64,000 bases of DNA from contig CAWFSF010000005.1 in the NCBI GenBank assembly GCA_963818475.1, positions 448,001 through 512,000 of the forward strand. The letters run 5' to 3'. Position numbers and translations under genes: made by a program. The notes beneath the pieces are model-generated. The model was not told the DNA's origin, ran no database searches, and saw nothing but the letters and a program-made list of their open reading frames with translations. The DNA comes from Nitrospirota bacterium (GTDB taxonomy: Bacteria > Nitrospirota > UBA9217). Shown here piece by piece: positions 1 through 64,000 of the stretch. The first letter of the stretch is position 1. The number at the start of each line of letters is the position of its first letter.

Positions 1-1383
1 ACCGTCGGGCGGCAGTTCCGACTCGATCCGGTCGATATCCTGCCTGATGCTGTAGGTATCCAATGCGTATTGCGCCACGGCCCGGGCGGCCTTCTCAAGC
101 TCAAGGACCTCCAGTTGCTGACCCTGGTACTCCTCGATGAGCGCATTGGGCGTCATGCTGCCGTAAATACGCTTCTGCTGCTCCGCGATATCGTTATGGA
201 GTGAGAGAAAATGCCGGTAATTGTCGGCCTTTTCCTTAAGCTCTTCCGTTGTATTCGATCCCGTCGCCTTCATGCAGGCCATAATGTCCGCCCCGCCCTG
301 TTCAAAGCTCTTTTCCAGGGCGATCCGGTCGGCCTCAAGTGCGTCGATCTCCTTCTGCACCACCGTGCGCTGCGCGCCCCTGCGCGAGCCGTTATACCAT
401 GCGCCGACAATAAGGACAGCGGCCATGAGGATCCCGAGCGGGAAGAAATAGTCCTGTTCCTCTGTAAGCACCGTCAGGGCGGCGATGAACGACAAAGCTG
501 CCACCGCGGCTCCGGCGATGAACAGCTTGTCGGAAAGGATGTTCGCCGCCGGCACGCTGTCAAGCTGCGCCGTGAGCTCCGTGATCTGTTCATGCAGGTC
601 GTCGGCGTCTGCCATCTTTTTGCTCTGCTGCTCCACATGGGCGTCGATCAGCTCGGCCAGGTTCGGCGGCAGCGCGGCACAGCCCTTCAGCTCTTCAAGG
701 CGCGCTTCCATTTCCGTGCGGCGGTGGTCGATCTCGTCCAGGGACTCCAGCTTCTTGTGCAGCTCGTCCAGTTTGAGCTTGCCAGACTGGAGGCGATACT
801 CGGCGTCGGCCGCCTCCTCTGCCTTGCGAAGCGCTTCGCGAAGCTCGGCAAGCCTTGCTTCGCCGGCCGCTGCCTTGCCGGTCTGTCGGGCAGGCTGGTT
901 CCGGGGCAACGGAGAAGCCGCAGGGGCTGCAACAGGGGATGCAGAACGGACCACGCGCTGGTCACGGCGGAGAATGAAGATTCGGGCATATTCCTCTTCC
1001 GTGATGCCGGCGGTCAATCCGGCCATGAAGGGCACGGCGCTTTCCCAGGTCTTGTACAGGAGGCTGAATTCTTTGGTGGCAGGATTATATTTCGAAAGGT
1101 TCACTGCGCGCTTTGAGAAATCCTGGATCAGCCGGTAATAGCCGCCATCGTCGCCATAGACGACCACCGCGCCGCGGGAGGCGTCGGGCACTTGTCGCGA
1201 AATGAGCGGGGCCATGCGTGAAGGCTGGTCCACGGGAAAGAGCAGCCGCTGCACACTATCCACAGCCGCGGTTTTGCCTGCTTCGTTTCCTGCGGCAATG
1301 AGATTAAAACCGCTTTGGAACCTGAGGCGGGCCAGCTCTCGAAAGCCCCGGATCCCCTGCATCACAAGCTCCACCAGGAACAT
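1..1383 (-). CDS. SMC/SbcC/YhaN-like AAA ATPase with long coiled coils and two transmembrane helices; 3' end runs off the window
   Basis: Read by hand on the minus strand from ATG at 1383 (absent from the ORF track because it has no stop): MFLVELVMQGIRGF...GFNLIAAGNEAGKT (SMC-type N-terminus and Walker A), heptad-rich coils, hydrophobic segments LFIAGAAVAALSFIAALTVL and FFPLGILMAAVLIVGAWY. Confidence 0.75.
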   Translation of the reverse strand, partial: MFLVELVMQGIRGFRELARLRFQSGFNLIAAGNEAGKTAAVDSVQRLLFPVDQPSRMAPLISRQVPDASRGAVVVYGDDGGYYRLIQDFSKRAVNLSKYNPATKEFSLLYKTWESAVPFMAGLTAGITEEEYARIFILRRDQRVVRSASPVAAPAASPLPRNQPARQTGKAAAGEARLAELREALRKAEEAADAEYRLQSGKLKLDELHKKLESLDEIDHRRTEMEARLEELKGCAALPPNLAELIDAHVEQQSKKMADADDLHEQITELTAQLDSVPAANILSDKLFIAGAAVAALSFIAALTVLTEEQDYFFPLGILMAAVLIVGAWYNGSRRGAQRTVVQKEIDALEADRIALEKSFEQGGADIMACMKATGSNTTEELKEKADNYRHFLSLHNDIAEQQKRIYGSMTPNALIEEYQGQQLEVLELEKAARAVAQYALDTYSIRQDIDRIESELPPDG

Positions 1384-1457
1384 AGCGAAGGCTCCTTTCA
1401 CCGAATTCCGGTTACTATAGCGCAAGTTGGAGAAAGTTGCAACAGGGAAAACTCGCC

Positions 1458-2982
1458 CTAGAGCCGCTCAATGGCCCTTTTCAGGGCTTCCGCCTTCTCG
1501 AGCGTTTCCTCGTACTCCCGCTGCGGCACGGAGTCGGCAACGATCCCGGCCCCGACCTGAACGTGGGCCTGCTGGTCCTTGACCACGAAGGTCCGGATGA
1601 TGATGTTCAGGTCCAGGTCGCCGGTGTTCGCCAGATACCCGATGGACCCGGTATAGGGGCCGCGTGCCACCGGCTCCAGCTCGTCAATGATCTCCATGCA
1701 GCGCACCTTCGGCACCCCGGTGATCGTGCCGCCCGGGAACACGGCGCGGATGAGGTCGCATGCGTCCTTTCCCGGGGAGAGCGTGCCGCGCACATTCGAA
1801 ACAATATGGATCACGTGCGAATAATCCTCAACCACCATCAGCTCGTCGACCACGACCGTGCCGTAGTCGCAGACCCGGCCGAGGTCGCTCCGCTCAAGGT
1901 CAAGCAGCATGATGTGCTCCGCGCGCTCCTTCTCGTTCGTCAGGAGCTCCGCGGACAACCCCCGGGTCTCTCTGCTGTCGCCGCCCCGGCGGCGCGTACC
2001 CGCGATAGGCCGCGTGTCCGCCACGCCCTTCACCAGCCTGACGAGCCGCTCCGGCGATGAACTGACGAGCTGCAACCCCTCGAAATCCAGAAAAGCGGCA
2101 AAGGGAGAAGGATTTATCTCACGCAGGATCCGATAGAGATGCAGGGGGTCCACAGCGCCGATGGCCGCTGTGAACCGCTGTGAAAGATTTGCCTGGTAGA
2201 TGTCGCCTGCCGCGATATATTCCTTGCAGCGCAGGACCATCGATTCGAAGATCTCTCGCTGCATGTTCGGCTCAAGACGCACCTGGCCGCTGTTTTCTCC
2301 CGTCGAGGCGGGCGGACCCGGCATTGCGCTTGGCACGAAGCCTCTCCTCCGTGGCCGAAAGGCGGGCCACGGCCTCATCATAGAGCCGCTCCCACTGGTC
2401 CGGATCAGGCCTGCGGAACCCCATTTCCTGCTCACGCGCGCCGGGATTCACGATGATCCAGGCCCGGTTCAGGAGGTGGTCGAAGGCTACGACCAGATCG
2501 ACGAACACAAAATAGGCCTCGGGAATATCGAGGTCGCGTTTCGCGTTCTGCGGAACTGCCTCGAATTGACGAACAAAGTCGTAGGAGAAGAATCCGACGG
2601 CCCCGCCGGTAAAGGGCGGCAGTCCCTCGATGCGTTCGGTGCGGTAATTGGACAAAAGCTCCCGGAGCTTCAGGAGTGGTTTTTTATTTACCGTTGCACG
2701 ACGCCCATACTTGCCCGCAGGTGTTGCCGGCAGGCACAGTTCCACATTTTCTCCCTGCGACCGGAAGATGAGGTAGGGATCTGACGTGACAAAGGAATAC
2801 CTGCCCGTCCGCTCGGTGACCCGGGCGCTTTCGAGCAGCACGGCATGGCCGCCTGACCGAAGCGCTTCGAGCGCTGCCATTGGGGTGAGCGCGGGCTGGT
2901 CAAGAACGGCATGAAGCGGCAGTATGCGGCCGCTTCGGGCCGCGTCGAGGAATTCCTGTTTTGCTGGCGATATCGTATCCAT
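1458..2982 (-). CDS. pabB: Chorismate-utilising component I (aminodeoxychorismate synthase PabB / anthranilate synthase TrpE family); one frameshift near 2300-2430
   Basis: ORF 2272..2982 has LLESA..GRYSF and PPFTGGAVGFFSYD. ORF 1458..2435 has GDIYQANLSQ, SSSPE, KERAEHIMLLDLERSD, PGGTITGVPK and GAGIVADS. NPSPFAAF resembles PabB more than TrpE. Confidence 0.8.
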
Positions 2983-3046
2983 AAGAAATTATCCGTCCGA
3001 TATTAAAGTCTCCGGGACGGACGGTCAAGACAATTTTAAAAAATTA

Positions 3047-3074
3047 TTGCAACCTTGACATTTTGTGCTATACT
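3047..3074 (+). promoter_or_regulatory. sigma70-type promoter with extended -10
   Basis: TTGCAA (3047-3052), 16-nt spacer, TG-c-TATACT (3066-3074). Confidence 0.6.
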
Positions 3075-3120
3075 GAAATTAAAGAATAAGTGATCTTTGA
3101 AAAGAGTAAAAGTACAAAAC

Positions 3121-3428
3121 GGCGTTGCCGGACCAGCACCGTTCGGTGTATGCTTTTTAACACCGCTTATTAGGACCACGGTCGGTTGTTCTGATATGCC
3201 GAGATTGGAAAGTGGGCTGCAAGTTGAGTGGCCAGGCTCCCAACCTACAGGGTTCAGGATGACAGGAATTACCGAAGGCCCTCCGCCGGCTGCGAACACG
3301 GGAGAAAGGATCAATAAATGTACTACACCGGGTCTGCGCTAGCAGAGCCAAAGAAGCACAGTATTGAATTCCCGTAAGTATCAGCTGGCCTCGCGGAATG
3401 TTAAAATCCTTGGCCCGTAAGCAACGCC
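3121..3428 (+). ncRNA. Candidate large structured non-coding RNA, family unknown
   Basis: Ordered, nested complementary segments between the 5' and 3' ends plus internal hairpins; promoter upstream, terminator downstream; no protein-like ORF (see findings). Confidence 0.65.
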
Positions 3429-3446
3429 TTTTTTATGTATTTCCCT

Positions 3447-3477
3447 GCCGACCATGTAACTCATGGCCGGCTTTTTT
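3447..3477 (+). terminator. Intrinsic terminator
   Basis: GCCGACCATG-taact-CATGGCCGGC followed by TTTTTT. Confidence 0.75.
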
Positions 3478-3504
3478 ATGGTATTAATTCAAGTCAAAAT
3501 ATCG

Positions 3505-3590
3505 TCCGCAGATTACGCAGATTACGCAGATTTTAAAGACATGATTTAAGCTGCTTTGCCTTAATCTGTGAAATCTGCGTCATCTGCGGA
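3505..3590. repeat. Intergenic palindrome of tandem 9-mers
   Basis: (CGCAGATTA)x3 arm and inverted AATCTGTG-AAATCTGCG-TCATCTGCGGA arm. Confidence 0.85.
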
Positions 3591-3664
3591 TAAAAGATTT
3601 TGCTCTGATGTTTATCCTTCCTTATCAGACGTTCACGCTCTTATTGATCAATCCAAATGGTCTT

Positions 3665-5134
3665 CTATGCCTTTAGCATCTCCGGATTGGTGTGTGGAAT
3701 GAACACCGCGCCCAGATATTCCTTCATAAACTCCGGGTCGTCATCCATGGGTTTGTACGTGATCTTTTCCGCAAGGGCATTCACCGTCCGCACCAGCTCT
3801 CCCTCCGTGAGCAGCAGGCGCGCTCCGGCAAGCGATGAATTCCCGAGCGGCTTGACGATCTCAGGAGGCCAGGTCGGCAGCATGCCGATGCCCACAGCCT
3901 TTTCCGCATTAATGCCCGTGCCGAGCGCACCGGCGACATAGACCTTATCGATATCGCCGAAAGAGATGCCGACCGAACGGGTGAGCACCAGAAGCAGCGT
4001 GAACATGGCTGCTTTGGATTTCATGAAGCTCTGGATCTCGTTCTGCGTGATGTACAGTGAGTCCTGGCAATCGCAGGCAATGGCGAAGGCCGGCTCTCCC
4101 TCCCGGGTCGTCACGTGCCTGCCGGGCTGCAGCACCCCGCTTTTATCGATCACTCCCGCCTGGTACAGTTCATAGAGCAGGCTCACCATGCCTGAGCCGC
4201 AGATCCCTTCGGCCGGCCCCTGGTCAAAGGTCTTGCAGGAGATGTTGGGGCCGTCTATCGTCACATCATACACGATCCCCTTCCTCGCCCGCTTCCCGAT
4301 CCTGCTGATCCCTTCTTCGAGCGCAGGGCCGGCCGCGCCGGCGCCCACGATCATCCAGTCCCGGTTCCCGATCACCACCTCTGCATTGGTGCCCACATCG
4401 ATCAGGATCGAGATCTGTTCGGAGCTGAACATGCCCGACGAAAGGATGCCTGCGGTTATGTCGCCGCCGACATAGCTTCCCGCGTTCGGGAACGCGTAGA
4501 CGAGGGCTTCGGGATTCAGATGAAGATGCAGTTCCCTGGCGCTGAAGAACCCCGGCGTTCTCACCACCGGCACATAGGGATCAACGGGGATCGTGCGGAT
4601 ATCCAGGCCGAGGAAGAAATGGGTCATAACGGTGTTGCCTGCCACCGTCATGGCATGGATATCGTTCCGATCGATGCCTGCTTCATTACAGAGGGTCGCT
4701 ATCAGTTCGTTGATGCCCCGGATCAGGACGCCGTAAACGTCCGCAGCGCGTGCGGACATGGCGTTGTGCAGGCGGGTCATGATATCGCTGCCATACGCGA
4801 CCTGCGGATTTTCCAGGCTTCTCGTCAGCACATCCTGTTGGCAGTCATTATCGTAGAGCAAAGCCACGAGGTTCGTGGTCCCCAGGTCAAGCGCCAGGGA
4901 ATAGGATCGTTCGGCCCCGATGTCAATAAGCCGGTATCCCGATCCGGCCCGTCCTACGATGCACGTGAACGCCTGCCCGGCATTCACGAGTGCCGGAAGT
5001 TTTTTCAGGACCGCAAGCGGGATCGCGAGGGGTCCAAGCCCGAGGGTATCCTCTATCCGCTGATCATGCGCCCGGCGGTCATCGCTCGTGGGGGGCGGCA
5101 AAAGGACAGTTCTTTTTTCTATGAGTGCGGTCAC
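3665..5134 (-). CDS. ASKHA-family ATP-dependent reductive activator of corrinoid proteins (RACo/DUF4445-like), lacking the N-terminal Fe-S domain
   Basis: LALDLGTT, NPQVAYGSDIMTR, AGNTVMTH, YVGGDI, IDVGTNAE, AAGPALE, GICGSG, GNSSLAGA motifs; GTG start at 5134 after GGAGA. Confidence 0.85.
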   Translation of the reverse strand: MTALIEKRTVLLPPPTSDDRRAHDQRIEDTLGLGPLAIPLAVLKKLPALVNAGQAFTCIVGRAGSGYRLIDIGAERSYSLALDLGTTNLVALLYDNDCQQDVLTRSLENPQVAYGSDIMTRLHNAMSARAADVYGVLIRGINELIATLCNEAGIDRNDIHAMTVAGNTVMTHFFLGLDIRTIPVDPYVPVVRTPGFFSARELHLHLNPEALVYAFPNAGSYVGGDITAGILSSGMFSSEQISILIDVGTNAEVVIGNRDWMIVGAGAAGPALEEGISRIGKRARKGIVYDVTIDGPNISCKTFDQGPAEGICGSGMVSLLYELYQAGVIDKSGVLQPGRHVTTREGEPAFAIACDCQDSLYITQNEIQSFMKSKAAMFTLLLVLTRSVGISFGDIDKVYVAGALGTGINAEKAVGIGMLPTWPPEIVKPLGNSSLAGARLLLTEGELVRTVNALAEKITYKPMDDDPEFMKEYLGAVFIPHTNPEMLKA

Positions 5135-5206
5135 GGGATCTCCCTGCAAGGTCGTTTCATGCAGTAACGAAAGTGTAAAGTTCCACTCGAACCGGAAAGC
5201 ATATGT

Positions 5207-5330
5207 CACGCGGAGGCGCAGAGATCGCGGAGAACTTCAATGGCTATGAGTATGGTTTAAAAAACCACAGGCATTGCCGCGTGAGACGCCTTTTGTTATT
5301 CGCTTTTGGTTCCGGCTTGTCCGGGTCAGG
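5207..5330. repeat. 9-mer palindromic element ending in GGTTCCGGCTTGTCCGGGTCAGG
   Basis: TCACGCGGAGGCGCAGAGATCGCGGAG ... CCGCGTGAG; the terminal 20-mer recurs at 56831-56850 with one mismatch. Confidence 0.7.
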
Positions 5331-5493
5331 AAATAATGAATACCACAACCCGAAGAATACTGTCAATGGAATGTTTTTTAGCCGGAAGAACGCGATCAAC
5401 AGTGCCGGCAATGGACGCCTGGAAATAGTGGCGTTCCTGATGGTTTTATGGTATATTCATAGCCGTCGTGATCACTGAGGAGGGGCGGGATCC

Positions 5494-5883
5494 GTGGCGC
5501 GGACAAAAACACCAACTATATTGCTCGTGGACGATGAGCAGGAGGTCCGCAGCGTCATTGCCGAAATGCTGCGTGAAATGAATTGTCGCGTTCTGGAAGC
5601 GGCAAGCGGCCACGAAGCGCTGGCGGCAAGCGACGCTCACCCCGGGGATATCGACCTGCTGCTCACTGACCTGATCATGCCGGGCATGACAGGCCGCATG
5701 CTGGCGGATATGCTCAGACCGCGCCGGCCGGGCATCGTCGTGGTTTTCATCTCCGGTTATGTGGACGATTCCCACAGTTCCCTGACGGAACAGGGGCTTT
5801 ATTACATTAAAAAACCCATCACCGCAGAAGCACTTCTGGAAAAAATCTCCGAAGCATTGTCAGGCACCACGAAAGATCGCTGA
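5494..5883 (+). CDS. Single-domain response regulator receiver
   Basis: ILLVDDE, DLLLTDLIMPGMTG, FISGY, KKP motifs; GGAGG RBS. Confidence 0.9.
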   Translation: MARTKTPTILLVDDEQEVRSVIAEMLREMNCRVLEAASGHEALAASDAHPGDIDLLLTDLIMPGMTGRMLADMLRPRRPGIVVVFISGYVDDSHSSLTEQGLYYIKKPITAEALLEKISEALSGTTKDR

Positions 5884-6009
5884 CACGCTTCCCTCAAGCC
5901 TCACCTGCTGCACGGAGTGCAGTTCATCCCCTTCACCAAGAGCCCCTGGCAATACCTGCCCGGGAAAATGCAGTGCACCCTCATCGTTTCGGTTATGATA
6001 GGAGACTCC

Positions 6010-9000
6010 TTGAATATCGCGAAATTGATACCCCCCTCATCGTCGCGCGCTCTCGAACGGGACCGGCTTCTCAGCAAACTGCAGGAATGGGATGAAAAAA
6101 AGCTGATCATCATCCACGGACAGGCAGGCCAGGGCAAGAGCACGCTCGTCGCAACCCACCTTCATTCGCTCGCAACACCGGCTGCGTGGTATACCCTGGA
6201 CCAGGATGATGCCGACCCTGCTGTTTTTCTCGCCGGCCTCGCACAGGCGCTCAAGCGCATCTGGCCGGACCAGACGTTCCCTCCTCCTCCTATCCCGCAG
6301 AATGGTCCCAGCGCGTTCCGTGAAACAGCGGCTCTGCACCGCTGGACCAGTCAGACCTTCAGCAGCCTTCATCAACCGGGCCTTCTTGTGCTGGATGATT
6401 ACCATGCCATAGCCTCGCCAATGGAGTTCGACCTCGTCCTGCGGACGCTGATCGACGCAACGCCTCCGCTGGTCCGGTTCATCATCATCTCCCGGACGCA
6501 GCCGTCGCTGGAGGTCGCCCGCCTCCGCGCGCGGCGCACGCTCGGCGTGCTTACGGGACAAGACCTCGCCTTCGATGACGGGGAAGCGCACGATCTCTTC
6601 CGCGACGTCTTCGGGATGCCGCTGGACCGGACGGAGAGTACTCGCATCAACCGCAGGGCCGAGGGTTGGCCTGCCGGGCTGGTGCTCACGCACGAATATC
6701 TCGCCCAGTCATCGTCGCAAAACAGCAGCGGTATCTTCGGAGCCAACCATGCTGACAAATTGCAGCCTCCGGTCTTTGAATATCTTGCGCAGGAGGTTTT
6801 TTCTCTGCTGGGTCCGGGCCTGCAGGATTTTCTTCTGCGAACCTCGGTCACGAACTGCCTGCCCCTCCGTCTCATCCAGCAACTGACCGGCCTGCCCTTG
6901 ACCGCGGCTGCGGACAAGCGCTCGGTCACGTCCATGGTGCAGGAGCTGCAGAACAGAAATCTTTTTATTTCCGTGACCGACGACGGGGCCGTGGTCCGCT
7001 ACCATGCCCTTTTTCACGAGTTTCTTCTGAAAAAACTGCAGGGATCGGCCAAACCAGCTGTCGTGCGAACGCTCTTCGCGACGGCGATCCAATACTTCGA
7101 GCAGGCCGACGATCCGGTTCGCGCCATAGACCTTTCCCTTGCAGCAGGCCAGGTCAAACAAGCGGTCCTTCAGATCGAGGCCTGCGGCCGGGACCTGCTT
7201 GCGCGTGGGCAGATCCAGACACTGCTCCGGTGGATAGGTGTTTTGCCTGTTGATCAGCAGGACCGGCCGTGGTTCCTGTTCTTTCGCGCAAATGCCCTGC
7301 GCTTCAGCGCTCCCGGCGAGGCGCTTCTGCTGCTGGACCGCGCTTTGGCCAGGTTCCGCAAGGAGCAGAAAACATCCAGCCGTTCCACGGGAGAAATGGC
7401 CTGCCTCTGCGGGATCATCGAGGCATGCTTCCATTCGGGCGGAGATTTCCACCGCATGGGGCGCGCGGCGTTGCTGGCGCAGGCGCTCCTGAGGCGCACC
7501 AGCCGCGTGTCGACCGCAGCGCGCGCCCGGCTGCTGCTCGCCGTGGGCACGGCATGGTTCTTCATCGGCAAGCTCGAAGAGGCCACGGAATCCCTGACGC
7601 AGGCACATGACCTTTTCTCCCGGCAGAACGACCCGATGTCCTGTATTACGAGCGTTCTCTACCTTGCTCCGAGCGCGCTCTACCAGGGTGATTTTCGCAA
7701 GGCCCGGACGGCGCTGCGCAAAGGCTTCGAAGCCCGCGCTGCCGTCCCCGATGACAAGGGAAGCCATGCCGCACTTTTGCTGATCCAGGCCATGACCGAT
7801 CTGTTCGAGGGAAAATTTGCCGAGGCGCAGGAAACGCTTGGGCAATGCACGGCGCTCGTCGATGCCCATGCGCTCGTGTCGATCGGTTCCCTGGCGCTCG
7901 TCATCGGCGGGTGGCTCAAGATCGCACAGGGCGACCACCGCGGAGCGGAACTGCTTCTTGAGGAGTGTAAACGCCGGGGCGAGGAGTCGCAGGATGCCTT
8001 TTTTTCCGCGTCCGCAGCCCATCTGCTCGCCATCTCCCATATGTTCCAGCGCAGGCTCGTACCGGCGAAGACCCAGTCGGATTACGCGCTGTCCATACGG
8101 ACCCAATCGGGAAGCAAGCTGTTCCATGCCATCTACCTCATCACCAGCGGCGCCATCCTCATGAAGCTCGGCAAACACGTGCGCGCGGAAAAGGAACTGC
8201 TTGGTGCACTCAGGATGCTTCAGCAGGTCAAGGCAGCGCAGCAGGAAGCAAATGCCCACCTGGTGCTGGCCCAGCTGTATGGAAAGATAAAAAAGAAAAC
8301 CCTCGTGCAGAAGCATTTGCGGGCAGGTTTTTCCATCGGCCAGGACCGGGGCTTCACCTACTACGCCCTGTTCAATGCGGGAGAACTGTCACAACTCGCG
8401 CAGCAGGCCATCGCGCAGGGCATCTGCATTGATCACTGCACCGACCTGCTCAGCCTGCGTTCTGGAGAGCCACAAGCTCCGCGTCTTCAGGTCTACTGCC
8501 TGGGCGATTTCCGGGTGGAGCGGGACCAGGCGGTCCTCAGCGATGCAGCATGGAAAAGCAAGCTGGCCAAGACCCTGCTCAAGATGCTCCTGGCCCGGGA
8601 CGACCACAAGCTGCTGCACGACCAGGTCATGGACACGCTCTGGCCGGACATTGGTCCGGAAAAGCAGCGGGCGGCATACAGCGTCATGCTCCACCGCATG
8701 CGGAAGGCGCTCGAACCTGGGGCCGGTCCGGAACCGGGAAAGGACGTCTTCTGCATTCAGCATGACCAGGACGTGCTTGCACTCAACAGCGCACGGGTCT
8801 GGACCGATGTGAGCGAGTTTCGAAAACGATTCGGACAGGCCACGCGGTTAAAGCGGACCAAGCGATGCCGCCAAAGCGCTTGAAGCATACGAAAGCACGC
8901 TGGCGATCTACCAGGGGGATTTTCTGCCCGACGATGCCTACAACGACTGGGCCGTCGATGCACGCGAGCGGCTGCGCTCTCATTACCACAAAGCGCTTGA

Positions 9001-9250
9001 GGATGCCGGCGAGATCGCCGAACTTCTGGACGACCGGAGCAAGGCGGCTCACTTTTACGACCTGCGGTTCTCAAGCGACCCGTGCAATGAAAGGTCCTGC
9101 CGCTGGCTCATGGCGTGGCACATCGCCAACGGGCACCGGAGCGAGGCCGTGCGCATTTACGAGCGCTGCGAGCGGGCGCTCAGCCGCGATTTGGACACGG
9201 AGCCGGAGGAGCAGACGAGAAAGGTTTACCGGAGGATCATCGGGGGGTGA
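6010..9250 (+). CDS. MalT-like STAND NTPase with TPR region and C-terminal SARP-type winged-helix plus BTAD domain; frameshift near 8850-8880
   Basis: Walker A GQAGQGKS, Walker [24 protein letters not shown]; then VYCLGDFRV and DTLWPD; the other frame continues [14 protein letters not shown]...LDTEP to TGA 9248-9250; TTG start after GGAGA. Confidence 0.85.
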
Positions 9251-9312
9251 GACTCATGCCCATCAGAGCTCCAGAGGGATCTTCGCTATTATTAGGCGAG
9301 GCCTTGCATTCT

Positions 9313-9450
9313 TCCCACACCTCCCGCCACTCATTTGCTAAGCATCTCCTGCAGACCAGTCATGATCACCGTACTGTTCAGGAAGTACCCAGTCACTCCG
9401 ATGTTAAAACGACGATGATCTACACTCACTGTGTCCCGGGCAAGACGGTC
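9313..9450 (+). pseudogene. Degenerate C-terminal fragment of an integron-type tyrosine recombinase
   Basis: [14 protein letters not shown]...[23 protein letters not shown] matches the box-II HxxRHSFAxHLL...HSDVxTTMIYTH pattern, with LLGH degraded. Confidence 0.8.
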
Positions 9451-9839
9451 CCGCAGCCTTGGGAAGCAACTGTGGTTTTTCTGCAACAACGCACACAACC
9501 TCTGCTCATTTTTACCACGATCCAGACAGGCCTCCCCTTGTTTAACTAGCTGATTGCAAACGCCTTCGACCCGCAATTGCCGTGGCACGGAGATTGCTAT
9601 TCATCTTGATCAGAAGAAGACCTACCCATGCTCAGACTACAGCCGCCTTGTAAAAGCTCGGTCCATCTCCATGTTAACGCTTGTTCCTGTTTTGAAGCAC
9701 AAGAACCTCAACGAATCTGCCCAGATGCTATCAGAGTAATGCAAAGCGGTGCTATGAAGTTTGCATAAGAAGTACTGTCTCATAGAGTTTTACAAAGAGG
9801 TCGAGACCGACGCGCTGTATGAAAAATAGAAGGAAACTT

Positions 9840-10482
9840 ATGAGAAAACCAATTGTACTATTCTTTATTATCATGCTAGCTTTTCCCTGTCTGGTATTGG
9901 CCGAGATCGACACGGATCTACGCTTTAAATTCGGCAGTGCCACTGGATCTGACAGAATAGAATTCGAAAATGCAATTGGGCACGGTTCTGATAAGAGATG
10001 GAACCAACGCCCAGGTCGAACTTGTCCTTAGTCAGCATCGGGACGCCGCCTTCGGATTTGTTATGGCAATCGGTTTTTTTCATAGACAGCATTCGGGAGA
10101 AATTCAAGATCTATCGATTCCGATCAAGGTGGACTACTCGGTTTCCGGCATGAGTATCGCCCCGGGAGCGCGTTTGAGGATCAGCGACACATTGAACTTT
10201 GAAGTGAAGTTCGACATAGGGTTAAGCAACGCGGGTCAGGTTACGTTGAACAGCCCCGGAGTCAACTGGAATGCCACGAAAAAGGGAGACTATGGATCGG
10301 TATCGCTAATTGTCGGTGGGTACTATTTGTTTAAAAGTTCCTCTATTCGAGTCGGAGTAGAAGTCGGTATGCAGGAGTTCGAAGGCGATTTCGAAATATG
10401 GTCAAATGGCGGCAGCTGGTCTTCTGGAAATGTAACGGGAGAACGCGGAACGGCCAATATAGTATGCGGCTTTCAATTCTAA
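9840..10482 (+). CDS. Putative outer-membrane beta-barrel protein; frameshift near 9995
   Basis: Signal peptide MRKPIVLFFIIMLAFPCLVLA, amphipathic strands, C-terminal ...VCGFQF. Confidence 0.65.
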
Positions 10483-10568
10483 TCAAAATGACCTGTATGC
10501 CATGCGGTTGCAATAATCTGCCTGGTTCCTTCAGGAGAGGTGCTTTGTCGGCATAATACGACAGGAGG

Positions 10569-11051
10569 ATGAACTATATGATCGACGATGCTTGTTCCAG
10601 ACGTGAGTTCCTGAAGAAGTTTGCTTTGCTGTCCGGCGGTACACTGATGCTGAGTGCAGCGTCGATCGCCTGTTCCGGACTGCCAAAGAGCGCGCTGCCC
10701 TCGCTCATCGGCATATACTTCTACGATGGAGACATGCAGAGGGTCGATCTTCGGGGAAATCAGACTGTCCCGGTTCATACGCAGTTTGCCTTTGTTTTCT
10801 CAACGGATATGAACACGGACTTGCATCTTTTTTCTTATAGGACCGGGATAACGTTCGTGGATTCGAACAACAACCCTATCGGCTTCAAAGAAGGCTGGGT
10901 CGATGCCCGGACGCTGAACCTGACCCCGTCCGCCGATCTGTCATTCAATACGGATTACATCCTTACGGTTTATAAAGCCGAAGATTCGATAGGCAATCCG
11001 TTGAACGATTATGCGGATGCGTCCGCAGCGTTCAGGACTACGAGTATCTGA
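10569..11051 (+). CDS. Tat-signal (lipo)protein with Ig-like (Big_5-type) domain
   Basis: SRREFLK twin-arginine motif, IAC lipobox-like site, FSTDMN...LTPSADLSFNTDY...DSIGNPL...FRT. Confidence 0.75.
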   Translation: MNYMIDDACSRREFLKKFALLSGGTLMLSAASIACSGLPKSALPSLIGIYFYDGDMQRVDLRGNQTVPVHTQFAFVFSTDMNTDLHLFSYRTGITFVDSNNNPIGFKEGWVDARTLNLTPSADLSFNTDYILTVYKAEDSIGNPLNDYADASAAFRTTSI

Positions 11052-11120
11052 CGTGGAAAACCTATCACAGGCCAGAATAAACATGAGAGCCCGCTAAGGG
11101 AAAACCGCACACAGGAATCT

Positions 11121-11950
11121 ATGAGAGGAACCGGCATTGTGAAATATTTTATTGTTTTTATAGCACTTGCATCTATCCTGCCAACTCACCTCATGGCGTC
11201 CCAGGACGAGGCTGCTAGCCATGCAAATGAAAACCAAGAGATAAGGGTCGAAAGTAAGGCTGCTCTAAAAGCGATGGAAAATTTCATTATGGTTTTCAGG
11301 TAGGTAGCTCAAGCAATGGGATTAAAACAAATGATACAAAATACCTGGATGAATCGGACGAAAATAGGACGAGTAATCTGTTAAAAACCGGCCTGGAATA
11401 CGAACTAAGCAGGGCCTTTTCAACTCGAATTTCTTTAGGGTTTCAAAGTCAATCTGAAAGTGGATACACAGAACGTGATAGTACTATTACGGACGCCAGT
11501 GGTGAAACATTTACACTTGATGAGAGAAAAATTGATTATTCCAATAACGAGGCCGGAATATCTCTTTCACTCATTCACAACAAAAGACTTGGTTCCCGTT
11601 GGAATATCAGAAATATGCTCTCATTTGGTTACGCTCGCGGAGCGGAAGAATATGAAGAGTTTATAAAGACCGATAGAAAACACTGGGCGCTTTTTAGCAA
11701 CCATAACCGATATACGTTAAATTCAAAGAGAAACTATGAAAGACGCTCAGTGTCATATGGCATTGAGGCTGTCTTTAAAATATTTGTGATTTCAGTAGAG
11801 GCGAGGCATTCAGAAATGAATACGAGATCAATCAACAATAGTCTATTAATATACGGCGAAGATTTTTCTTTTGGTGATGACGCTTATGCTTTTGCGACAT
11901 ACAGAAATGAAGTACAAGATCTTATAGCCTGGATAGGAATGAGATTCTAA
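11121..11950 (+). CDS. Putative outer-membrane beta-barrel protein; frameshift near 11270
   Basis: Signal peptide in ORF 11121; continues in the shifted frame through ORF 11615..11950 to C-terminal ...AWIGMRF. Confidence 0.55.
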
Positions 11951-11963
11951 GATTTTTGCCGCC

Positions 11964-12082
11964 TGTGCAGAAACATCAAAACCCTGTTCAACTTAGAACC
12001 GCCGGTAACGGCGAAGAGATCCGTGCGGCAGCGCTGCAATTCGTGAGAAAAGTAAGCGGCTTCAACAAACCTTCGAAAACCA
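11964..12082 (+). repeat. Degenerate direct copy of the 5' part of the DUF2277-like gene
   Basis: Near-identical to 12251-12370, with no start codon and with substitutions and a small deletion. Confidence 0.9.
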
Positions 12083-12249
12083 GCTGACAGGATCGTTTTT
12101 TTCCATACCAGCGGCCCGATAAAAGTTTCACCATCAGTTATAATATAAACAGGAGACTCGCGAAAACCGAGCACCTCAATATTCCGTCCGCCCTTCTCAA
12201 GACGCTTGCTTATTTGCGTTGGATGGCCCTGAAGCAGGGAGGTAACGCT

Positions 12250-12519
12250 ATGTGCAGAAACATCAAAACCCTGTTCAACTTCGAACCGCCGGTGACGGAT
12301 GAAGAGATCCGTGCGGCAGCTCTGCAATTCGTGAGAAAAGTGAGCGGCTTCAACAAACCTTCGAAAACCAACGAAGCGGCATTCCTTGCGGCTGTTGACG
12401 AGGTGGCGGGAGTTTCCCGGAACCTGCTGAGCTCACTTGAGACGAACGCACCGCCGAGGAGCCGTGATGAAGAAGCCGCCAAGGCACGAGCACGCGCTGC
12501 TCAGCGGTTTCCCCGCTGA
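12250..12519 (+). CDS. DUF2277-family small protein
   Basis: MCRNIKTLFNFEPPVTDEEIRAAALQFVRKVSGF is the characteristic N-terminus; GGAGG RBS. Confidence 0.85.
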   Translation: MCRNIKTLFNFEPPVTDEEIRAAALQFVRKVSGFNKPSKTNEAAFLAAVDEVAGVSRNLLSSLETNAPPRSRDEEAAKARARAAQRFPR

Positions 12520-12588
12520 ACCTTTCGCCGCATCGAACAAAATCCCTCTCCTACGACTGTCACGCTCACGGTCCCCGCACTGCTCCGA

Positions 12589-12859
12589 TCAGAAGTCCAG
12601 CGGGCTCTTCATCTCTTTCATGGTCTTGCTCGGCACGTGTGGGTATAGATCATCGTTGTTCGCACATCTGCATGCCGCCGCATCTTCTCAATAAACAAGC
12701 GTACTTGTTCTGACTTTGCATCCGGCGGCGGATACTTGACCCGAAAATCAAGGTAATAGCGAAGCCATTTCCGGTAGTCATCCCTCAATGTCGCCGATAC
12801 AGCCTTCTGTTCTAAAACCGCATTAAATTGCACAAGAATGCCTTCGGGATAGGCTGCAC
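12589..12859 (-). pseudogene. intI: Integron integrase with large internal deletion (N-terminus fused to extreme C-terminus)
   Basis: YRKWLRYYLDF...FIEKMR joined directly to HADVRTTMIYTH and (shifted) VPSKTMKEMKSPLDF*; GGAGG RBS before GTG at 12859. Confidence 0.75.
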
Positions 12860-13284
12860 GGTCTCCTCCTGGAATTAGCTAATACCGTATTTGCATATTA
12901 GTTCGAATCCTGGGAACATACCATTATATGCATATTAGCCTTTTGCTCGAAGCTTAATTAAATCAGCAAGATACGTCAAGTTTTTTCTTAAATTCATTGA
13001 CTCATAAAACGGTTCTATGCTACTGTATCCCGAAGAACTAAGAACTTGTTGAACCTGTAGAAAAACCCCTGAAAGGACGCATTTTAGGCCCTTGAGGGTA
13101 GCATTGCAATTCGACAGATGATAGTAAGAATGGCGATAGCGATGATCCTCAGCCCGAATGAAGGGCTTTCCCTCACTGATCGATCATCGCAAGACATCGT
13201 TGAAGTTTAATCGTGTTAAACGAAGCCTGGTGCATTGGCGTTTGAAAAGGTACTTTTCCTACAGACTCGTTAGCTCCATCACAA

Positions 13285-13677
13285 ATGAAAAAGACACTAA
13301 AAATATTTGCGTTAATTGGAGCAGTAAGCGCTGCCATAGTGATCGGCTGGTATAGTTTTCTATTTATAGACTACTTTGCCAGCTCCCCCTTTGACGATCG
13401 TCCCTTTGGCAGAGAACTGTGGATTAAGAACTACAATAACCCGGACCCGAACAATCCTCGCGCAGAAATGATTACCGATTTAACGAAGAACTATTTAAAA
13501 ACCAATATGACGCGAAAACAAGTCATAAACTTACTCGGCAAGCCCGACAGGCGAGACGAAAAGCGTTTTATAAGTTACCTCATCGGAATGCAAGGTTTTG
13601 CAAGTGACCCTGGTCAGCTAGAACTTGAATTCAATGATGAAAAGAAATTAGTCGGATATCATCTGGTCGAGAGGTGA
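13285..13677 (+). CDS. Integron gene cassette: membrane-anchored SmpA/OmlA(BamE)-like protein
   Basis: N-terminal TM; NMTRKQVINLLGKPD motif; preceded by core site GTTAGCT (13269) and followed by attC. Confidence 0.7.
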   Translation: MKKTLKIFALIGAVSAAIVIGWYSFLFIDYFASSPFDDRPFGRELWIKNYNNPDPNNPRAEMITDLTKNYLKTNMTRKQVINLLGKPDRRDEKRFISYLIGMQGFASDPGQLELEFNDEKKLVGYHLVER

Positions 13678-13678
13678 C

Positions 13679-13728
13679 AGCTAACGAGTCGTTCGAGCCG
13701 CCTCTGGCGGCTCAACTCATTGTTAATT
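13679..13728 (+). mobile_element. attC recombination site
   Basis: Inverse core AGCTAAC (complement of the upstream GTTAGCT), internal GAGCCGCC-tct-GGCGGCTC palindrome, core GTTAATT; immediately after a stop codon. Confidence 0.8.
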
Positions 13729-13745
13729 TTGAAAAGGAGAGGTCG

Positions 13746-14048
13746 ATGGTCAGAGTTATACAGCTTTTCTCCTAGTATGCTGGTGAGGCAGATGCTTTGA
13801 CAAAAGATTATTTAATAAATAACGAGTGGGGTCCAAATTTTGGTAAATTAGAACTCTATTTCAAGTTCGCAAAAGATAACACATTCAAAACAGAGACGAA
13901 CTTCGAAGGTGGGGCCGGGTACAGTGGAACATATAAAATTGCTAACCAAAAACTCGTTCTGAAAATTATCTCGGCCGGGGAAGGGCGGGAATTTATCGGC
14001 AAGGAGTTAATTTACGCATTGCTTACTGCGTTAATCATTCCTTTTTAG
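13746..14048 (+). pseudogene. Second cassette ORF, interrupted or truncated hypothetical protein
   Basis: AGGAG RBS and ATG right after attC, early stop, protein-like frame 13797..14048; no following attC seen. Confidence 0.45.
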
Positions 14049-14228
14049 TGAAAGGTTCTCGACAAATTGCTGCATGATTGTAACTGATTTACTGTTCGCC
14101 GTCACCTGTCAACAGTGATCAAACTAAAAGATTGCGTTACTATCCTGACGCCTCTTAGAGTCCGCTTTACTTTTTATGGGGATACACGAAAGGCATCGTT
14201 GCATCCGTTGCGTAGAAACCTCTGCTTG

Positions 14229-15416
14229 CTAACGCACCCTCACCCTATTGATCAAATCGACCTTCTCAATGACCTGCTCCTTGCCTTGCCGGTCCATCCG
14301 GATCAGGTACTTCCCGTTGGAGTATACGATCTCGCCCTTCTCTGACAGATCGAAGTCGATCACACCTTTCTTGATGCACGTAAGCCTGCCATCCTGCTCC
14401 CGTCTCGTCAGCTCCCAGCTCCGGGGCGCGATGCCCGGGAATGCGTCGCCCTTCGCGCGGTTCTCCTTCAGCGCCTGCTCCGCATTGATCGTGTTGCCGT
14501 TCAGGAAGATCTCCTTGAGGTCCTTTTCCTTGGATTGCGTGGGGTTAGGCCCCGCAGAGGAAAGCGGTTCGCCAGTGTAGCGCATGCTGAAGAACTGGAG
14601 AAAGGAATAAAATGCCTTGCCCAGGCGCCAGGGGATGAGCAGGAAATCCTTGAAGGTCATCGACTGGTGTCCATTTTTTTTGTATGGCCGCTTGATGAAG
14701 AAGAGCCTGTCTTCCTGGTCCACCCGCGGCAGGAAGCAATCGTGTTTGGGTACGGATATCAGTTCGCTGATCGTTCCCGAGTCGAGATCCAGCCTGTTGA
14801 TCGCCCGCTCACCGACCGCGAAATACCGCCCTGCTCCGTCCTTCCCGACGCCGGCCGAGTCGTAATAGACCGAACGGACCGCTTGTTTGCCCCAGACAGG
14901 GTTCTCGTCAACACACTCTCCCTCGGTCACTTTCCGATAGCGTGAGCTTTTCGGCTCGAACAGCGCAAGGTGCCGTTCCCAGGCGGAATCCTGTATTGAC
15001 GCAATGATCTCATCGGTCCCTTGGTGATAGTCGATGTTCAGGAATGCGGTCTTGTTGTCATGGATGATGTGCCCTTCGGTTTCCGTATCATCCTTCGGGT
15101 TCTTCAAAAAGATGCCTGAATAGCTTTCCACGGACAAGGAGTAAACGATCTTGTTGTCCCGGGCAAAAGCGAGGCCGTTCACCACGGCCCTGGCGTCGAT
15201 CTCTTCGGGTCCCGGGCCATGCTGCGGCTGGACTTGGCGGAAGGCCGCGCCCATACCCTCGGTTTTCCAGGCGTTCTTCCTCTCGATCGTCTCGCGGTTT
15301 CTCTTGTACCTTTCCAGGTAATGGCAGGTTGCAAAAACAGCGGAGTTCCCTTCGCTGCAGCCCAGTCTGTTCCTCGCGCTGAATATGATCCGGTCATTCA
15401 TCGGCATCCGTTCCAT
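14229..15416 (-). CDS. Hypothetical protein, probably TolB-like beta-propeller
   Basis: 395-aa ORF with VTEGECVDENPVW and other PD40-like strands. Confidence 0.6.
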   Translation of the reverse strand: MERMPMNDRIIFSARNRLGCSEGNSAVFATCHYLERYKRNRETIERKNAWKTEGMGAAFRQVQPQHGPGPEEIDARAVVNGLAFARDNKIVYSLSVESYSGIFLKNPKDDTETEGHIIHDNKTAFLNIDYHQGTDEIIASIQDSAWERHLALFEPKSSRYRKVTEGECVDENPVWGKQAVRSVYYDSAGVGKDGAGRYFAVGERAINRLDLDSGTISELISVPKHDCFLPRVDQEDRLFFIKRPYKKNGHQSMTFKDFLLIPWRLGKAFYSFLQFFSMRYTGEPLSSAGPNPTQSKEKDLKEIFLNGNTINAEQALKENRAKGDAFPGIAPRSWELTRREQDGRLTCIKKGVIDFDLSEKGEIVYSNGKYLIRMDRQGKEQVIEKVDLINRVRVR

Positions 15417-15706
15417 TCTCGTTCATCGTCCTTTAAGCAGGTTTATGGAAACCCGGTCGGTTGGGATCAAATCTTTACAATCAACATCCGCCCAGCAGTC
15501 GCAAAATATACAGATTCGTTCTTAACTAAGGTTACCTTAATGAGCGAATCTATTAATGGTAGGACACGTTCTAAATGCAAAACTTGGAATGGGAATTGAT
15601 GTTATCTCGGAGGGGCAGGTTAATTATATGGATATGCAACCTATTGTCAAGGACGATGATGGGGTAATTTAAGGGTAACGGAAGAGATTTACACCTATTG
15701 ATTACT

Positions 15707-17104
15707 TGACAAGTTTCAGGACATCGGTTACCCGGATATGTCAAGACATCGGTTACCCGAAATCCATTTAAATTAGGATGTCAGTTTCCTTAATGCTGTT
15801 TGATGCTATCATGCTCTCCTAATCTGAATCAAGAAGGAGAGCCTCTATGGAAGAAGAACTCAGACAGGCAGCTATTAGCCGACACATCCAGGGAGGCGAA
15901 TCGCCAAAGGATGTTTATACCAGCCTGAACCGATCCAAAAAGTGGTTCTTCAAATGGCTGATACGATATCGAACCGGCGGACCCGACTGGTACAAAGAGC
16001 AATCTCGCGCTCCCAAAACAAAGCCCTCAGAAATCGACGAGAAGTCGAAAGAGCGTATTCTTTCGACCAGACAAAACTTGGTGGATGCCCCTTATGCCCA
16101 AATTGGAGTTTCCTCCATAAAATGGGAGCTTAAGAAGCAAGGGTTGCCGTTTCCCTCGGACAGCACGATAAACCGGGTGTTGAAACGCGAAGGGCTCGTT
16201 AAAAAAAACAGCTTATGCGCCCAAAGGGGTCGAATACCCGTACTTCACCGAAGCCTTGGGATGCAACAACATCCACCAGATGGACCTGGTGGGGCCGCGC
16301 TACATTAAAGATGACGGCAGATTCTATGCGCTGAATGTCATTGATCTGTTCAGCCATGAAGTCTACACCGAGGCTCAAAGAACGAAACAGGATTCCCACG
16401 TCTGCCAAGGCCTTTTGCGCTGTTGGAAGACCGTGGGCATCCCTGATTACCTGCAGATGGACAACGCGCTGAACTTCCGGGGCAGCAACCGGCATCCCAG
16501 GTCCATGGGGATGGTCATACGGCTTTGTCTGAGTTACGGTGTCCATCCGGTATTCATCCCGATCGGAGAACCATGGCGTAACGGCGTTGTGGAACGTTTC
16601 AATGACACCTACGACAAACGGTTCTTTCGTCGGCAATGGTTCTCAAGCTATGCTGTGCTGAAACAGCAGAACAAGAATTTTCAACGGTTTTCACAACAAG
16701 CATCACCGATACAGCTGCCTCAAAGGGAAAACGGCTCATGAAATGAAACTGGCCCACGGCTTTGCGCCAATAACCGTGAGGTCGAATAGCAAGATGCCGG
16801 ATCTTAGCTTCATCCCGGATGGAAATGTATCTCTCGTACGGTTCATCCGGAGCAATCGGCAGCTTGATATCTTTGGAGAACGTTTCGAGGTATCAAGAGA
16901 CCTCATATACTCTTATGTCAGGGCACAGATTGTAACGAATCTACATGCTGTGCAGCTCTATCTAGGAAATGACATCGTCGATACTTTTGAGTACCTAATG
17001 CCGGACGATTTACTACCAGTTGAGCAAACTATCAGACTCGGGTAACCGATGTCTTGATATATGGGACCATTAGAATCGGGTAACCGATGTCCTGACATTT
17101 GACA
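15707..17104 (+). mobile_element. IS481-like insertion sequence, 1398 bp, with 6-bp target duplication
   Basis: Imperfect terminal inverted repeats, each with two copies of GACATCGGTTACCCG; direct repeat ATTACT at 15701-15706 and 17105-17110. Confidence 0.9.
15847..17045 (+). CDS. DDE transposase (HTH plus rve integrase core) spread over three frames
   Basis: KWFFKWLIRY, PSDSTINRVLKR; HQMD, LQMDN, PWRNGVVERFN; shifts at the A8 run (16201-16208) and near 16690. Confidence 0.85.
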
Positions 17105-17131
17105 ATTACTGGCAGTAGTGCACGTCAATAA

Positions 17132-18132
17132 TCACCACCCAAGCGTAAGCGCGGAGAACTTCATCCGGTACAGCACGATCAGCGTGAACAGGAGATAGAG
17201 GATGACCGTTGCCAAGGTGAGCGTGCGCTGGAGCTGCGGGATGACGCGCACCATGCTGCCGCGGTTCCTCCAGGGCATCAGCACGCCGGTCCCAAGGCCG
17301 GTGACGGCACCGCCGAGCAGGGTGGCGTACAGCGCATACCCGATATAGCCGTACTCTTTCTGAAGACAACAGAAGGGGCAGTGGTGGGTGGGAAGTTCGT
17401 AGATGTAGAGGCTGATGAACGAGATGAGCGACGCAACGCCGATGAGGAAGGCGATCAGGCTTGCTACGGAGAAAGAGCCAGCCGCCCCTTCCTTTCCGGT
17501 AGAACACGATGGCCGCTCGCAAAGGTTGCTGCCATGGCAGCAAAAAAGGCGATCGCCATGGGGCGTGCCGGGAGTGCGGCAATGTCTCCGCTGATGTTCC
17601 GCGTGTCCTGGCTGAACAGGGCGCCGCAGCAGGAGGTGATGATGTCGGCATGGAGACCGCTGAAATACTGGTACTGTTCGTAGGCTTCGAACAGCACCAG
17701 CGGTGCGATCAAAAGAAGCAGAGCGTATTTTGCCCGGATGAGCGGGTAATCGTAGCCCCGGGTGTCGGCGTAGTTCACGATGAGCCAGGTCCCTGCCAAA
17801 AGGAAGTTCACGATCTTGAGCAGCAGCACGGGATAGCCGTATTCGTTCACGTTCAGCGTTCCTGCTGCGCACATGGCGCCAACGAACAGGCCGTGCAGGT
17901 TGTCAGCTGTGTAGATGTACAGGAAGAGCGACAGGATCTGGAACACGAAGGTGTAGGACAGGATGGTCGAGACGAGATAGGTCTGGCGCTCAAGGCCCAG
18001 CTGGAGCTCGCTGCCGCTTTTGATGTTCCAGAAGAACAGGATCCGCACACCCACAGCGCCTGCCAAAAGCACCATGATGCCGGCAAGGAGCGACATGGTC
18101 ATGAGCGAAAGGACTGCGGGATGAAGGATCAT
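17132..18132 (-). CDS. Conserved polytopic membrane protein with AMCAAG, SCC and HHCPFC motifs; frameshift near 17500
   Basis: ORFs 17464..18132 and 17132..17872 join into one hydrophobic protein; ATGA overlap with the ABC ATPase. Confidence 0.75.
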
Positions 18133-18860
18133 GGCTTTGGCCCGGAGGAAGTGATCACGCCGTCGCGCATCTCAACGACCCGGTCTGCCAGGGGGGAATC
18201 GAATACGATAGGATCGTGGCTCGCGATCAGGATGGTCTTGCCTGCTTTTTTAAGCGTGCCCACGATCGTCATGAACTCCCGGGAGAGCGCGGTATCCAGA
18301 TGGGCTGTGGGCTCGTCGGCAATGATGACCGCGGGATCGTTGATGAGCGCTCGGGCAATGGCAACGCGCTGCAGCTCGCCGCCCGAAAGCCATTCAACAG
18401 GAGATGCTGCATGGCGCGCGATGGAGAACTGCTCCAAAAGCTCCCCTGCGCGCTTTGCGAATTCGCGATGGTCCTCGCCTGTCGGGTAGGCCGGCAGCAT
18501 GACGTTCTCGAGCACCGAGATACCTTTCAAGAGATTGAACTGCTGGAACACGAAGCCGAAGGTCCTGCGCCGGATGTCGTTCAAAAACCGCTCAGGCAGG
18601 CTCGTGATCTCGACACCTGCGGGCTCTTCCGAAGCCATCCATGCGGCCCGCATCCCCGTGAGCACGATCCTGCCCGACGTGGGGCGCGCCATGCAGCCGA
18701 TGAGCGTCATGAGCGTGGTCTTGCCTGAGCCGCTCGGGCCTTTCAGGATCGTGACCTTGGCCGGTTCGATGTCGAGGCTCACGTCATTGACCGCGACGAA
18801 CTGGCTCGCCTTGCCCACATGGAAGCTCTTGGTTATGTTCGTAAGCGAGATCATGTTCAT
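18129..18860 (-). CDS. ABC transporter ATP-binding protein (LolD/MacB type)
   Basis: GPSGSGKTT, FGFVFQQFNL, LSGGELQRVAIARAL, ADEPTAHLD, SHD. Confidence 0.95.
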   Translation of the reverse strand: MNMISLTNITKSFHVGKASQFVAVNDVSLDIEPAKVTILKGPSGSGKTTLMTLIGCMARPTSGRIVLTGMRAAWMASEEPAGVEITSLPERFLNDIRRRTFGFVFQQFNLLKGISVLENVMLPAYPTGEDHREFAKRAGELLEQFSIARHAASPVEWLSGGELQRVAIARALINDPAVIIADEPTAHLDTALSREFMTIVGTLKKAGKTILIASHDPIVFDSPLADRVVEMRDGVITSSGPKP

Positions 18861-19993
18861 GTTACGACCTCATGGCGGCATCGGGATCGATGGTGGCCGC
18901 GCGCCAGCAGGGTATGATCGTAGCGAAAGTATAAGGCGCCACGGTCAGGAAAAAGAGCACGCCGAGCTGATAGGCGTCCACTGCCGGCACCAGCGTGAAC
19001 TGCGGGTAGAGCACGGACCAGCCTTTGAGCACGGGCTGGAACAGCGGGGCTGAGAAGAAATAGACATGGACAGTAGGCCGCGATGACGCCGAAGAAAAAG
19101 GCAGAGAGCGAGATGACCGCCCCTTCCCAGAACTTGAGCAACAGCACGTCCGACGTTTCCCAGCCGATCGATTTCAGGATGCCGATCTCCTTGCGCTCTT
19201 CAGCGGAGAGGCCCGTTGCCCGGTCCCAGGCGAAGATGATGAACGAAAGCACCGCCGCGATCATCATGACGAGCATCATGCCGCCGCGCCAGTCGAAGAT
19301 GGAATCGTAGGTCCTGAGCATCTCGCTCTTAAGGATGGGCCGCGCGTCCGGGAAGCGGTCCACGATCTTCTCCGCCAGAGTGGAGAGCTCACGTGAGTTC
19401 GCGACCGTCAATGCCAGGTCCGTTGCATGGCCCTGCGGGAACTTGAAGAGCTTCCGGAAGTCGCGCTCCGACATGATCACGAGATCTGCTGCTGCAAGCT
19501 CTGATTCGTAGGGCAGGACCTCTTTGATCTCAAGCTGCAGCAGGACTGGTTATCGTAGCTCTGGAGTATGATGACGTCCCCCACGGTCCGCGCGGCGCAG
19601 GCGTGAAACGCCGCTGCCGATCGTGATGGTCCCGGGAGCCATATCAGCGGTCATGACGGTCAGGTTCCCGCCGGACGGCGCATCGTAGTAATAGCCCCAG
19701 AGCCGCGGCGTAACCGTGCGCACACCGCGGAGAGCCGCGATCTCCTTTGCATAGGCCAGCGGCACCAGGTCCTGCCTGCCTGCCACCATCCGCTGGACCA
19801 CCATGTCGGGCGCGTCCTTCAGGATCAGCGTTGCTTCTCGTTTCATGGCGGACAGAAAGAACAGGAGCGAGGCGATGGCGAACACGATCAGCGTGTAGAT
19901 CGCGAGCAGGGAAAGGTTCTTGGTCTTCCGGCGCAGGAGCGACGAAAGCGAGAACTCGAGGATGTTCTTGTGGCGTTCGATCGATCTATTCAT
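18857..19993 (-). CDS. FtsX/MacB-like ABC permease; frameshifts
   Basis: N-terminal TM plus periplasmic domain (ORF 19550..19993); EERKEIGILKSIGW motif (ORF 18857..19480). Confidence 0.85.
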
Positions 19994-20303
19994 GGCGCCC
20001 TCCCAAGCGGACGCGGGGCAGGCACGAGCGATCCTGACGGGAAATGCTCCAGCGCTATCGGATGGTCCTGGAACGCGGCATGGACGTCGCCCAGGCAGGG
20101 TGGCGCGTATACCGCGCCTCGGTAAAGAGGCAGAGGTCCGTGAGCTGCAGCTCCTGTGCTATGCTGCTGCTCGATGCAAGCAGCTGGTCAGCCCGGCCTT
20201 GAGCAGACCGCGCATGCAGCATGAGCAGGGAAAAGGCCATGACATTGACGATCGTCAGGACGAGGAAGACAGTGGATTTGCGTATGCAGGTGGTCTTGAT
20301 CAA
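19990..20303 (-). CDS. Small membrane-anchored conserved protein; frameshift
   Basis: TM, then TDLCLFTEARYTRHP, then (shifted) FQDHPIALEHFPSGS; ATGA overlap with the permease. Confidence 0.65.
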
Positions 20304-20325
20304 GATTCCATCCTTAAGGACTTTT

Positions 20326-20522
20326 CACCACTGAGTCACAGAGGCACGGAGAAAAGCGTGTCGTTAAATCTATTTTTGCCACATAAGTCACAAAAGACAC
20401 AGAAAATAATTTTTTATCTCTACGTTTTTACTTATGTGCCGGCAAATCACGACTTTGTACTAATTCATCAATCTTGTTTCTTTAAGCTTGTCCTTCTCCG
20501 TGTCTCCGTGACTCCGTGGTGG
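20326..20522. repeat. 9-mer palindromic element with a second element nested inside
   Basis: CACCACTGAGTCACAGAGGCACGGAG / CTCCGTGTCTCCGTGACTCCGTGGTG; inner CACATAAGT / ACTTATGTG. Confidence 0.85.
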
Positions 20523-20540
20523 ACAATGACTTTTAGTTGC

Positions 20541-21018
20541 TTATTCGAGCTGCTTCATGACCTCGGGAGTGATCTCCTTGAACTGCAGCACCTTCTTCCC
20601 TTCATGGTCCTTCAGGAACGCCTTGGCGTCGGCTTCAGTCTTGAATGCTACCAGCTCCTTGCCCATGGGGCCGAAAACGTCGCTGCCGATGACGTAGAAA
20701 GCCTTCTTGCCGTCGATGAGTGAAAGCGTATAATAATCCTTCACCCAAAGGTTTTCAATGTCAGCCGCGTCTCTCTGCGGCTCGTACTTTTTGATCGCGA
20801 AGTAGTAGGTGAACAGGTCTTTGGGGCCGTCAAAGAAGCGTGCCGCGGAATCCTTGAACACGATGACGCCGGTCCAGTCCGGATACTTGGTAACGAACAT
20901 GCCGCAGACCATGCACTTGTCCGTGGCAGCAGGCTTTGGGGGTTCCTGCTCTCCGGCCAATACGGGAAAGACCATGTATCAGGAACAGCAGGGAAGCGAA
21001 TAGCCAGATGCGTTTCAT
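20541..21018 (-). CDS. NosL-family metal-binding protein; frameshift in signal peptide
   Basis: CMVCGMFV, FFDGPKD, VKDYY, YVIGSDVFGPMGKELVAF, FLKDHEG. Confidence 0.85.
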
Positions 21019-21099
21019 CTCTTGCTCCTTTCCATGCGACGGGAGATCAAATGAGAGAATATAATAAAAGGAATCAGCAAATTTAAGCTGAAACCCTTT

Positions 21100-21181
21100 G
21101 CACGGATCAAGCGGATAACGACGAAACTCATTTCTGATTGCATCCGCCCTTATCCGGCTGTTCATCCGATCCTTCCGTGTC
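21100..21181. repeat. Palindromic element of tandem CGGAT units
   Basis: CACGGATCAAGCGGATAA / ATCCGCCCTTATCCG...TTCCGTG. Confidence 0.7.
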
Positions 21182-21211
21182 TAAAAGATTTTTCCAGGTT
21201 GAAGTTCGCGC

Positions 21212-22345
21212 TCAATGGCACTCTGCATCGAACGTACTCGTGACTGCCGAAACCATTGCAACTGATGAATGCGCCAATTGCTGAGCCTTTCCATCTTTCA
21301 ATTGCACAGCTCCGTCGTCGGCAATGATGAGCCCGGGGTCCTTGATGTCCTGCTTCGTCAGATTCCGCATCAGCGTGATCGCCTTCCTGCTGCTGTCCTG
21401 GACCGGGATCCCCTGGGCGCCGAGCTTCACGGGCATGAGTTCTCCGTCCTGGAAATCGCCGGTCAGAGCATCCAAATGCACCGTGAGCACCGCACTTACG
21501 CCGTTCGGCCCATCGATATTGAAGCGTTCATAGGCAAGGAAGTTCCCGAGACTGTAGGCGATAAGTTTTCCCTGGTACACTTCGAGCGCACGCAGCACAT
21601 GCGGGCCGTGGCCGAGCACCAGGTCCGCGCCTGCATCGATGACAGCGTGCGCGAAGGCAGCCACATTGCCGCGGTCCTCGCCCAGGAACTCCTCGGTCGC
21701 ATACGTCACATGCTGAGCAGTGGAGCCTTCTGCTCCGCCGTGGAATGAAACGACCACAATATCATTCGTTTCTTTGAGCGACCGGACGATCTCCGCTGCC
21801 TCTGACCTATTCTGCATGGGGTACGCATAGGGCGCCTCGAAATAGAAGAACCCTACCATGGCAATACGCCTGCCCTTGATGGTATAGCTTGCAACCCTCT
21901 TGCCACCCACCGGCTGGATCTCCGCAGCTCCGAGGGTGCTGATCGTGCTCTCAACGCCTTCTTTGCCGAAATCGGAAGCGTGATTGTTCGCGATGTTCAA
22001 GGCTGAGAAGCCCGCGTCCTTGAGATAGGCAACATACCGCAAAGGCGTTTTGAAGGCGTAGCAGGTCTTGCCCGGCTTTTTGCATTTCGTCGATTCACCC
22101 TCATCGAGCAGCGGGCCTTCGAGATTGCCGAAGAGAATGTCCGCTCCCTGGAAAGATCCCTTCACTGCATCGAAGATGCCCTCCCCGTCATGAGGCGGCA
22201 GCAGGGGATCGGGATAGGTCGTGCCCATCATGATGTCGCCCACTGCCGTAATGGTCAGCGTCTGGTCAGGCTGCTCCTGCGCTTGTCCCGGGAGCGGGAG
22301 CAGGCAGAACAGGAGGCCGATGAAAGAAATGAAAAGTCGAATCAT
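21212..22345 (-). CDS. CapA (PGA_cap) family metallophosphoesterase, secreted
   Basis: AVGDIMMG, GNLEG, ANNHASDFG, SFHGGAE, GHGPHV, YSLGNF. Confidence 0.9.
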   Translation of the reverse strand: MIRLFISFIGLLFCLLPLPGQAQEQPDQTLTITAVGDIMMGTTYPDPLLPPHDGEGIFDAVKGSFQGADILFGNLEGPLLDEGESTKCKKPGKTCYAFKTPLRYVAYLKDAGFSALNIANNHASDFGKEGVESTISTLGAAEIQPVGGKRVASYTIKGRRIAMVGFFYFEAPYAYPMQNRSEAAEIVRSLKETNDIVVVSFHGGAEGSTAQHVTYATEEFLGEDRGNVAAFAHAVIDAGADLVLGHGPHVLRALEVYQGKLIAYSLGNFLAYERFNIDGPNGVSAVLTVHLDALTGDFQDGELMPVKLGAQGIPVQDSSRKAITLMRNLTKQDIKDPGLIIADDGAVQLKDGKAQQLAHSSVAMVSAVTSTFDAECH

Positions 22346-22400
22346 ATATCAGGTGTATCCTCTCCAGGTGTTCCATCAGGATGTTAAAAAGCCCTCAAGG

Positions 22401-22488
22401 TGTCATTGCGAGGAGCGAAGCGACGCGGCAATCTCTAAGTTCATGATTTATATAAAACCGAGATTGCTTCGCTTCGGCTCGCAATGAC
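22401..22488. repeat. REP/RPE-like long palindrome
   Basis: GTCATTGCGAGGAGCGAAGCGACGCGGCAATCTC ... GAGATTGCTTCGCTTCGGCTCGCAATGAC. Confidence 0.85.
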
Positions 22489-22621
22489 GGCGAGGGCCCC
22501 CTCGCAAAGACGGCTTAAAAATGCAACGCTCGGCATGCGCTATCCGTGGCAGAAACGTACCAAGAACGTACCCTACCATAAACCACTGAGTGACTTCAAT
22601 ATGATTTTATTCTTGAGCGGG

Positions 22622-22671
22622 AAAAAAGGAGACCTCCGTGAGTGCGTAAAGAACGCAGATCGCGGAGGTCC
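22622..22671 (-). terminator. Intrinsic terminator of the MshEN gene
   Basis: GACCTCCG/CGGAGGTC stem followed by a T-tract on the minus strand. Confidence 0.65.
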
Positions 22672-22718
22672 GGGGGAGATGAAATAAGGAAGCGGGAGGC
22701 AGTTCATTCAGCCGCCGC

Positions 22719-22925
22719 TTAGTGCGATTTCCGGGACTGCTCCATCAGCACCTCATTGAGTTCGGTCTCGCCTAATGCTCCCATGCGGACCAGGATCTGA
22801 CCGATAAGATCGCGGCTGTTCTTCTGATGGTCAAGGGCAAATTCAAGGTCCTGCTGCATGATCCGATCTTTCTCCATCAATAATTGACCTATGGGGCGTA
22901 CACCTTCTTTTTTCGATTCAACCAT
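22719..22925 (-). CDS. Stand-alone MshEN-like protein (putative c-di-GMP binding), 68 aa
   Basis: Two tandem motifs PIGQLLMEKDRI....LEFALDHQ and LIGQILVRMGAL....LNEVLMEQ; AGGAGG RBS. Confidence 0.8.
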   Translation of the reverse strand: MVESKKEGVRPIGQLLMEKDRIMQQDLEFALDHQKNSRDLIGQILVRMGALGETELNEVLMEQSRKSH

Positions 22926-22999
22926 ACGATACCTCCTGGTTCAGGCGTCGGCCCCTTGAGCTCGCAGCCACGCTTAACTATTTTTTATAGTGTTGAGTA

Positions 23000-23028
23000 A
23001 TTATATTGTTTAGAACGCCAAATGTCAA
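23000..23028 (-). promoter_or_regulatory. Perfect consensus sigma70 promoter
   Basis: Minus strand TTGACA-17 nt-TATAAT. Confidence 0.85.
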
Positions 23029-23289
23029 GCGCTTTTTTAATAATTAATCATCATAAAATCAAATACTTAAACTATATGGTAGTGTACATGGATATGCAAT
23101 ATAAATTGCACAAAGATGCATTTCCGTCCCAAGAATGCGGGTTGAAAAATGATATAGTCGTTCAAAACAATGGCGGCGGGGAGGGACTCTTTACGAAACT
23201 TGAAAAAACAAGAGCGCCTGAATAAAAAAACGGCGGGTCTCTGCTCTACCCGCCGTTCAGCATCATGTTTATTCGTGCACGATCGATCG

Positions 23290-24385
23290 TTACACGTTGA
23301 ACCTGAAGTTCATGATATCGCCGTCCTTGACCACATATTCCTTGCCTTCGGAGCGGAGCAGTCCTGCCGCCTTGACCGCCTGTTCGGTCTTGTACTTCAC
23401 CAGATCGTCGAAGTGGAACACCTCGGCGCGGATAAAACCTTTTTCAAAATCCGAATGGATCTTGCCGGCTGCCTGCGGAGCCTTGGTTCCCTTGGTGATG
23501 GTCCAGGCCCGCACTTCCTTCTCGCCTGCGGTCAGATAGGTGATGAGTCCCAGCAGCTCATAGCCCGCGCGGATCATCCGGTCCAGGCCCGACTCCTTGA
23601 GCCCCATGCCGGCGAGGTACTCCTTCCGCTCTTCCAGCGGCAGCTGGGCGATCTCTCCCTCCACCTGGCCCGAGATGACCACGACCCTGGCGCCTTCTTC
23701 TGCCGCGATCTTCTTCACGGCATCCACATGCGGGTTGGGCTTGTCCACCATGTCCTCTGCCACGTTCGCCACATACAGCACCGGCTTGGATGACAACAGC
23801 GCATAGTTCTTGAGCCACAGGGTCTCTTCGTCGGAATGGCTCGCCCGGCGGATGGGTTCGCCTTTGCGCGAGCATGTCCTTGAGCCGCCGCATGAACTCC
23901 ACTTCTTCCAGCGCCTTCTTGTCGCCGGTCTTGGTCATCTTCTCGGCCTTGTACAGCCGCTTCTCGATCGCGTCCAGGTCGGCAAGCATGAGCTCCGCCT
24001 CGATCACTTCGATGTCTTCCTTGGGGTCCACCTTGTTCGCCACATGGATCACGTTCGGGTCTTCGAAGCAGCGCACCACGTGGGCAATGGCATCCACCTC
24101 GCGGATGTTGGCCAGGAACTTGTTCCCCAGCCCTTCGCCCTTGGAAGCGCCCTTCACCAGCCCGGCGATGTCCACGAACTCCATGGTCGTCGGTGTGATC
24201 TTCTTGGGCTGGTAGATCTCGGCAAGGACTCCGATCCGCTCGTCCGGCATGTCCACCACGCCCACGTTCGGATCGATGGTGGTAAAGGGATAGTTGGATG
24301 CCTGCGCGCCTGCCGAGGTGAGCGCGTTGAAAATGGTGGACTTGCCTACATTGGGAAGCCCGACGATGCCGCAGTTAAAACCCAT
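23290..24385 (-). CDS. ychF: Redox-regulated ATPase YchF; frameshift near 23870
   Basis: [51 protein letters not shown]. Confidence 0.97.
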
Positions 24386-24458
24386 GATATGCTCCTGAAT
24401 GCGAAATTTAAGTATGCCGCAAATTAATGAAGAAAGACTGAACCTGAAAACGGTTTTT

Positions 24459-24660
24459 TTGACACGGATAAGATCGGATAAAAACCGGATAACGGCGGAT
24501 TAGCTTCTGAGGAAGGTTTACCCTTGGGAAAGACCCTCACCTTGATCCTCTCCCCGGGGAGAGGGTAGGGTGAGGGGTTTTCATTTGCCGTTGTGCCGAA
24601 TCGTCGGCAGGGATGCCTTATCCGCCCTTATCCGATGTTAATCCACTTCTTCCGTGTCAA
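24459..24660. repeat. CGGATAA-unit palindrome with nested CCCTCACC...GGTGAGGG palindrome (24533-24578)
   Basis: TTGACACGGATAAGATCGGATAAAAACCGGATAACGGCGGAT / ATCCGCCCTTATCCG...TTCCGTGTCAA. Confidence 0.85.
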
Positions 24661-24757
24661 AGGTTTTTTCCCGCCGTTACTTCTGACAAACACTGAGCAC
24701 GATGACGCAATAAAAAACCCGGAGCCGTCTTGCTGCTACGCTCCGGGCCTGCAGACC

Positions 24758-25321
24758 TTACTTCTGGTTGAATTGGTTCATGGCTTTTGTAACGCCCTGG
24801 GCAACGATCACTCTGGCCGCCTCGGCTGCGTTCACAACGGCTGATGCCGACGCTTCGCGCTCCTCGGCGAAAAAGGGGCTGAGCACATAATCGGCAGTGT
24901 CCATGCCCGGCAGGGGCCTTCCGATGCCGATGCGGACCCTTACGAAATCTGCGGTCCCGAGATACTCGATGATGGAACGAAGCCCGTTGTGGCCGCCATG
25001 CCCGCCGCCGGTCTTTACCCTGACCGTCCCGGGGGCAAGATCGAGCTCATCATGCAGAACAATGAGGTCCACAGCCGATGCGTAGGCATCCTTCAGGAGC
25101 GCTGCAACCGACCGTCCGCTGTCGTTCATATACGTCTGCGGTTTGGCCAGTACGACCTTCTCGGTCCCGATCGCCCCTTTGCCGAGCAGGGCATGGCACT
25201 TTTCCAGGCTCAGTTCAATGCGTAAGCTCCGTGCCAGTTCATCGATGGCCATGAACCCGGCGTTGTGGCGCGTGCGATCGTACTTTCTACCCGGGTTGCC
25301 AAGACCGACGATGATCTTCAT
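24758..25321 (-). CDS. pth: Peptidyl-tRNA hydrolase
   Basis: VGLGNPG, TRHNAGF, KPQTYMNDSG, HDELD, GGHNGLRS. Confidence 0.97.
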   Translation of the reverse strand: MKIIVGLGNPGRKYDRTRHNAGFMAIDELARSLRIELSLEKCHALLGKGAIGTEKVVLAKPQTYMNDSGRSVAALLKDAYASAVDLIVLHDELDLAPGTVRVKTGGGHGGHNGLRSIIEYLGTADFVRVRIGIGRPLPGMDTADYVLSPFFAEEREASASAVVNAAEAARVIVAQGVTKAMNQFNQK

Positions 25322-25376
25322 GCGAACCTTGTCGCGTACCGTAGCGGCGCATTCTCATGCAGCCCGTACGGCATGC

Positions 25377-26126
25377 TTATTTCTTCGGTGCAGCTGCCTT
25401 CGCAGCAGGTGCCGCTGCCTTGGCAGGCGCAGCGCCGCCCTTGGCCGGAGCGGCCTTGGCGTCGGCTTCGCCCTCTTTCTTCGGCTTCTTGACCAACTCG
25501 GGCTCACCCTCACCGGTTGCAGCAGGGGCGCCAGTGCCCAGCATGGACTCGAGCTTGGCTTCGGAGATCGGCGGCTGGATCGTCACGATCGTGGCGTCGG
25601 CATCGTTCAGGATCTTGACGCCTTCGGGCGTCTTGATGTCCCGCACATGGAGCGACTCGTTCACCTTGACCGCCGCGATGTCGACATCGAAGTGGCTCGG
25701 GATCTGCTGCGGGAAGCACTCGATATCGACCTGATGCAGGCCGTACTGCAGGATGCCGCCTTCCTTCACGCCGATGGCGTTGCCCGTCAGGTGGATGGCA
25801 ACCTGGACCTTCACCTTTTCGTCCATGGCGACTTCCATGAGGTCGATGTGCATGAGCTTGTTGGTGATCGGATCGAGCTGATAGTCCTTGATCAGGGCCA
25901 TGCGTTCGGCGGCCTCTTTGGTCCCCTCGAGCGTGAGCGTGAGCAGCGCGTGTTTGCCGCCCTCGGTGTTAAGGATCGTCGCGACTTCCTTATTACCCAT
26001 AGAGATCGGCATGGATTTACCGTGGCTGTAGAGCACCGCCGGAATTCGCGCGTTTCTCCGCAGTTCCCGGGCTACGCCCTTCCCTGCTTTTTCTCTTACC
26101 TGTGCTGTTAATGTGATCTTTTCCAT
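25377..26126 (-). CDS. rplY: 50S ribosomal protein bL25 (Ctc type)
   Basis: GKGVARELRR, IPAVLY, HIDL, GVKEGG; follows prs. Confidence 0.95.
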   Translation of the reverse strand: MEKITLTAQVREKAGKGVARELRRNARIPAVLYSHGKSMPISMGNKEVATILNTEGGKHALLTLTLEGTKEAAERMALIKDYQLDPITNKLMHIDLMEVAMDEKVKVQVAIHLTGNAIGVKEGGILQYGLHQVDIECFPQQIPSHFDVDIAAVKVNESLHVRDIKTPEGVKILNDADATIVTIQPPISEAKLESMLGTGAPAATGEGEPELVKKPKKEGEADAKAAPAKGGAAPAKAAAPAAKAAAPKK

Positions 26127-26173
26127 TTCTCCTCCGATACAATTGATGGTGCAGTATGCATATCCCGGTTCAG

Positions 26174-27126
26174 CTACACGAACAGCGAACTGAGTGATGT
26201 TTCTTCATGGATCCGCGTGATGGCCTCGGCGAGCAGCGGCGCCACCGAAAGCACTTTCAGCTTCTTGCATTCTTTCTGCTTGCTGTCGAGCGCGATGGTG
26301 TTCGTCGCAATGAGCTCGCTCGAGCGGCGAATCGTTGATCCGCTTGATCGCCGGGCCGGAGAGCACGGCATGCGTGCAGGCGGCATAGATGTTCCCGGCG
26401 CCGTTCGCCTTGAGCGCGCGCCGCGCCCTCGGTCAGGGTCCCGGCGGTGTCGACCATGTCGTCGAGCAGCAGGCAATCATGCCCTTTCACGTCGCCGATG
26501 ATGTTCATGACCTGCGCCTCGTTCGGCTTGTCGCGCCGCTTGTCGATGATCGCCAGGGAAGCGCCGAGCCGCTTGGCAAAGGCCCGGGCCCGCTCCACGC
26601 CGCCGGCATCGGGCGAAACGACCGTCAAGGTTCTTGAAGGTCTTCGCCCGGATGTAGTCGAGCAGCACGGGGGCCGCGAACAGATTGTCCACCGGAATAT
26701 TGAAGAACCCCTGGATCTGTCCGGCATGCAGGTCCACGGTCAGCACCCGGTTCGCGCCGGCGGTGGTGATAAGATCGGCAACGAGCTTTGAGGTGATCGG
26801 CACGCGGGGCTGCACCTTCCGGTCCTGCCGGCTGTACCCGTAGTAGGGAAGGACCGCCGTGATGCGCATGGCCGAGGCCCGCTTGAGCGCATCGATCATG
26901 ATGAGCAGCTCCATCAGATGCCGGTTCACCGGGCTTGACGTCGGCTGCACCACGAACACATCCATGCCGCGGACATTGTCCACGATCTGGACGTTGATCT
27001 CGCCGTCGCTGAAGCGCCCCACCACCGCGTTCCCGAGCGGAATGTTCATCTTCTGGCAGATTTCCTTCGCCAGACGCCGGGTTCGCGTTACCGGTAAAGA
27101 TCTTTCAGTTCCCGTGCTCTCACCAT
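26174..27126 (-). CDS. prs: Ribose-phosphate pyrophosphokinase; several frameshifts
   Basis: [52 protein letters not shown]. Confidence 0.95.
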
Positions 27127-27155
27127 TGTTTTACCCACTCCTCTTTTCCGCATGC

Positions 27156-27230
27156 TGGTTCGGGGACAGGGTAGTCGAACCCCGATTAAAGGCTTCAAAG
27201 GCCTCTGTCCTACCATTAGACGATCCCCGA
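27156..27230 (-). tRNA. tRNA-Gln(TTG)
   Basis: TCGGGGATCGTCTAATGGTAGGACAGAGGCC-TTTGAA-GCCTTTAATCGGGGTTCGACT...CCCCGAACCA; typical position upstream of prs; one extra base in the T-arm is probably an error. Confidence 0.93.
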
Positions 27231-27356
27231 TTGTCGGTGAAGTCCGCGCTCCGGGCTCGGCCGGCTGAGTAAAAATGAAAAGGATAGGCTGCTGCCTATC
27301 CTCTCGCATGAGATGCAGAATCGGCAGTACTCGACTTCGTTCCGGTCGATCGTTCG

Positions 27357-27660
27357 CTAGGCAGCATCGCTCTCTTTCGGCGCCGGCTCCCGCTTTGCCG
27401 GATTGTGCCAGCTCACGCTCATATTCGGCGAGGACCTTGGACTCGATCATCTGCCGCGTTTCGCTGTTCAGCGGATGGGCGATGTCCTTAAAGGTCCCGT
27501 CCTTCATCTTCCGGCTCGGCATGGCCACGAACAGTCCGGCGTTGCCGTTGATAATGCGAAGGTCCCTGATCAGGAACACATTGTCGATGGTGATCGTGGC
27601 ATAGGCCTTGAGCCGCTCTTCGTTGGTGACCGGGAACACCCTCACTTCTGTGATATCCAT
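27357..27660 (-). CDS. spoVG: SpoVG family nucleic-acid-binding protein; indel near the stop
   Basis: MDITEVR...LKAYATITID...GLFVAMPSRK...FKDIAHPLN. Confidence 0.93.
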
Positions 27661-27795
27661 GGACACTCACCCCCGTGCCGGCTTACAGCAATGATATGCG
27701 CTTCCCTCCATCGGCCCCCGGAACCCGGGAGACGCTTCAACGCTGCGACCATGCATGGTGTACGCATGGACCGGGGAACAAGGCTCCCGGTGTCT

Positions 27796-28668
27796 TCACT
27801 GCCGAATATACCCGCTCAAGGGGGACGCCACCAGTGTCTCGGTGGGAAAGAGCTTCCATCCTCTGTTCGATAGATTCTCCGCTGCAGTCATGCAGCCCGT
27901 CCCGGTCTCGAATATGCCAAATACCGTTGGCCCGCTCCCGCTCATCAGTACTCCCGCAGCTCCCTGTTCCAGAAGCGATTGCCGGATCGTATGAATGACA
28001 GGATGCGCAGCCGCTGTTACGGTCTCAAGATCATTATGCAGCCCTGCTGCGATATTCCCGACCGTAAGCCGTAGAATTTTATTACAGTCTACTTTTTTTG
28101 TCAACCTCAAATTTAGATTTTTATAGACCCAGGCCGTGGAGGTCTCAAAACCGGGATTTACGAGCAATATCTGCAACTTGGGCAAAGGAGGCAGTTCCGT
28201 GAGCCGTTCGCCGCGCCCCTGCGCCAGGGCCGTGGGCCCGTACAAGAAGAAGGGAACGTCCATCCCGAGCTTGGCGCCGATCTCCGGCGAGCTCTTCCCG
28301 GTCGAGCCCGATGCCGAGCACGGCATTGGCCGCAACAAGCACGGCAGCTGCATCGCTGCTCCCGCCGCCAAGCCCGGCTGCAACGGGAATGGACTTCCGG
28401 ATCGTTATGGAAAGCCCGGCTCCCGGCCTGCCCGCTTCAGCAGGGCGTGGCCGGCCTTCCAGGCGATATTGTCCTCTCCCGCCGGAATCGCATCGCTGTC
28501 GCAGCTGATCCGCACGCCAATGCCGTCTCGGGCGGCCACGGTCACCTCGTCGTAGAGGCCCACCATCTGCATGAGCATCTCCACATCGTGGTAGCCGTCC
28601 GGCCTGCGGCCGAGCACGGACAGGCAGAGATTGATCTTTGCAGGCGCTTTCAGCGTGATCGATTGCAT
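27796..28668 (-). CDS. ispE: 4-diphosphocytidyl-2-C-methyl-D-erythritol kinase; frameshifts
   Basis: [41 protein letters not shown]. Confidence 0.95.
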
Positions 28669-29444
28669 CAGGGCGCTCCGGACTCCTCATCGGGAAGCGA
28701 AAACAGCGCTTCGTCAATGGGCACGTTCACATCGACCTCGGCATAGCCGATGGTCAGGGAAAATTTTTTGTCAGGGTTCTCGATGATGACCGCCCTTGGC
28801 ATGAGGTAGTGCGAGGTTTCCGCGACCTGTTCGAACCGCGCCCGGTACACGAGCTTCCCGCCGCGGTACAGTTCGGAGATGACGGGCGTCAGCATCGTCC
28901 CTGAACCGGAGGGATGGTTGACAACCTGCACGCGGCGGACGAGGTCATCCTGGCGGATCGTCAGCTCGCAGAGGCCTGCCCTCCGCATGCTGCTGAAACC
29001 GCAGCCGATAGCGGCACGGGCGGAACATTTCCCGCGAGGGCGGAGCAAAGTTCCTGAACCTCCAGCCCTGCTCCGAACAGCCGCTCCAACCCGACGGCTC
29101 CCGGCCGCACCACCCGGTCCTGCCCCGGCAGCCGAAGCAGCACCTCCCTGCCGTCCCAGACCAGGACCAAAAGCGACTGGCCCAGCGGCCCGTAGGCCTC
29201 CATCCGGAGCCGGTCCTGCGACGCGAGCACTATACCCACATTGTCAAAAGACCGTTTGCGGCCCTTCCTGACCGTTTCAACGCCAGCCACTGCTTTGAGC
29301 CCGGCAAAGGACTGTCGCCGTTGTTCCAGGGCCTGAAGCAGCGGCCCCGCAGGGACCTCGGTAAGGGGGATCTCAGGTGGCTTGGGCAGGCAGGCAAACA
29401 GCAGGGAGAGGAGAGCGAATAGTAACTGGACGAAATGTCTTCAC
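28668..29444 (-). CDS. LolB/DUF4292-like outer-membrane lipoprotein; frameshifts
   Basis: LFAC lipobox in a shifted frame, [13 protein letters not shown]-terminal [13 protein letters not shown]; lies between the TPR gene and ispE. Confidence 0.65.
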
Positions 29445-31195
29445 TTTGTCTTCTTCGCGCCCGGTTTCCTGCCCTTGAGCAGTTCGTCGGGATCGCCGAA
29501 GCCTGTGTTCTTGAATTTCTCGCGAAGCTTCCGGTTCTCCGGATCGAGCGTGAGCGACTTCAGCCATTCTTCACGGGCTTTGCTCCTGTTCTTGAGTTTG
29601 AGGTAGATCTCTCCCAGGTGTTCACGCATCACCGGGTCGTCGCCGGTCCGCTTGATCGCCATTTTCATGTACCCGAGCGCTTCGTTCAGCATGCCCTTCT
29701 GATAGTACGCCCAGGCAAGGCTGTCCAGGATGTAGCCATTGTCGCGCTTGATGAGCAGCGCCTGCTTGATGAGCTGGATGGCCTCATCGAGGTGCTCTCC
29801 CTGCTCGGCATAGCTGTACCCGAGATAGTTCAGCGCATCGGCATGGTCGGGTTTCAGTTCGATCGTCTTTTTGAGCGCCTCGATCATGGCGTCGCGCATG
29901 TCGAGCTTCTCATAGGCGATCGCCAGGCTGAACTGCAGGTCGTCCCGGTCGGGCGCGAGTTCGATCCCCTTTTTGAGAACGTCCACCGCCTGCTGGTAGT
30001 GCTTCTGCTCCATATGAGCATTGGCGAGGTAGAGATAGAGATCTGCCTTCCCCGGCATGTCCACCAGCGCCTTTTCCAGGAACGGGATCGCATCAGCAGT
30101 GCGGTTCCGGAGCTCATAGAGGTACGCGATCTGCAGGATGGCGTCGATATCGTCGGGCGCCGCGGCGAGGATCGTCTCATATTCCCTGAACGCTTCGTCG
30201 AACCGCTCCCCTGCCAGGAGCATTGACGCAAGATAGCGCCGTACCTTGAGGTCGTCCGGCAGCGCCTTCGCAACAATCCCGAAGGCCGCGACCGCATCGG
30301 GATATTGTTTCTTTTCTGCATAAATGAGCCCCATCCTGACCAGGGAATCATAGTCCCCGGGCTCGGCCGCGGTCACCTGCCTGAGCTGCACCAGGGCATT
30401 ATCGAGCTCGTTCTGCTGGATGTAGAGCTGGGCCAGGTGGCGGCGGATGTCGGTGCTATGGGGGTTCGCCGCAAGGGCCTGCTGGTAAGCGCCGACGGCA
30501 TCGCCCATGAGGCCTTGCACTTCATAGACGTACGCCATGCCGGTATAGGCCGGCTCAAAATCCTCTTTGAGCGCTGCAGCCTTCCGGAAGGCTTCAAGCG
30601 CCTCGGGATAGCGCTGCCGTTCGGCGTAGATCCGGCCAAGGTAGTAGGGGGACATGAGAGAGGCGGGATTCTGCCTGCCCTGGGCCTTGAACGTCTCGAT
30701 CGCCTCATCGTACTGTTTCTGCGAAATATAGAGCAGGCCAAGATAGATGTAGGCGTCATCCTGCTTCGGGTCGAGGGCAATCGCCGCGCGGTAAGCATCC
30801 ACCGCGTCTGCATACTGTTTTTTGTTCGAGTAGATGCTCGCCAGCAGAAGAAGGGCTTGGGGATCGTCGGGCGCACTGGCTGCTGCCTTCCTGGCATAGA
30901 GCACGGCCTGGTCGAGCTGTCCCTTCTTGAGCGAGAGCGATGCCAGCGCCAACAGGACCGTGGGGGAACTCCGGTCAAGCAGGTAGGCGGCCTCGTATTC
31001 CTCGAAGGCCTCATCCAGCGCACCCGCCTGTTCCAGCAGGCCTGCCTCCATAAAGTGCCGGTAGGCCTCGGCCTGCGCGCGCGACTCGGAGCTCATGCTG
31101 CCTGCCAGGGTTACCGGCATGCGGGCCGGCGTGGATGCACAGGATGCGGTAAGCACTGCCAGCGCCGCAAGAATGGAGAGGTATTGTTTTTTCAT
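29441..31195 (-). CDS. Tetratricopeptide-repeat lipoprotein
   Basis: LTASC lipobox, many TPRs, ALNYLGYSYAE / ILDSLAWAYYQKG / EHLGEIY C-terminus. Confidence 0.9.
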   Translation of the reverse strand: MKKQYLSILAALAVLTASCASTPARMPVTLAGSMSSESRAQAEAYRHFMEAGLLEQAGALDEAFEEYEAAYLLDRSSPTVLLALASLSLKKGQLDQAVLYARKAAASAPDDPQALLLLASIYSNKKQYADAVDAYRAAIALDPKQDDAYIYLGLLYISQKQYDEAIETFKAQGRQNPASLMSPYYLGRIYAERQRYPEALEAFRKAAALKEDFEPAYTGMAYVYEVQGLMGDAVGAYQQALAANPHSTDIRRHLAQLYIQQNELDNALVQLRQVTAAEPGDYDSLVRMGLIYAEKKQYPDAVAAFGIVAKALPDDLKVRRYLASMLLAGERFDEAFREYETILAAAPDDIDAILQIAYLYELRNRTADAIPFLEKALVDMPGKADLYLYLANAHMEQKHYQQAVDVLKKGIELAPDRDDLQFSLAIAYEKLDMRDAMIEALKKTIELKPDHADALNYLGYSYAEQGEHLDEAIQLIKQALLIKRDNGYILDSLAWAYYQKGMLNEALGYMKMAIKRTGDDPVMREHLGEIYLKLKNRSKAREEWLKSLTLDPENRKLREKFKNTGFGDPDELLKGRKPGAKKTK

Positions 31196-31277
31196 GTGCG
31201 TAGTGTAAGCCACCTGCGGGAGCGTGTCAAGGAGGTTGCCGTGCGGAAGATTCCCGGCAATTCCCCAAATGCGCCAG

Positions 31278-32051
31278 CTAGGAAGCTGCCAGCAGCCTCC
31301 GTACCGCTTCGAGGCTGACATCGATATCGTCCTGCTCGTGCGCTTCGATCGTGTACACCGGCCGGGCGTTGTGACTGCGCAAATGCCGGAAGAACTTTTC
31401 GAAATCGACGGCGCCTTTGCCGAGGGCCCAGTGCGAATCCGCAGACCCGTCGTTGTCATGCAGATGCACCTCAAAAATGTACTTGCCCAGTCGCTCGAAC
31501 CATTGTTCCATGGTGACCCTGGTGAACAGGTTGAAGTGGCCCGTGTCAAAGCAGAACCCGAAGTCGGGGTGGCCAACCCGCTCAATGAGCAGGCACAGTG
31601 CCTCGGGGTCCTCGTCAAAAACATTCTCCACGGCCACGCGCACGCCGATCTTCGTGGCCGTATCCATCACCTTGCTCCAGGTCTCGATGCTGTTCTCGAG
31701 CCAGATGTCCGTCCGGCCGTTATAGCGCCACCGGTCGTATCCGGCATGGAACACCACCACGCGCGGCTTCAGCACGGCTGCTGCGCTCAGGATCCGGCTG
31801 AACCGCAGCTGGGTCACCGACCGGACCATGGGATCCACGGCGCCGGGATTGAGGTCCATGAACGGCGCATGGAGGCTGATCGAAGGCTTCCAGTCGAGGC
31901 TGCGGCAAAGGTTCTCCAGGTCCGCTTTCTCGACCTGGTCGAGCACAGCCGCCGACAGATAGATCTCGAGATCGTAGCGCCGGAGCCTCACCAGCTCGCA
32001 AAAATCCTTCATCCGGGGATAGGGAATGTGGACGTGGATCGGTTCCATCAC
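31278..32051 (-). CDS. Sugar phosphate isomerase/epimerase (AP endonuclease 2) TIM barrel
   Basis: HAPFMDLNPG, VENVF, CFDTGH, HLHDN, EAH. Confidence 0.88.
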   Translation of the reverse strand: MMEPIHVHIPYPRMKDFCELVRLRRYDLEIYLSAAVLDQVEKADLENLCRSLDWKPSISLHAPFMDLNPGAVDPMVRSVTQLRFSRILSAAAVLKPRVVVFHAGYDRWRYNGRTDIWLENSIETWSKVMDTATKIGVRVAVENVFDEDPEALCLLIERVGHPDFGFCFDTGHFNLFTRVTMEQWFERLGKYIFEVHLHDNDGSADSHWALGKGAVDFEKFFRHLRSHNARPVYTIEAHEQDDIDVSLEAVRRLLAAS

Positions 32052-32054
32052 GGC

Positions 32055-32339
32055 TCAGCTCTTCGACGGGCAGCCGCTTGCAGGACACGCCGCGCCGCAG
32101 GAGGGCGCCGGCTTCGGCTCCGCTTTCGATTCTGATGAATCCGCTTGTTTACGGTCGGCTGAAGGATAGTCGGTGGCGTACCAGCCGCTTCCTTTGAGCA
32201 CGAACGACGTGGGAGACAGCACCTTGCGCACGCCTTCCGCCTTGCACAGCTGGCAAACGGTCGGGGACGGGTCGCTGAACTTCTGCATCAGCTCAAAGCG
32301 GCCGCCGCAGGCACTGCACTCATATTCATATACCGGCAT
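32055..32339 (-). CDS. FmdB-family zinc-ribbon protein
   Basis: MPVYEYECSAC...CQLC...LKGSGWYATDY. Confidence 0.9.
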   Translation of the reverse strand: MPVYEYECSACGGRFELMQKFSDPSPTVCQLCKAEGVRKVLSPTSFVLKGSGWYATDYPSADRKQADSSESKAEPKPAPSCGAACPASGCPSKS

Positions 32340-32487
32340 GACGTGATCCTCCAAATAAATTTCAGGACTCGCATTATAACCAACCATGGGCATAAAAACA
32401 AGACTTTTTCGCAGGATACGGCCGTCTTGACACCGGGAAAGGGTCATGCTATTGTCACACCAGATCCTTTGTGCGGGGTGGTCCTTC

Positions 32488-32877
32488 ATGACGCGTCATG
32501 CTTCCCTATGCAGCATCCGCCTGATCCTCCTGCTCTTCCTGTGCACACCGGGTTGCGCAGGAGTTGCAAGAACGGAGGCCTTCAGACTGCCGGCGATCAA
32601 GCAGGACTGTACGACCTGCCATGGTTCCCACCGGAAGGACAACGGAACGCTGCCCCTTAAAAAACCGCTTGCCGAGCTCTGCATCGAATGCCACCCTGAA
32701 AGAATGGCGCCGGCAGAGCACAAGGTCGGCATCATTCCCTCCATGAACACGGGAACGCTTCCGCTCGCGGACAACAAACTCACCTGCATTACCTGCCACG
32801 ATCCGCACTCCAACCGCTACGGCCGTATGCTTCGCGTCCCGGCACAAGACCTCTGCCAGCGCTGCCACCTGCAATAG
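32488..32877 (+). CDS. Small tetraheme c-type cytochrome (paired CXXCH type)
   Basis: CTTCH, CIECH, CITCHDPH, CQRCH; hydrophobic N-terminus. Confidence 0.88.
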   Translation: MTRHASLCSIRLILLLFLCTPGCAGVARTEAFRLPAIKQDCTTCHGSHRKDNGTLPLKKPLAELCIECHPERMAPAEHKVGIIPSMNTGTLPLADNKLTCITCHDPHSNRYGRMLRVPAQDLCQRCHLQ

Positions 32878-33081
32878 ATCTCCCGGCGAAAAATCACATG
32901 AGTCCTTTGTTGCTGCAGAACAAAGGGCTGTTTTATTGTCTCTTCCGGCTTTAAAAAACATGCTGAAGAAAAGCGTTATCACGGATGTTCCACTCATTTG
33001 ACACTTTGCGGAAACTTTGATAGGCTTAAATCAGGATTACCCGACACAACAGGACGAACAGGAAAGGACTAGGGTGAGCAT

Positions 33082-33636
33082 ATGATCCTCGAACCGAAAA
33101 TCACCATAAAGGATTTTCCACCTTCAGAAGCACTAACAGCCAGGATACAGGAGCGGGTCGCAAAGCTGGACCAGTTCTACAACCGGATCACCGCCTGCAG
33201 AGTGACCCTCGAGCAGTCGCAACGGCGCCACCATCAGGGCAAGCTGTTCAATGTCAGGATCGACCTCACTGTACCGGGTTCTGAGATCGTAGTCAATCGG
33301 GATGAGCATGAAGACCCTTATGTTGTGATCAGAGACGCTTTCGATGCACTGGAGCGGAAACTGGAAAGCTATGTCAGAAAGCAGCGAGGCGAGGTTAAAG
33401 CCCATGTCGAAGTTCCGCTCGGCAGGGTGACCAAGCTCTTTCCGGAACGGGACTACGGATTCATCGAGACAACAGACGGGCGAGAGCTGTACTTTCACCG
33501 CAACAGCGTGCTCGAACCCGATTTCGAGAGCCTGCATATCGGGAGCGCAGTGACGTTCCTGGAGGAGCAAGGCAGCAAAGGGCCGCAGGCAACACGGATC
33601 GTGATGACGCACCAGCAGGTTCCCGCGCCTGTTTAA
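33082..33636 (+). CDS. HPF/RaiA ribosome-associated domain fused to cold-shock domain
   Basis: HPF-like N-terminus; YGFIETTDGRELYFHRNSV...KGPQA; TTGACA-17-TAGGCT promoter at 32998. Confidence 0.9.
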   Translation: MILEPKITIKDFPPSEALTARIQERVAKLDQFYNRITACRVTLEQSQRRHHQGKLFNVRIDLTVPGSEIVVNRDEHEDPYVVIRDAFDALERKLESYVRKQRGEVKAHVEVPLGRVTKLFPERDYGFIETTDGRELYFHRNSVLEPDFESLHIGSAVTFLEEQGSKGPQATRIVMTHQQVPAPV

Positions 33637-33774
33637 AAAAAACCATTTACCCCCTGCCTATCGTCTCCTCACCCTGCCCTCGCCCTCGAGGGAGAGTGGA
33701 AGATGAGGAGTATTGATTTGTCTTCGTGCCAACTCGTCTGCATGGATGTTGCATCCGCCTGTATCAGAAACGTA

Positions 33775-34730
33775 TCAGATATTTCCTGAGCCAAGTGCTT
33801 TTTTATGTTTATTCAGCTCCTTCACCAGATGAAAGCTGCTGCTCCGCATGAGCGGTTCTTTTGCCTGGTCAGGGTGCTGTTCATAAAGAAGCCCTCGCCT
33901 GCCCTCGAGCAGCGCGTCATTACTTCCCAGAAAGCCGGCCATGGTCACCACTTTTTTGCCGGCAGCTTCCGCCTTGGCATACACATCACGGATCTCATCC
34001 TTCCAGTTCTTATCCCGCAGCAGGTGGTGGTCGATGATCAGCGTTTCCAGCTTCGGCATCTCCAGAAGCCTGTTGATATTGAGATGGACGTGCGGAGATC
34101 GTCGAGGCTGAATCCCTGGCCGAGCATATACGTAAGCGGTCCGTCGAGGTAGAGCGTATCCGGTTCTTCCGAAAGGATGAACTGCATATGCTCATCGCGG
34201 CATGCTCCCACGATGTCGGAGCTGTACAGAAAGCATGAGGCTCCTTCCCTGACCGAGGCTTCGACGACCCAGCCCACCGTGGTATCCGGTCCGTGCGGCA
34301 CAGCCGGGGAAAAACGTAGGGAGGTACTGCCAAACTCGAACATGCGGTCATCGGCAAATTCGACCCGCCGCGGAAGGGTCCGGTAGCTCCTGACCAGTTC
34401 CCGCGCCCGTTCGCGCTGGCTCGCATTGATGGTCTCTGAGGGGTGCTTGATCAGGAGCACCTTGTTGTTAAAAACGATCGGCTCGGTGGGGTCGAAATGG
34501 TCAAAGTGGAAATGGGTAATGACGAGAATGTCGGCACGGGCTGCTTGGTCCTTGATCAGGCGCCAGCGCTCGTTCATGGCCCTGATCTCGAGCGGATGCG
34601 GCGCAAGGCCGGAGCGCGAGGGAGCAAGCGAGACGCCGGGATCGATCAGGATCTTGACATCCGCGGTCTCGATGAAAAATGCGGAACTGCGGACACCGAA
34701 GGATTCAGCTGCAAGGGGGGTAATGATCAT
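33775..34730 (-). CDS. MBL-fold metallo-hydrolase (UPF0282-like); frameshift near 34070
   Basis: AAESFGVRS, IDPGVSLAP, THFHFDH, VPHG, DHHLLRD. Confidence 0.85.
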
Positions 34731-34793
34731 TTTGTTTCTTTATTCCAAAAACGGCAGTTGCCCGCAGATGACCAACAGTAGGCGCTTCTAAGC

Positions 34794-34941
34794 GACGCAG
34801 ATTTACGCGGATAAACCAGGCATTCAAAAAAAAGACCATCAACCACAAAGGTGAGTATTTTTGTACCCGACAAGTTTTGATATCTGTCTTTACATTTCTT
34901 GATTTGCTTTTATCCGCGTTTATCAGATGTTATCCGCGTCC
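34794..34941. repeat. 9-10-mer palindromic element
   Basis: GACGCAGATTTACGCGGATAAA / TTTATCCGCGTTTATCAGATGTTATCCGCGTC. Confidence 0.8.
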
Positions 34942-34958
34942 AAAAGTTTTTTTCAAGT

Positions 34959-35697
34959 TTACTGCAATTCCTTCAGCAGCTCGATGCTCTGCCCCATCCC
35001 CTCTTCCGACGCGTCCAGTTCGAGGATAACCTGAAGGCCTTTTTTTCTTTTGATGAGCGCTTTCAGCGCATCGATCTCGCGGCATTCCGGCACCAGCGGC
35101 CAATGGTCCTTGATGCCGTACCGCTCTTCCGCCTTATGGTGTATATGCACAAAGCGCACCCGCTCGGCAAGGCGCTCCGGCATGGTGTCGATGAAGGAGA
35201 TCGAATCGATGTCCGCTGATTCCAGATGGCCGATGTCGATCGTGATCGAGACACTCTTCGGCGCCTGCAGCACGAAGCGCTCCCAGAACCAGGTCGCGTC
35301 GCCGGAGTTAAAGGCATTCTCGACCGAGATCGGGCAGAGGCTGCTCAGGGAGAACAGGTTCTCCTCGAACTGGGCCTCTTCTGCCACTGACAGCCTTCTG
35401 CCGTCAGCGCCGCCTTCGTCGTGAATGATGATGCCGAGGTCGCTTGCCGCAGCAAGCCTGCGCATCACGCCCAAGCGTCTGCTTCGCCTGCCCACCCGTC
35501 AGGGGGTACTCGAGGGGATGAAAGACCGTGCGAATACCGCGCGCTTTGCACACAGCTGCGATCTCGATGGCCTCCGTGACCGCCTGGTCCCCTTCAGCCA
35601 CTCCCCAGGCGGCCGCACGCCAGAGCGATATCTGGGCAAGCATAAGCGGCTGTATTCCAACGTCACCTGGCCGCACGATACGATAACCTAGCTGCAT
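34959..35697 (-). CDS. TIM-barrel (AP endonuclease 2-like) hypothetical protein; frameshift near 35480
   Basis: VFHP, IIHDE, SVEN, IDIGH, VHIHH, DHWPL, ILE. Confidence 0.65.
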
Positions 35698-35754
35698 ATA
35701 CGATTGACCCTCACTGAGGTTTTTCATTCCGCATTCCGCAATCCGAAATCCGCA

Positions 35755-36158
35755 TTTACGCTGCACCCGGTCCCCGGCCTTGATCCCCGATCCTGCTGCG
35801 GTCTCTACGACCCATTTGATCGCCTGGCCGGACGGATAGAGGTCCCGGCTGCCGGGCCTGCGGTCCGCATAGGTCCGGACCACCTTCTCATCAGGCCCGA
35901 CGAAGATGATATCTATTGCGTAGGAAACGCTTCCCATCCAGAAACTGACCTCCTCAGGCTTGTCGAAGATGAACAGCGCGGCCTCATCGGCCCGAAGCGT
36001 TCGGAAGCCCTGCAACCCTCTGGTCCGCAATTGCGTGGTATCGCACAGGAGCACCACACGGAAGGTCCGTTGGGCCCGGACGGACCTGAGGGCACCACCG
36101 TCACGGTCAGCTGTTTTTCCAGAGCGTTAACGACAGGAATTTCTGCGCCCTGCGCCAT
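35755..36158 (-). CDS. DUF192-family domain, either a separate gene or a C-terminal fusion to the transporter
   Basis: RTRGLQG...ALFIF...SFWMGSVSYAIDIIF...WVVETAAG...GDRV; both boundaries uncertain because of indels. Confidence 0.7.
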
Positions 36159-37388
36159 CTTCACCTCGATGGCCAAGTACCAGGATGCCGACCACAATGG
36201 TCGCTGCCGTGATCAGCGCCCCGGCACGGAAGTATTCCATGAACCCGATCTCGATCCGTTTCCTGGCCTGCTGCGCTACGATGAGATTCGCCACCGACCC
36301 GATGAGCGTGAAGTTCCCTGCCAGCGTACTGCTCATGGCCAGGGCAAGCCAGAGGAAATGATCGCTGCCGAGCGACAGCATGAGCGGCTTCAGCAGCATC
36401 ACCGCCGGAACGTTGCTCACGAGGTTCGACAGGACCACGGATATCGCCGACAGTCCTGCGATCCTGCCGATAGGCGAAAGCGCCTGGAGGTCGCCGGCCT
36501 TCCCGATGAGCAACAGCGGCAAGCCCCGACACCTCCACACCGCGCATCACGATGAACAGGCCGGCGAAAAAGAGCAGGAGCGTCCAGTCCACCCCTTCCA
36601 GGATCCGCTCCGTGCGGATCCCGCCGATCAGCAGCAGCACGACCGCCCCGGCTATGGCGGTAAGCGAATAGGGATAGCCCAGCGAGAACGCCGACCAGTA
36701 TCGCCGCACAGACCAAAAGCGCCCTGACAAGCAAAGGTTTATTGACCTCATACACCGGCATGGCAGGTCGCGTGGAGAACGCGTCAGGCCTCATCTCCTT
36801 CCGGTACAGGAACCAGATGACGGCCACGCTTATGGCGAGACCTGCGATGGCAACGGGAAAGAGCGCAGCCAGAAAGGTCAGATAGGGGATCTGTGAGTAG
36901 ATGCCGATGAGCATGTTCTGGGGATTGCCGGTCACGGTCATGACGCTGCCGATGTTCGATGCTGTAGCCAGCGCGAGCAAATAGGGCATGGGATTTACGC
37001 CGAGCTGGATCGTTATGGCCAGGACGATCGGCGTATAGAGCAGGCAGATGGTATCGTTCACGAACAGGGCCGAGAGCAGCCCTGCCGAGAGGGCGATGAA
37101 GACAAGGAGCTGGAGCGGCGTGCGGGAGCGCGAAAGGATCTTGTCTGCCATGAGCTCGAAGAACCCGGCGGCCCGGAGATAGACCGTGATGATCATCATG
37201 CCGAGCAGGAGCAGCAGCGTGTGCAGATCAACCGCGCTGAAGGCCTGGTCAAGGGTCAGGACGCCGAAGACGACCATCAGCACGGCGCCGACCAGGGCGC
37301 CTGCCGGCCGGTCGATATGCACCCGCGGGATCTGGCGCAGGCCGATGAATATATAGGTGATGATGAAGATGACCAGCGCGGTTAACAC
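36127..37388 (-). CDS. ArsB/NhaD/CitMHS (IT superfamily) anion permease; frameshifts
   Basis: IDRPAGALVGA, SALFVNDTIC, ASNIGS..GNPQN, SNLVSNVPA, STLAGNFTLIGSVANLIV. Confidence 0.9.
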
Positions 37389-37494
37389 GGCCGTCAGTGT
37401 ACCATGGAAGCGGGTGAGGAGTCCAGCGGGAGTGAAGATTGGCCATTAAGGAAGGATTTGCAGTTCAGCTAAAAACGCTTTATACTACAGCCTC

Positions 37495-38142
37495 ATGAGA
37501 AAATCGTTCGCTCGACATATCCTGTACCTGATAGCACTGGTACTGCTCTCTCCCGCCATGGCAAACAGTGCGACCGCCGCTTCGGTTCTTCACGATTTCA
37601 AAAGCGACGGATGCAGCCTCTTCCCTGACGGGAACCTGGAGCATCGGGAGCTGTGGTGCGACTGCTGCTTTGCGCACGATATCGCCTACTGGCAGGGCGG
37701 CACGCAAAAGGAACGCAAGCAGGCGGATGAGACGCTTCGTGACTGCGTCATCGACCGCACGCAGAACAAGGCGCTGGCAGACCTGATGTATGATGGCGTC
37801 CGTACAGGCGGCCATCCCGCGTTCCCGACCTGGTATCGCTGGGCCTATGGCTGGAGCTATGGACGGGGTTACAAGCCGCTCACGGAAGAGGAACAGCAAC
37901 AGTCGAGGGAAAAGCTTGATCAGTTTTTCAAAAAACACCCCGACGGATATTGCGGGAACCGATCAAACCAAAAAACGAGCGATGAATGGAGGGCGGCCAT
38001 GACAACAAGCATCAATGATGAACCGCTTGACCATTCTGCTGGTCCTGTTATGTGTCACGACCCTCTCTGCGGCATCGCCCCAGACCCGGCCCGAAACATG
38101 GGCACAACCGTTAGCGACCAAAAGCCTGAAGAATTTCTATAA
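37495..38142 (+). CDS. Secreted protein with phospholipase-A2-like CCxxHD motif; true 3' end probably near 38000
   Basis: Signal peptide; SDGCSLFPDG...WCDCCFAHDIAYWQGG...AD. Confidence 0.65.
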   Translation: MRKSFARHILYLIALVLLSPAMANSATAASVLHDFKSDGCSLFPDGNLEHRELWCDCCFAHDIAYWQGGTQKERKQADETLRDCVIDRTQNKALADLMYDGVRTGGHPAFPTWYRWAYGWSYGRGYKPLTEEEQQQSREKLDQFFKKHPDGYCGNRSNQKTSDEWRAAMTTSINDEPLDHSAGPVMCHDPLCGIAPDPARNMGTTVSDQKPEEFL

Positions 38143-38575
38143 GCTGGACGATCATGTGTACCGTTCAGCCCAGCCGGATGAAGAAGGATTTGCATATCTC
38201 CAGGCCCTCGGCGTGAAGAACATCCTCAATTTGCGTGACAACCATAAGGATGATCCGGGACCTAATAAACCCGGCCTGAACCTCTACCGCGTTCCCATGG
38301 ATGCAGGCAAGATCCAAGCTGCTGATGTTATTGCGGCCCTCCGCTTCATCAAACAGTCCGAAGGCCCTGTGCTTATCCATTGCTGGCACGGCTCCGACCG
38401 CACAGGAACGATCAGCGCCCTGTACCGGATCGTGTTCCAGAACTGGTCAAAGGAGGAAGCCCTCGACGAATTGATGCATGGCGGATTCGGGTATCACTCG
38501 ATCTACAAGAACATCCCGGAATTCATCAGACAGGCCGACATCATGAAGATCAAGCAGACGGTGTTCGCGCCCTAA
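38015..38575 (+). CDS. Secreted tyrosine/dual-specificity phosphatase family protein
   Basis: YRSAQP, HCWHGSDRTG (CX5R), signal peptide. Confidence 0.9.
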   Translation: MMNRLTILLVLLCVTTLSAASPQTRPETWAQPLATKSLKNFYKLDDHVYRSAQPDEEGFAYLQALGVKNILNLRDNHKDDPGPNKPGLNLYRVPMDAGKIQAADVIAALRFIKQSEGPVLIHCWHGSDRTGTISALYRIVFQNWSKEEALDELMHGGFGYHSIYKNIPEFIRQADIMKIKQTVFAP

Positions 38576-38633
38576 GCTGCACCTTTTGTTCTGTCGCCCC
38601 AATTATTGTTGAAGAAGGTAATTTCTCACCTCC

Positions 38634-39425
38634 ATGATCTACGAACTGTATGCATACTTAACGACGCCCTGCCCGCAATACATCCGGCACATGGACTACC
38701 TCTCTGAAGCAAATGCCATGAAAAGCAGGTACGAACGCAACCGGACCGCGTGGCAGCCCCACTTGGAGCAAACTCGCCAGGCCATTCTGTCTGCTGCCGC
38801 AGAAAACAGGAACCGAAGCAAAGTTGTCATTCTCGGTTCCGGACTGCTACTCGACGTACCGCTCAACGAGCTGTCATCGATGTTTCACGAGGTAGTGCTG
38901 CTGGACATCGTTTTTTTGCCGGAAGTATACAAACGCGTCAGGCAATACGGGAATGTGAGACTCGTTCAGCATGATGTGACGAACATGGCACAGAAACTTT
39001 ACGAGAACATCCGATCGGGACAAACTGAACTCCCGAATGCGGCGCCATCACTTGCCGAAATTGATGAAACGACCGGACTCGTCGTCTCACTGAACCTCCT
39101 TTCCCAGCTGTGGGTCATGCCGCGCACCTACGCGCTCAAGAAGCTGCGCAGCCTGAATGAGGAGAATGTCGATGACTGGTGCAGACAGATTACGAATTCA
39201 CACTATGCATTTTTGCAATCGCTGGCCTGTCCTGTCTGCCTTATTGCTGACCATGAATTCGTTAAACGCGATCGGGAAGGCTGGATCGTCAGCCAGGGAT
39301 CGACCATAGCAGGCTTGGCACTACCTGAGCCGGAGGTCTCCTGGACATGGAACATCGTGCCCCTGGGGGGAAAAGACCGGTTTCTTTCAAAAGAGCTGAA
39401 GGTTGGCGTGTGGCAGATGCGATGA
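38634..39425 (+). CDS. Hypothetical protein with SAM-methyltransferase-like motif
   Basis: VVILGSGLLLDVPL...VLLDI...SLNLLSQL. Confidence 0.6.
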   Translation: MIYELYAYLTTPCPQYIRHMDYLSEANAMKSRYERNRTAWQPHLEQTRQAILSAAAENRNRSKVVILGSGLLLDVPLNELSSMFHEVVLLDIVFLPEVYKRVRQYGNVRLVQHDVTNMAQKLYENIRSGQTELPNAAPSLAEIDETTGLVVSLNLLSQLWVMPRTYALKKLRSLNEENVDDWCRQITNSHYAFLQSLACPVCLIADHEFVKRDREGWIVSQGSTIAGLALPEPEVSWTWNIVPLGGKDRFLSKELKVGVWQMR

Positions 39426-39440
39426 ACCTGAAAAGAAATT

Positions 39441-39643
39441 TTGGACGCAGATAAAATCTGATGAACGCGGATAAGTGCAAACAGTAAATCTTTTTTGATT
39501 CTAAGGAGACTCCCCGTCGCAGTGAAGGTGCTTCTTCCTGAATGCTTGGCTTATCTGCGACGATCTGCGTCCATCTGCGTCCAACTACCGTTGTTAGGTT
39601 TATCCGCCCTTATCCGACGTTTCCGCCTCCTTCCGCGTCCAAA
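39441..39643. repeat. 9-10-mer palindromic element with extra arm
   Basis: Left arm is 33/34 identical to the reverse complement of 51958-51991. Confidence 0.85.
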
Positions 39644-39656
39644 GGTTTTTTATCAT

Positions 39657-39700
39657 AAAAAAAGGCCGCTCCCCACGCATCTCTGCGCTCGGAGCGGCCT
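39657..39700 (-). terminator. Intrinsic terminator
   Basis: AGGCCGCTCC/GGAGCGGCCT stem followed by a T-tract on the minus strand. Confidence 0.75.
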
Positions 39701-39717
39701 CGTAACGATCACTGTTC

Positions 39718-40929
39718 TTACTTTTCCTTCTGGTCCATCTTCGCCTTCAGCATGTCGCCAAGCGATCCCATGTTCTGCGGCGCATCAACGTTCTGCTTTT
39801 TGTAATCCTTGACCGTATCTGCTTCTTCCTGCTCTGCGCGGCTGATCGATGCAAGCGAGAGCGAAAGCTTTCTGTTCGCACGGTCCACGGCCTCGATCCG
39901 CACTTCGATGACCTGCCCTTCCTTCACCACTTCACGGGGATGGGCGATCCGCTTTCCCCGCCGCCCAGCTTCGAGATATGGATCAGCCCGTCCAGGCCTT
40001 CGGCCAGCGTCACAAAGGCGCCGAAGGTGGCAAGGCGGGAGACCGTCCCGGTGTGGTAGGAGCCGATCGGGTAGGTGTTCACCACCTGCTCCCAGGGATC
40101 GGGCAGCGCGTCCTTCAGGCTGAAGGAGAACCGGTCCTTTTCCCAGTCGATCTTCTTGACGATCACGTCCACCTGCTGGCCCACGGACAGGATGTCGCTG
40201 ACCTTCTCGGTCCTGGTCCAGGCGATCTCGGAGATCGGCAGCAGCCCTTCCAGGCCGCCGATGTCGACGAATGCGCCGAAGCTCTGGATGGAGGTCACGG
40301 TGCCGCGGAGCTTGGCGCCCTCCTGCAGCGTCTCTCTCCAGGCCTGCTTTCTTGACCTTCTTCTCCTCGTCCAGGAGCGGCCTGCGGGACAGAACGATGT
40401 TCCGTCCGTTCTCGGCGAACTCGATGATCTTGAAGGGGAGCGTCTTGCCCACGTAGTCGGCCTGCTTCTCGTCGCGCCGTACGCCCATCTGGGAGAAGGG
40501 GCAGAAGGCGCGCGCGGTGCCGCCGATCTTGACCTCGAAGCCGCCCTTCATTTCCTTCACAACGTGGCCGTCAACAGGAAGACCGTTCTTCCAGGCATCC
40601 TCGAACTGCGACTGCTTGCCCGGGCCGGACCCGATCTTCGTGGTAAAGTGCATCTCGTTATTGCTGGTGTTGACGAAATAGACGCGGACCGTATCGCCTT
40701 CCTTGACCGTCAGCTTGCCCTCGGCATCGACCAGTTCCTTCCGGTCCAGGTAGCCCTCGCCTTTTCCTCCCAGGTCGAGGAATATCCATTCTCCCGAGAT
40801 CTTGACGATCATGCTCTCGATCATCTGGCCGGGCGAAAGCCGCTCCTGCTTTTTGAAGCTCTTTTCGAACATGTCGGCGAAGTTCTCTTCGCCCTCTGCT
40901 GCGTGTGCTGCCTGGTCGTTGGTATCCAT
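39718..40929 (-). CDS. rpsA: 30S ribosomal protein S1 family, short four-domain form; compensating frameshifts
   Basis: FADMFEKS, GGFEV, AFCPFSQ, FGAFVDIGGLEGLLPISE, FGAFV..GLIHIS, KLSLS. Confidence 0.85.
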   Translation of the reverse strand: MDTNDQAAHAAEGEENFADMFEKSFKKQERLSPGQMIESMIVKISGEWIFLDLGGKGEGYLDRKELVDAEGKLTVKEGDTVRVYFVNTSNNEMHFTTKIGSGPGKQSQFEDAWKNGLPVDGHVVKEMKGGFEVKIGGTARAFCPFSQMGVRRDEKQADYVGKTLPFKIIEFAENGRNIVLSRRPLLDEEKKVKKAGLERDAAGGRQAPRHRDLHPELRRIRRHRRPGRAAADLRDRLDQDREGQRHPVRGPAGGRDRQEDRLGKGPVLLQPEGRAARSLGAGGEHLPDRLLPHRDGLPPCHLRRLCDAGRRPGRADPYLEAGRRGKRIAHPREVVKEGQVIEVRIEAVDRANRKLSLSLASISRAEQEEADTVKDYKKQNVDAPQNMGSLGDMLKAKMDQKEK

Positions 40930-40947
40930 AAAGTCCCCTTCTTTTTA

Positions 40948-41058
40948 GAAATTTCAAATTACAAATCTCAAATAACAAACAATATTCAATAACCAAACGT
41001 TTGGAACTTGGAGCTCTGGTTATCTATTTGTTCTTTGGTGCTTGTTATTTGGTGCTTA
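40948..41058. repeat. 7-mer tandem palindromic element
   Basis: AAATTTC-AAATTAC-AAATCTC-AAATAAC / TTTGGTGCTTGTTATTTGGTGCTT. Confidence 0.8.
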
Positions 41059-41063
41059 CCTAA

Positions 41064-42385
41064 TCAGGCGTTCCCCATCAGATCGTACTCCGCGGCGTCG
41101 GTGATCGTCACGTCCACGAAGTCGCCCGGTTCGGCGTCGGTCTCGGAAAGATAGACGACACCGTCGATCTCCGGCGCCTGCGTCTGCAGCCTGCCGATGA
41201 GCGCCATGTCCTCCATGTCGTCGACCAGCACGCGCTGCCGCGTGCCGATGAGGGCGCGGTTCTTTTTGAGCGAGATCTTCGCCTGGGCCTTCATGATCCG
41301 GTCGAGCCGGTCGGCGGCGACGTCAGCCGGCACCGGCGCTGCAAGATCATGGGCCGCGGTGCCCTCTTCGGGAGAATAGGTGAAGACCCCGAGGTGCTCG
41401 AACTCCGCTTCCTTCACATAGGCGAGCAGCCGCTTGAACGCCGCCTCGGTCTCGCCGGGAAATCCCACAATGAGCGAGGTGCGGAGCGCAATGCCCGGCA
41501 CGCGCTTTCGGAGCTGCTCGATCGTCTTCCGGATGTCCTCCGACGTGCCTGCGCCGGTTCATGGCCGCAAGCACCTTGTCGTCGAAATGCTGGATCGGGA
41601 TGTCCAGGTACTTGCAGATCTTCTCTTCCCCGGCCAGGACGTCCATGAGCTCTTTGCTGATCCTGCCCGGATAGGCGTACATCAGCCGGAGCCACTCGAT
41701 CCCCGCGCACCCTGACCAGGCGCTTCAAGAGCGCGACGAGGTCGGTCCTCACGGTCGCGGTAGGCCGTCGAATCCTGGGCCAGCAGGATGAGCTCCTTTG
41801 CGCCCTCGCCAGCAAGCAGCTTTGCCTCTTCGATGATCGAAGCCGGCAGGCCGGCTCGTAAAATTCCCGCGGATGATCGGGATGGCACAGTAGGAACAGC
41901 GGTTGCTGCATCCTTCGGCGATCTTGAGATAGCGGTAATGGCGCGGCGTCGTGCTGATGCGGGGAAGGCCGTAGACCATGGCCGGCGGACGAAACGCTCG
42001 AGCATGCTGCCTTTTCTTGCCAGCGCCGTCTGCGCAGATCTCGCCGATGCGGCCGATCTCCGCCGTGCCGATGATCGCATCGGCCTCGGGCAGTTCTTTT
42101 CGCAGTTCATCCCTGTACCGCTGGGCAAGACAGCCGGCCACGATCACCTTCGTGCACGTGCCCCGCTGCTTCATGCTTGCCGCTTCGAGGATCGCCTCGA
42201 TGGACTCCTCTTTGGCGGACTCGATGAAGCCGCAGGTGTTCACCACGATCACGTCCGCCTCGTCCTGGTCCGCGGTGATCTCGTAACCCGAGCCTGCCAG
42301 CACGCCGAGCATCTGCTCGGCATCCACCTGGTTCTTGGGGCAGCCCAGGCTGACCATGCCTATTTTGTATGATTTCTTTGGACAC
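41064..42385 (-). CDS. rimO: Ribosomal protein S12 methylthiotransferase; frameshifts
   Basis: SLGCPKN, VNTCGFI, AGCL, YLKIAEGCSNRCSYCAIP, YAYP, IVGFPGE, APEIDG. Confidence 0.95.
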
Positions 42386-42472
42386 TCTGTTCTGTACGTG
42401 GATCGCCAGCCAATTACTATACCACCCTGACCGCTGAAAAACAACGGGGAACTTAAGCGACAACGAAGAACC

Positions 42473-42933
42473 TTAGAACCCGCCTGACATGGCCAGAAAG
42501 CTCGCCAGTCTTTTCATTCGTTTCCCGGAGGCGCTTCGACAGTGTTTTGGTGAACGCCCAGAGGATCTTGTATCCCAGCTCGCGGTCCATGATCAGCATC
42601 TTGTCCAGGTCGGCCTTGTTGATGGCCAGGACCGCCACATCGGCGTTGGCGATGGCATGAGCGGAGCGGGGAAATTTGTCGATCAGCGCCATCTCGCCGA
42701 AGTAGTCGCCCGGCTTGAGCACGGCCAGCGCTTCTTCACCGATGTTCGGGATGAATTTGCTGATCCGTACATCGCCGTTGGTGATCACGTAGCAGCGGTC
42801 GCCGGGATCGCCTTCCTTGAAGATCACCGCGTCCCTGGCAAAGGCCTCCATGGTGGATATTTTCTCTATCTTTTCCAGCTCCGGCGTGGAGAGATTTTCG
42901 AACAGACGTCACTTTTCTGAGAAATTCGAGCAT
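42473..42933 (-). CDS. Stand-alone cyclic-nucleotide-binding domain protein; frameshifts
   Basis: IFKEGDPGD, GDYFGEMAL...PRSA, LSKRLRETN. Confidence 0.88.
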
Positions 42934-42944
42934 ATCCGCCTCCA

Positions 42945-43320
42945 TCACAGATGCGTCCGGTCCATCTCGAACGCGTTCTGGATGAGCTCCACCTGCTGTT
43001 CGTTTGCCGTGCTGATCGCCACCACATCGAAGCGGCACGGCATCTGGTGAAGCTTTTTTACTTTGATGTAACCGAGCGCCGCCTTGATCATCCGCTGCTG
43101 CTTGCGATGATTGACGGCAAGTTCCGGCGCGCCGAAGGCGTCGCTCGACCGGGTCTTCACCTCGACGAACGCCACGGTCCCCTGGTGCAGGGCGATCAGG
43201 TCGATCTCGCCGCTGCGCGTGCTGTAATTGCGCTCCAGGATCCGGTATCCCCTGCTGACCAGGATACCGGGCGGCCCGGTCCTCGCCGGTCCTGCCGAGC
43301 AGCTTTCCGAGCAGGCTCAT
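42945..43320 (-). CDS. yraN: YraN (UPF0102) family nuclease-like protein; frameshift
   Basis: GYRILERNY..GEIDLI..FVEVKTR..RFDVV. Confidence 0.9.
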
Positions 43321-43961
43321 CGTCCCGCGTCCTTCAGCATCTGCGCCACCGGATTGAAGGTCCTCCGGTGCGCGTCACAGGGCCCGTGCTCCCGGATCAG
43401 GGCCAGATGCTCCCTGGTCCCGTAGCCTTTATGTTTTTGAAAATTGTACTGAGGAAACTTTTCATGAAGCGCCAGCATCAGCCGGTCCCGGGTCACCTTC
43501 GCAAGGATCGAGGCGGCCGCGATGCTGTGGCTGCGGCAATCGCCCTTGATCAGCGGATTCTGCGGCAGCGGTACGCGCTTCAGGGTAAGCGCGTCGATGA
43601 GCAGGTAATCGGGGCGGGGAGAGAGCTGCTCAAGGGCCCGCTCCATGGCAATGATGGTCGCCTGCAGGATGTTCACGTCGTCGATGGTGCGCTCGTCGAC
43701 AATGCCGATGCCGTAGCAGACCGCCTGCGCGCGGATCACGTCGAAAAGCCGTTCCCGCTCCGGCTCGGACACCTGCTTGGAATCGGTCAGCCCCGGAATG
43801 AGCAGCCCCTCGGGAAGGACCACCGCGGCGGCAACAACCGGCCCTGCCAGCGGTCCCCTGCCGGCCTCGTCCAGGCCGGCAATGCAGCGAATACCCGGAA
43901 GCGCGGGCGCTCCGCTCGAAGAAGAGAGGATCGCACGCCAGTCCGTTGCCGAAGAGGTCAT
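43317..43961 (-). CDS. rnhB: Ribonuclease HII
   Basis: [42 protein letters not shown]. Confidence 0.97.
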
Positions 43962-44156
43962 CGCGTACGGTCTGTGTGCGGTTCATGCTTGCGGCGCAGG
44001 CCACGAGGCATAGCAACCTCATTCGGGGATAAATGTAAAATAGCAAATCCCAAATAGACTCGCGTAGCCAGGCTCCGGTCACAGCAACAGGGAGTCCGGT
44101 ACTCGATATTTGGGATCTGCTTGGCTGCTGGTGCGTGTACTGCGCGGAACGAGATG

Positions 44157-44564
44157 CTACTTCTGCTCCGTTGCCTCAGGCTCCGCCGCGGCTGCGATGC
44201 GCCGGCTACGGATGCATAGACGCGCTCTTTTTCCTTGATCCTGGCAGCCTTGCCGCGCAGATCTCTGAGGAAGTAGAGCTTTGCCCGCCGGACCTTGCCC
44301 TGCTTGGCCACTTCGATCTTGTCGATCATGGGCGAGTGGACCGGGAACAACCGCTCGACGCCCACGCCGTAGGACAGTTTCCGCACGCGGATGCAGCTCG
44401 CGCACGCCTGCGCCCTGGCGGCCGATCACCACGCCCTCGTAGACCTGGATACGTTCCTTGTCGCCTTCGACGACCTTCGCATGCACGCGGATGGTGTCGC
44501 CCACGCGGAAGCTCGGGATTCCTTCTTTGACCTGTGCTTTTTCCAGCGCTTGAATAATGTTCAT
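44157..44564 (-). CDS. rplS: 50S ribosomal protein bL19; frameshifts
   Basis: [36 protein letters not shown]. Confidence 0.95.
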
Positions 44565-44595
44565 TGAAGCCTCCCTTTAAATCTAAAAGCATTAT

Positions 44596-44677
44596 TGCAA
44601 AATGTAAATTGTAAAGTTCAAATTTCAAATTGAAAAGGACGATCCCTTTGCATTTTGCACTTTGCACTTTACATTTT
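44596..44677. repeat. 7-mer tandem palindromic element overlapping the trmD stop
   Basis: TGCAAAA-TGTAAAT-TGTAAAG-TTCAAAT / TTTGCAT-TTTGCAC-TTTGCAC-TTTACAT. Confidence 0.85.
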
Positions 44678-45444
44678 GACCTCGTTTTTGAGATCCTCTA
44701 CTATCTTCCGGTCCTCGTCATCGAGATCAGCCGTTGCCAGGAGCTCCGGCCGTTTCATGAGCGTGGCCCGGAGCGCTTCGCGCCGCCGCCACTTCTCGAT
44801 CTCGGCGTGATTGCCGCCGAGCAGCACTTCCGGGACCTTCATCCCGCGGAACTCGGCAGGCCGCGTATAGTGCGGGTGGTCCAGCAGCCCGTCGCCGAAG
44901 GAATCGCGGTAGGACGACTCTTCGTCGCCCAGCACTCCCGGAAGGAGCCGTGCCGCCGCATCGATCACCACCAGCGCCGCCAGTTCACCGCCGGTCAGGA
45001 CATAGTCGCCGATCGAAAGTTCTTCGTCGACCAGCGCCGATGCACACGCTCATCGATGGCCTCGTAGTGGCCGCAGAGCAGAACGATCCTGCGCGTTTCT
45101 TCGGAAAGCCGCTCTGCCTGATGCTGGTCGAGAAGCCTGCCCTGCGGCGAAAGCAGGATCGTCAGGAACGGCTCTCCGGGATGTTCCGCTTTCAACGCTT
45201 CGAAGGCCTTGAAGATCGGCTCGGGCTTCAGCACCATGCCGGCGCCGCCTCCGTAGGGGCTGTCGTCTGCGGTCCGGTGCTTGTCTTCGGTATAGTCCCT
45301 GATGTTCCGGAGCGTTACGCTGAGCAGCCCTTTTTCCCGGCCCCGCTTCAGGATGCTCTCGTTCAGCGGGCCTTCGAGGATCCCCGGGAACAGGGTGAGC
45401 ACCTCGAAGTTCAATCTGCGCATGGCCGGTGCACGTTCACTCAT
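44669..45444 (-). CDS. trmD: tRNA (guanine-N1)-methyltransferase; frameshift
   Basis: [44 protein letters not shown]. Confidence 0.96.
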
Positions 45445-45947
45445 AGTTCCATCAGGCCGTCCATCAGGTGGATGACCATCCGCTTCGCCTGCCGGTCGAC
45501 CTGCTTCATCACTTCGCGTATGGCAGGGAGGTAGATCTCTCTCTTCCCCTGCTTCATGACATAGATATCGTTGCTGCCGGTCTCGAAGATATCGACGATG
45601 GTCCCGAGCTTTTCGCCTTCCTCGGACACGACCTCCATGCCGATGAGTTCGTACCAGTAGTACCGGCCTTCCGGCAGCGGCATCGTTTCTTGCTCCGGGA
45701 CCTTGAGGAACCAGCCGTTCAGCGTCTTTGCCTGTTCCGGCGAGTCGTAGCCCTTGAACAGCAGATAGGGCACCCCGCCGGCATACCGCACTGACCGAAC
45801 CGTAACCGCGAGCTCTTTTCCCGCAGGCGAGACCAGGTAAACGCTTTTCAGGTTCTTGAACCGCTCGGGGAAATCCGTCAGGGACTCGATCTTCATCTCG
45901 CCCTTGACGCCGAAAGGTTTCACTGCTTTGCCGATCGTTATGAGCAT
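45441..45947 (-). CDS. rimM: Ribosome maturation factor RimM
   Basis: GVKGE, YYWYELIG, ETGSND, YLPA. Confidence 0.95.
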   Translation of the reverse strand: MLITIGKAVKPFGVKGEMKIESLTDFPERFKNLKSVYLVSPAGKELAVTVRSVRYAGGVPYLLFKGYDSPEQAKTLNGWFLKVPEQETMPLPEGRYYWYELIGMEVVSEEGEKLGTIVDIFETGSNDIYVMKQGKREIYLPAIREVMKQVDRQAKRMVIHLMDGLMEL

Positions 45948-46043
45948 AGTACTGCCGAGCCGCGTGTACACTCGAAAAAAACCGGATGCAGGGCAGTTTG
46001 CGATTTTTATTCCGCAATCCGAAATCCGCAATCCGAAATTGTC

Positions 46044-46310
46044 TTACTTCGCTGCTTCGGCGTGCAGTTTCATGACCCCGACCTTCGACAGCAGGGTCTT
46101 TACCGTATCGGAGGGCTGTGCGCCCTTCTTGAGCCAGTCGAGGGCCTTGGTCTGGTCAACCTTGATCTCCGCCGGCTTCTTGAGCGGATCGTAGGTGCCG
46201 ACCATCTCGATAAAGCGGCCGTCACGCGGCGACCGGGAATCTGCCACCACCAGACGGTAGTAGGGCTTCTTGTGGGTCCCCATTCTCTTCAGTCTGATCT
46301 TTACAGCCAT
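46044..46310 (-). CDS. rpsP: 30S ribosomal protein bS16
   Basis: [11 protein letters not shown]...[20 protein letters not shown]...GAQPSDTV. Confidence 0.98.
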
Positions 46311-46336
46311 GTGCTCACCTCTCTCGTTATAAAAAA

Positions 46337-46460
46337 AATCCTAAATTACAAATAACAAATCCCAAATAATACTCAAATTCCAAATTTCAATTTCCGAAAC
46401 GTTTGAAGTTTGCTCTTCGTGATTTGGAATTTATTTGCTATTTGATGCTTGTTGCTTGAA
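46337..46460. repeat. 7-mer tandem palindromic element
   Basis: AAATCCT-AAATTAC-AAATAAC-AAATCCC... and inverted T-rich arm; same family as 40948. Confidence 0.8.
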
Positions 46461-46468
46461 GTTTACCT

Positions 46469-47809
46469 CTAAAACGGCATCCTGCCGCCAAGCATCTTGC
46501 CCATCTTTCCCATCTTGCCGCTCGTCATGGACTTCATCATCTTGCGCATCTCGGCGAACTGCTTCAGCAGCCGGTTCACGTCCTGCACCTGGGTGCCGCT
46601 GCCCTTGGCGATGCGCAGCCCGGCGGCTGCCGTTGATGACCGTGTAATCGGCCCGTTCCTTGGGGGTCATGGAGCTGATGATCGCCTCGACCCGTCCCAG
46701 TTCCTTCTCGTTCACCTGGCGTCTCGGGCAGCTTCATCTTGCTCATCCCCGGGATCATGCCCATGATCTGACTCGATTCCGCCCAGCTTTTTCACCTGCT
46801 TCAGCTGGTTCCGGAAGTCGTCGAGGTCGAAGGAGTTCTTCTTGAGCTTCTTCGCAAGCTTGAGCGCCTCTTCCTGATCAACGTGCTCCTGCGCCTTCTC
46901 GATGAGCGACATGACGTCGCCCATGCCGAGGATGCGCGAGGCCATGCGGTCCGGATAGAACGGTTCGAGCGCATCGAGCTTTTCGCCCATGCCCACGAAC
47001 TTGAGCGGCTTGCCGGTGACCGCCCTGACCGAAAGCGCCGCGCCGCCGCGGGCATCGCCGTCGAGCTTGGTCAGCACCACCCCGTCGAATCCGATGGTCG
47101 GCGTTGAACTTCTCGGCGATGTTCACGGCTTCCTGGCCGGTCATGGCGTCGGCCACGAACAGGATCTCATGGGGCTTGACCCCGGCCTTGATCTGCCGGA
47201 GCTCCTCCATGAGCAGCTCGTCTATCTGAAGCCTGCCCGCGGTGTCGAGGATAACGACCTCGAACAGGGAGGCAGTCGGCCTGCTTTACCGCTGCGCGGC
47301 AGATCGCGACCGGGTCCTGGTCGTCCGATGCAAAGGCATCGACCCCGACCTGCTTCGCCAGGGTCATGAGCTGCTGGATCGCCGCCGGCCTGCGCGTGTC
47401 CGCCGGAACCAGGAGCACCCGGCGTCCGTCCTTTTTAAAGGACTTGGCCAGCTTGCCCGCGGTCGTTGTTTTACCCGATCCCTGAAGGCCGACCATCATG
47501 ATGACCGTGGGCGGGTTCGGGGACAGATGGAGCTTTGCCTGCGTGCCGCCCAGAAGCGCCACGAGTTCCTCGTGGACGACCTTGACGACCTGCTGACCCG
47601 GGGTGAGGCTGCCGAGGATCTCACTGGCCGACAGCCCGTTCCTGAACGCGGCCGATAAAGTCCTTGACGACCTTGAAGTTGACGTCAGCTTCAAGGAGCG
47701 CAAGACGCACCTCGCGCAGCGCTTCCTTTACATCGTCTTCCTTAAGGACGCCCCTGCCTCGAAGCTTCTTGAAAACAGACTCTAATTTACCGCTTAAGGA
47801 ATCGAACAT
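46469..47809 (-). CDS. ffh: Signal recognition particle protein; several frameshifts
   Basis: [50 protein letters not shown]. Confidence 0.96.
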
Positions 47810-47965
47810 GGAAATCACCTGCTCTGAAAAAGAATGTTGAATATATAAGATAAGGCCATTATTGTCAAGGATTTTCTCTCTCGGGCATCATTCAACGGAT
47901 ATTCGCCCTGTTTTTTACTCGCGAAAAAACCGCCCGGCCAGCTAGTTTCATAGTTTATATTTATA

Positions 47966-47994
47966 TTGACTATAAGCAAACCTGCAATTATAAT
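47966..47994 (+). promoter_or_regulatory. sigma70 promoter of the rhodanese gene
   Basis: TTGACT-17 nt-TATAAT; AT-rich T-N11-A dyad just upstream (about 47950-47964). Confidence 0.8.
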
Positions 47995-48123
47995 ATGAGC
48001 TACTAATTGTAACGTTAAACTGCTAGGCGGTGATACCTTCTTAAGCGGTAATACAGAAACAACGGTTTAACCTGCAGAATTTGTAGCGAAATCCGCCGCA
48101 AGGCGACACCAAGGGAGGAACAT

Positions 48124-49548
48124 ATGTTGCGAAAAAGCTTTCACAGCATCACCTGCGCAACAGCACTGGCAATCGGTCTGACCATGACCGCTGGTCAGGT
48201 CTTTGCGCAGGAAAAAGCCGCAGCTCCGGCAGCTCCGCAGGCCAAGCCCACCATGGCCAAGATCTGCTCCAACTGCCACCAGCCCGAGGTTGCCAGCCTC
48301 AGGGGCAGCTTTGACAGCGTATGCATACAAGACCCAGTCCATACAGATCAAGATCGATGAAGCGGTCGAGATCCTCCGGTTCGACAAGAACACTCTGAAG
48401 GTCGCTAACGTCAAGCCGGACCCCGCGAACCCGTCGGAACCGCTCCGGGAGATCAAGAAAGGGCAAAGAGGTCCGCGTCGAATATACCGAAAAGGACGGC
48501 AAAAAGTTCGCCACCCTCGTCGTCGCCAAGCCGCCTATCAAGGTTGCTCCGGAGAAGCTCATGAGCACGGCCGACGTTGAAAAGCTCGTCGCCCTGGGCT
48601 CCGAGAAAGGCAAGTACCTGCTCATTGATGCACGGCCTGCGCCCAAGTTCATGGAAGGCGCCATCCCCACGGCCATCAACATCCCCTTCCCTGCCTTCGA
48701 AAAGATGGCAGACAAACTCCCTGCGGACAAGAGCGCGCTCATCGTCTACTACTGCGCAGGCATGACCTGAGCCATGAGCCCTAACTCCGCCGGTCGGGCG
48801 GAAAAGCTCGGATATACCAATGTAAAAGTGTACCACGAAGGACTTCCCGAATGGACCAAAAGGAACTACACGGTGCTCTCCGCGCAGTTCCTGAAAGAAG
48901 CATATATCGATAAAGACCTCCCGAACGTGCTGCTCGACGTCCGGCCCGCCGCAGTTGCCAAAAAGGGCTTCATCAAGGGCGCGGTCACGCTTCCAGCTGC
49001 AGAGATAGCAGCCAACCTGGCGAAATTCCCGCCCAAGGACAAGAAACCGCCGATCATCATCGTTGACGAAAACGGCGGGGACGATGCAAAGTCCGCCGCG
49101 AAATCGCTCATTTCCGCGGGATATACCAGCGTAACGATCATGACCGGCGGCATGAACGCGTGGAAAGCAGCCGCTTTCCCGATCGAGACCGGCGCCCTGG
49201 CCACGAACATCGTTTATGTTCCCAAGCCGAGACCCGGCGAGATCGCCATGGACGACTTCAAAAAGATCGCATCAAATATCCCGGCCGACACGGTCATCAT
49301 CGACGTGCGCAGCCAGGAAGAAGCGAATGCCGGCATGATCAAAGGCGCCAAGGTCGTACCGGATGCAGTGATCCTCGACCGGCTGGCAGAGGTCCCGAAG
49401 GACAAGCAGATCGTCACCTACTGCAACACCGGCGTGCAAGCAGAAATGGCATACCACAAGTTGAAGGAAAAAGGCTACAACGTGAAGTTCCTGAACGCCA
49501 GGGTCGCGTTCGACGATGCCGGGAACTATACGACTAGAAAAACCCTGA
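48124..49548 (+). CDS. Secreted CXXCH (heme c) plus three rhodanese domains, probable selenoprotein (UGA 48768-48770); indels near 48320, 48463 and 49533
   Basis: Signal peptide; CSNCH; IDARP...YYCAGMT-TGA-AMSP continuing in frame; LDVRP; IDVRS...YCNTG. Confidence 0.85.
48776..48809 (+). promoter_or_regulatory. Bacterial SECIS-like hairpin
   Basis: GAGC...TCCGCC-GGTCG-GGCGGA...GCTC; G-led apical loop starts 21 nt after the UGA. Confidence 0.75.
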
Positions 49549-49582
49549 CCCCGCTGCGGATCATACATGCCCCCCCCTCCCG

Positions 49583-49623
49583 CCCCGGACGGCTGCTTTC
49601 TAGCCTCCGGGGTTTTCTTTTTT
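49583..49623 (+). terminator. Intrinsic terminator
   Basis: CCCCGGA...TCCGGGG followed by a T-rich tract. Confidence 0.7.
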
Positions 49624-49729
49624 GCACACGGGAAAACGTTGGGACAGGGTTTATTTTTCTCAGCCATCGTGGTATCATACTGCCCAGTTCGATAGATGGT
49701 CTCTGCACGACCAGGACGAGGAGGCACTC

Positions 49730-50188
49730 ATGAGGTATACTGCGCGGCATCTGATCCTGTTCTCTGCCATTCTTCTTGTAGGAATTCCCACGGCAGTTTT
49801 TTCCCAGCATTCCGTTCCCCCTGCTGCGCACGCTGCAACCGTCCAGTCCGGCGCAAATCCGCTCATCGAGGAAATGATGATCCTCGACCGTGCGTTCCGC
49901 GATATTGTATCAGCCGTCTCCCTCGGCGACGCCGATGCCGTGAGCAAGGCGCTTGAACCGATGCACGGGACCATGGAAAAAACTCACGAAGGCGTTCGCG
50001 CAGGCACGGTGACCCTCCGCAAGAATGCCGTTCGCATCAAGGAATTCAAAACCATAGACCTTGCGTTCCATGCAAAACTCGAAGCCCTCGCCCGCGCGGC
50101 TCACCACAAAAATCAAAAAGAAATGCTCAGGATCACCAAACAGCTGCTTGAGGGATGCGTGCAGTGCCATTCGAAATTCAGGCCCTAG
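49730..50188 (+). CDS. Class II (four-helix, c'-like) c-type cytochrome
   Basis: Signal peptide, helical body, C-terminal CVQCHSKFR; GAGGAGG RBS. Confidence 0.85.
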   Translation: MRYTARHLILFSAILLVGIPTAVFSQHSVPPAAHAATVQSGANPLIEEMMILDRAFRDIVSAVSLGDADAVSKALEPMHGTMEKTHEGVRAGTVTLRKNAVRIKEFKTIDLAFHAKLEALARAAHHKNQKEMLRITKQLLEGCVQCHSKFRP

Positions 50189-50301
50189 CCGAACTTCGCT
50201 GATCAAAACATCGCTCCCCTCCCTACCCGGACTGCATGGCAGATTCCGCCGGTTCCTGAAAACTTTTTTTGCTTTCTCCCGCGGTTCGGTTATAATGGCC
50301 C

Positions 50302-51297
50302 ATGCAAATTCGGAATATCCTGATCAATAATCCACTCGTGCTGGCGCCCATGGCCGGCATTACCGACTTTCCCTTCCGCAGGATCTGCAAGGAAATGGGC
50401 GCGGGCCTTGTGTTCTCCGAGATGGTGAGCGTCGAAGCGCTGATCCGGGAACACAAGCGCACCCACGGCATGCTGCATACCGATCCGGCCGAGCGGCCGG
50501 TGGTGTTCCAGATCTTCGGATCAAAACCTGCGTCCATGGCCGAAGCCGCGCATATCGTGTCGCAGGGAGCGGTCGATTTCATCGACATCAACATGGGATG
50601 TCCGGTGCCCAAGATCCTGAAAAGCGGCGCCGGATCAGCGCTGCTGCGCGACATCGGGCTCGCAAAAGATATCATGGCCGCTGTCGTGGGCGCCTCAAAA
50701 GTGCCCGTAACGGTCAAGATCCGCCTCGGGTGGGACGCGCGGAACATCGTTGCCGTTGATATGGCACAGGCTGCGGAAGCGGCCGGCATTGCCGCCGTGA
50801 CCGTCCATGGCAGGACCAAGGTACAGGGTTTCTCGGGCCAGGCTGACTGGAACATGATCCGGACCGTAAAACGGTCGGTAAACATTCCGGTGATCGGGAA
50901 CGGCGATGTCCGCACGGCGCAGGATGCGAAGCGCCTCATGGACGAGACCGGCTGCGACGGCGTTATGATCGGCAGGGCGATCCAGGGATACCCCTGGATC
51001 TTCCGCGAGGCAAAGCACTACCTCGAAACAGGCATGGTGCCTGCGGCCCCGTCCCTGGAAGAACGCCAAGCGGTCATGCTCCGCCATCTGCACGACATGG
51101 CCTGCCTGGTGGGCGAAGATGTCGGCGTGCGCGAGATGCGCAAGCACCTCTGCTGGTATACGAAAGGCCTGCACGACGGCGCCGAGTTCAGAACGAGGAT
51201 CAACCATCTGGTTCGGGTCAATGATACGAAACGGGCAATCGAGGATTTTTTTGCCGCCCTGGGTGAGAGCGCCATGGCGACGCAGCACGTATCGTAG
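50302..51297 (+). CDS. dusB: tRNA-dihydrouridine synthase B
   Basis: LAPMAGITD, QIFG, DINMGCP, VTVKIR, HGRT, GNGDV, GVMIGR. Confidence 0.95.
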   Translation: MQIRNILINNPLVLAPMAGITDFPFRRICKEMGAGLVFSEMVSVEALIREHKRTHGMLHTDPAERPVVFQIFGSKPASMAEAAHIVSQGAVDFIDINMGCPVPKILKSGAGSALLRDIGLAKDIMAAVVGASKVPVTVKIRLGWDARNIVAVDMAQAAEAAGIAAVTVHGRTKVQGFSGQADWNMIRTVKRSVNIPVIGNGDVRTAQDAKRLMDETGCDGVMIGRAIQGYPWIFREAKHYLETGMVPAAPSLEERQAVMLRHLHDMACLVGEDVGVREMRKHLCWYTKGLHDGAEFRTRINHLVRVNDTKRAIEDFFAALGESAMATQHVS

Positions 51298-51345
51298 GTA
51301 GTTAGATGCTCCGTCCCCCCATCCGGGACAACAGGAGTGGTCGGC

Positions 51346-51732
51346 ATGTCAGCGAATAACCGGGGGCCGCAGAACGACAAACAGGACCAGCTCGTCGCCG
51401 AAGCGCGACGCAGCCGCGAACTGCGCGAGAAGGACTACCGCGAACAGACGCTCAAACTCTACCCGCATATTTGTGCGCGCTGCGGCCGCGAATTCGAAGG
51501 CAAAAAGCTTCGCGAGCTCACCGTCCACCACAAGGACCACAACCACGACAACAATCCCCCTGACGGCAGCAACTGGGAGCTGCTCTGCCTCTACTGTCAC
51601 GACAATGAACACCAGACCTATCTGGACGAGGAGACTTTCAGCGATGCAACTCCCGGCAAAGGACAAAAACCCGCTCGCCTGCACAAGCCCTTCGCCGCGC
51701 TTGAGGAACTGTTGAAAGATAAAAAGAAGTAG
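51346..51732 (+). CDS. yajD: YajD-family HNH nuclease
   Basis: CARCGREF...LTVHHKDHNHDNNPPDGSNWELLCLYCHDNEH. Confidence 0.92.
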   Translation: MSANNRGPQNDKQDQLVAEARRSRELREKDYREQTLKLYPHICARCGREFEGKKLRELTVHHKDHNHDNNPPDGSNWELLCLYCHDNEHQTYLDEETFSDATPGKGQKPARLHKPFAALEELLKDKKK

Positions 51733-51855
51733 GAAAAAAGCGCCGTGCCTGCGCGGTCACCCGTGACTGCCACGGAATCTTCACCCCAAAAAAACCCTCG
51801 TCTCAAGAGTAAACCTTTTTGAATAATTACCTGCTTTATCCTAAAAACGGCGGTA

Positions 51856-51991
51856 GGACGCTGATTTCCGCAGATAAAGCGGCGTTATTCAGGCAAACTT
51901 TTACCGCAAGGGTGAGTCTTTCCTTATTTAGAATCAAAAAACTTCTTTTGTCTGTCTTTATCTGCGTTCATCAGATTTTATCTGCGTCCAA
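51856..51991. repeat. 9-10-mer palindromic element
   Basis: GGACGCTGATTTCCGCAGATAAAG / TTATCTGCGTTCATCAGATTTTATCTGCGTCC. Confidence 0.85.
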
Positions 51992-52182
51992 ATGCTTTTT
52001 CCGGTTCATGACTGACCTGAAAGCCGGTCAAAATGCGTTCCTGTTTTATAAGGAACAGGCATGGAAAAGAAAGACCCCATGATTGCCGCCTAATCCTACG
52101 CATTTGCTATAATAATTGCAGATTGTAACTTATTCAGCACACCTGAATTCAGAAAAGCTTATACCAAAGAAAAACCTTTTTC

Positions 52183-52256
52183 CTCCGCAGATTTCGTAGA
52201 TGGACACAGATTTTAAAATAACAATCAGTTCGATTTAATCTGTGTAACCTGCGGAT
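52183..52256. repeat. 9-mer palindromic element
   Basis: TCCGCAGATTTCGTAGATGGACACAGATT / AATCTGTGTAACCTGCGGA. Confidence 0.75.
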
Positions 52257-52299
52257 CCTATATTGACCTGAGTAGTTACTGCAGATTTACATTAACAGA

Positions 52300-55200
52300 A
52301 TGCATGCCGAAGAAAGCGATGATGGCCCTTTGGATACAGTGAACGATGTACAAGCCCTCCCTCCCCGGAAACAGGCGATACCGCTCTTTCTGGCGCTGAC
52401 CGCAGCGGGCGCTGTTGGCAACTATTACGGGTACGAGATTTTTTTCGATATCCATTTCATCTTCGGCAGCATCTTCGCCCTGCTGGCCCTGCAGCTCCTC
52501 GGCTTCGGCCCGGGCTTGCTTGCGGCCGTCGTTATCAGCAGTGTCACCTACCTTATCTGGAACCACCCCTACGCCATCGTGACCATGTCCTGCGAAGTGC
52601 TGGCGGTCGGGTGGCTCAACACCCGAAAGAACGTGGGAATCGTGTTTGCTGACGCGCTCTACTGGCTGTGCCTCGGCATTCCGCTCGTCTTCCTCTTCTA
52701 CTCCGGCATCATGGACCTCTCGATCAGCACCACCGTGATCACCAGCCTGAAACAGTCGATGAACGGCATTGCCAACGCTCTGCTTGCCCGGCTGCTCTTT
52801 ATGGCACTTTCCTTCCGCTCCCGAAAGAGGCTTTTTTCGATCCGGGAGGTCATGTTCAATATGCTGGCGCTGTTTGTGCTTGCGCCATCATTGCTCCTGC
52901 TGTCCATTGAAATCAAAACGGAGTTCAGTGATACCGATCAGGCGATCCGCCAGTCCCTTTCCCGGGCAAGCAAGCGTGTTTCGGACAGCCTTGAAACGTG
53001 GCTTGAAGGACAAGCCAACCCGATCGTCCATCTGGCTAAGATCGCCGGTTCGCATTCCGTCTCCGACCTGCAGCGCAGCATTGATGATGCGCACGCCATG
53101 AGCAGGGAATTCCTGCGCATGGGATTGCTGGACAAGAATGCAACCATTGTCGCTTTCTCACCGCGCTTTGACGAGTTCGGGCAGAGCAATATAGGCAAAA
53201 ACTTCGCTGATCGGCCGTTCATACCCCTCCTGAAGCAGACGCTGAAACCGATGCTCTCCGAAGTCGTAATGGGAAGGATCGGCACACCAAAACCGATGGT
53301 GACCATTCTGGCGCCCGTGGTCACCCGGGGCGCCTATGCCGGATACGTGACGGGAATACTTGACCTGCAGCAGGTGAAGGCGCTCATCTCATTGAATGCT
53401 CCGGGCCAATCGTTGCCGGAGCTTCATTACACGCTCCTCGACAAGAACAACAGGATCATTATTACGAATCGGGAGAACCTGAAAGTCATGGAGCTGTTTG
53501 TCCGCGCGCCGGGCGACCTGATTCGGCTGGGTGACGGCATTCAACAGCGGATTCCCGTGAGCCGGAAGAACATAGCATTCTCTGATAGGTGGATGAACTC
53601 CTATTACATCGTGGAGACCGGGATCGGTCCCCTGGCGGAGTGGAAGCTGGTCCTGGAGCAGCCGGTCGCGCCATTCCAGAAAAAGCTGTATAAAAAATAT
53701 GCCGGTCAGCTGATCCTGGTATTCCTCATAATCCTGTCCGCGTTGGTGGTCGCCGAGATTCTGAGCCGAAAGATCATCAAGCCCTTGAACAAGCTGACGG
53801 AAATATCCACCGGCCTGCCGGACCGGCTTTCGACCGGCGAGAATATCGCCTGGGCCGGGAGCGCGCTCCTGGAAACCGAGCGCCTGCTCGTGAACTTCAG
53901 GGACATGGCAAACGCGCTGTCCGATAAATTCAACGAGATCAGGAGAATGAATGTCTCGCTGGAGGCACGGGTACGGGAAAAAACGCGGGACCTGCAGGAG
54001 AGCGAGGAGCGGTACCGGAATCTCTTCGAAAACAACCTCTCCGTCATGCTGATCATCGATCCGGAAAACGGTGCTATCGTGGATGCCAACCCGGCGGCCA
54101 GCGCCTACTACGGATGGACCCGGGAGGAGTTGAAACGCAGAAAAATAACAGAGATCAACAGGCTCCAGCCGGAAGAGCTCGCCGCTGAAATGGCGCTCGC
54201 AAGGGCACAGACCCGCAATCATTTCTTTTTCCAGCACCGCCGTTCCGATGGAACGATCCGGGATGTGGAGGTCTACAGCGGGCCGGTGCTCACCTCCGGG
54301 AAAACCCTGCTGCTTTCCATTGTGCATGACATAACGGAGCGAAAACAGGCGGAGCGGCTGCTGTCCGAAATTTCCCTGTTCAATGAACAGATGCTCACGA
54401 CGCTCTCGGTCGGCGTCGCATCCTACGATGCGGAAGGAAAGTGCGTGTCCTGTAATGATGCCGCAGCGCGTCTGATCGGCGTGTCACGAGAGGCATTCAT
54501 GCTGCAAAATTTCCGTTTGCTCGAATCCTGGAAAAAATCCGGGCTGCTGGAGGCTGCGGACAAAACCCTTTCCTCAGGCGTTGCCTCCCGGCTGCAGGTC
54601 CACATAGTAACTTCTTTTGGTAAAGATATCTGGCTGGACTGTATCTTTTCCAGGTTTTTTTCAGGCGCCGGCGGGAAACCGCACCTCCTCGTCGTTTTTT
54701 CCGATGTATCGGCAGCCAAACATGCCGAAGAGCTTATCAAGGATCAGGCGAAGGAGCTGCAGAGCATCCTTGACACCCTGAGCGTAGGGGTCGCTCATGT
54801 CAAGGACCGCAGCATACTCTGGGCCAATGCTTCCTTTGACCGGATATTCGGGTACGAACCCGGAGAGACCAGGGGTATGGGATCGCTGCTGCTGTATGCC
54901 GACAGCGAAGGGTATGGACGGATCGGGCGGGAAGGATATGCCCGGCTCTCCGCGGGAAAGACTTATTCCACAGAAGCGCGGATGAAAAAAAAGGACGGCA
55001 GTCTGTTCTGGGGCGGTATTGTGGGGCGGGCCATTGATCCAGGGTCCCCTGATGCGGGATCGATCTGGATGTTCCAGGATATCACCGACCGAAAGCAGGC
55101 GGAGGAGGCCTTGCAGGAAAAGACGCTTCAACTCGAAGACGTGACCAGAAATCTTGAAAAAAGAGTTACCCTGGAAATAGCGCAACGGATGAAGAACGAA

Positions 55201-55977
55201 CAGCTCCTGGTCCAGCAGTCCAAGCTGGCCGCCATGGGTGAGATGATCGGCGCCATCGCCCACCAGTGGCGGCAGCCGCTTAATATTCTCGGCCTCATTG
55301 TACAGAATGCGCAGGACGCATTCGCCCATGGCGAACTGGACAAGGCGTACATGGAAGGCACGGTGCAAAAAGCCATGGCGCAGATCCAGCACATGTCCAA
55401 GACCATAGACGATTTCCGGAACTTCTTCATGCCGGACAAGGAGAGGACCGTTTTTGATACAATGCGCGCCGTGGGCGATGTGCTGTCCCTCTTCTCGGCG
55501 CAGCTGGCGGCCAATGATATCGGATACACCCTCACCTGCCATACGCATGGGAGGACGTTCGATAACCAGGAGAATATCGTTCCCTGCGAGGAAAAGTTTC
55601 TGGAGGGTTTCAGGAACGAATTTGAGCATGTCATTCTCAATTTGATCAACAATGCCAAAGACGCCATCCTGGACAGACGAGAAAAGGACCTGACGGCCCG
55701 AGCGGAGCGGGGCTCAGTAGCCTTTGATTTTTACCAGGCCGAGGGCAGGATCATCATCATGGTGAGCGACAATGGCGGCGGCATACCGAAAGAAGCGCTC
55801 AACAGGATATTCGAGCCTTACTTCACCACCAAGGACCATTCCCGGGGGACCGGCCTGGGGCTCTACATGTCAAAGGTTATTATCGAGGACCATATGCAGG
55901 GGAAATTGTCAGCCCGGAACCATGCGCACGGCGCAACGTTTATCATCGAACTTCCCTTGTCGGAGAAAGAGGCGTGA
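52300..55977 (+). CDS. Membrane sensor histidine kinase (multi-TM N-terminus, Cache-like domain, three PAS, HisKA, HATPase)
   Basis: NFADRPF Cache motif; PAS ends HDITERK and QDITDRK; IAHQWRQPL; NLINNAKDA; DNGGG; GTGLGL. Confidence 0.92.
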   Translation: MHAEESDDGPLDTVNDVQALPPRKQAIPLFLALTAAGAVGNYYGYEIFFDIHFIFGSIFALLALQLLGFGPGLLAAVVISSVTYLIWNHPYAIVTMSCEVLAVGWLNTRKNVGIVFADALYWLCLGIPLVFLFYSGIMDLSISTTVITSLKQSMNGIANALLARLLFMALSFRSRKRLFSIREVMFNMLALFVLAPSLLLLSIEIKTEFSDTDQAIRQSLSRASKRVSDSLETWLEGQANPIVHLAKIAGSHSVSDLQRSIDDAHAMSREFLRMGLLDKNATIVAFSPRFDEFGQSNIGKNFADRPFIPLLKQTLKPMLSEVVMGRIGTPKPMVTILAPVVTRGAYAGYVTGILDLQQVKALISLNAPGQSLPELHYTLLDKNNRIIITNRENLKVMELFVRAPGDLIRLGDGIQQRIPVSRKNIAFSDRWMNSYYIVETGIGPLAEWKLVLEQPVAPFQKKLYKKYAGQLILVFLIILSALVVAEILSRKIIKPLNKLTEISTGLPDRLSTGENIAWAGSALLETERLLVNFRDMANALSDKFNEIRRMNVSLEARVREKTRDLQESEERYRNLFENNLSVMLIIDPENGAIVDANPAASAYYGWTREELKRRKITEINRLQPEELAAEMALARAQTRNHFFFQHRRSDGTIRDVEVYSGPVLTSGKTLLLSIVHDITERKQAERLLSEISLFNEQMLTTLSVGVASYDAEGKCVSCNDAAARLIGVSREAFMLQNFRLLESWKKSGLLEAADKTLSSGVASRLQVHIVTSFGKDIWLDCIFSRFFSGAGGKPHLLVVFSDVSAAKHAEELIKDQAKELQSILDTLSVGVAHVKDRSILWANASFDRIFGYEPGETRGMGSLLLYADSEGYGRIGREGYARLSAGKTYSTEARMKKKDGSLFWGGIVGRAIDPGSPDAGSIWMFQDITDRKQAEEALQEKTLQLEDVTRNLEKRVTLEIAQRMKNEQLLVQQSKLAAMGEMIGAIAHQWRQPLNILGLIVQNAQDAFAHGELDKAYMEGTVQKAMAQIQHMSKTIDDFRNFFMPDKERTVFDTMRAVGDVLSLFSAQLAANDIGYTLTCHTHGRTFDNQENIVPCEEKFLEGFRNEFEHVILNLINNAKDAILDRREKDLTARAERGSVAFDFYQAEGRIIIMVSDNGGGIPKEALNRIFEPYFTTKDHSRGTGLGLYMSKVIIEDHMQGKLSARNHAHGATFIIELPLSEKEA

Positions 55978-55978
55978 C

Positions 55979-56621
55979 ATGAACGACCAGCAACAGTTTG
56001 ACCTTTCGGTCCTCTATGCTGAGGATGAGGCGATCACCCGCGAAGAGATCCTCCTGTTTCTGAAACGCAGAGTGCGGGACGTTTTTGCTGCCGCGGGACG
56101 GGAAGGAAGGGCTGGAACTGTTTCGCCAAAAAAAACCCGACCTCGTTATTACCGATATCCGGATGCCGCACATGGACGGATTGAAAATGGCAAAGGCAAT
56201 ACGGGCGGTCGACCATGAAGTACAGATCATCGTAACGACCGCTCACAGCGATGCCTCCTCCATGATGGAGGCTATCGACGCGGGGGTCGACCAGTACGTG
56301 CTGAAACCCATTGTGACGGAAAAGCTTATTTCCGCCATCGGGAAATGCGCCCAGTTGTTCGCATACCGAAGATCGGCAAAACAGTATTTGGATGAACGGG
56401 AGCGGATGATCATCGAGCTGCAGGATGCTCTCGCGAAAGTAAAGCTCCTGAGCGGATTTCTGCCGATCTGCGCGTCCTGCAAAAAGATCAGGAATGACCA
56501 GGGCTACTGGCAGCAGATCGAGGCGTACATCAGCGAGCATTCGGAAGCAGAGTTTTCACACGGCGTGTGTCCGGATTGCGCGGAACGGCTCTACGGAAAG
56601 TATTACAAGGTAAAGAAGTGA
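55979..56621 (+). CDS. Response regulator with C-terminal Cys-rich domain; frameshift near 56095
   Basis: LYAEDE, TDIRMP, YVLKP; PICASCKKIR...SHGVCPDC. Confidence 0.9.
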
Positions 56622-56715
56622 GCCGGGGGTCCCGCGATCAAGCAGGGCGATTCGCCATTACTGATCAACACTGAGTAACTGACAAACCAAATTCTACTCA
56701 AAATGGCAAGAATAT

Positions 56716-56851
56716 TTACCACGAAGAACACGAAGTTCACGAAGAAAAACGTACAAGGCCGTTGTTAAAGACGTTCGCACGTTGAATTCCTTCGTGCGCT
56801 TCGCGGCCTTCGTGGTGAAAATATTAGAGTTCCGGCTTGTCCGGGTTAGGC
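56716..56851. repeat. 9-mer palindromic element ending in TCCGGCTTGTCCGGGTTAGGC
   Basis: (CACGAAGnn)x3 / CTTCGTGCG-CTTCGCGGC-CTTCGTGGT; terminal motif shared with 5311-5330. Confidence 0.85.
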
Positions 56852-56884
56852 CAATAGAAACAGCGCTCCCTTGAGGAGGGAACC

Positions 56885-57109
56885 ATGACCGTGGATAAAT
56901 ATCTTGATGTTGTCGGCAAGGCGTGTCCCATTCCGCTCATTACAGTTGCCAAGGAGGTGCGCACCATGCGAAAAGGCCAGCTACTGCGCATCATCGGAAA
57001 TGATCCGATTTTTGAAACAACGATCCTTGATTTTTGCCGGGAGGGTGGGCACGAAGTTCAAGAGACAATCCGCGACGGGAAAAAAGTGAGCATCACTTTT
57101 AAGGTCTAG
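56885..57109 (+). CDS. tusA: TusA-family sulfur carrier
   Basis: LDVVGKACPIP (CPxP), GQLLRII, 74 aa, GAGGAGG RBS. Confidence 0.9.
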   Translation: MTVDKYLDVVGKACPIPLITVAKEVRTMRKGQLLRIIGNDPIFETTILDFCREGGHEVQETIRDGKKVSITFKV

Positions 57110-57146
57110 ATGCGTGAACCGGCAGTCAGTAAGATCGGAGGCTGGG

Positions 57147-57675
57147 ATGAACAAGAAAGCTACCATTCTATTGCACAGCGGCGACATGGACAAGGCGCTT
57201 GCCGCCTTTATCTTTGCCAATGGCTACGCCGCATTGGGCGTGGAGGTCAAGATGTGGTTCATGATCTGGGGCCATAACTGCCTCAAGAAGCGGAAAAGCC
57301 TGTTTTCCTTCCGGCGGAAACCGGATCCGGCCCGGGAAGGCGCTTACCGGGTTCTGGAGACGGACAACATCCTGCAGCCCCTGATCGAAATGCTCAACCG
57401 CGGCGGCGCGGATCATTTGCCCTTATCGCGGCTCAATCTCATGGGACTGGGGCCGCTGCTGTTCGGCAAAATGCTCAAAAAGAAAAACATACCAAGCCTG
57501 GAAGAACTGATCAGAAGCGCCGATGATCTGGGCGTTCAGTTCATCATGTGCCAGATCTGTTTCGATGCCATGGGCCTGAGCGTGGATGACCTTATCGTGC
57601 CGCATGTCGACAGTGCAAGGGGTCTCCGCCTACGCGAAGGACACCATGGAAGCACACGTTAATTTATTCATCTGA
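57147..57675 (+). CDS. DsrE2/DrsH-like sulfurtransferase family protein; frameshift near 57610
   Basis: SGDMDKALAAFIFANG, FMIWG, LSRLNLMGLG, SLEELI, MCQICFDAMG, ...NLFI. Confidence 0.88.
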
Positions 57676-57691
57676 TGAGTGGAGGAAACAG

Positions 57692-59742
57692 ATGCACGCC
57701 CAATCGGACTCAAATAAGCAGGAGGCCCTGGATCGCCTGATCGAGGAGAATGCCTTCCTGCGCTCGGCCCTGGAAAAGACCGACCAGGGAAAGGAGCTGA
57801 TCCAGCAACGGGAAGAATTCTCACTGCTCTTATCGGTCAGCAAGCTCATTGTATCGGAGCTGAGACCTGGACACGGTATTTCAACTGGTCGCCAGTAAGG
57901 CCCGGGATCTTGTGCAGGCGGATATGCTGCTGGTGCCGATGCTGAACGAACAACGGGACCGGTATACCTATAAGGCCGCCGTCGGTCCTGATGCCGAGGC
58001 TGTCCTGGACGCGAGCTTTCCCGTTACCGTCGGCATGTGCGGCTGGGTGCTGCAAAACGAGCGAAGTCTCTTGTTCGGCGAATCACAGTCCGTGCTGGCT
58101 GGATGAAACGACAACCTGGGAAAAGGGGCAGCAATCCGCCGTATTGGTCCCCCTGTTCGGCAGAAAACAGATCATTGGCGGACTGTCGGCTCTGGGCAAA
58201 AAAGGGGGAGGCAGCTTTACCCCGCACGACCTTGACCTGCTGACCATGTTCGCCAACCAGGTCAGCACGGCCATTGAAAATGCCGGGCTGTTCCATCAAC
58301 TGCAAAGCGAGATTGAGGAACGCCGGCAGGCGGAGATCGCGTTGCGGGAAAGCGAGCAGTCCTACAAAACCCTCGCGGAAAATCTCCCGGGACTGGTGTA
58401 CCGGGTGTTTATCCGTGAAAAGAACCGCATGAAATTTTTCAACAGATCAAGCCGGGAGATGATCGGATGCCTGGAAAGCGATCTTGAAAGCGGCGAAGTC
58501 TGTTCAATTGTTTCGCTGATCGTGCCCGAAGACCGCCCTGCTGTTGTTGCCGAGGTGCAACGGGCGATACAGGAAAACAAACCCTTTGCCGTCGAGTATC
58601 GTTTGCGTCATAAGGACGGAACGATCCGATACCTTTCCGAAGTGGGGGCGCCGATAGCAGGGAACGACGGTAAGCCGCTGTATATCGACGGAGTGATCTT
58701 TGACAATACCGAACGCAGGCGCGAGGCGCGGCTGTTGACGGAGAGCGATGCCCGTCTGCGCACCCTGGTGCAGACCATCCCCGACCTGGTCTGGCTCAAG
58801 GACGCCGATGGCATTTATCTATCCTGCAACCCCATGTTCGAACGCGTCTACGGCGCACGGGAAGCGGACATCATCGGCAAGACCGACTATGATTTCGTGA
58901 ACAAAGAGCTGGCGGACTCCTTTCGCGAGCACGACCTCAAGGCCATGGCAGCGGGCAAGCCGACCAGCAACGAGGAATGGCTCACCTTTGCTGAGAACGG
59001 CTACCGGGGGACGTTTGACACTATCAAAACTCCGATGTATGATGCCGAAGGTACGCTCATCGGCGTGCTCGGCATTGCCCGTGATATCACCGGGCGCAAG
59101 CGCGCGGAGGAGCAGATCGTCAAGTCGCTCAGGGAAAAGGATGTGATGCTGAAGGAGATCCACCATCGCGTAAAGAACAACATGCAGGTGATCTACAGCC
59201 TGTTGAGCCTCCAGGCAAAGAGCATTGACGACCCATCGGTGCGCACCCTGTTCGTGGAGAGCCAGAACCGGGTGCATACCATGGCGCTGATCCACGAACG
59301 GTTGTATCGATCCGAGGACCTGGCCCACATCGATTTTAAGGAGTACCTGCAGAGCCTTGTTGTCGATATTGCGGACACCTACAAGCGGCACGACGTTGTC
59401 CTGTCCGTGGACATGGAACCGATGGCCCTTGACGTGAATGCCGGAATTCCCTGCGGCCTGATCGTGAATGAACTGGTTTCGAACAGCCTGAAGCACGCCT
59501 TTCCCGAGGGAAGATCGGGAATGGTCAGGCTCGGGATCCGCAAGGACAACGATGGGAACAATGTCCTGTTCGTCGCAGACAACGGGATCGGATTCCCGGA
59601 AACAGTCGACTTCCGAGGCACATCAACGCTTGGCTTACAGCTGGTCAACGTGCTTGCCGGTCAGCTGCGCGGAACGATCGAGCTTTCGCACGCAGAGGGA
59701 ACGGCCTTCAGCATAACATTTCCGGAAAGTAGCTCTAATTAG
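57692..59742 (+). CDS. Cytoplasmic GAF-PAS-PAS histidine kinase (HisKA_2 type); frameshifts near 57863 and 58085
   Basis: GAF (GMCGWV...VPLFG...FANQVSTAIENA), two PAS, EIHHRVKNN, NELVSNSLKHAF, DNGIG, LGLQLV. Confidence 0.9.
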
Positions 59743-59775
59743 TAACATAATTAATTGCATCATCACGGGGGGATT

Positions 59776-62700
59776 GTGGCAGCTGAAATTCAGGAGCGAA
59801 AAGAAGGTCTCGTTTCCATCTGGCTTATCGTACTCTTCGCTATTCTAACGTATTCCCTTGTCGTCCCTGCTGCAGAGGCGCAAACCAGGGAGCTTGCCGG
59901 CAACCGGACGACGCTTAGGGCCGTCATCCCCGACGACGTTCCCCCAACCTACTTCCGGGATCCGAAAACCCATAAAGCCGCGGGCTTTGCCGTGGATGTC
60001 ATGAACGAAATAGCCGGGCGTGCCGGGCTTTCAGTGGTCTACACGTTTGAAGAGGATTGGCCGGCCATCATCGCCGCGGTAAGGAGCGGGCGGGCCGACA
60101 TAGCGCCTGTTCTGGGCATGTCCGAGGAGAGGACACAAATCCTGGCTTTCACGACGCCTGTCGAAACAGTGCCCGTATCACTATTTGTGCGCTCGGACAA
60201 TACCACTATCAGCGGGTTAAAATCCGGTATTGCGGTCGGGGTGATGCGTGGCAGCGCGGCCTATGACGCAATAAAAAAACAGTATTCTTCCGATATAGCG
60301 CTGAAAAACTATGAACACTTTTCCGAAGGGTTGTTTGATTTATTAGCGGGACAAATAGACGTTTTCTGCTGTCCCGCCACAACACTGAGACTCCTGGCGA
60401 GAGGCGCCGGGGTCGAGGACAAGATCAAGACCGTCGGCGCGCCGCTCATGGAGCTTAAACGTGGCATGGCCATGCGGAAAGACGATGTCGATCTTTTTGC
60501 CAAGCTCAATGCCGTCACGGAAGCATTCGTCGGATCTCCTGAATATCAGAAAATTTATTCAAAATGGTATGGACGAAAAAGACCCTACTTTACTCTTTCG
60601 AAACAGAACGTGCAAACCATCATTGTCATTGCCCTGATTATCATTGCAATGGCATCCTGGCGTCATCGTTCCATGCTCGGCATGAACCGCAGACTTCTCC
60701 AGAGTGAGGCAGCACTCAAGGAGGCGCAAAACATCGCCCGGATAGGGCGGTGGGAATTAGACCTGCTCAATAACAGTCTTCGGTGGTCAGACACCATTTT
60801 CGATATATTTGAGATCGACCAAACGCAATTCGGTGCCACCTATGAGGCATTCCTCGAAACCATCCATCCTGACGACCGCGAAACGGTCAATAAGGCCTAT
60901 ACGGAGTCACTCAAAAACAAACAACCGTATGACGTTACGCACCGCTTGTTAATGAAGGATGGGCGCGTCAAGTGGCTGAGTGAAGTTTGTCGAACCGATT
61001 ACAATCCGCAAGGGCAGGCGATCCGATCCGTGGGCATCGTGCAGGACATCACCGAGCAAAAACAGGTTGAAGATGCGCTTCGGGAGAGCGAAAAAAGATA
61101 CCGTCAGTTGTTTGAGAACATGCAGGAAGGTTTCATGATTCAGGATGTCATTACGGACGACGCAGGCAAACCGTTAGACGTACGATACCTCGATGTCAAC
61201 CCGGCAGTAGAACGCTTCCTCGGAAAAAGACGCGTGGAGATCATTGGGAAAACACGAACCCAGGTTCTTGGGACACCCGACCCAGCGGTTGTAGAGGCGA
61301 ACATTCGCGTGGCCGACACCGGGCAGCCACTCCATATGGAGCGGTACTCATCTGGAGCTAAACGGTGGTATGAGTCTTTCAGCTATTCATTCGGGCCGGG
61401 ACAGGTCGCGACTCTCGTTTTGGACGTTACCGAGCGAAAGCGGGCTGAGGAAAAGGTCAGGCAGAGCGGGGCCAAATTTCGGAACCTGTTCGACTCATCA
61501 ACGGACGGCATCTTCATCATCGACCTCGAGGGTAACTTCATCGATCTGAACACTACGGCCTACACGCGACTGGGGTATACGAAGGAGGAGATGCTCGCAC
61601 TGCATATCAGTAAGCTCGACCACCCGGAGTTCTCCCCCCACGCCGCAGAACGGATGAAGCAGATACAGGAGCACGGCTTCGCTGTGTTTGAGTCCGCCCA
61701 TCTGCGCAAGGATGGCTCTGCAATGCCGGTGGAGGTCAATGCGCGGCTGATGGAGTACGATGGAAGGACTGTATTCTTCAGCATGATACGCGACATCACC
61801 GAACGCAAAAAGGCGGAGAAGGCGCTGCGCGAGAGCGAAAAGCGGTATCACGTCCTGTTCGATCAGTCCCCTGACGGCATACTGCTCATAGACACCGAGG
61901 GAAAGATCCTCGAATTCAATGACGCGGCCCATCGCCAGCTGGGATACTCTCGCGAGGAGTTTGCACAACTACGACTTTTCGATCTCGATCCTGTCGAGAG
62001 CCCTGAAGAAATACGAGGCAGCCTCAGCTAAAATCCAGGAGATGGGCCAGGCCAGGTTCGATGTCAAGCATAGGACAAAGCAGGGAGAGAGCCGGGATGT
62101 TTATGTTATCGCGCAAGCCATGATTTTGTCGGACAGGCCGGTTGTGCATACGATATGGCACGACATCACCGAACGCAAGAAGGCGGAGGAACTGATCCTG
62201 AGTTCGCTCAAAGAAAAGGAAGTGCTGCTCAAGGAGATCCATCATCGGGTGAAGAACAACCTGCAGGTGATCAATAGTCTGCTTAATCTCCAGGCAAAGA
62301 ACATCGCTGACACGAAAATCCGCGCAATATTCGAGGACGCGCGAAACAGGGTGAACTCTATGGCACTGATACACCAAAAGCTGTATCAGTCGGAGGACCT
62401 GTCCCATATTAATTTCAATGAATATCTGGGGAGCCTCGTCGCGGGCATTGCGGACACCTACAAACGGCGCGACGTTGTTGTGTCCGTGGACAGGGAACCG
62501 ATCACCCTTGATGTGAACGTCGGCATCCCCTGCGGACTGATCGTAAATGAGCTGGTCTCGAACTGCTTGAAATACGCATTCCCTGAGGGGCGACCGGGAA
62601 CAATCACCGTCGGAATCAGCAAAGACGGCAAAGGGAGCAATGTTCTGACGGTCGCGGACAACGGGATCGGCTTCCCGGATGCAGTGGACTTCCGCACCAC

Positions 62701-62836
62701 CTCATCGCTGGGGCTTCAATTGGTCAATGTGCTGACCAGGCAGATCCAGGGGACGATCGAGCTTTCGAGGACGGAGGGCACAGCGTTCAGAATAACCTTT
62801 CCCGATTCTCGGGGGACCGGCGGTGAAAGGATATGA
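59776..62836 (+). CDS. Periplasmic substrate-binding (SBP_bac_3) plus four PAS plus HisKA_2 histidine kinase; frameshift near 62015
   Basis: AGFAVDVMNEIA...YQKIYSKWYG; PAS repeats; EIHHRVKNNLQ. Confidence 0.9.
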
Positions 62837-62893
62837 GGCAACATGAGGCAACCGATTAACAACGAATAGTCACGCGAAACAGGGGGATGCATT

Positions 62894-64000
62894 GTGGCAG
62901 ATGAACATCAGGAGAGAAAAGAACGCCTTGTGTCTATCGGGTTTACCGTACTATTCGCTATCCTTACATGTTCCCTTACCGTCCCTCCAGCCGCGGCGCA
63001 AACCAAATCGCCGCCCAACAATCGGACGGCGATTACAGCCGTTATTATCCAGGATTCTCCTCCTACCTCCTTTCAGGACCCGAAAACACTTAAAGCCGCC
63101 GGCTTTGCCGTTGATGTCATGGACGAAATAGCCGCGCGTGCGGGGCTTTCCGTGACCTATCATTTTGAAAAGGACTGGGCGGCCGTCATCACAGCAGTAA
63201 GGACCGGGAAGGCGGACATAGCTCCCGTGGTGGGAATAACCGCGGAGAGACAAAAAATCCTGTCATTTACCACGACGGTCGACACCTACCCCCTTGTCAT
63301 ATTCGTACGGTCCAATGACCACTCCATCTCGGCATTGCGAAACGATCTCAGAGTCGGAGTAATTGAGGGCAGCTCCGCGCACGAAATAATAAAGAAAAAG
63401 CACGGCAAGGTATCGTTCAGGACCCTTAACGGCTATTCCGACGGTCTGTTCAATTTGCTGGCCGGCAATATAGACGCTTTTTGTTGCGCGCCCTTTACCC
63501 TGCTGGGCCTGGCGAGGGATGCCGGGGTTGAGGACAAGATCAAGATCGTCGGCGCGCCGATCATGGAACTCAAACGGGGCATGGCAGTGCGGAAAGACGA
63601 TGCAAAGCTTTTAGCGAAGCTCAACGACGTTACAGAGGGTTTCGTCGGTTCTCCCGAGTATCAGCGGATTTATATGAAGTGGTTCGGCTCGTCTAAGCCT
63701 TTTATGGCTGTCTCGAAAAAAACGCTTCTGAGAACGATAGTGATATTTATGATCATCGGCGGCATGGCTTTATGGCGATACATCTCAGTCACCGGTTTGA
63801 ATCGCAAGCTTCAGCAAGAGATTTCCGAGCGCGTCAGAGCCGAAGATACGCTCCGGGAGAAAAACACCATGCTTCACACCTTGATCCATGCCATCCCGGA
63901 CCAGGTTATTTTCAAGGATTTCGCAGGCCGATATTTGCTCGTGAACAAGGCTATGGAGGAAACCTTCGGCCTCGGACAGGAAGCGTTTGTGGGTAAGACC
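62894..64000 (+). CDS. Paralogous SBP_bac_3 plus PAS sensor protein; runs off the window
   Basis: Read by hand from GTG 62894: VADEHQERKERLVSIG...AGFAVDVMDEIAARAG, closely similar to the 59776 gene. Confidence 0.85.
   Translation, partial: MADEHQERKERLVSIGFTVLFAILTCSLTVPPAAAQTKSPPNNRTAITAVIIQDSPPTSFQDPKTLKAAGFAVDVMDEIAARAGLSVTYHFEKDWAAVITAVRTGKADIAPVVGITAERQKILSFTTTVDTYPLVIFVRSNDHSISALRNDLRVGVIEGSSAHEIIKKKHGKVSFRTLNGYSDGLFNLLAGNIDAFCCAPFTLLGLARDAGVEDKIKIVGAPIMELKRGMAVRKDDAKLLAKLNDVTEGFVGSPEYQRIYMKWFGSSKPFMAVSKKTLLRTIVIFMIIGGMALWRYISVTGLNRKLQQEISERVRAEDTLREKNTMLHTLIHAIPDQVIFKDFAGRYLLVNKAMEETFGLGQEAFVGKT

Follow-up and report, generated by a model that had tools for sequence, protein, structure and literature searches.

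The window, a 64,000-nt stretch of DNA from a Nitrospirota bacterium, contains an intergenic stretch at 2983-3664 that is flanked by two minus-strand genes, a chorismate-binding enzyme gene (PabB/TrpE-like) with its start at 2982 and a RACo gene that ends at 3665. The plus strand between them appears to carry a stand-alone noncoding RNA (ncRNA) gene, whose conserved core was delimited at 3121-3428 by comparison with homologues; the RACo gene, the next gene downstream in the window, is convergent to it. A consensus scan identified a sigma-70-type promoter at 3047-3074 (TTGCAA-16-TGcTATACT), comprising a -35-like TTGCAA (3047-3052) and an extended -10, TGTGCTATACT (3064-3074). The extended -10 is also conserved, with TGnTAnnnT (consensus TGTGnTATAnT) found 45-94 nt 5´ of P1, the closing stem of the RNA, in 34 of 35 homologous copies. 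From the sequence, transcription is predicted to start near 3081, which would give the primary transcript a 5´ leader at 3081-3112 with the conserved motif GATCTTTGAAA at 3092-3102. In the form (G/C)(A/G/T)TCTTT, this motif is present in 31 of the 35 copies, 25-38 nt 5´ of P1 in 29 of them and at 13 and 50 nt in two outliers. Three further copies have GCTCTTTGA in its place, and an inverted repeat, TCTTT-N1-3-AAAG, includes the motif in 13 of the 35. At the other end of the gene, a U-run at 3429-3434 directly 3´ of P1 forms an intrinsic terminator together with this stem, and at least three T directly follow GCA(A/G)CGCC in 34 of 35 copies. A second, back-up hairpin terminator, GCCGACCATG-taact-CATGGCCGGC followed by a T-run (3448-3477), was found by a sequence scan and is not covered by RNA contigs from four metatranscriptome runs. 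Both the extended -10 promoter (at 3047-3074) and the downstream terminator (at 3448-3477) of the original prediction, which was made by reading this one sequence, were thus recovered on the plus strand.

A DNA search of 61 related genomes gave a match in 20, and the conserved block was exactly 3121-3436, corresponding to the closing stem of the original prediction, everything inside it and the T-run. Further members came from pattern scans in which each GTDB species was represented by one genome and the matches were sorted with nhmmer, an approach that yields at-least counts rather than a census. Among the matches listed in the pattern scans of genome contigs, most were chance matches in unrelated phyla, and the true members fell under Nitrospirota, Nitrospirae, Nitrospiria or Nitrospiraceae. 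For the distribution we used a core covariance model, R1, which covers P4 and everything inside it (238 positions, 59 pairs). R1 matched 61 of 64 genomes of the window's family, representing 19 of 19 genera and including 32 of 32 high-quality genomes; the three family genomes with no R1 match are 68-74% complete. The 64 genomes at the order scope are these same genomes, all of the window's family, and the 57 at the class scope (completeness of at least 80%), every one of which has an R1 match, are drawn from them; the GTDB class of the window seems to comprise a single order with a single family. R1, a model built without paralogues, was also used to look for remote relatives beyond the class. 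In an even sample of the phylum, R1 matched 27 of 27 genomes of the window's family and one of 123 genomes of 21 other families. This sole other-family match (G158, 25 bits) was judged false; it lies in a frame open across 701 nt and lacks P1. Scanning viral contigs for the pattern turned up four places, all of them by chance and none fitting the model. The RNA is therefore present in essentially every genome searched of one GTDB class of Nitrospirota.

The secondary structure was derived from an alignment of 37 copies (alignment A2), for which the RNAalifold structure with helix P3 added comprises 86 pairs in 15 helices. Of the 3130 cells at these positions, 88.0% are paired, versus 32.7-45.2% when the partners are slid by 1-3 columns, and change on both sides of the pair (compensatory change) was seen in 54 of the 86 pairs among the 37 homologues. 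None of 500 shuffles reached the observed value on any of five measures. Covariation among homologues thus bears out the structured RNA that was originally predicted. Joining 43 type-1 sequences with 16 from paralogues in an alignment that was fitted to the model and is biased toward the structure gave compensatory change in 51 of 59 core pairs and 88.1% paired cells, versus 29-46% in the slid controls. Alignment A6 was made without five loci (L073, L138, L081, L230 and L210), because the short R1 matches of 20-38 bits that appear opposite true copies merely echo, in reverse complement, domain B (described below), which is rich in hairpins. When all columns of the MAFFT alignment were compared with one another for covariation, noise was too high for pseudoknots to be recognized.

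As deduced from these alignments, the predicted architecture is a long closing rod with a side hairpin followed by two domains, about 15 helices in all. The rod begins with P1, GGCGTTGC(C)/(G)GCAACGCC (3121-3129/3420-3428), the sequence of which is invariant or nearly so in the 37 sequences, and continues with P1b, CGGACC/GGCCCG (3130-3134/3412-3416), where four of five pairs show compensatory change; the 5´ strand of P1/P1b is GGCGTTGCCGGACC (3121-3134, with partners at 3412-3416 and 3420-3428). The side hairpin P2, CACCG-tt-CGGTG (3137-3148, helix 3), is paired in 98% of cells with compensatory change in three of four pairs. Next come P3, TTTTAAC/GTTAAAA (3155-3161/3400-3406, helix 4, 72% paired), and P4, CCGC/GCGG (3163-3166/3393-3396, helix 5, 89% paired). 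The 5´ strands of P3 and P4 occupy 3155-3167, with partners at 3400-3406 and 3392-3396, and UGAUA/UAUCA variants of these helices occur in several genera. In the alignment, the 3´ strands of P4, P3, P1b and P1 together span 3392-3428. The outer helices and the side hairpin had all been read correctly from the single sequence, and each is kept with compensatory changes among the 37 homologues.

The interior of the RNA differs from the fold originally proposed. Domain A (3172-3282, helices 6-11) is closed by AGG/CCC, with AGG at 3172-3174 and its consensus partner CCC(U) at 3279-3282, and holds the conserved stretch GGAAnnnCCGAAnGCCC; in helix 11, 12 of 15 pairs show compensatory change. A hairpin at 3203-3245 in this domain includes the helix GGCTGC/GTGGCC (3215-3220/3228-3233), which has compensatory changes in the 37 homologues, and its loop AAGTTGA (3221-3227) is nearly invariant. 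Domain B (3285-3390, helices 12-15) is made up of GCCGGCTG/CAGCTGGC, CGGGA/TCCCG and a hairpin at 3330-3349. Here GCCGGCUG (3285-3292) pairs with CAGCUGGC (3382-3389), as read from the sequence and one base off the alignment columns, and CGGGA (3298-3302) pairs with UCCCG (3371-3375) in the consensus. The hairpin, GGGTCTGC-gcta-GCAGAGCC (GGGUCUGC/GCAGAGCC), has pairing of the GCTTC/GAAGC type on its flanks. The inner helices AGG-a-CCA/TGG-CCT, CTGATAT/GTATCAG and GGAA/TTCC of the original fold are features of a one-sequence fold that are absent from the consensus, as are the single-sequence pairings CTCCC/GGGAG and TCAATA/TATTGA. Because the consensus replaces these inner helices, the core consists of two domains rather than the three-arm junction first drawn, of which the hairpins GGCTGC/GTGGCC and TCTGC-gcta-GCAGA are kept, both with compensatory changes among the 37 homologues. 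We also noted a candidate loop-loop contact between the invariant loop AAGUUGA and UCAAU/ACAAU.

Additional copies and relatives of the RNA were found within single genomes. Extra type-1 copies make up a tandem array of three in G006 (spacers 157 and 77 nt) and a pair 3 kb apart in G007, and G016 has a degenerate second copy. Full-length R1 matches of 26-52 bits at other loci in about a dozen genomes represent divergent paralogues, and two genomes (G029 and G077) have R1 matches of paralogue strength only. The window's own genome (G000) has two paralogues detected with R1, on the plus strand at C2:801679-801899 and on the minus strand at C5:209561-209776, which share 83% identity over 473 nt but lie in unrelated neighborhoods; paralogue loci matched no family in Rfam 15 at E up to 0.1. 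Both P1 halves, GGCG(T/C)TGC...GCA(A/G)CGCC, are present in 14 of the 16 paralogue places read, at a spacing of 282-299 nt. For most paralogues, a promoter, TTGACA...TGTGGTATAnT, ends 5-7 nt before P1, so these paralogues lack a leader, and a separate hairpin 25-40 nt after P1 is their only terminator. The sequence of P1 is kept where pairing alone permits change, which points to recognition of this stem by a protein or an enzyme.

We next turn to expression. In 17 RNA runs of 12 studies, 26-38% of the 31-mers of the element were present; in runs with no contig mapping, shares of 0.26-0.38 are no evidence of habitat. Contigs of four metatranscriptome runs (three studies) were mapped on 2800-3800. 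Their cover was confined to bins 3106-3445, with contigs beginning at 3113-3121, and on 2800-3105 and 3446-3800 cover in the four runs was zero save two small unrelated pieces. Summed word depth was 230,756 for X2 (490 contigs), 696 for X1, 71 for X4 and 63 for X8, values that mix many related organisms; the contigs as such show neither strand, true ends nor expression level. The lack of cover on the flanks speaks against both DNA carry-over and a transcript shared with either neighbor; for the parts of the window other than these flanks, absence of contig cover carries no evidence. Of the discrete plus-strand transcript originally expected, the discrete signal limited to the element (3106-3445) was thus observed, while the contigs give no strand.

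Several contigs join the end of the RNA to its start. In a 298-nt X1 contig (depth 276), 3308...3428 is followed by 3113...3287, so that the contig goes back 316 nt, with 121 nt on the shorter side of the joint. A homologous joint was present in a second study, in an X2 contig of a different variant that reads ...GGTCCGATGGCAACGCC-TTTCAC- and then continues with the 5´ flank and P1. X2 has two more joints, from 3420/3421 to 3119 (depth 26-53), which are less regular. At both clean joints, the 3´ end falls where P1 ends or up to two U beyond it, and the 5´ end lies 7-8 nt before P1, at a conserved U(U/A)CA. Circular or not, the joints mark the mature ends, implying that the ~32-nt leader and the U-tail are removed, and together with the contig limits they define a mature RNA of 316 nt (3113-3428, plus strand). 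Given that no contig of the four runs covers 3072-3105, the 5´ leader (3081-3112) is probably removed by processing.

The joints reflect either circularized RNA or a reverse transcriptase jumping between abundant linear molecules. In the first case, the trimmed ends would be held by P1 and ligated, 3428 to 3113, into a covalently closed, exonuclease-resistant circle of 316 nt, which would refine rather than replace the interpretation as a stand-alone ncRNA. The joint of the X1 contig, its homologue for another variant in a second study and the two odd X2 joints would all fit a circle, and no examined genome has copies that abut so closely, the tandem copies being 77-157 nt apart. The genome of the window has a gene for RtcB ligase, which makes circularization possible, no more; RtcB is common in bacteria, and the gene is in two frames in the assembly. 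However, the circle rests on assembled contigs, and rare template-switch chimeras of reverse transcriptase at the ends of an abundant linear RNA give the same joint, which an assembler follows when nothing competes. In line with this, the X2 joint contigs have a depth of 26-53, versus thousands at the same places. We therefore regard a circular mature form as possible but would not favor it. The fuller version, in which a universal, very abundant, end-processed RNA is ligated to a 316-nt circle and a paralogous family shares the invariant terminal stem as recognition and ligation site, is more doubtful still.

Rolling-circle reverse transcription of a defense ncRNA also gives end-to-start joints. 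We thus considered whether the element could be the RNA of a mobile or defense system (an IscB/TnpB guide RNA, a retron or a DRT-type template), as might be suggested by the joints in the RNA libraries and by the several copies per genome in some members (a tandem array of three in G006, a pair in G007 and the paralogues in G000). Mobile or defense genes are not expected to be universal and syntenic across a whole class, as this element is. Pfam searches of 15 neighbor proteins at representative loci identified a chorismate-binding enzyme, an SMC-like ATPase, Tmk, HolB, a methyltransferase, a thioesterase, an oxidoreductase, RACo, a hybrid-cluster protein, a histidine kinase, DUF72, parts of LigD and radical SAM, but no reverse transcriptase, IscB or TnpB. 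None of these neighbors, which are housekeeping or unrelated, was identified as a function-bearing partner. In addition, the four places found in the viral-contig scan do not fit the model, and the 316-nt unit, whose length is not divisible by three, contains stops. An origin in a mobile or defense system is accordingly very unlikely.

The genomic context is more conserved on one side of the RNA gene than on the other. By ORF clustering, a PabB-like gene is divergent from the RNA gene at 29 of the 34 non-redundant loci, and tblastn finds this gene at 18 of 23 first-round loci; in three loci ORF clustering labels the PabB-like gene antisense ORF 'c5', and tblastn shows the gene at L012 (the region of L131). 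The distance between the element and the start of the chorismate-binding enzyme gene is always 100-150 nt, and past this gene come those for an SMC-like ATPase, thymidylate kinase and DNA polymerase III delta'. The upstream neighbor is always divergent, while across the 34 loci the downstream genes vary in identity and strand; RACo is downstream only in the window's genus, at 3 of 23 loci. Since the downstream genes vary while the PabB-like neighbor is divergent, the conserved context is inherited synteny in a housekeeping region and not a leader-gene relation.

The constant distance to the chorismate-binding enzyme gene and the frequency of the PabB-like neighbor could still suggest that the element is read on the minus strand, where it would act in cis on the pabB/trpE-like gene as a 5´ leader resembling a riboswitch or T-box. 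The single-sequence fold leans the same way, as the minus strand folds better relative to shuffles (z -5.15) than the plus strand, for which the effect is modest (z -2.92). With z -2.9 on one strand versus -5.15 on the other, neither the reality of the structure nor its strand could be settled from one sequence. In the alignment, G-U outnumbers A-C among the paired cells on the plus strand (227 versus 128), though this count is biased toward the plus strand by the use of a structure predicted on it, and the RNAalifold energy is lower for the plus strand (-153.0 versus -136.1). Two strand signals are independent of the fold, each found in 34 of 35 copies: the T-run after P1, which has no conserved counterpart on the opposite strand in the alignment of 37 copies, and the extended -10, which points rightward. 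Moreover, 2970-3105, between the element and the gene, is without RNA contigs, second copies and same-fold paralogues adjoin unrelated genes, and no riboswitch or T-box model matches. A leader of the pabB/trpE-like gene is hence highly improbable. With the PabB-like gene divergent, RACo convergent and a terminator in 34 of 35 copies, the original conclusion that the RNA is not the leader of either neighbor holds.

A search of the whole window against Rfam 15 (4227 models) in gathering mode found only a tRNA at 27160-27230. When E-values of up to 10 were allowed for 2950-3700, the search gave four matches by chance, all scoring far under the gathering threshold and none spanning the element. 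The size of the element, which is similar to that of RNase P RNA, its long closing stem, as in 6S RNA, its strong promoter and the housekeeping neighborhood (tmk, holB) would be compatible with a divergent form of one of the universal housekeeping RNAs, namely 6S RNA, tmRNA or the RNA of RNase P or SRP. Yet all four were detected elsewhere in the genome of the window above the Rfam cut-offs, RNase P RNA with 278 bits, tmRNA with 189.6 bits, 6S RNA with 87.6 bits (G000:C6:2028120-2028299) and the small SRP RNA with 72.9 bits, and none of the four models touches the region at E up to 10. The exclusion of RNase P, tmRNA and SRP in the original prediction was correct in this respect. Its suggestion of a 6S-like RNA, on the other hand, is at odds with the separate 6S RNA and with the fold, which is branched and not a rod with a central bubble. 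We consider a divergent member of one of these four families to have scarcely any remaining likelihood. The other role suggested at first, a protein sponge with GGA motifs, fared no better, as no CsrA gene (PF02599) was found in the 91%-complete genome. As read from the consensus, the conserved GGA triplets (GGAAGAGCC, ACGGAAU) are located in junctions and internal loops and not in repeated hairpin loops. A TROVE/Ro protein (PF05731) was likewise not found in this 91%-complete genome.

That the element instead encodes the 81-aa protein of an ORF present in the window (3097-3342) can be set aside, as there was no codon-level conservation of this ORF in 36 homologues in aligned register, where 34 have 1-5 stops and two are stop-free, most homologues have a length not divisible by three, the frame and strand of the longest open stretch change from one homologue to another, and the substitutions compensate for pairing.

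Collectively, the absence of a match at or above gathering in Rfam, the covariation, the lack of coding potential and the RNA signal limited to the element agree with the central idea of the original prediction, a stand-alone large ncRNA and possibly a new class. We estimate a probability of roughly 85% that 3047-3477 on the plus strand is a real, independent, expressed and structured ncRNA gene with a ~316-nt product of an uncatalogued class. By 'new' we mean that no Rfam 15 model matches the RNA and that full-text searches of the literature, covering main texts, returned no description of it. Likewise, the main texts of 2026 language-model preprints contain no word beginning with 'nitrospir', though their supplements might list the RNA among bulk predictions.

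For this stand-alone ncRNA, the following course can be envisaged. The primary transcript would start near 3081, the ~32-nt leader would be cut off about 8 nt before P1, and the U-tail would be trimmed back to the end of P1. The mature RNA would then most likely act in trans, as a scaffold of a ribonucleoprotein or as a ribozyme, with the invariant P1 serving as the site recognized by its partner or by a processing or ligating enzyme. Suggested by the anatomy of the RNA, this role as scaffold or ribozyme is tentative at best. Several assets favor further work on the RNA: a well-supported fold, a sharply bounded distribution, and paralogues that separate invariant from free positions. There is direct evidence that the RNA is made in soils, sediments and estuaries, and it provides a clean marker for an uncultured class of Nitrospirota.

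The RNA can be compared with several known systems. Circular ncRNAs of archaea include C/D box sRNAs, rRNA intermediates and circular omega-RNA isoforms, as described in two reports (PMC9014305, PMC12558985). The archaeal RNAs resemble the Nitrospirota RNA in having a terminal helix that joins the ends and end-to-start joints in libraries, and differ from it in that the host here is bacterial and circularity is a candidate property seen in contigs. If the joints are true circles, the RNA would be a rare conserved circular ncRNA in bacteria and, if the circular reading is true, a housekeeping one, possibly the core of a novel ribonucleoprotein or a ribozyme.

Like 6S RNA (RF00013), the Nitrospirota RNA is predicted to be a stable RNA with its own promoter and terminator and with ends paired in a long closing stem, and 6S RNA paralogues exist in some bacteria. 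Unlike 6S RNA, it is ~316 nt rather than ~185 nt long, has a branched core of two domains and has no match to the 6S covariance model. With bacterial Y RNA, which acts with Ro (Rsr), it shares an end stem of conserved sequence, a variable structured module beyond this stem and several paralogous RNAs per genome, but it is much larger and matches no Y RNA family among the 4227 Rfam 15 models.

The general type to which it belongs, that of orphan large structured ncRNAs, has precedents in bacteria, namely OLE, GOLLD, ROOL, raiA and HEARO. To our knowledge, only about a dozen classes of large, intricately folded bacterial ncRNAs are known, and each of these classes has brought new biology to light, with ribozymes, ribonucleoprotein machines and RNA cages among the examples. 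The Nitrospirota RNA resembles the five named RNAs in being a stand-alone gene of hundreds of nucleotides with a function not evident from its neighbors, with many helices kept by covariation and highly conserved loops and junctions, and in being restricted to a lineage. It differs from them in that it matches no Rfam 15 model by sequence or structure, is not phage-borne as judged from one viral pattern scan, is both confined to and universal in one class, and has paralogues that share its invariant closing stem.

The leader of the RNA gene (3081-3112, between the predicted start site and the mature RNA) contains, at window positions 3094-3105, an inverted repeat of the form TCTTT-N1-3-AAAG(A) that recurs in the homologous leaders, being present in 13 of the 35 copies compared. 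The repeat is not long enough to form a hairpin in the RNA. Located just downstream of the start site, it may serve as a DNA operator bound by a dimeric protein.

The genome that carries the window encodes two divergent paralogues of the RNA, both outside the window, at G000:C2:801632-801931 on the plus strand and G000:C5:209514-209808 on the minus strand (ends taken from the P1 positions in loci L250 and L251; matches to the core model R1, which covers P4 and everything inside it, at C2:801679-801899 and C5:209561-209776). Both share the closing stem P1 with the window RNA; their promoter has no leader after it, and their terminator is a separate element. Approximately 70 nt of flanking sequence on either side is also kept, both between the copies and between genomes. 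We noted that the upstream flank is similar to the tail of the downstream terminator. In a related genome, the RNA gene is present downstream of a PabB-like gene as a tandem array of three copies (locus L081, G006:C90, 3684-4894), the third of which is degenerate (nhmmer, 74 bits).

In the window, the PabB/TrpE-like gene (1458-2982, minus strand) is divided into two overlapping frames, 2272-2982 and 1458-2435. Since both parts are in a single frame in relatives, the split suggests that the sequence around 2272-2435 contains either a frameshift or an error of assembly. The RtcB match in the same genome (G000:C6:1410921-1412217, minus strand) is likewise split in this assembly, into open frames of 468 and 86 aa.

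Between the RNA gene and RACo, 2.5 direct repeats of CAGATTACG at ~3510-3535, together with an imperfect inverted copy at ~3567-3595, form a long hairpin (3500-3600), for which the plant miRNA matches in Rfam were sub-threshold (25.8 bits versus a gathering score of 64). The window's only Rfam match at gathering score is a tRNA gene (27160-27230, minus strand).

Finally, a gene for a small MTS-type methyltransferase follows the RNA, in the same orientation and at a distance of 0.4-3.5 kb, at 10 of 34 loci (L028, L067, L135, L083, L109, L079, L124, L075, L141 and L098). This arrangement probably reflects synteny, though a possible RNA methyltransferase beside the RNA gene may merit attention.
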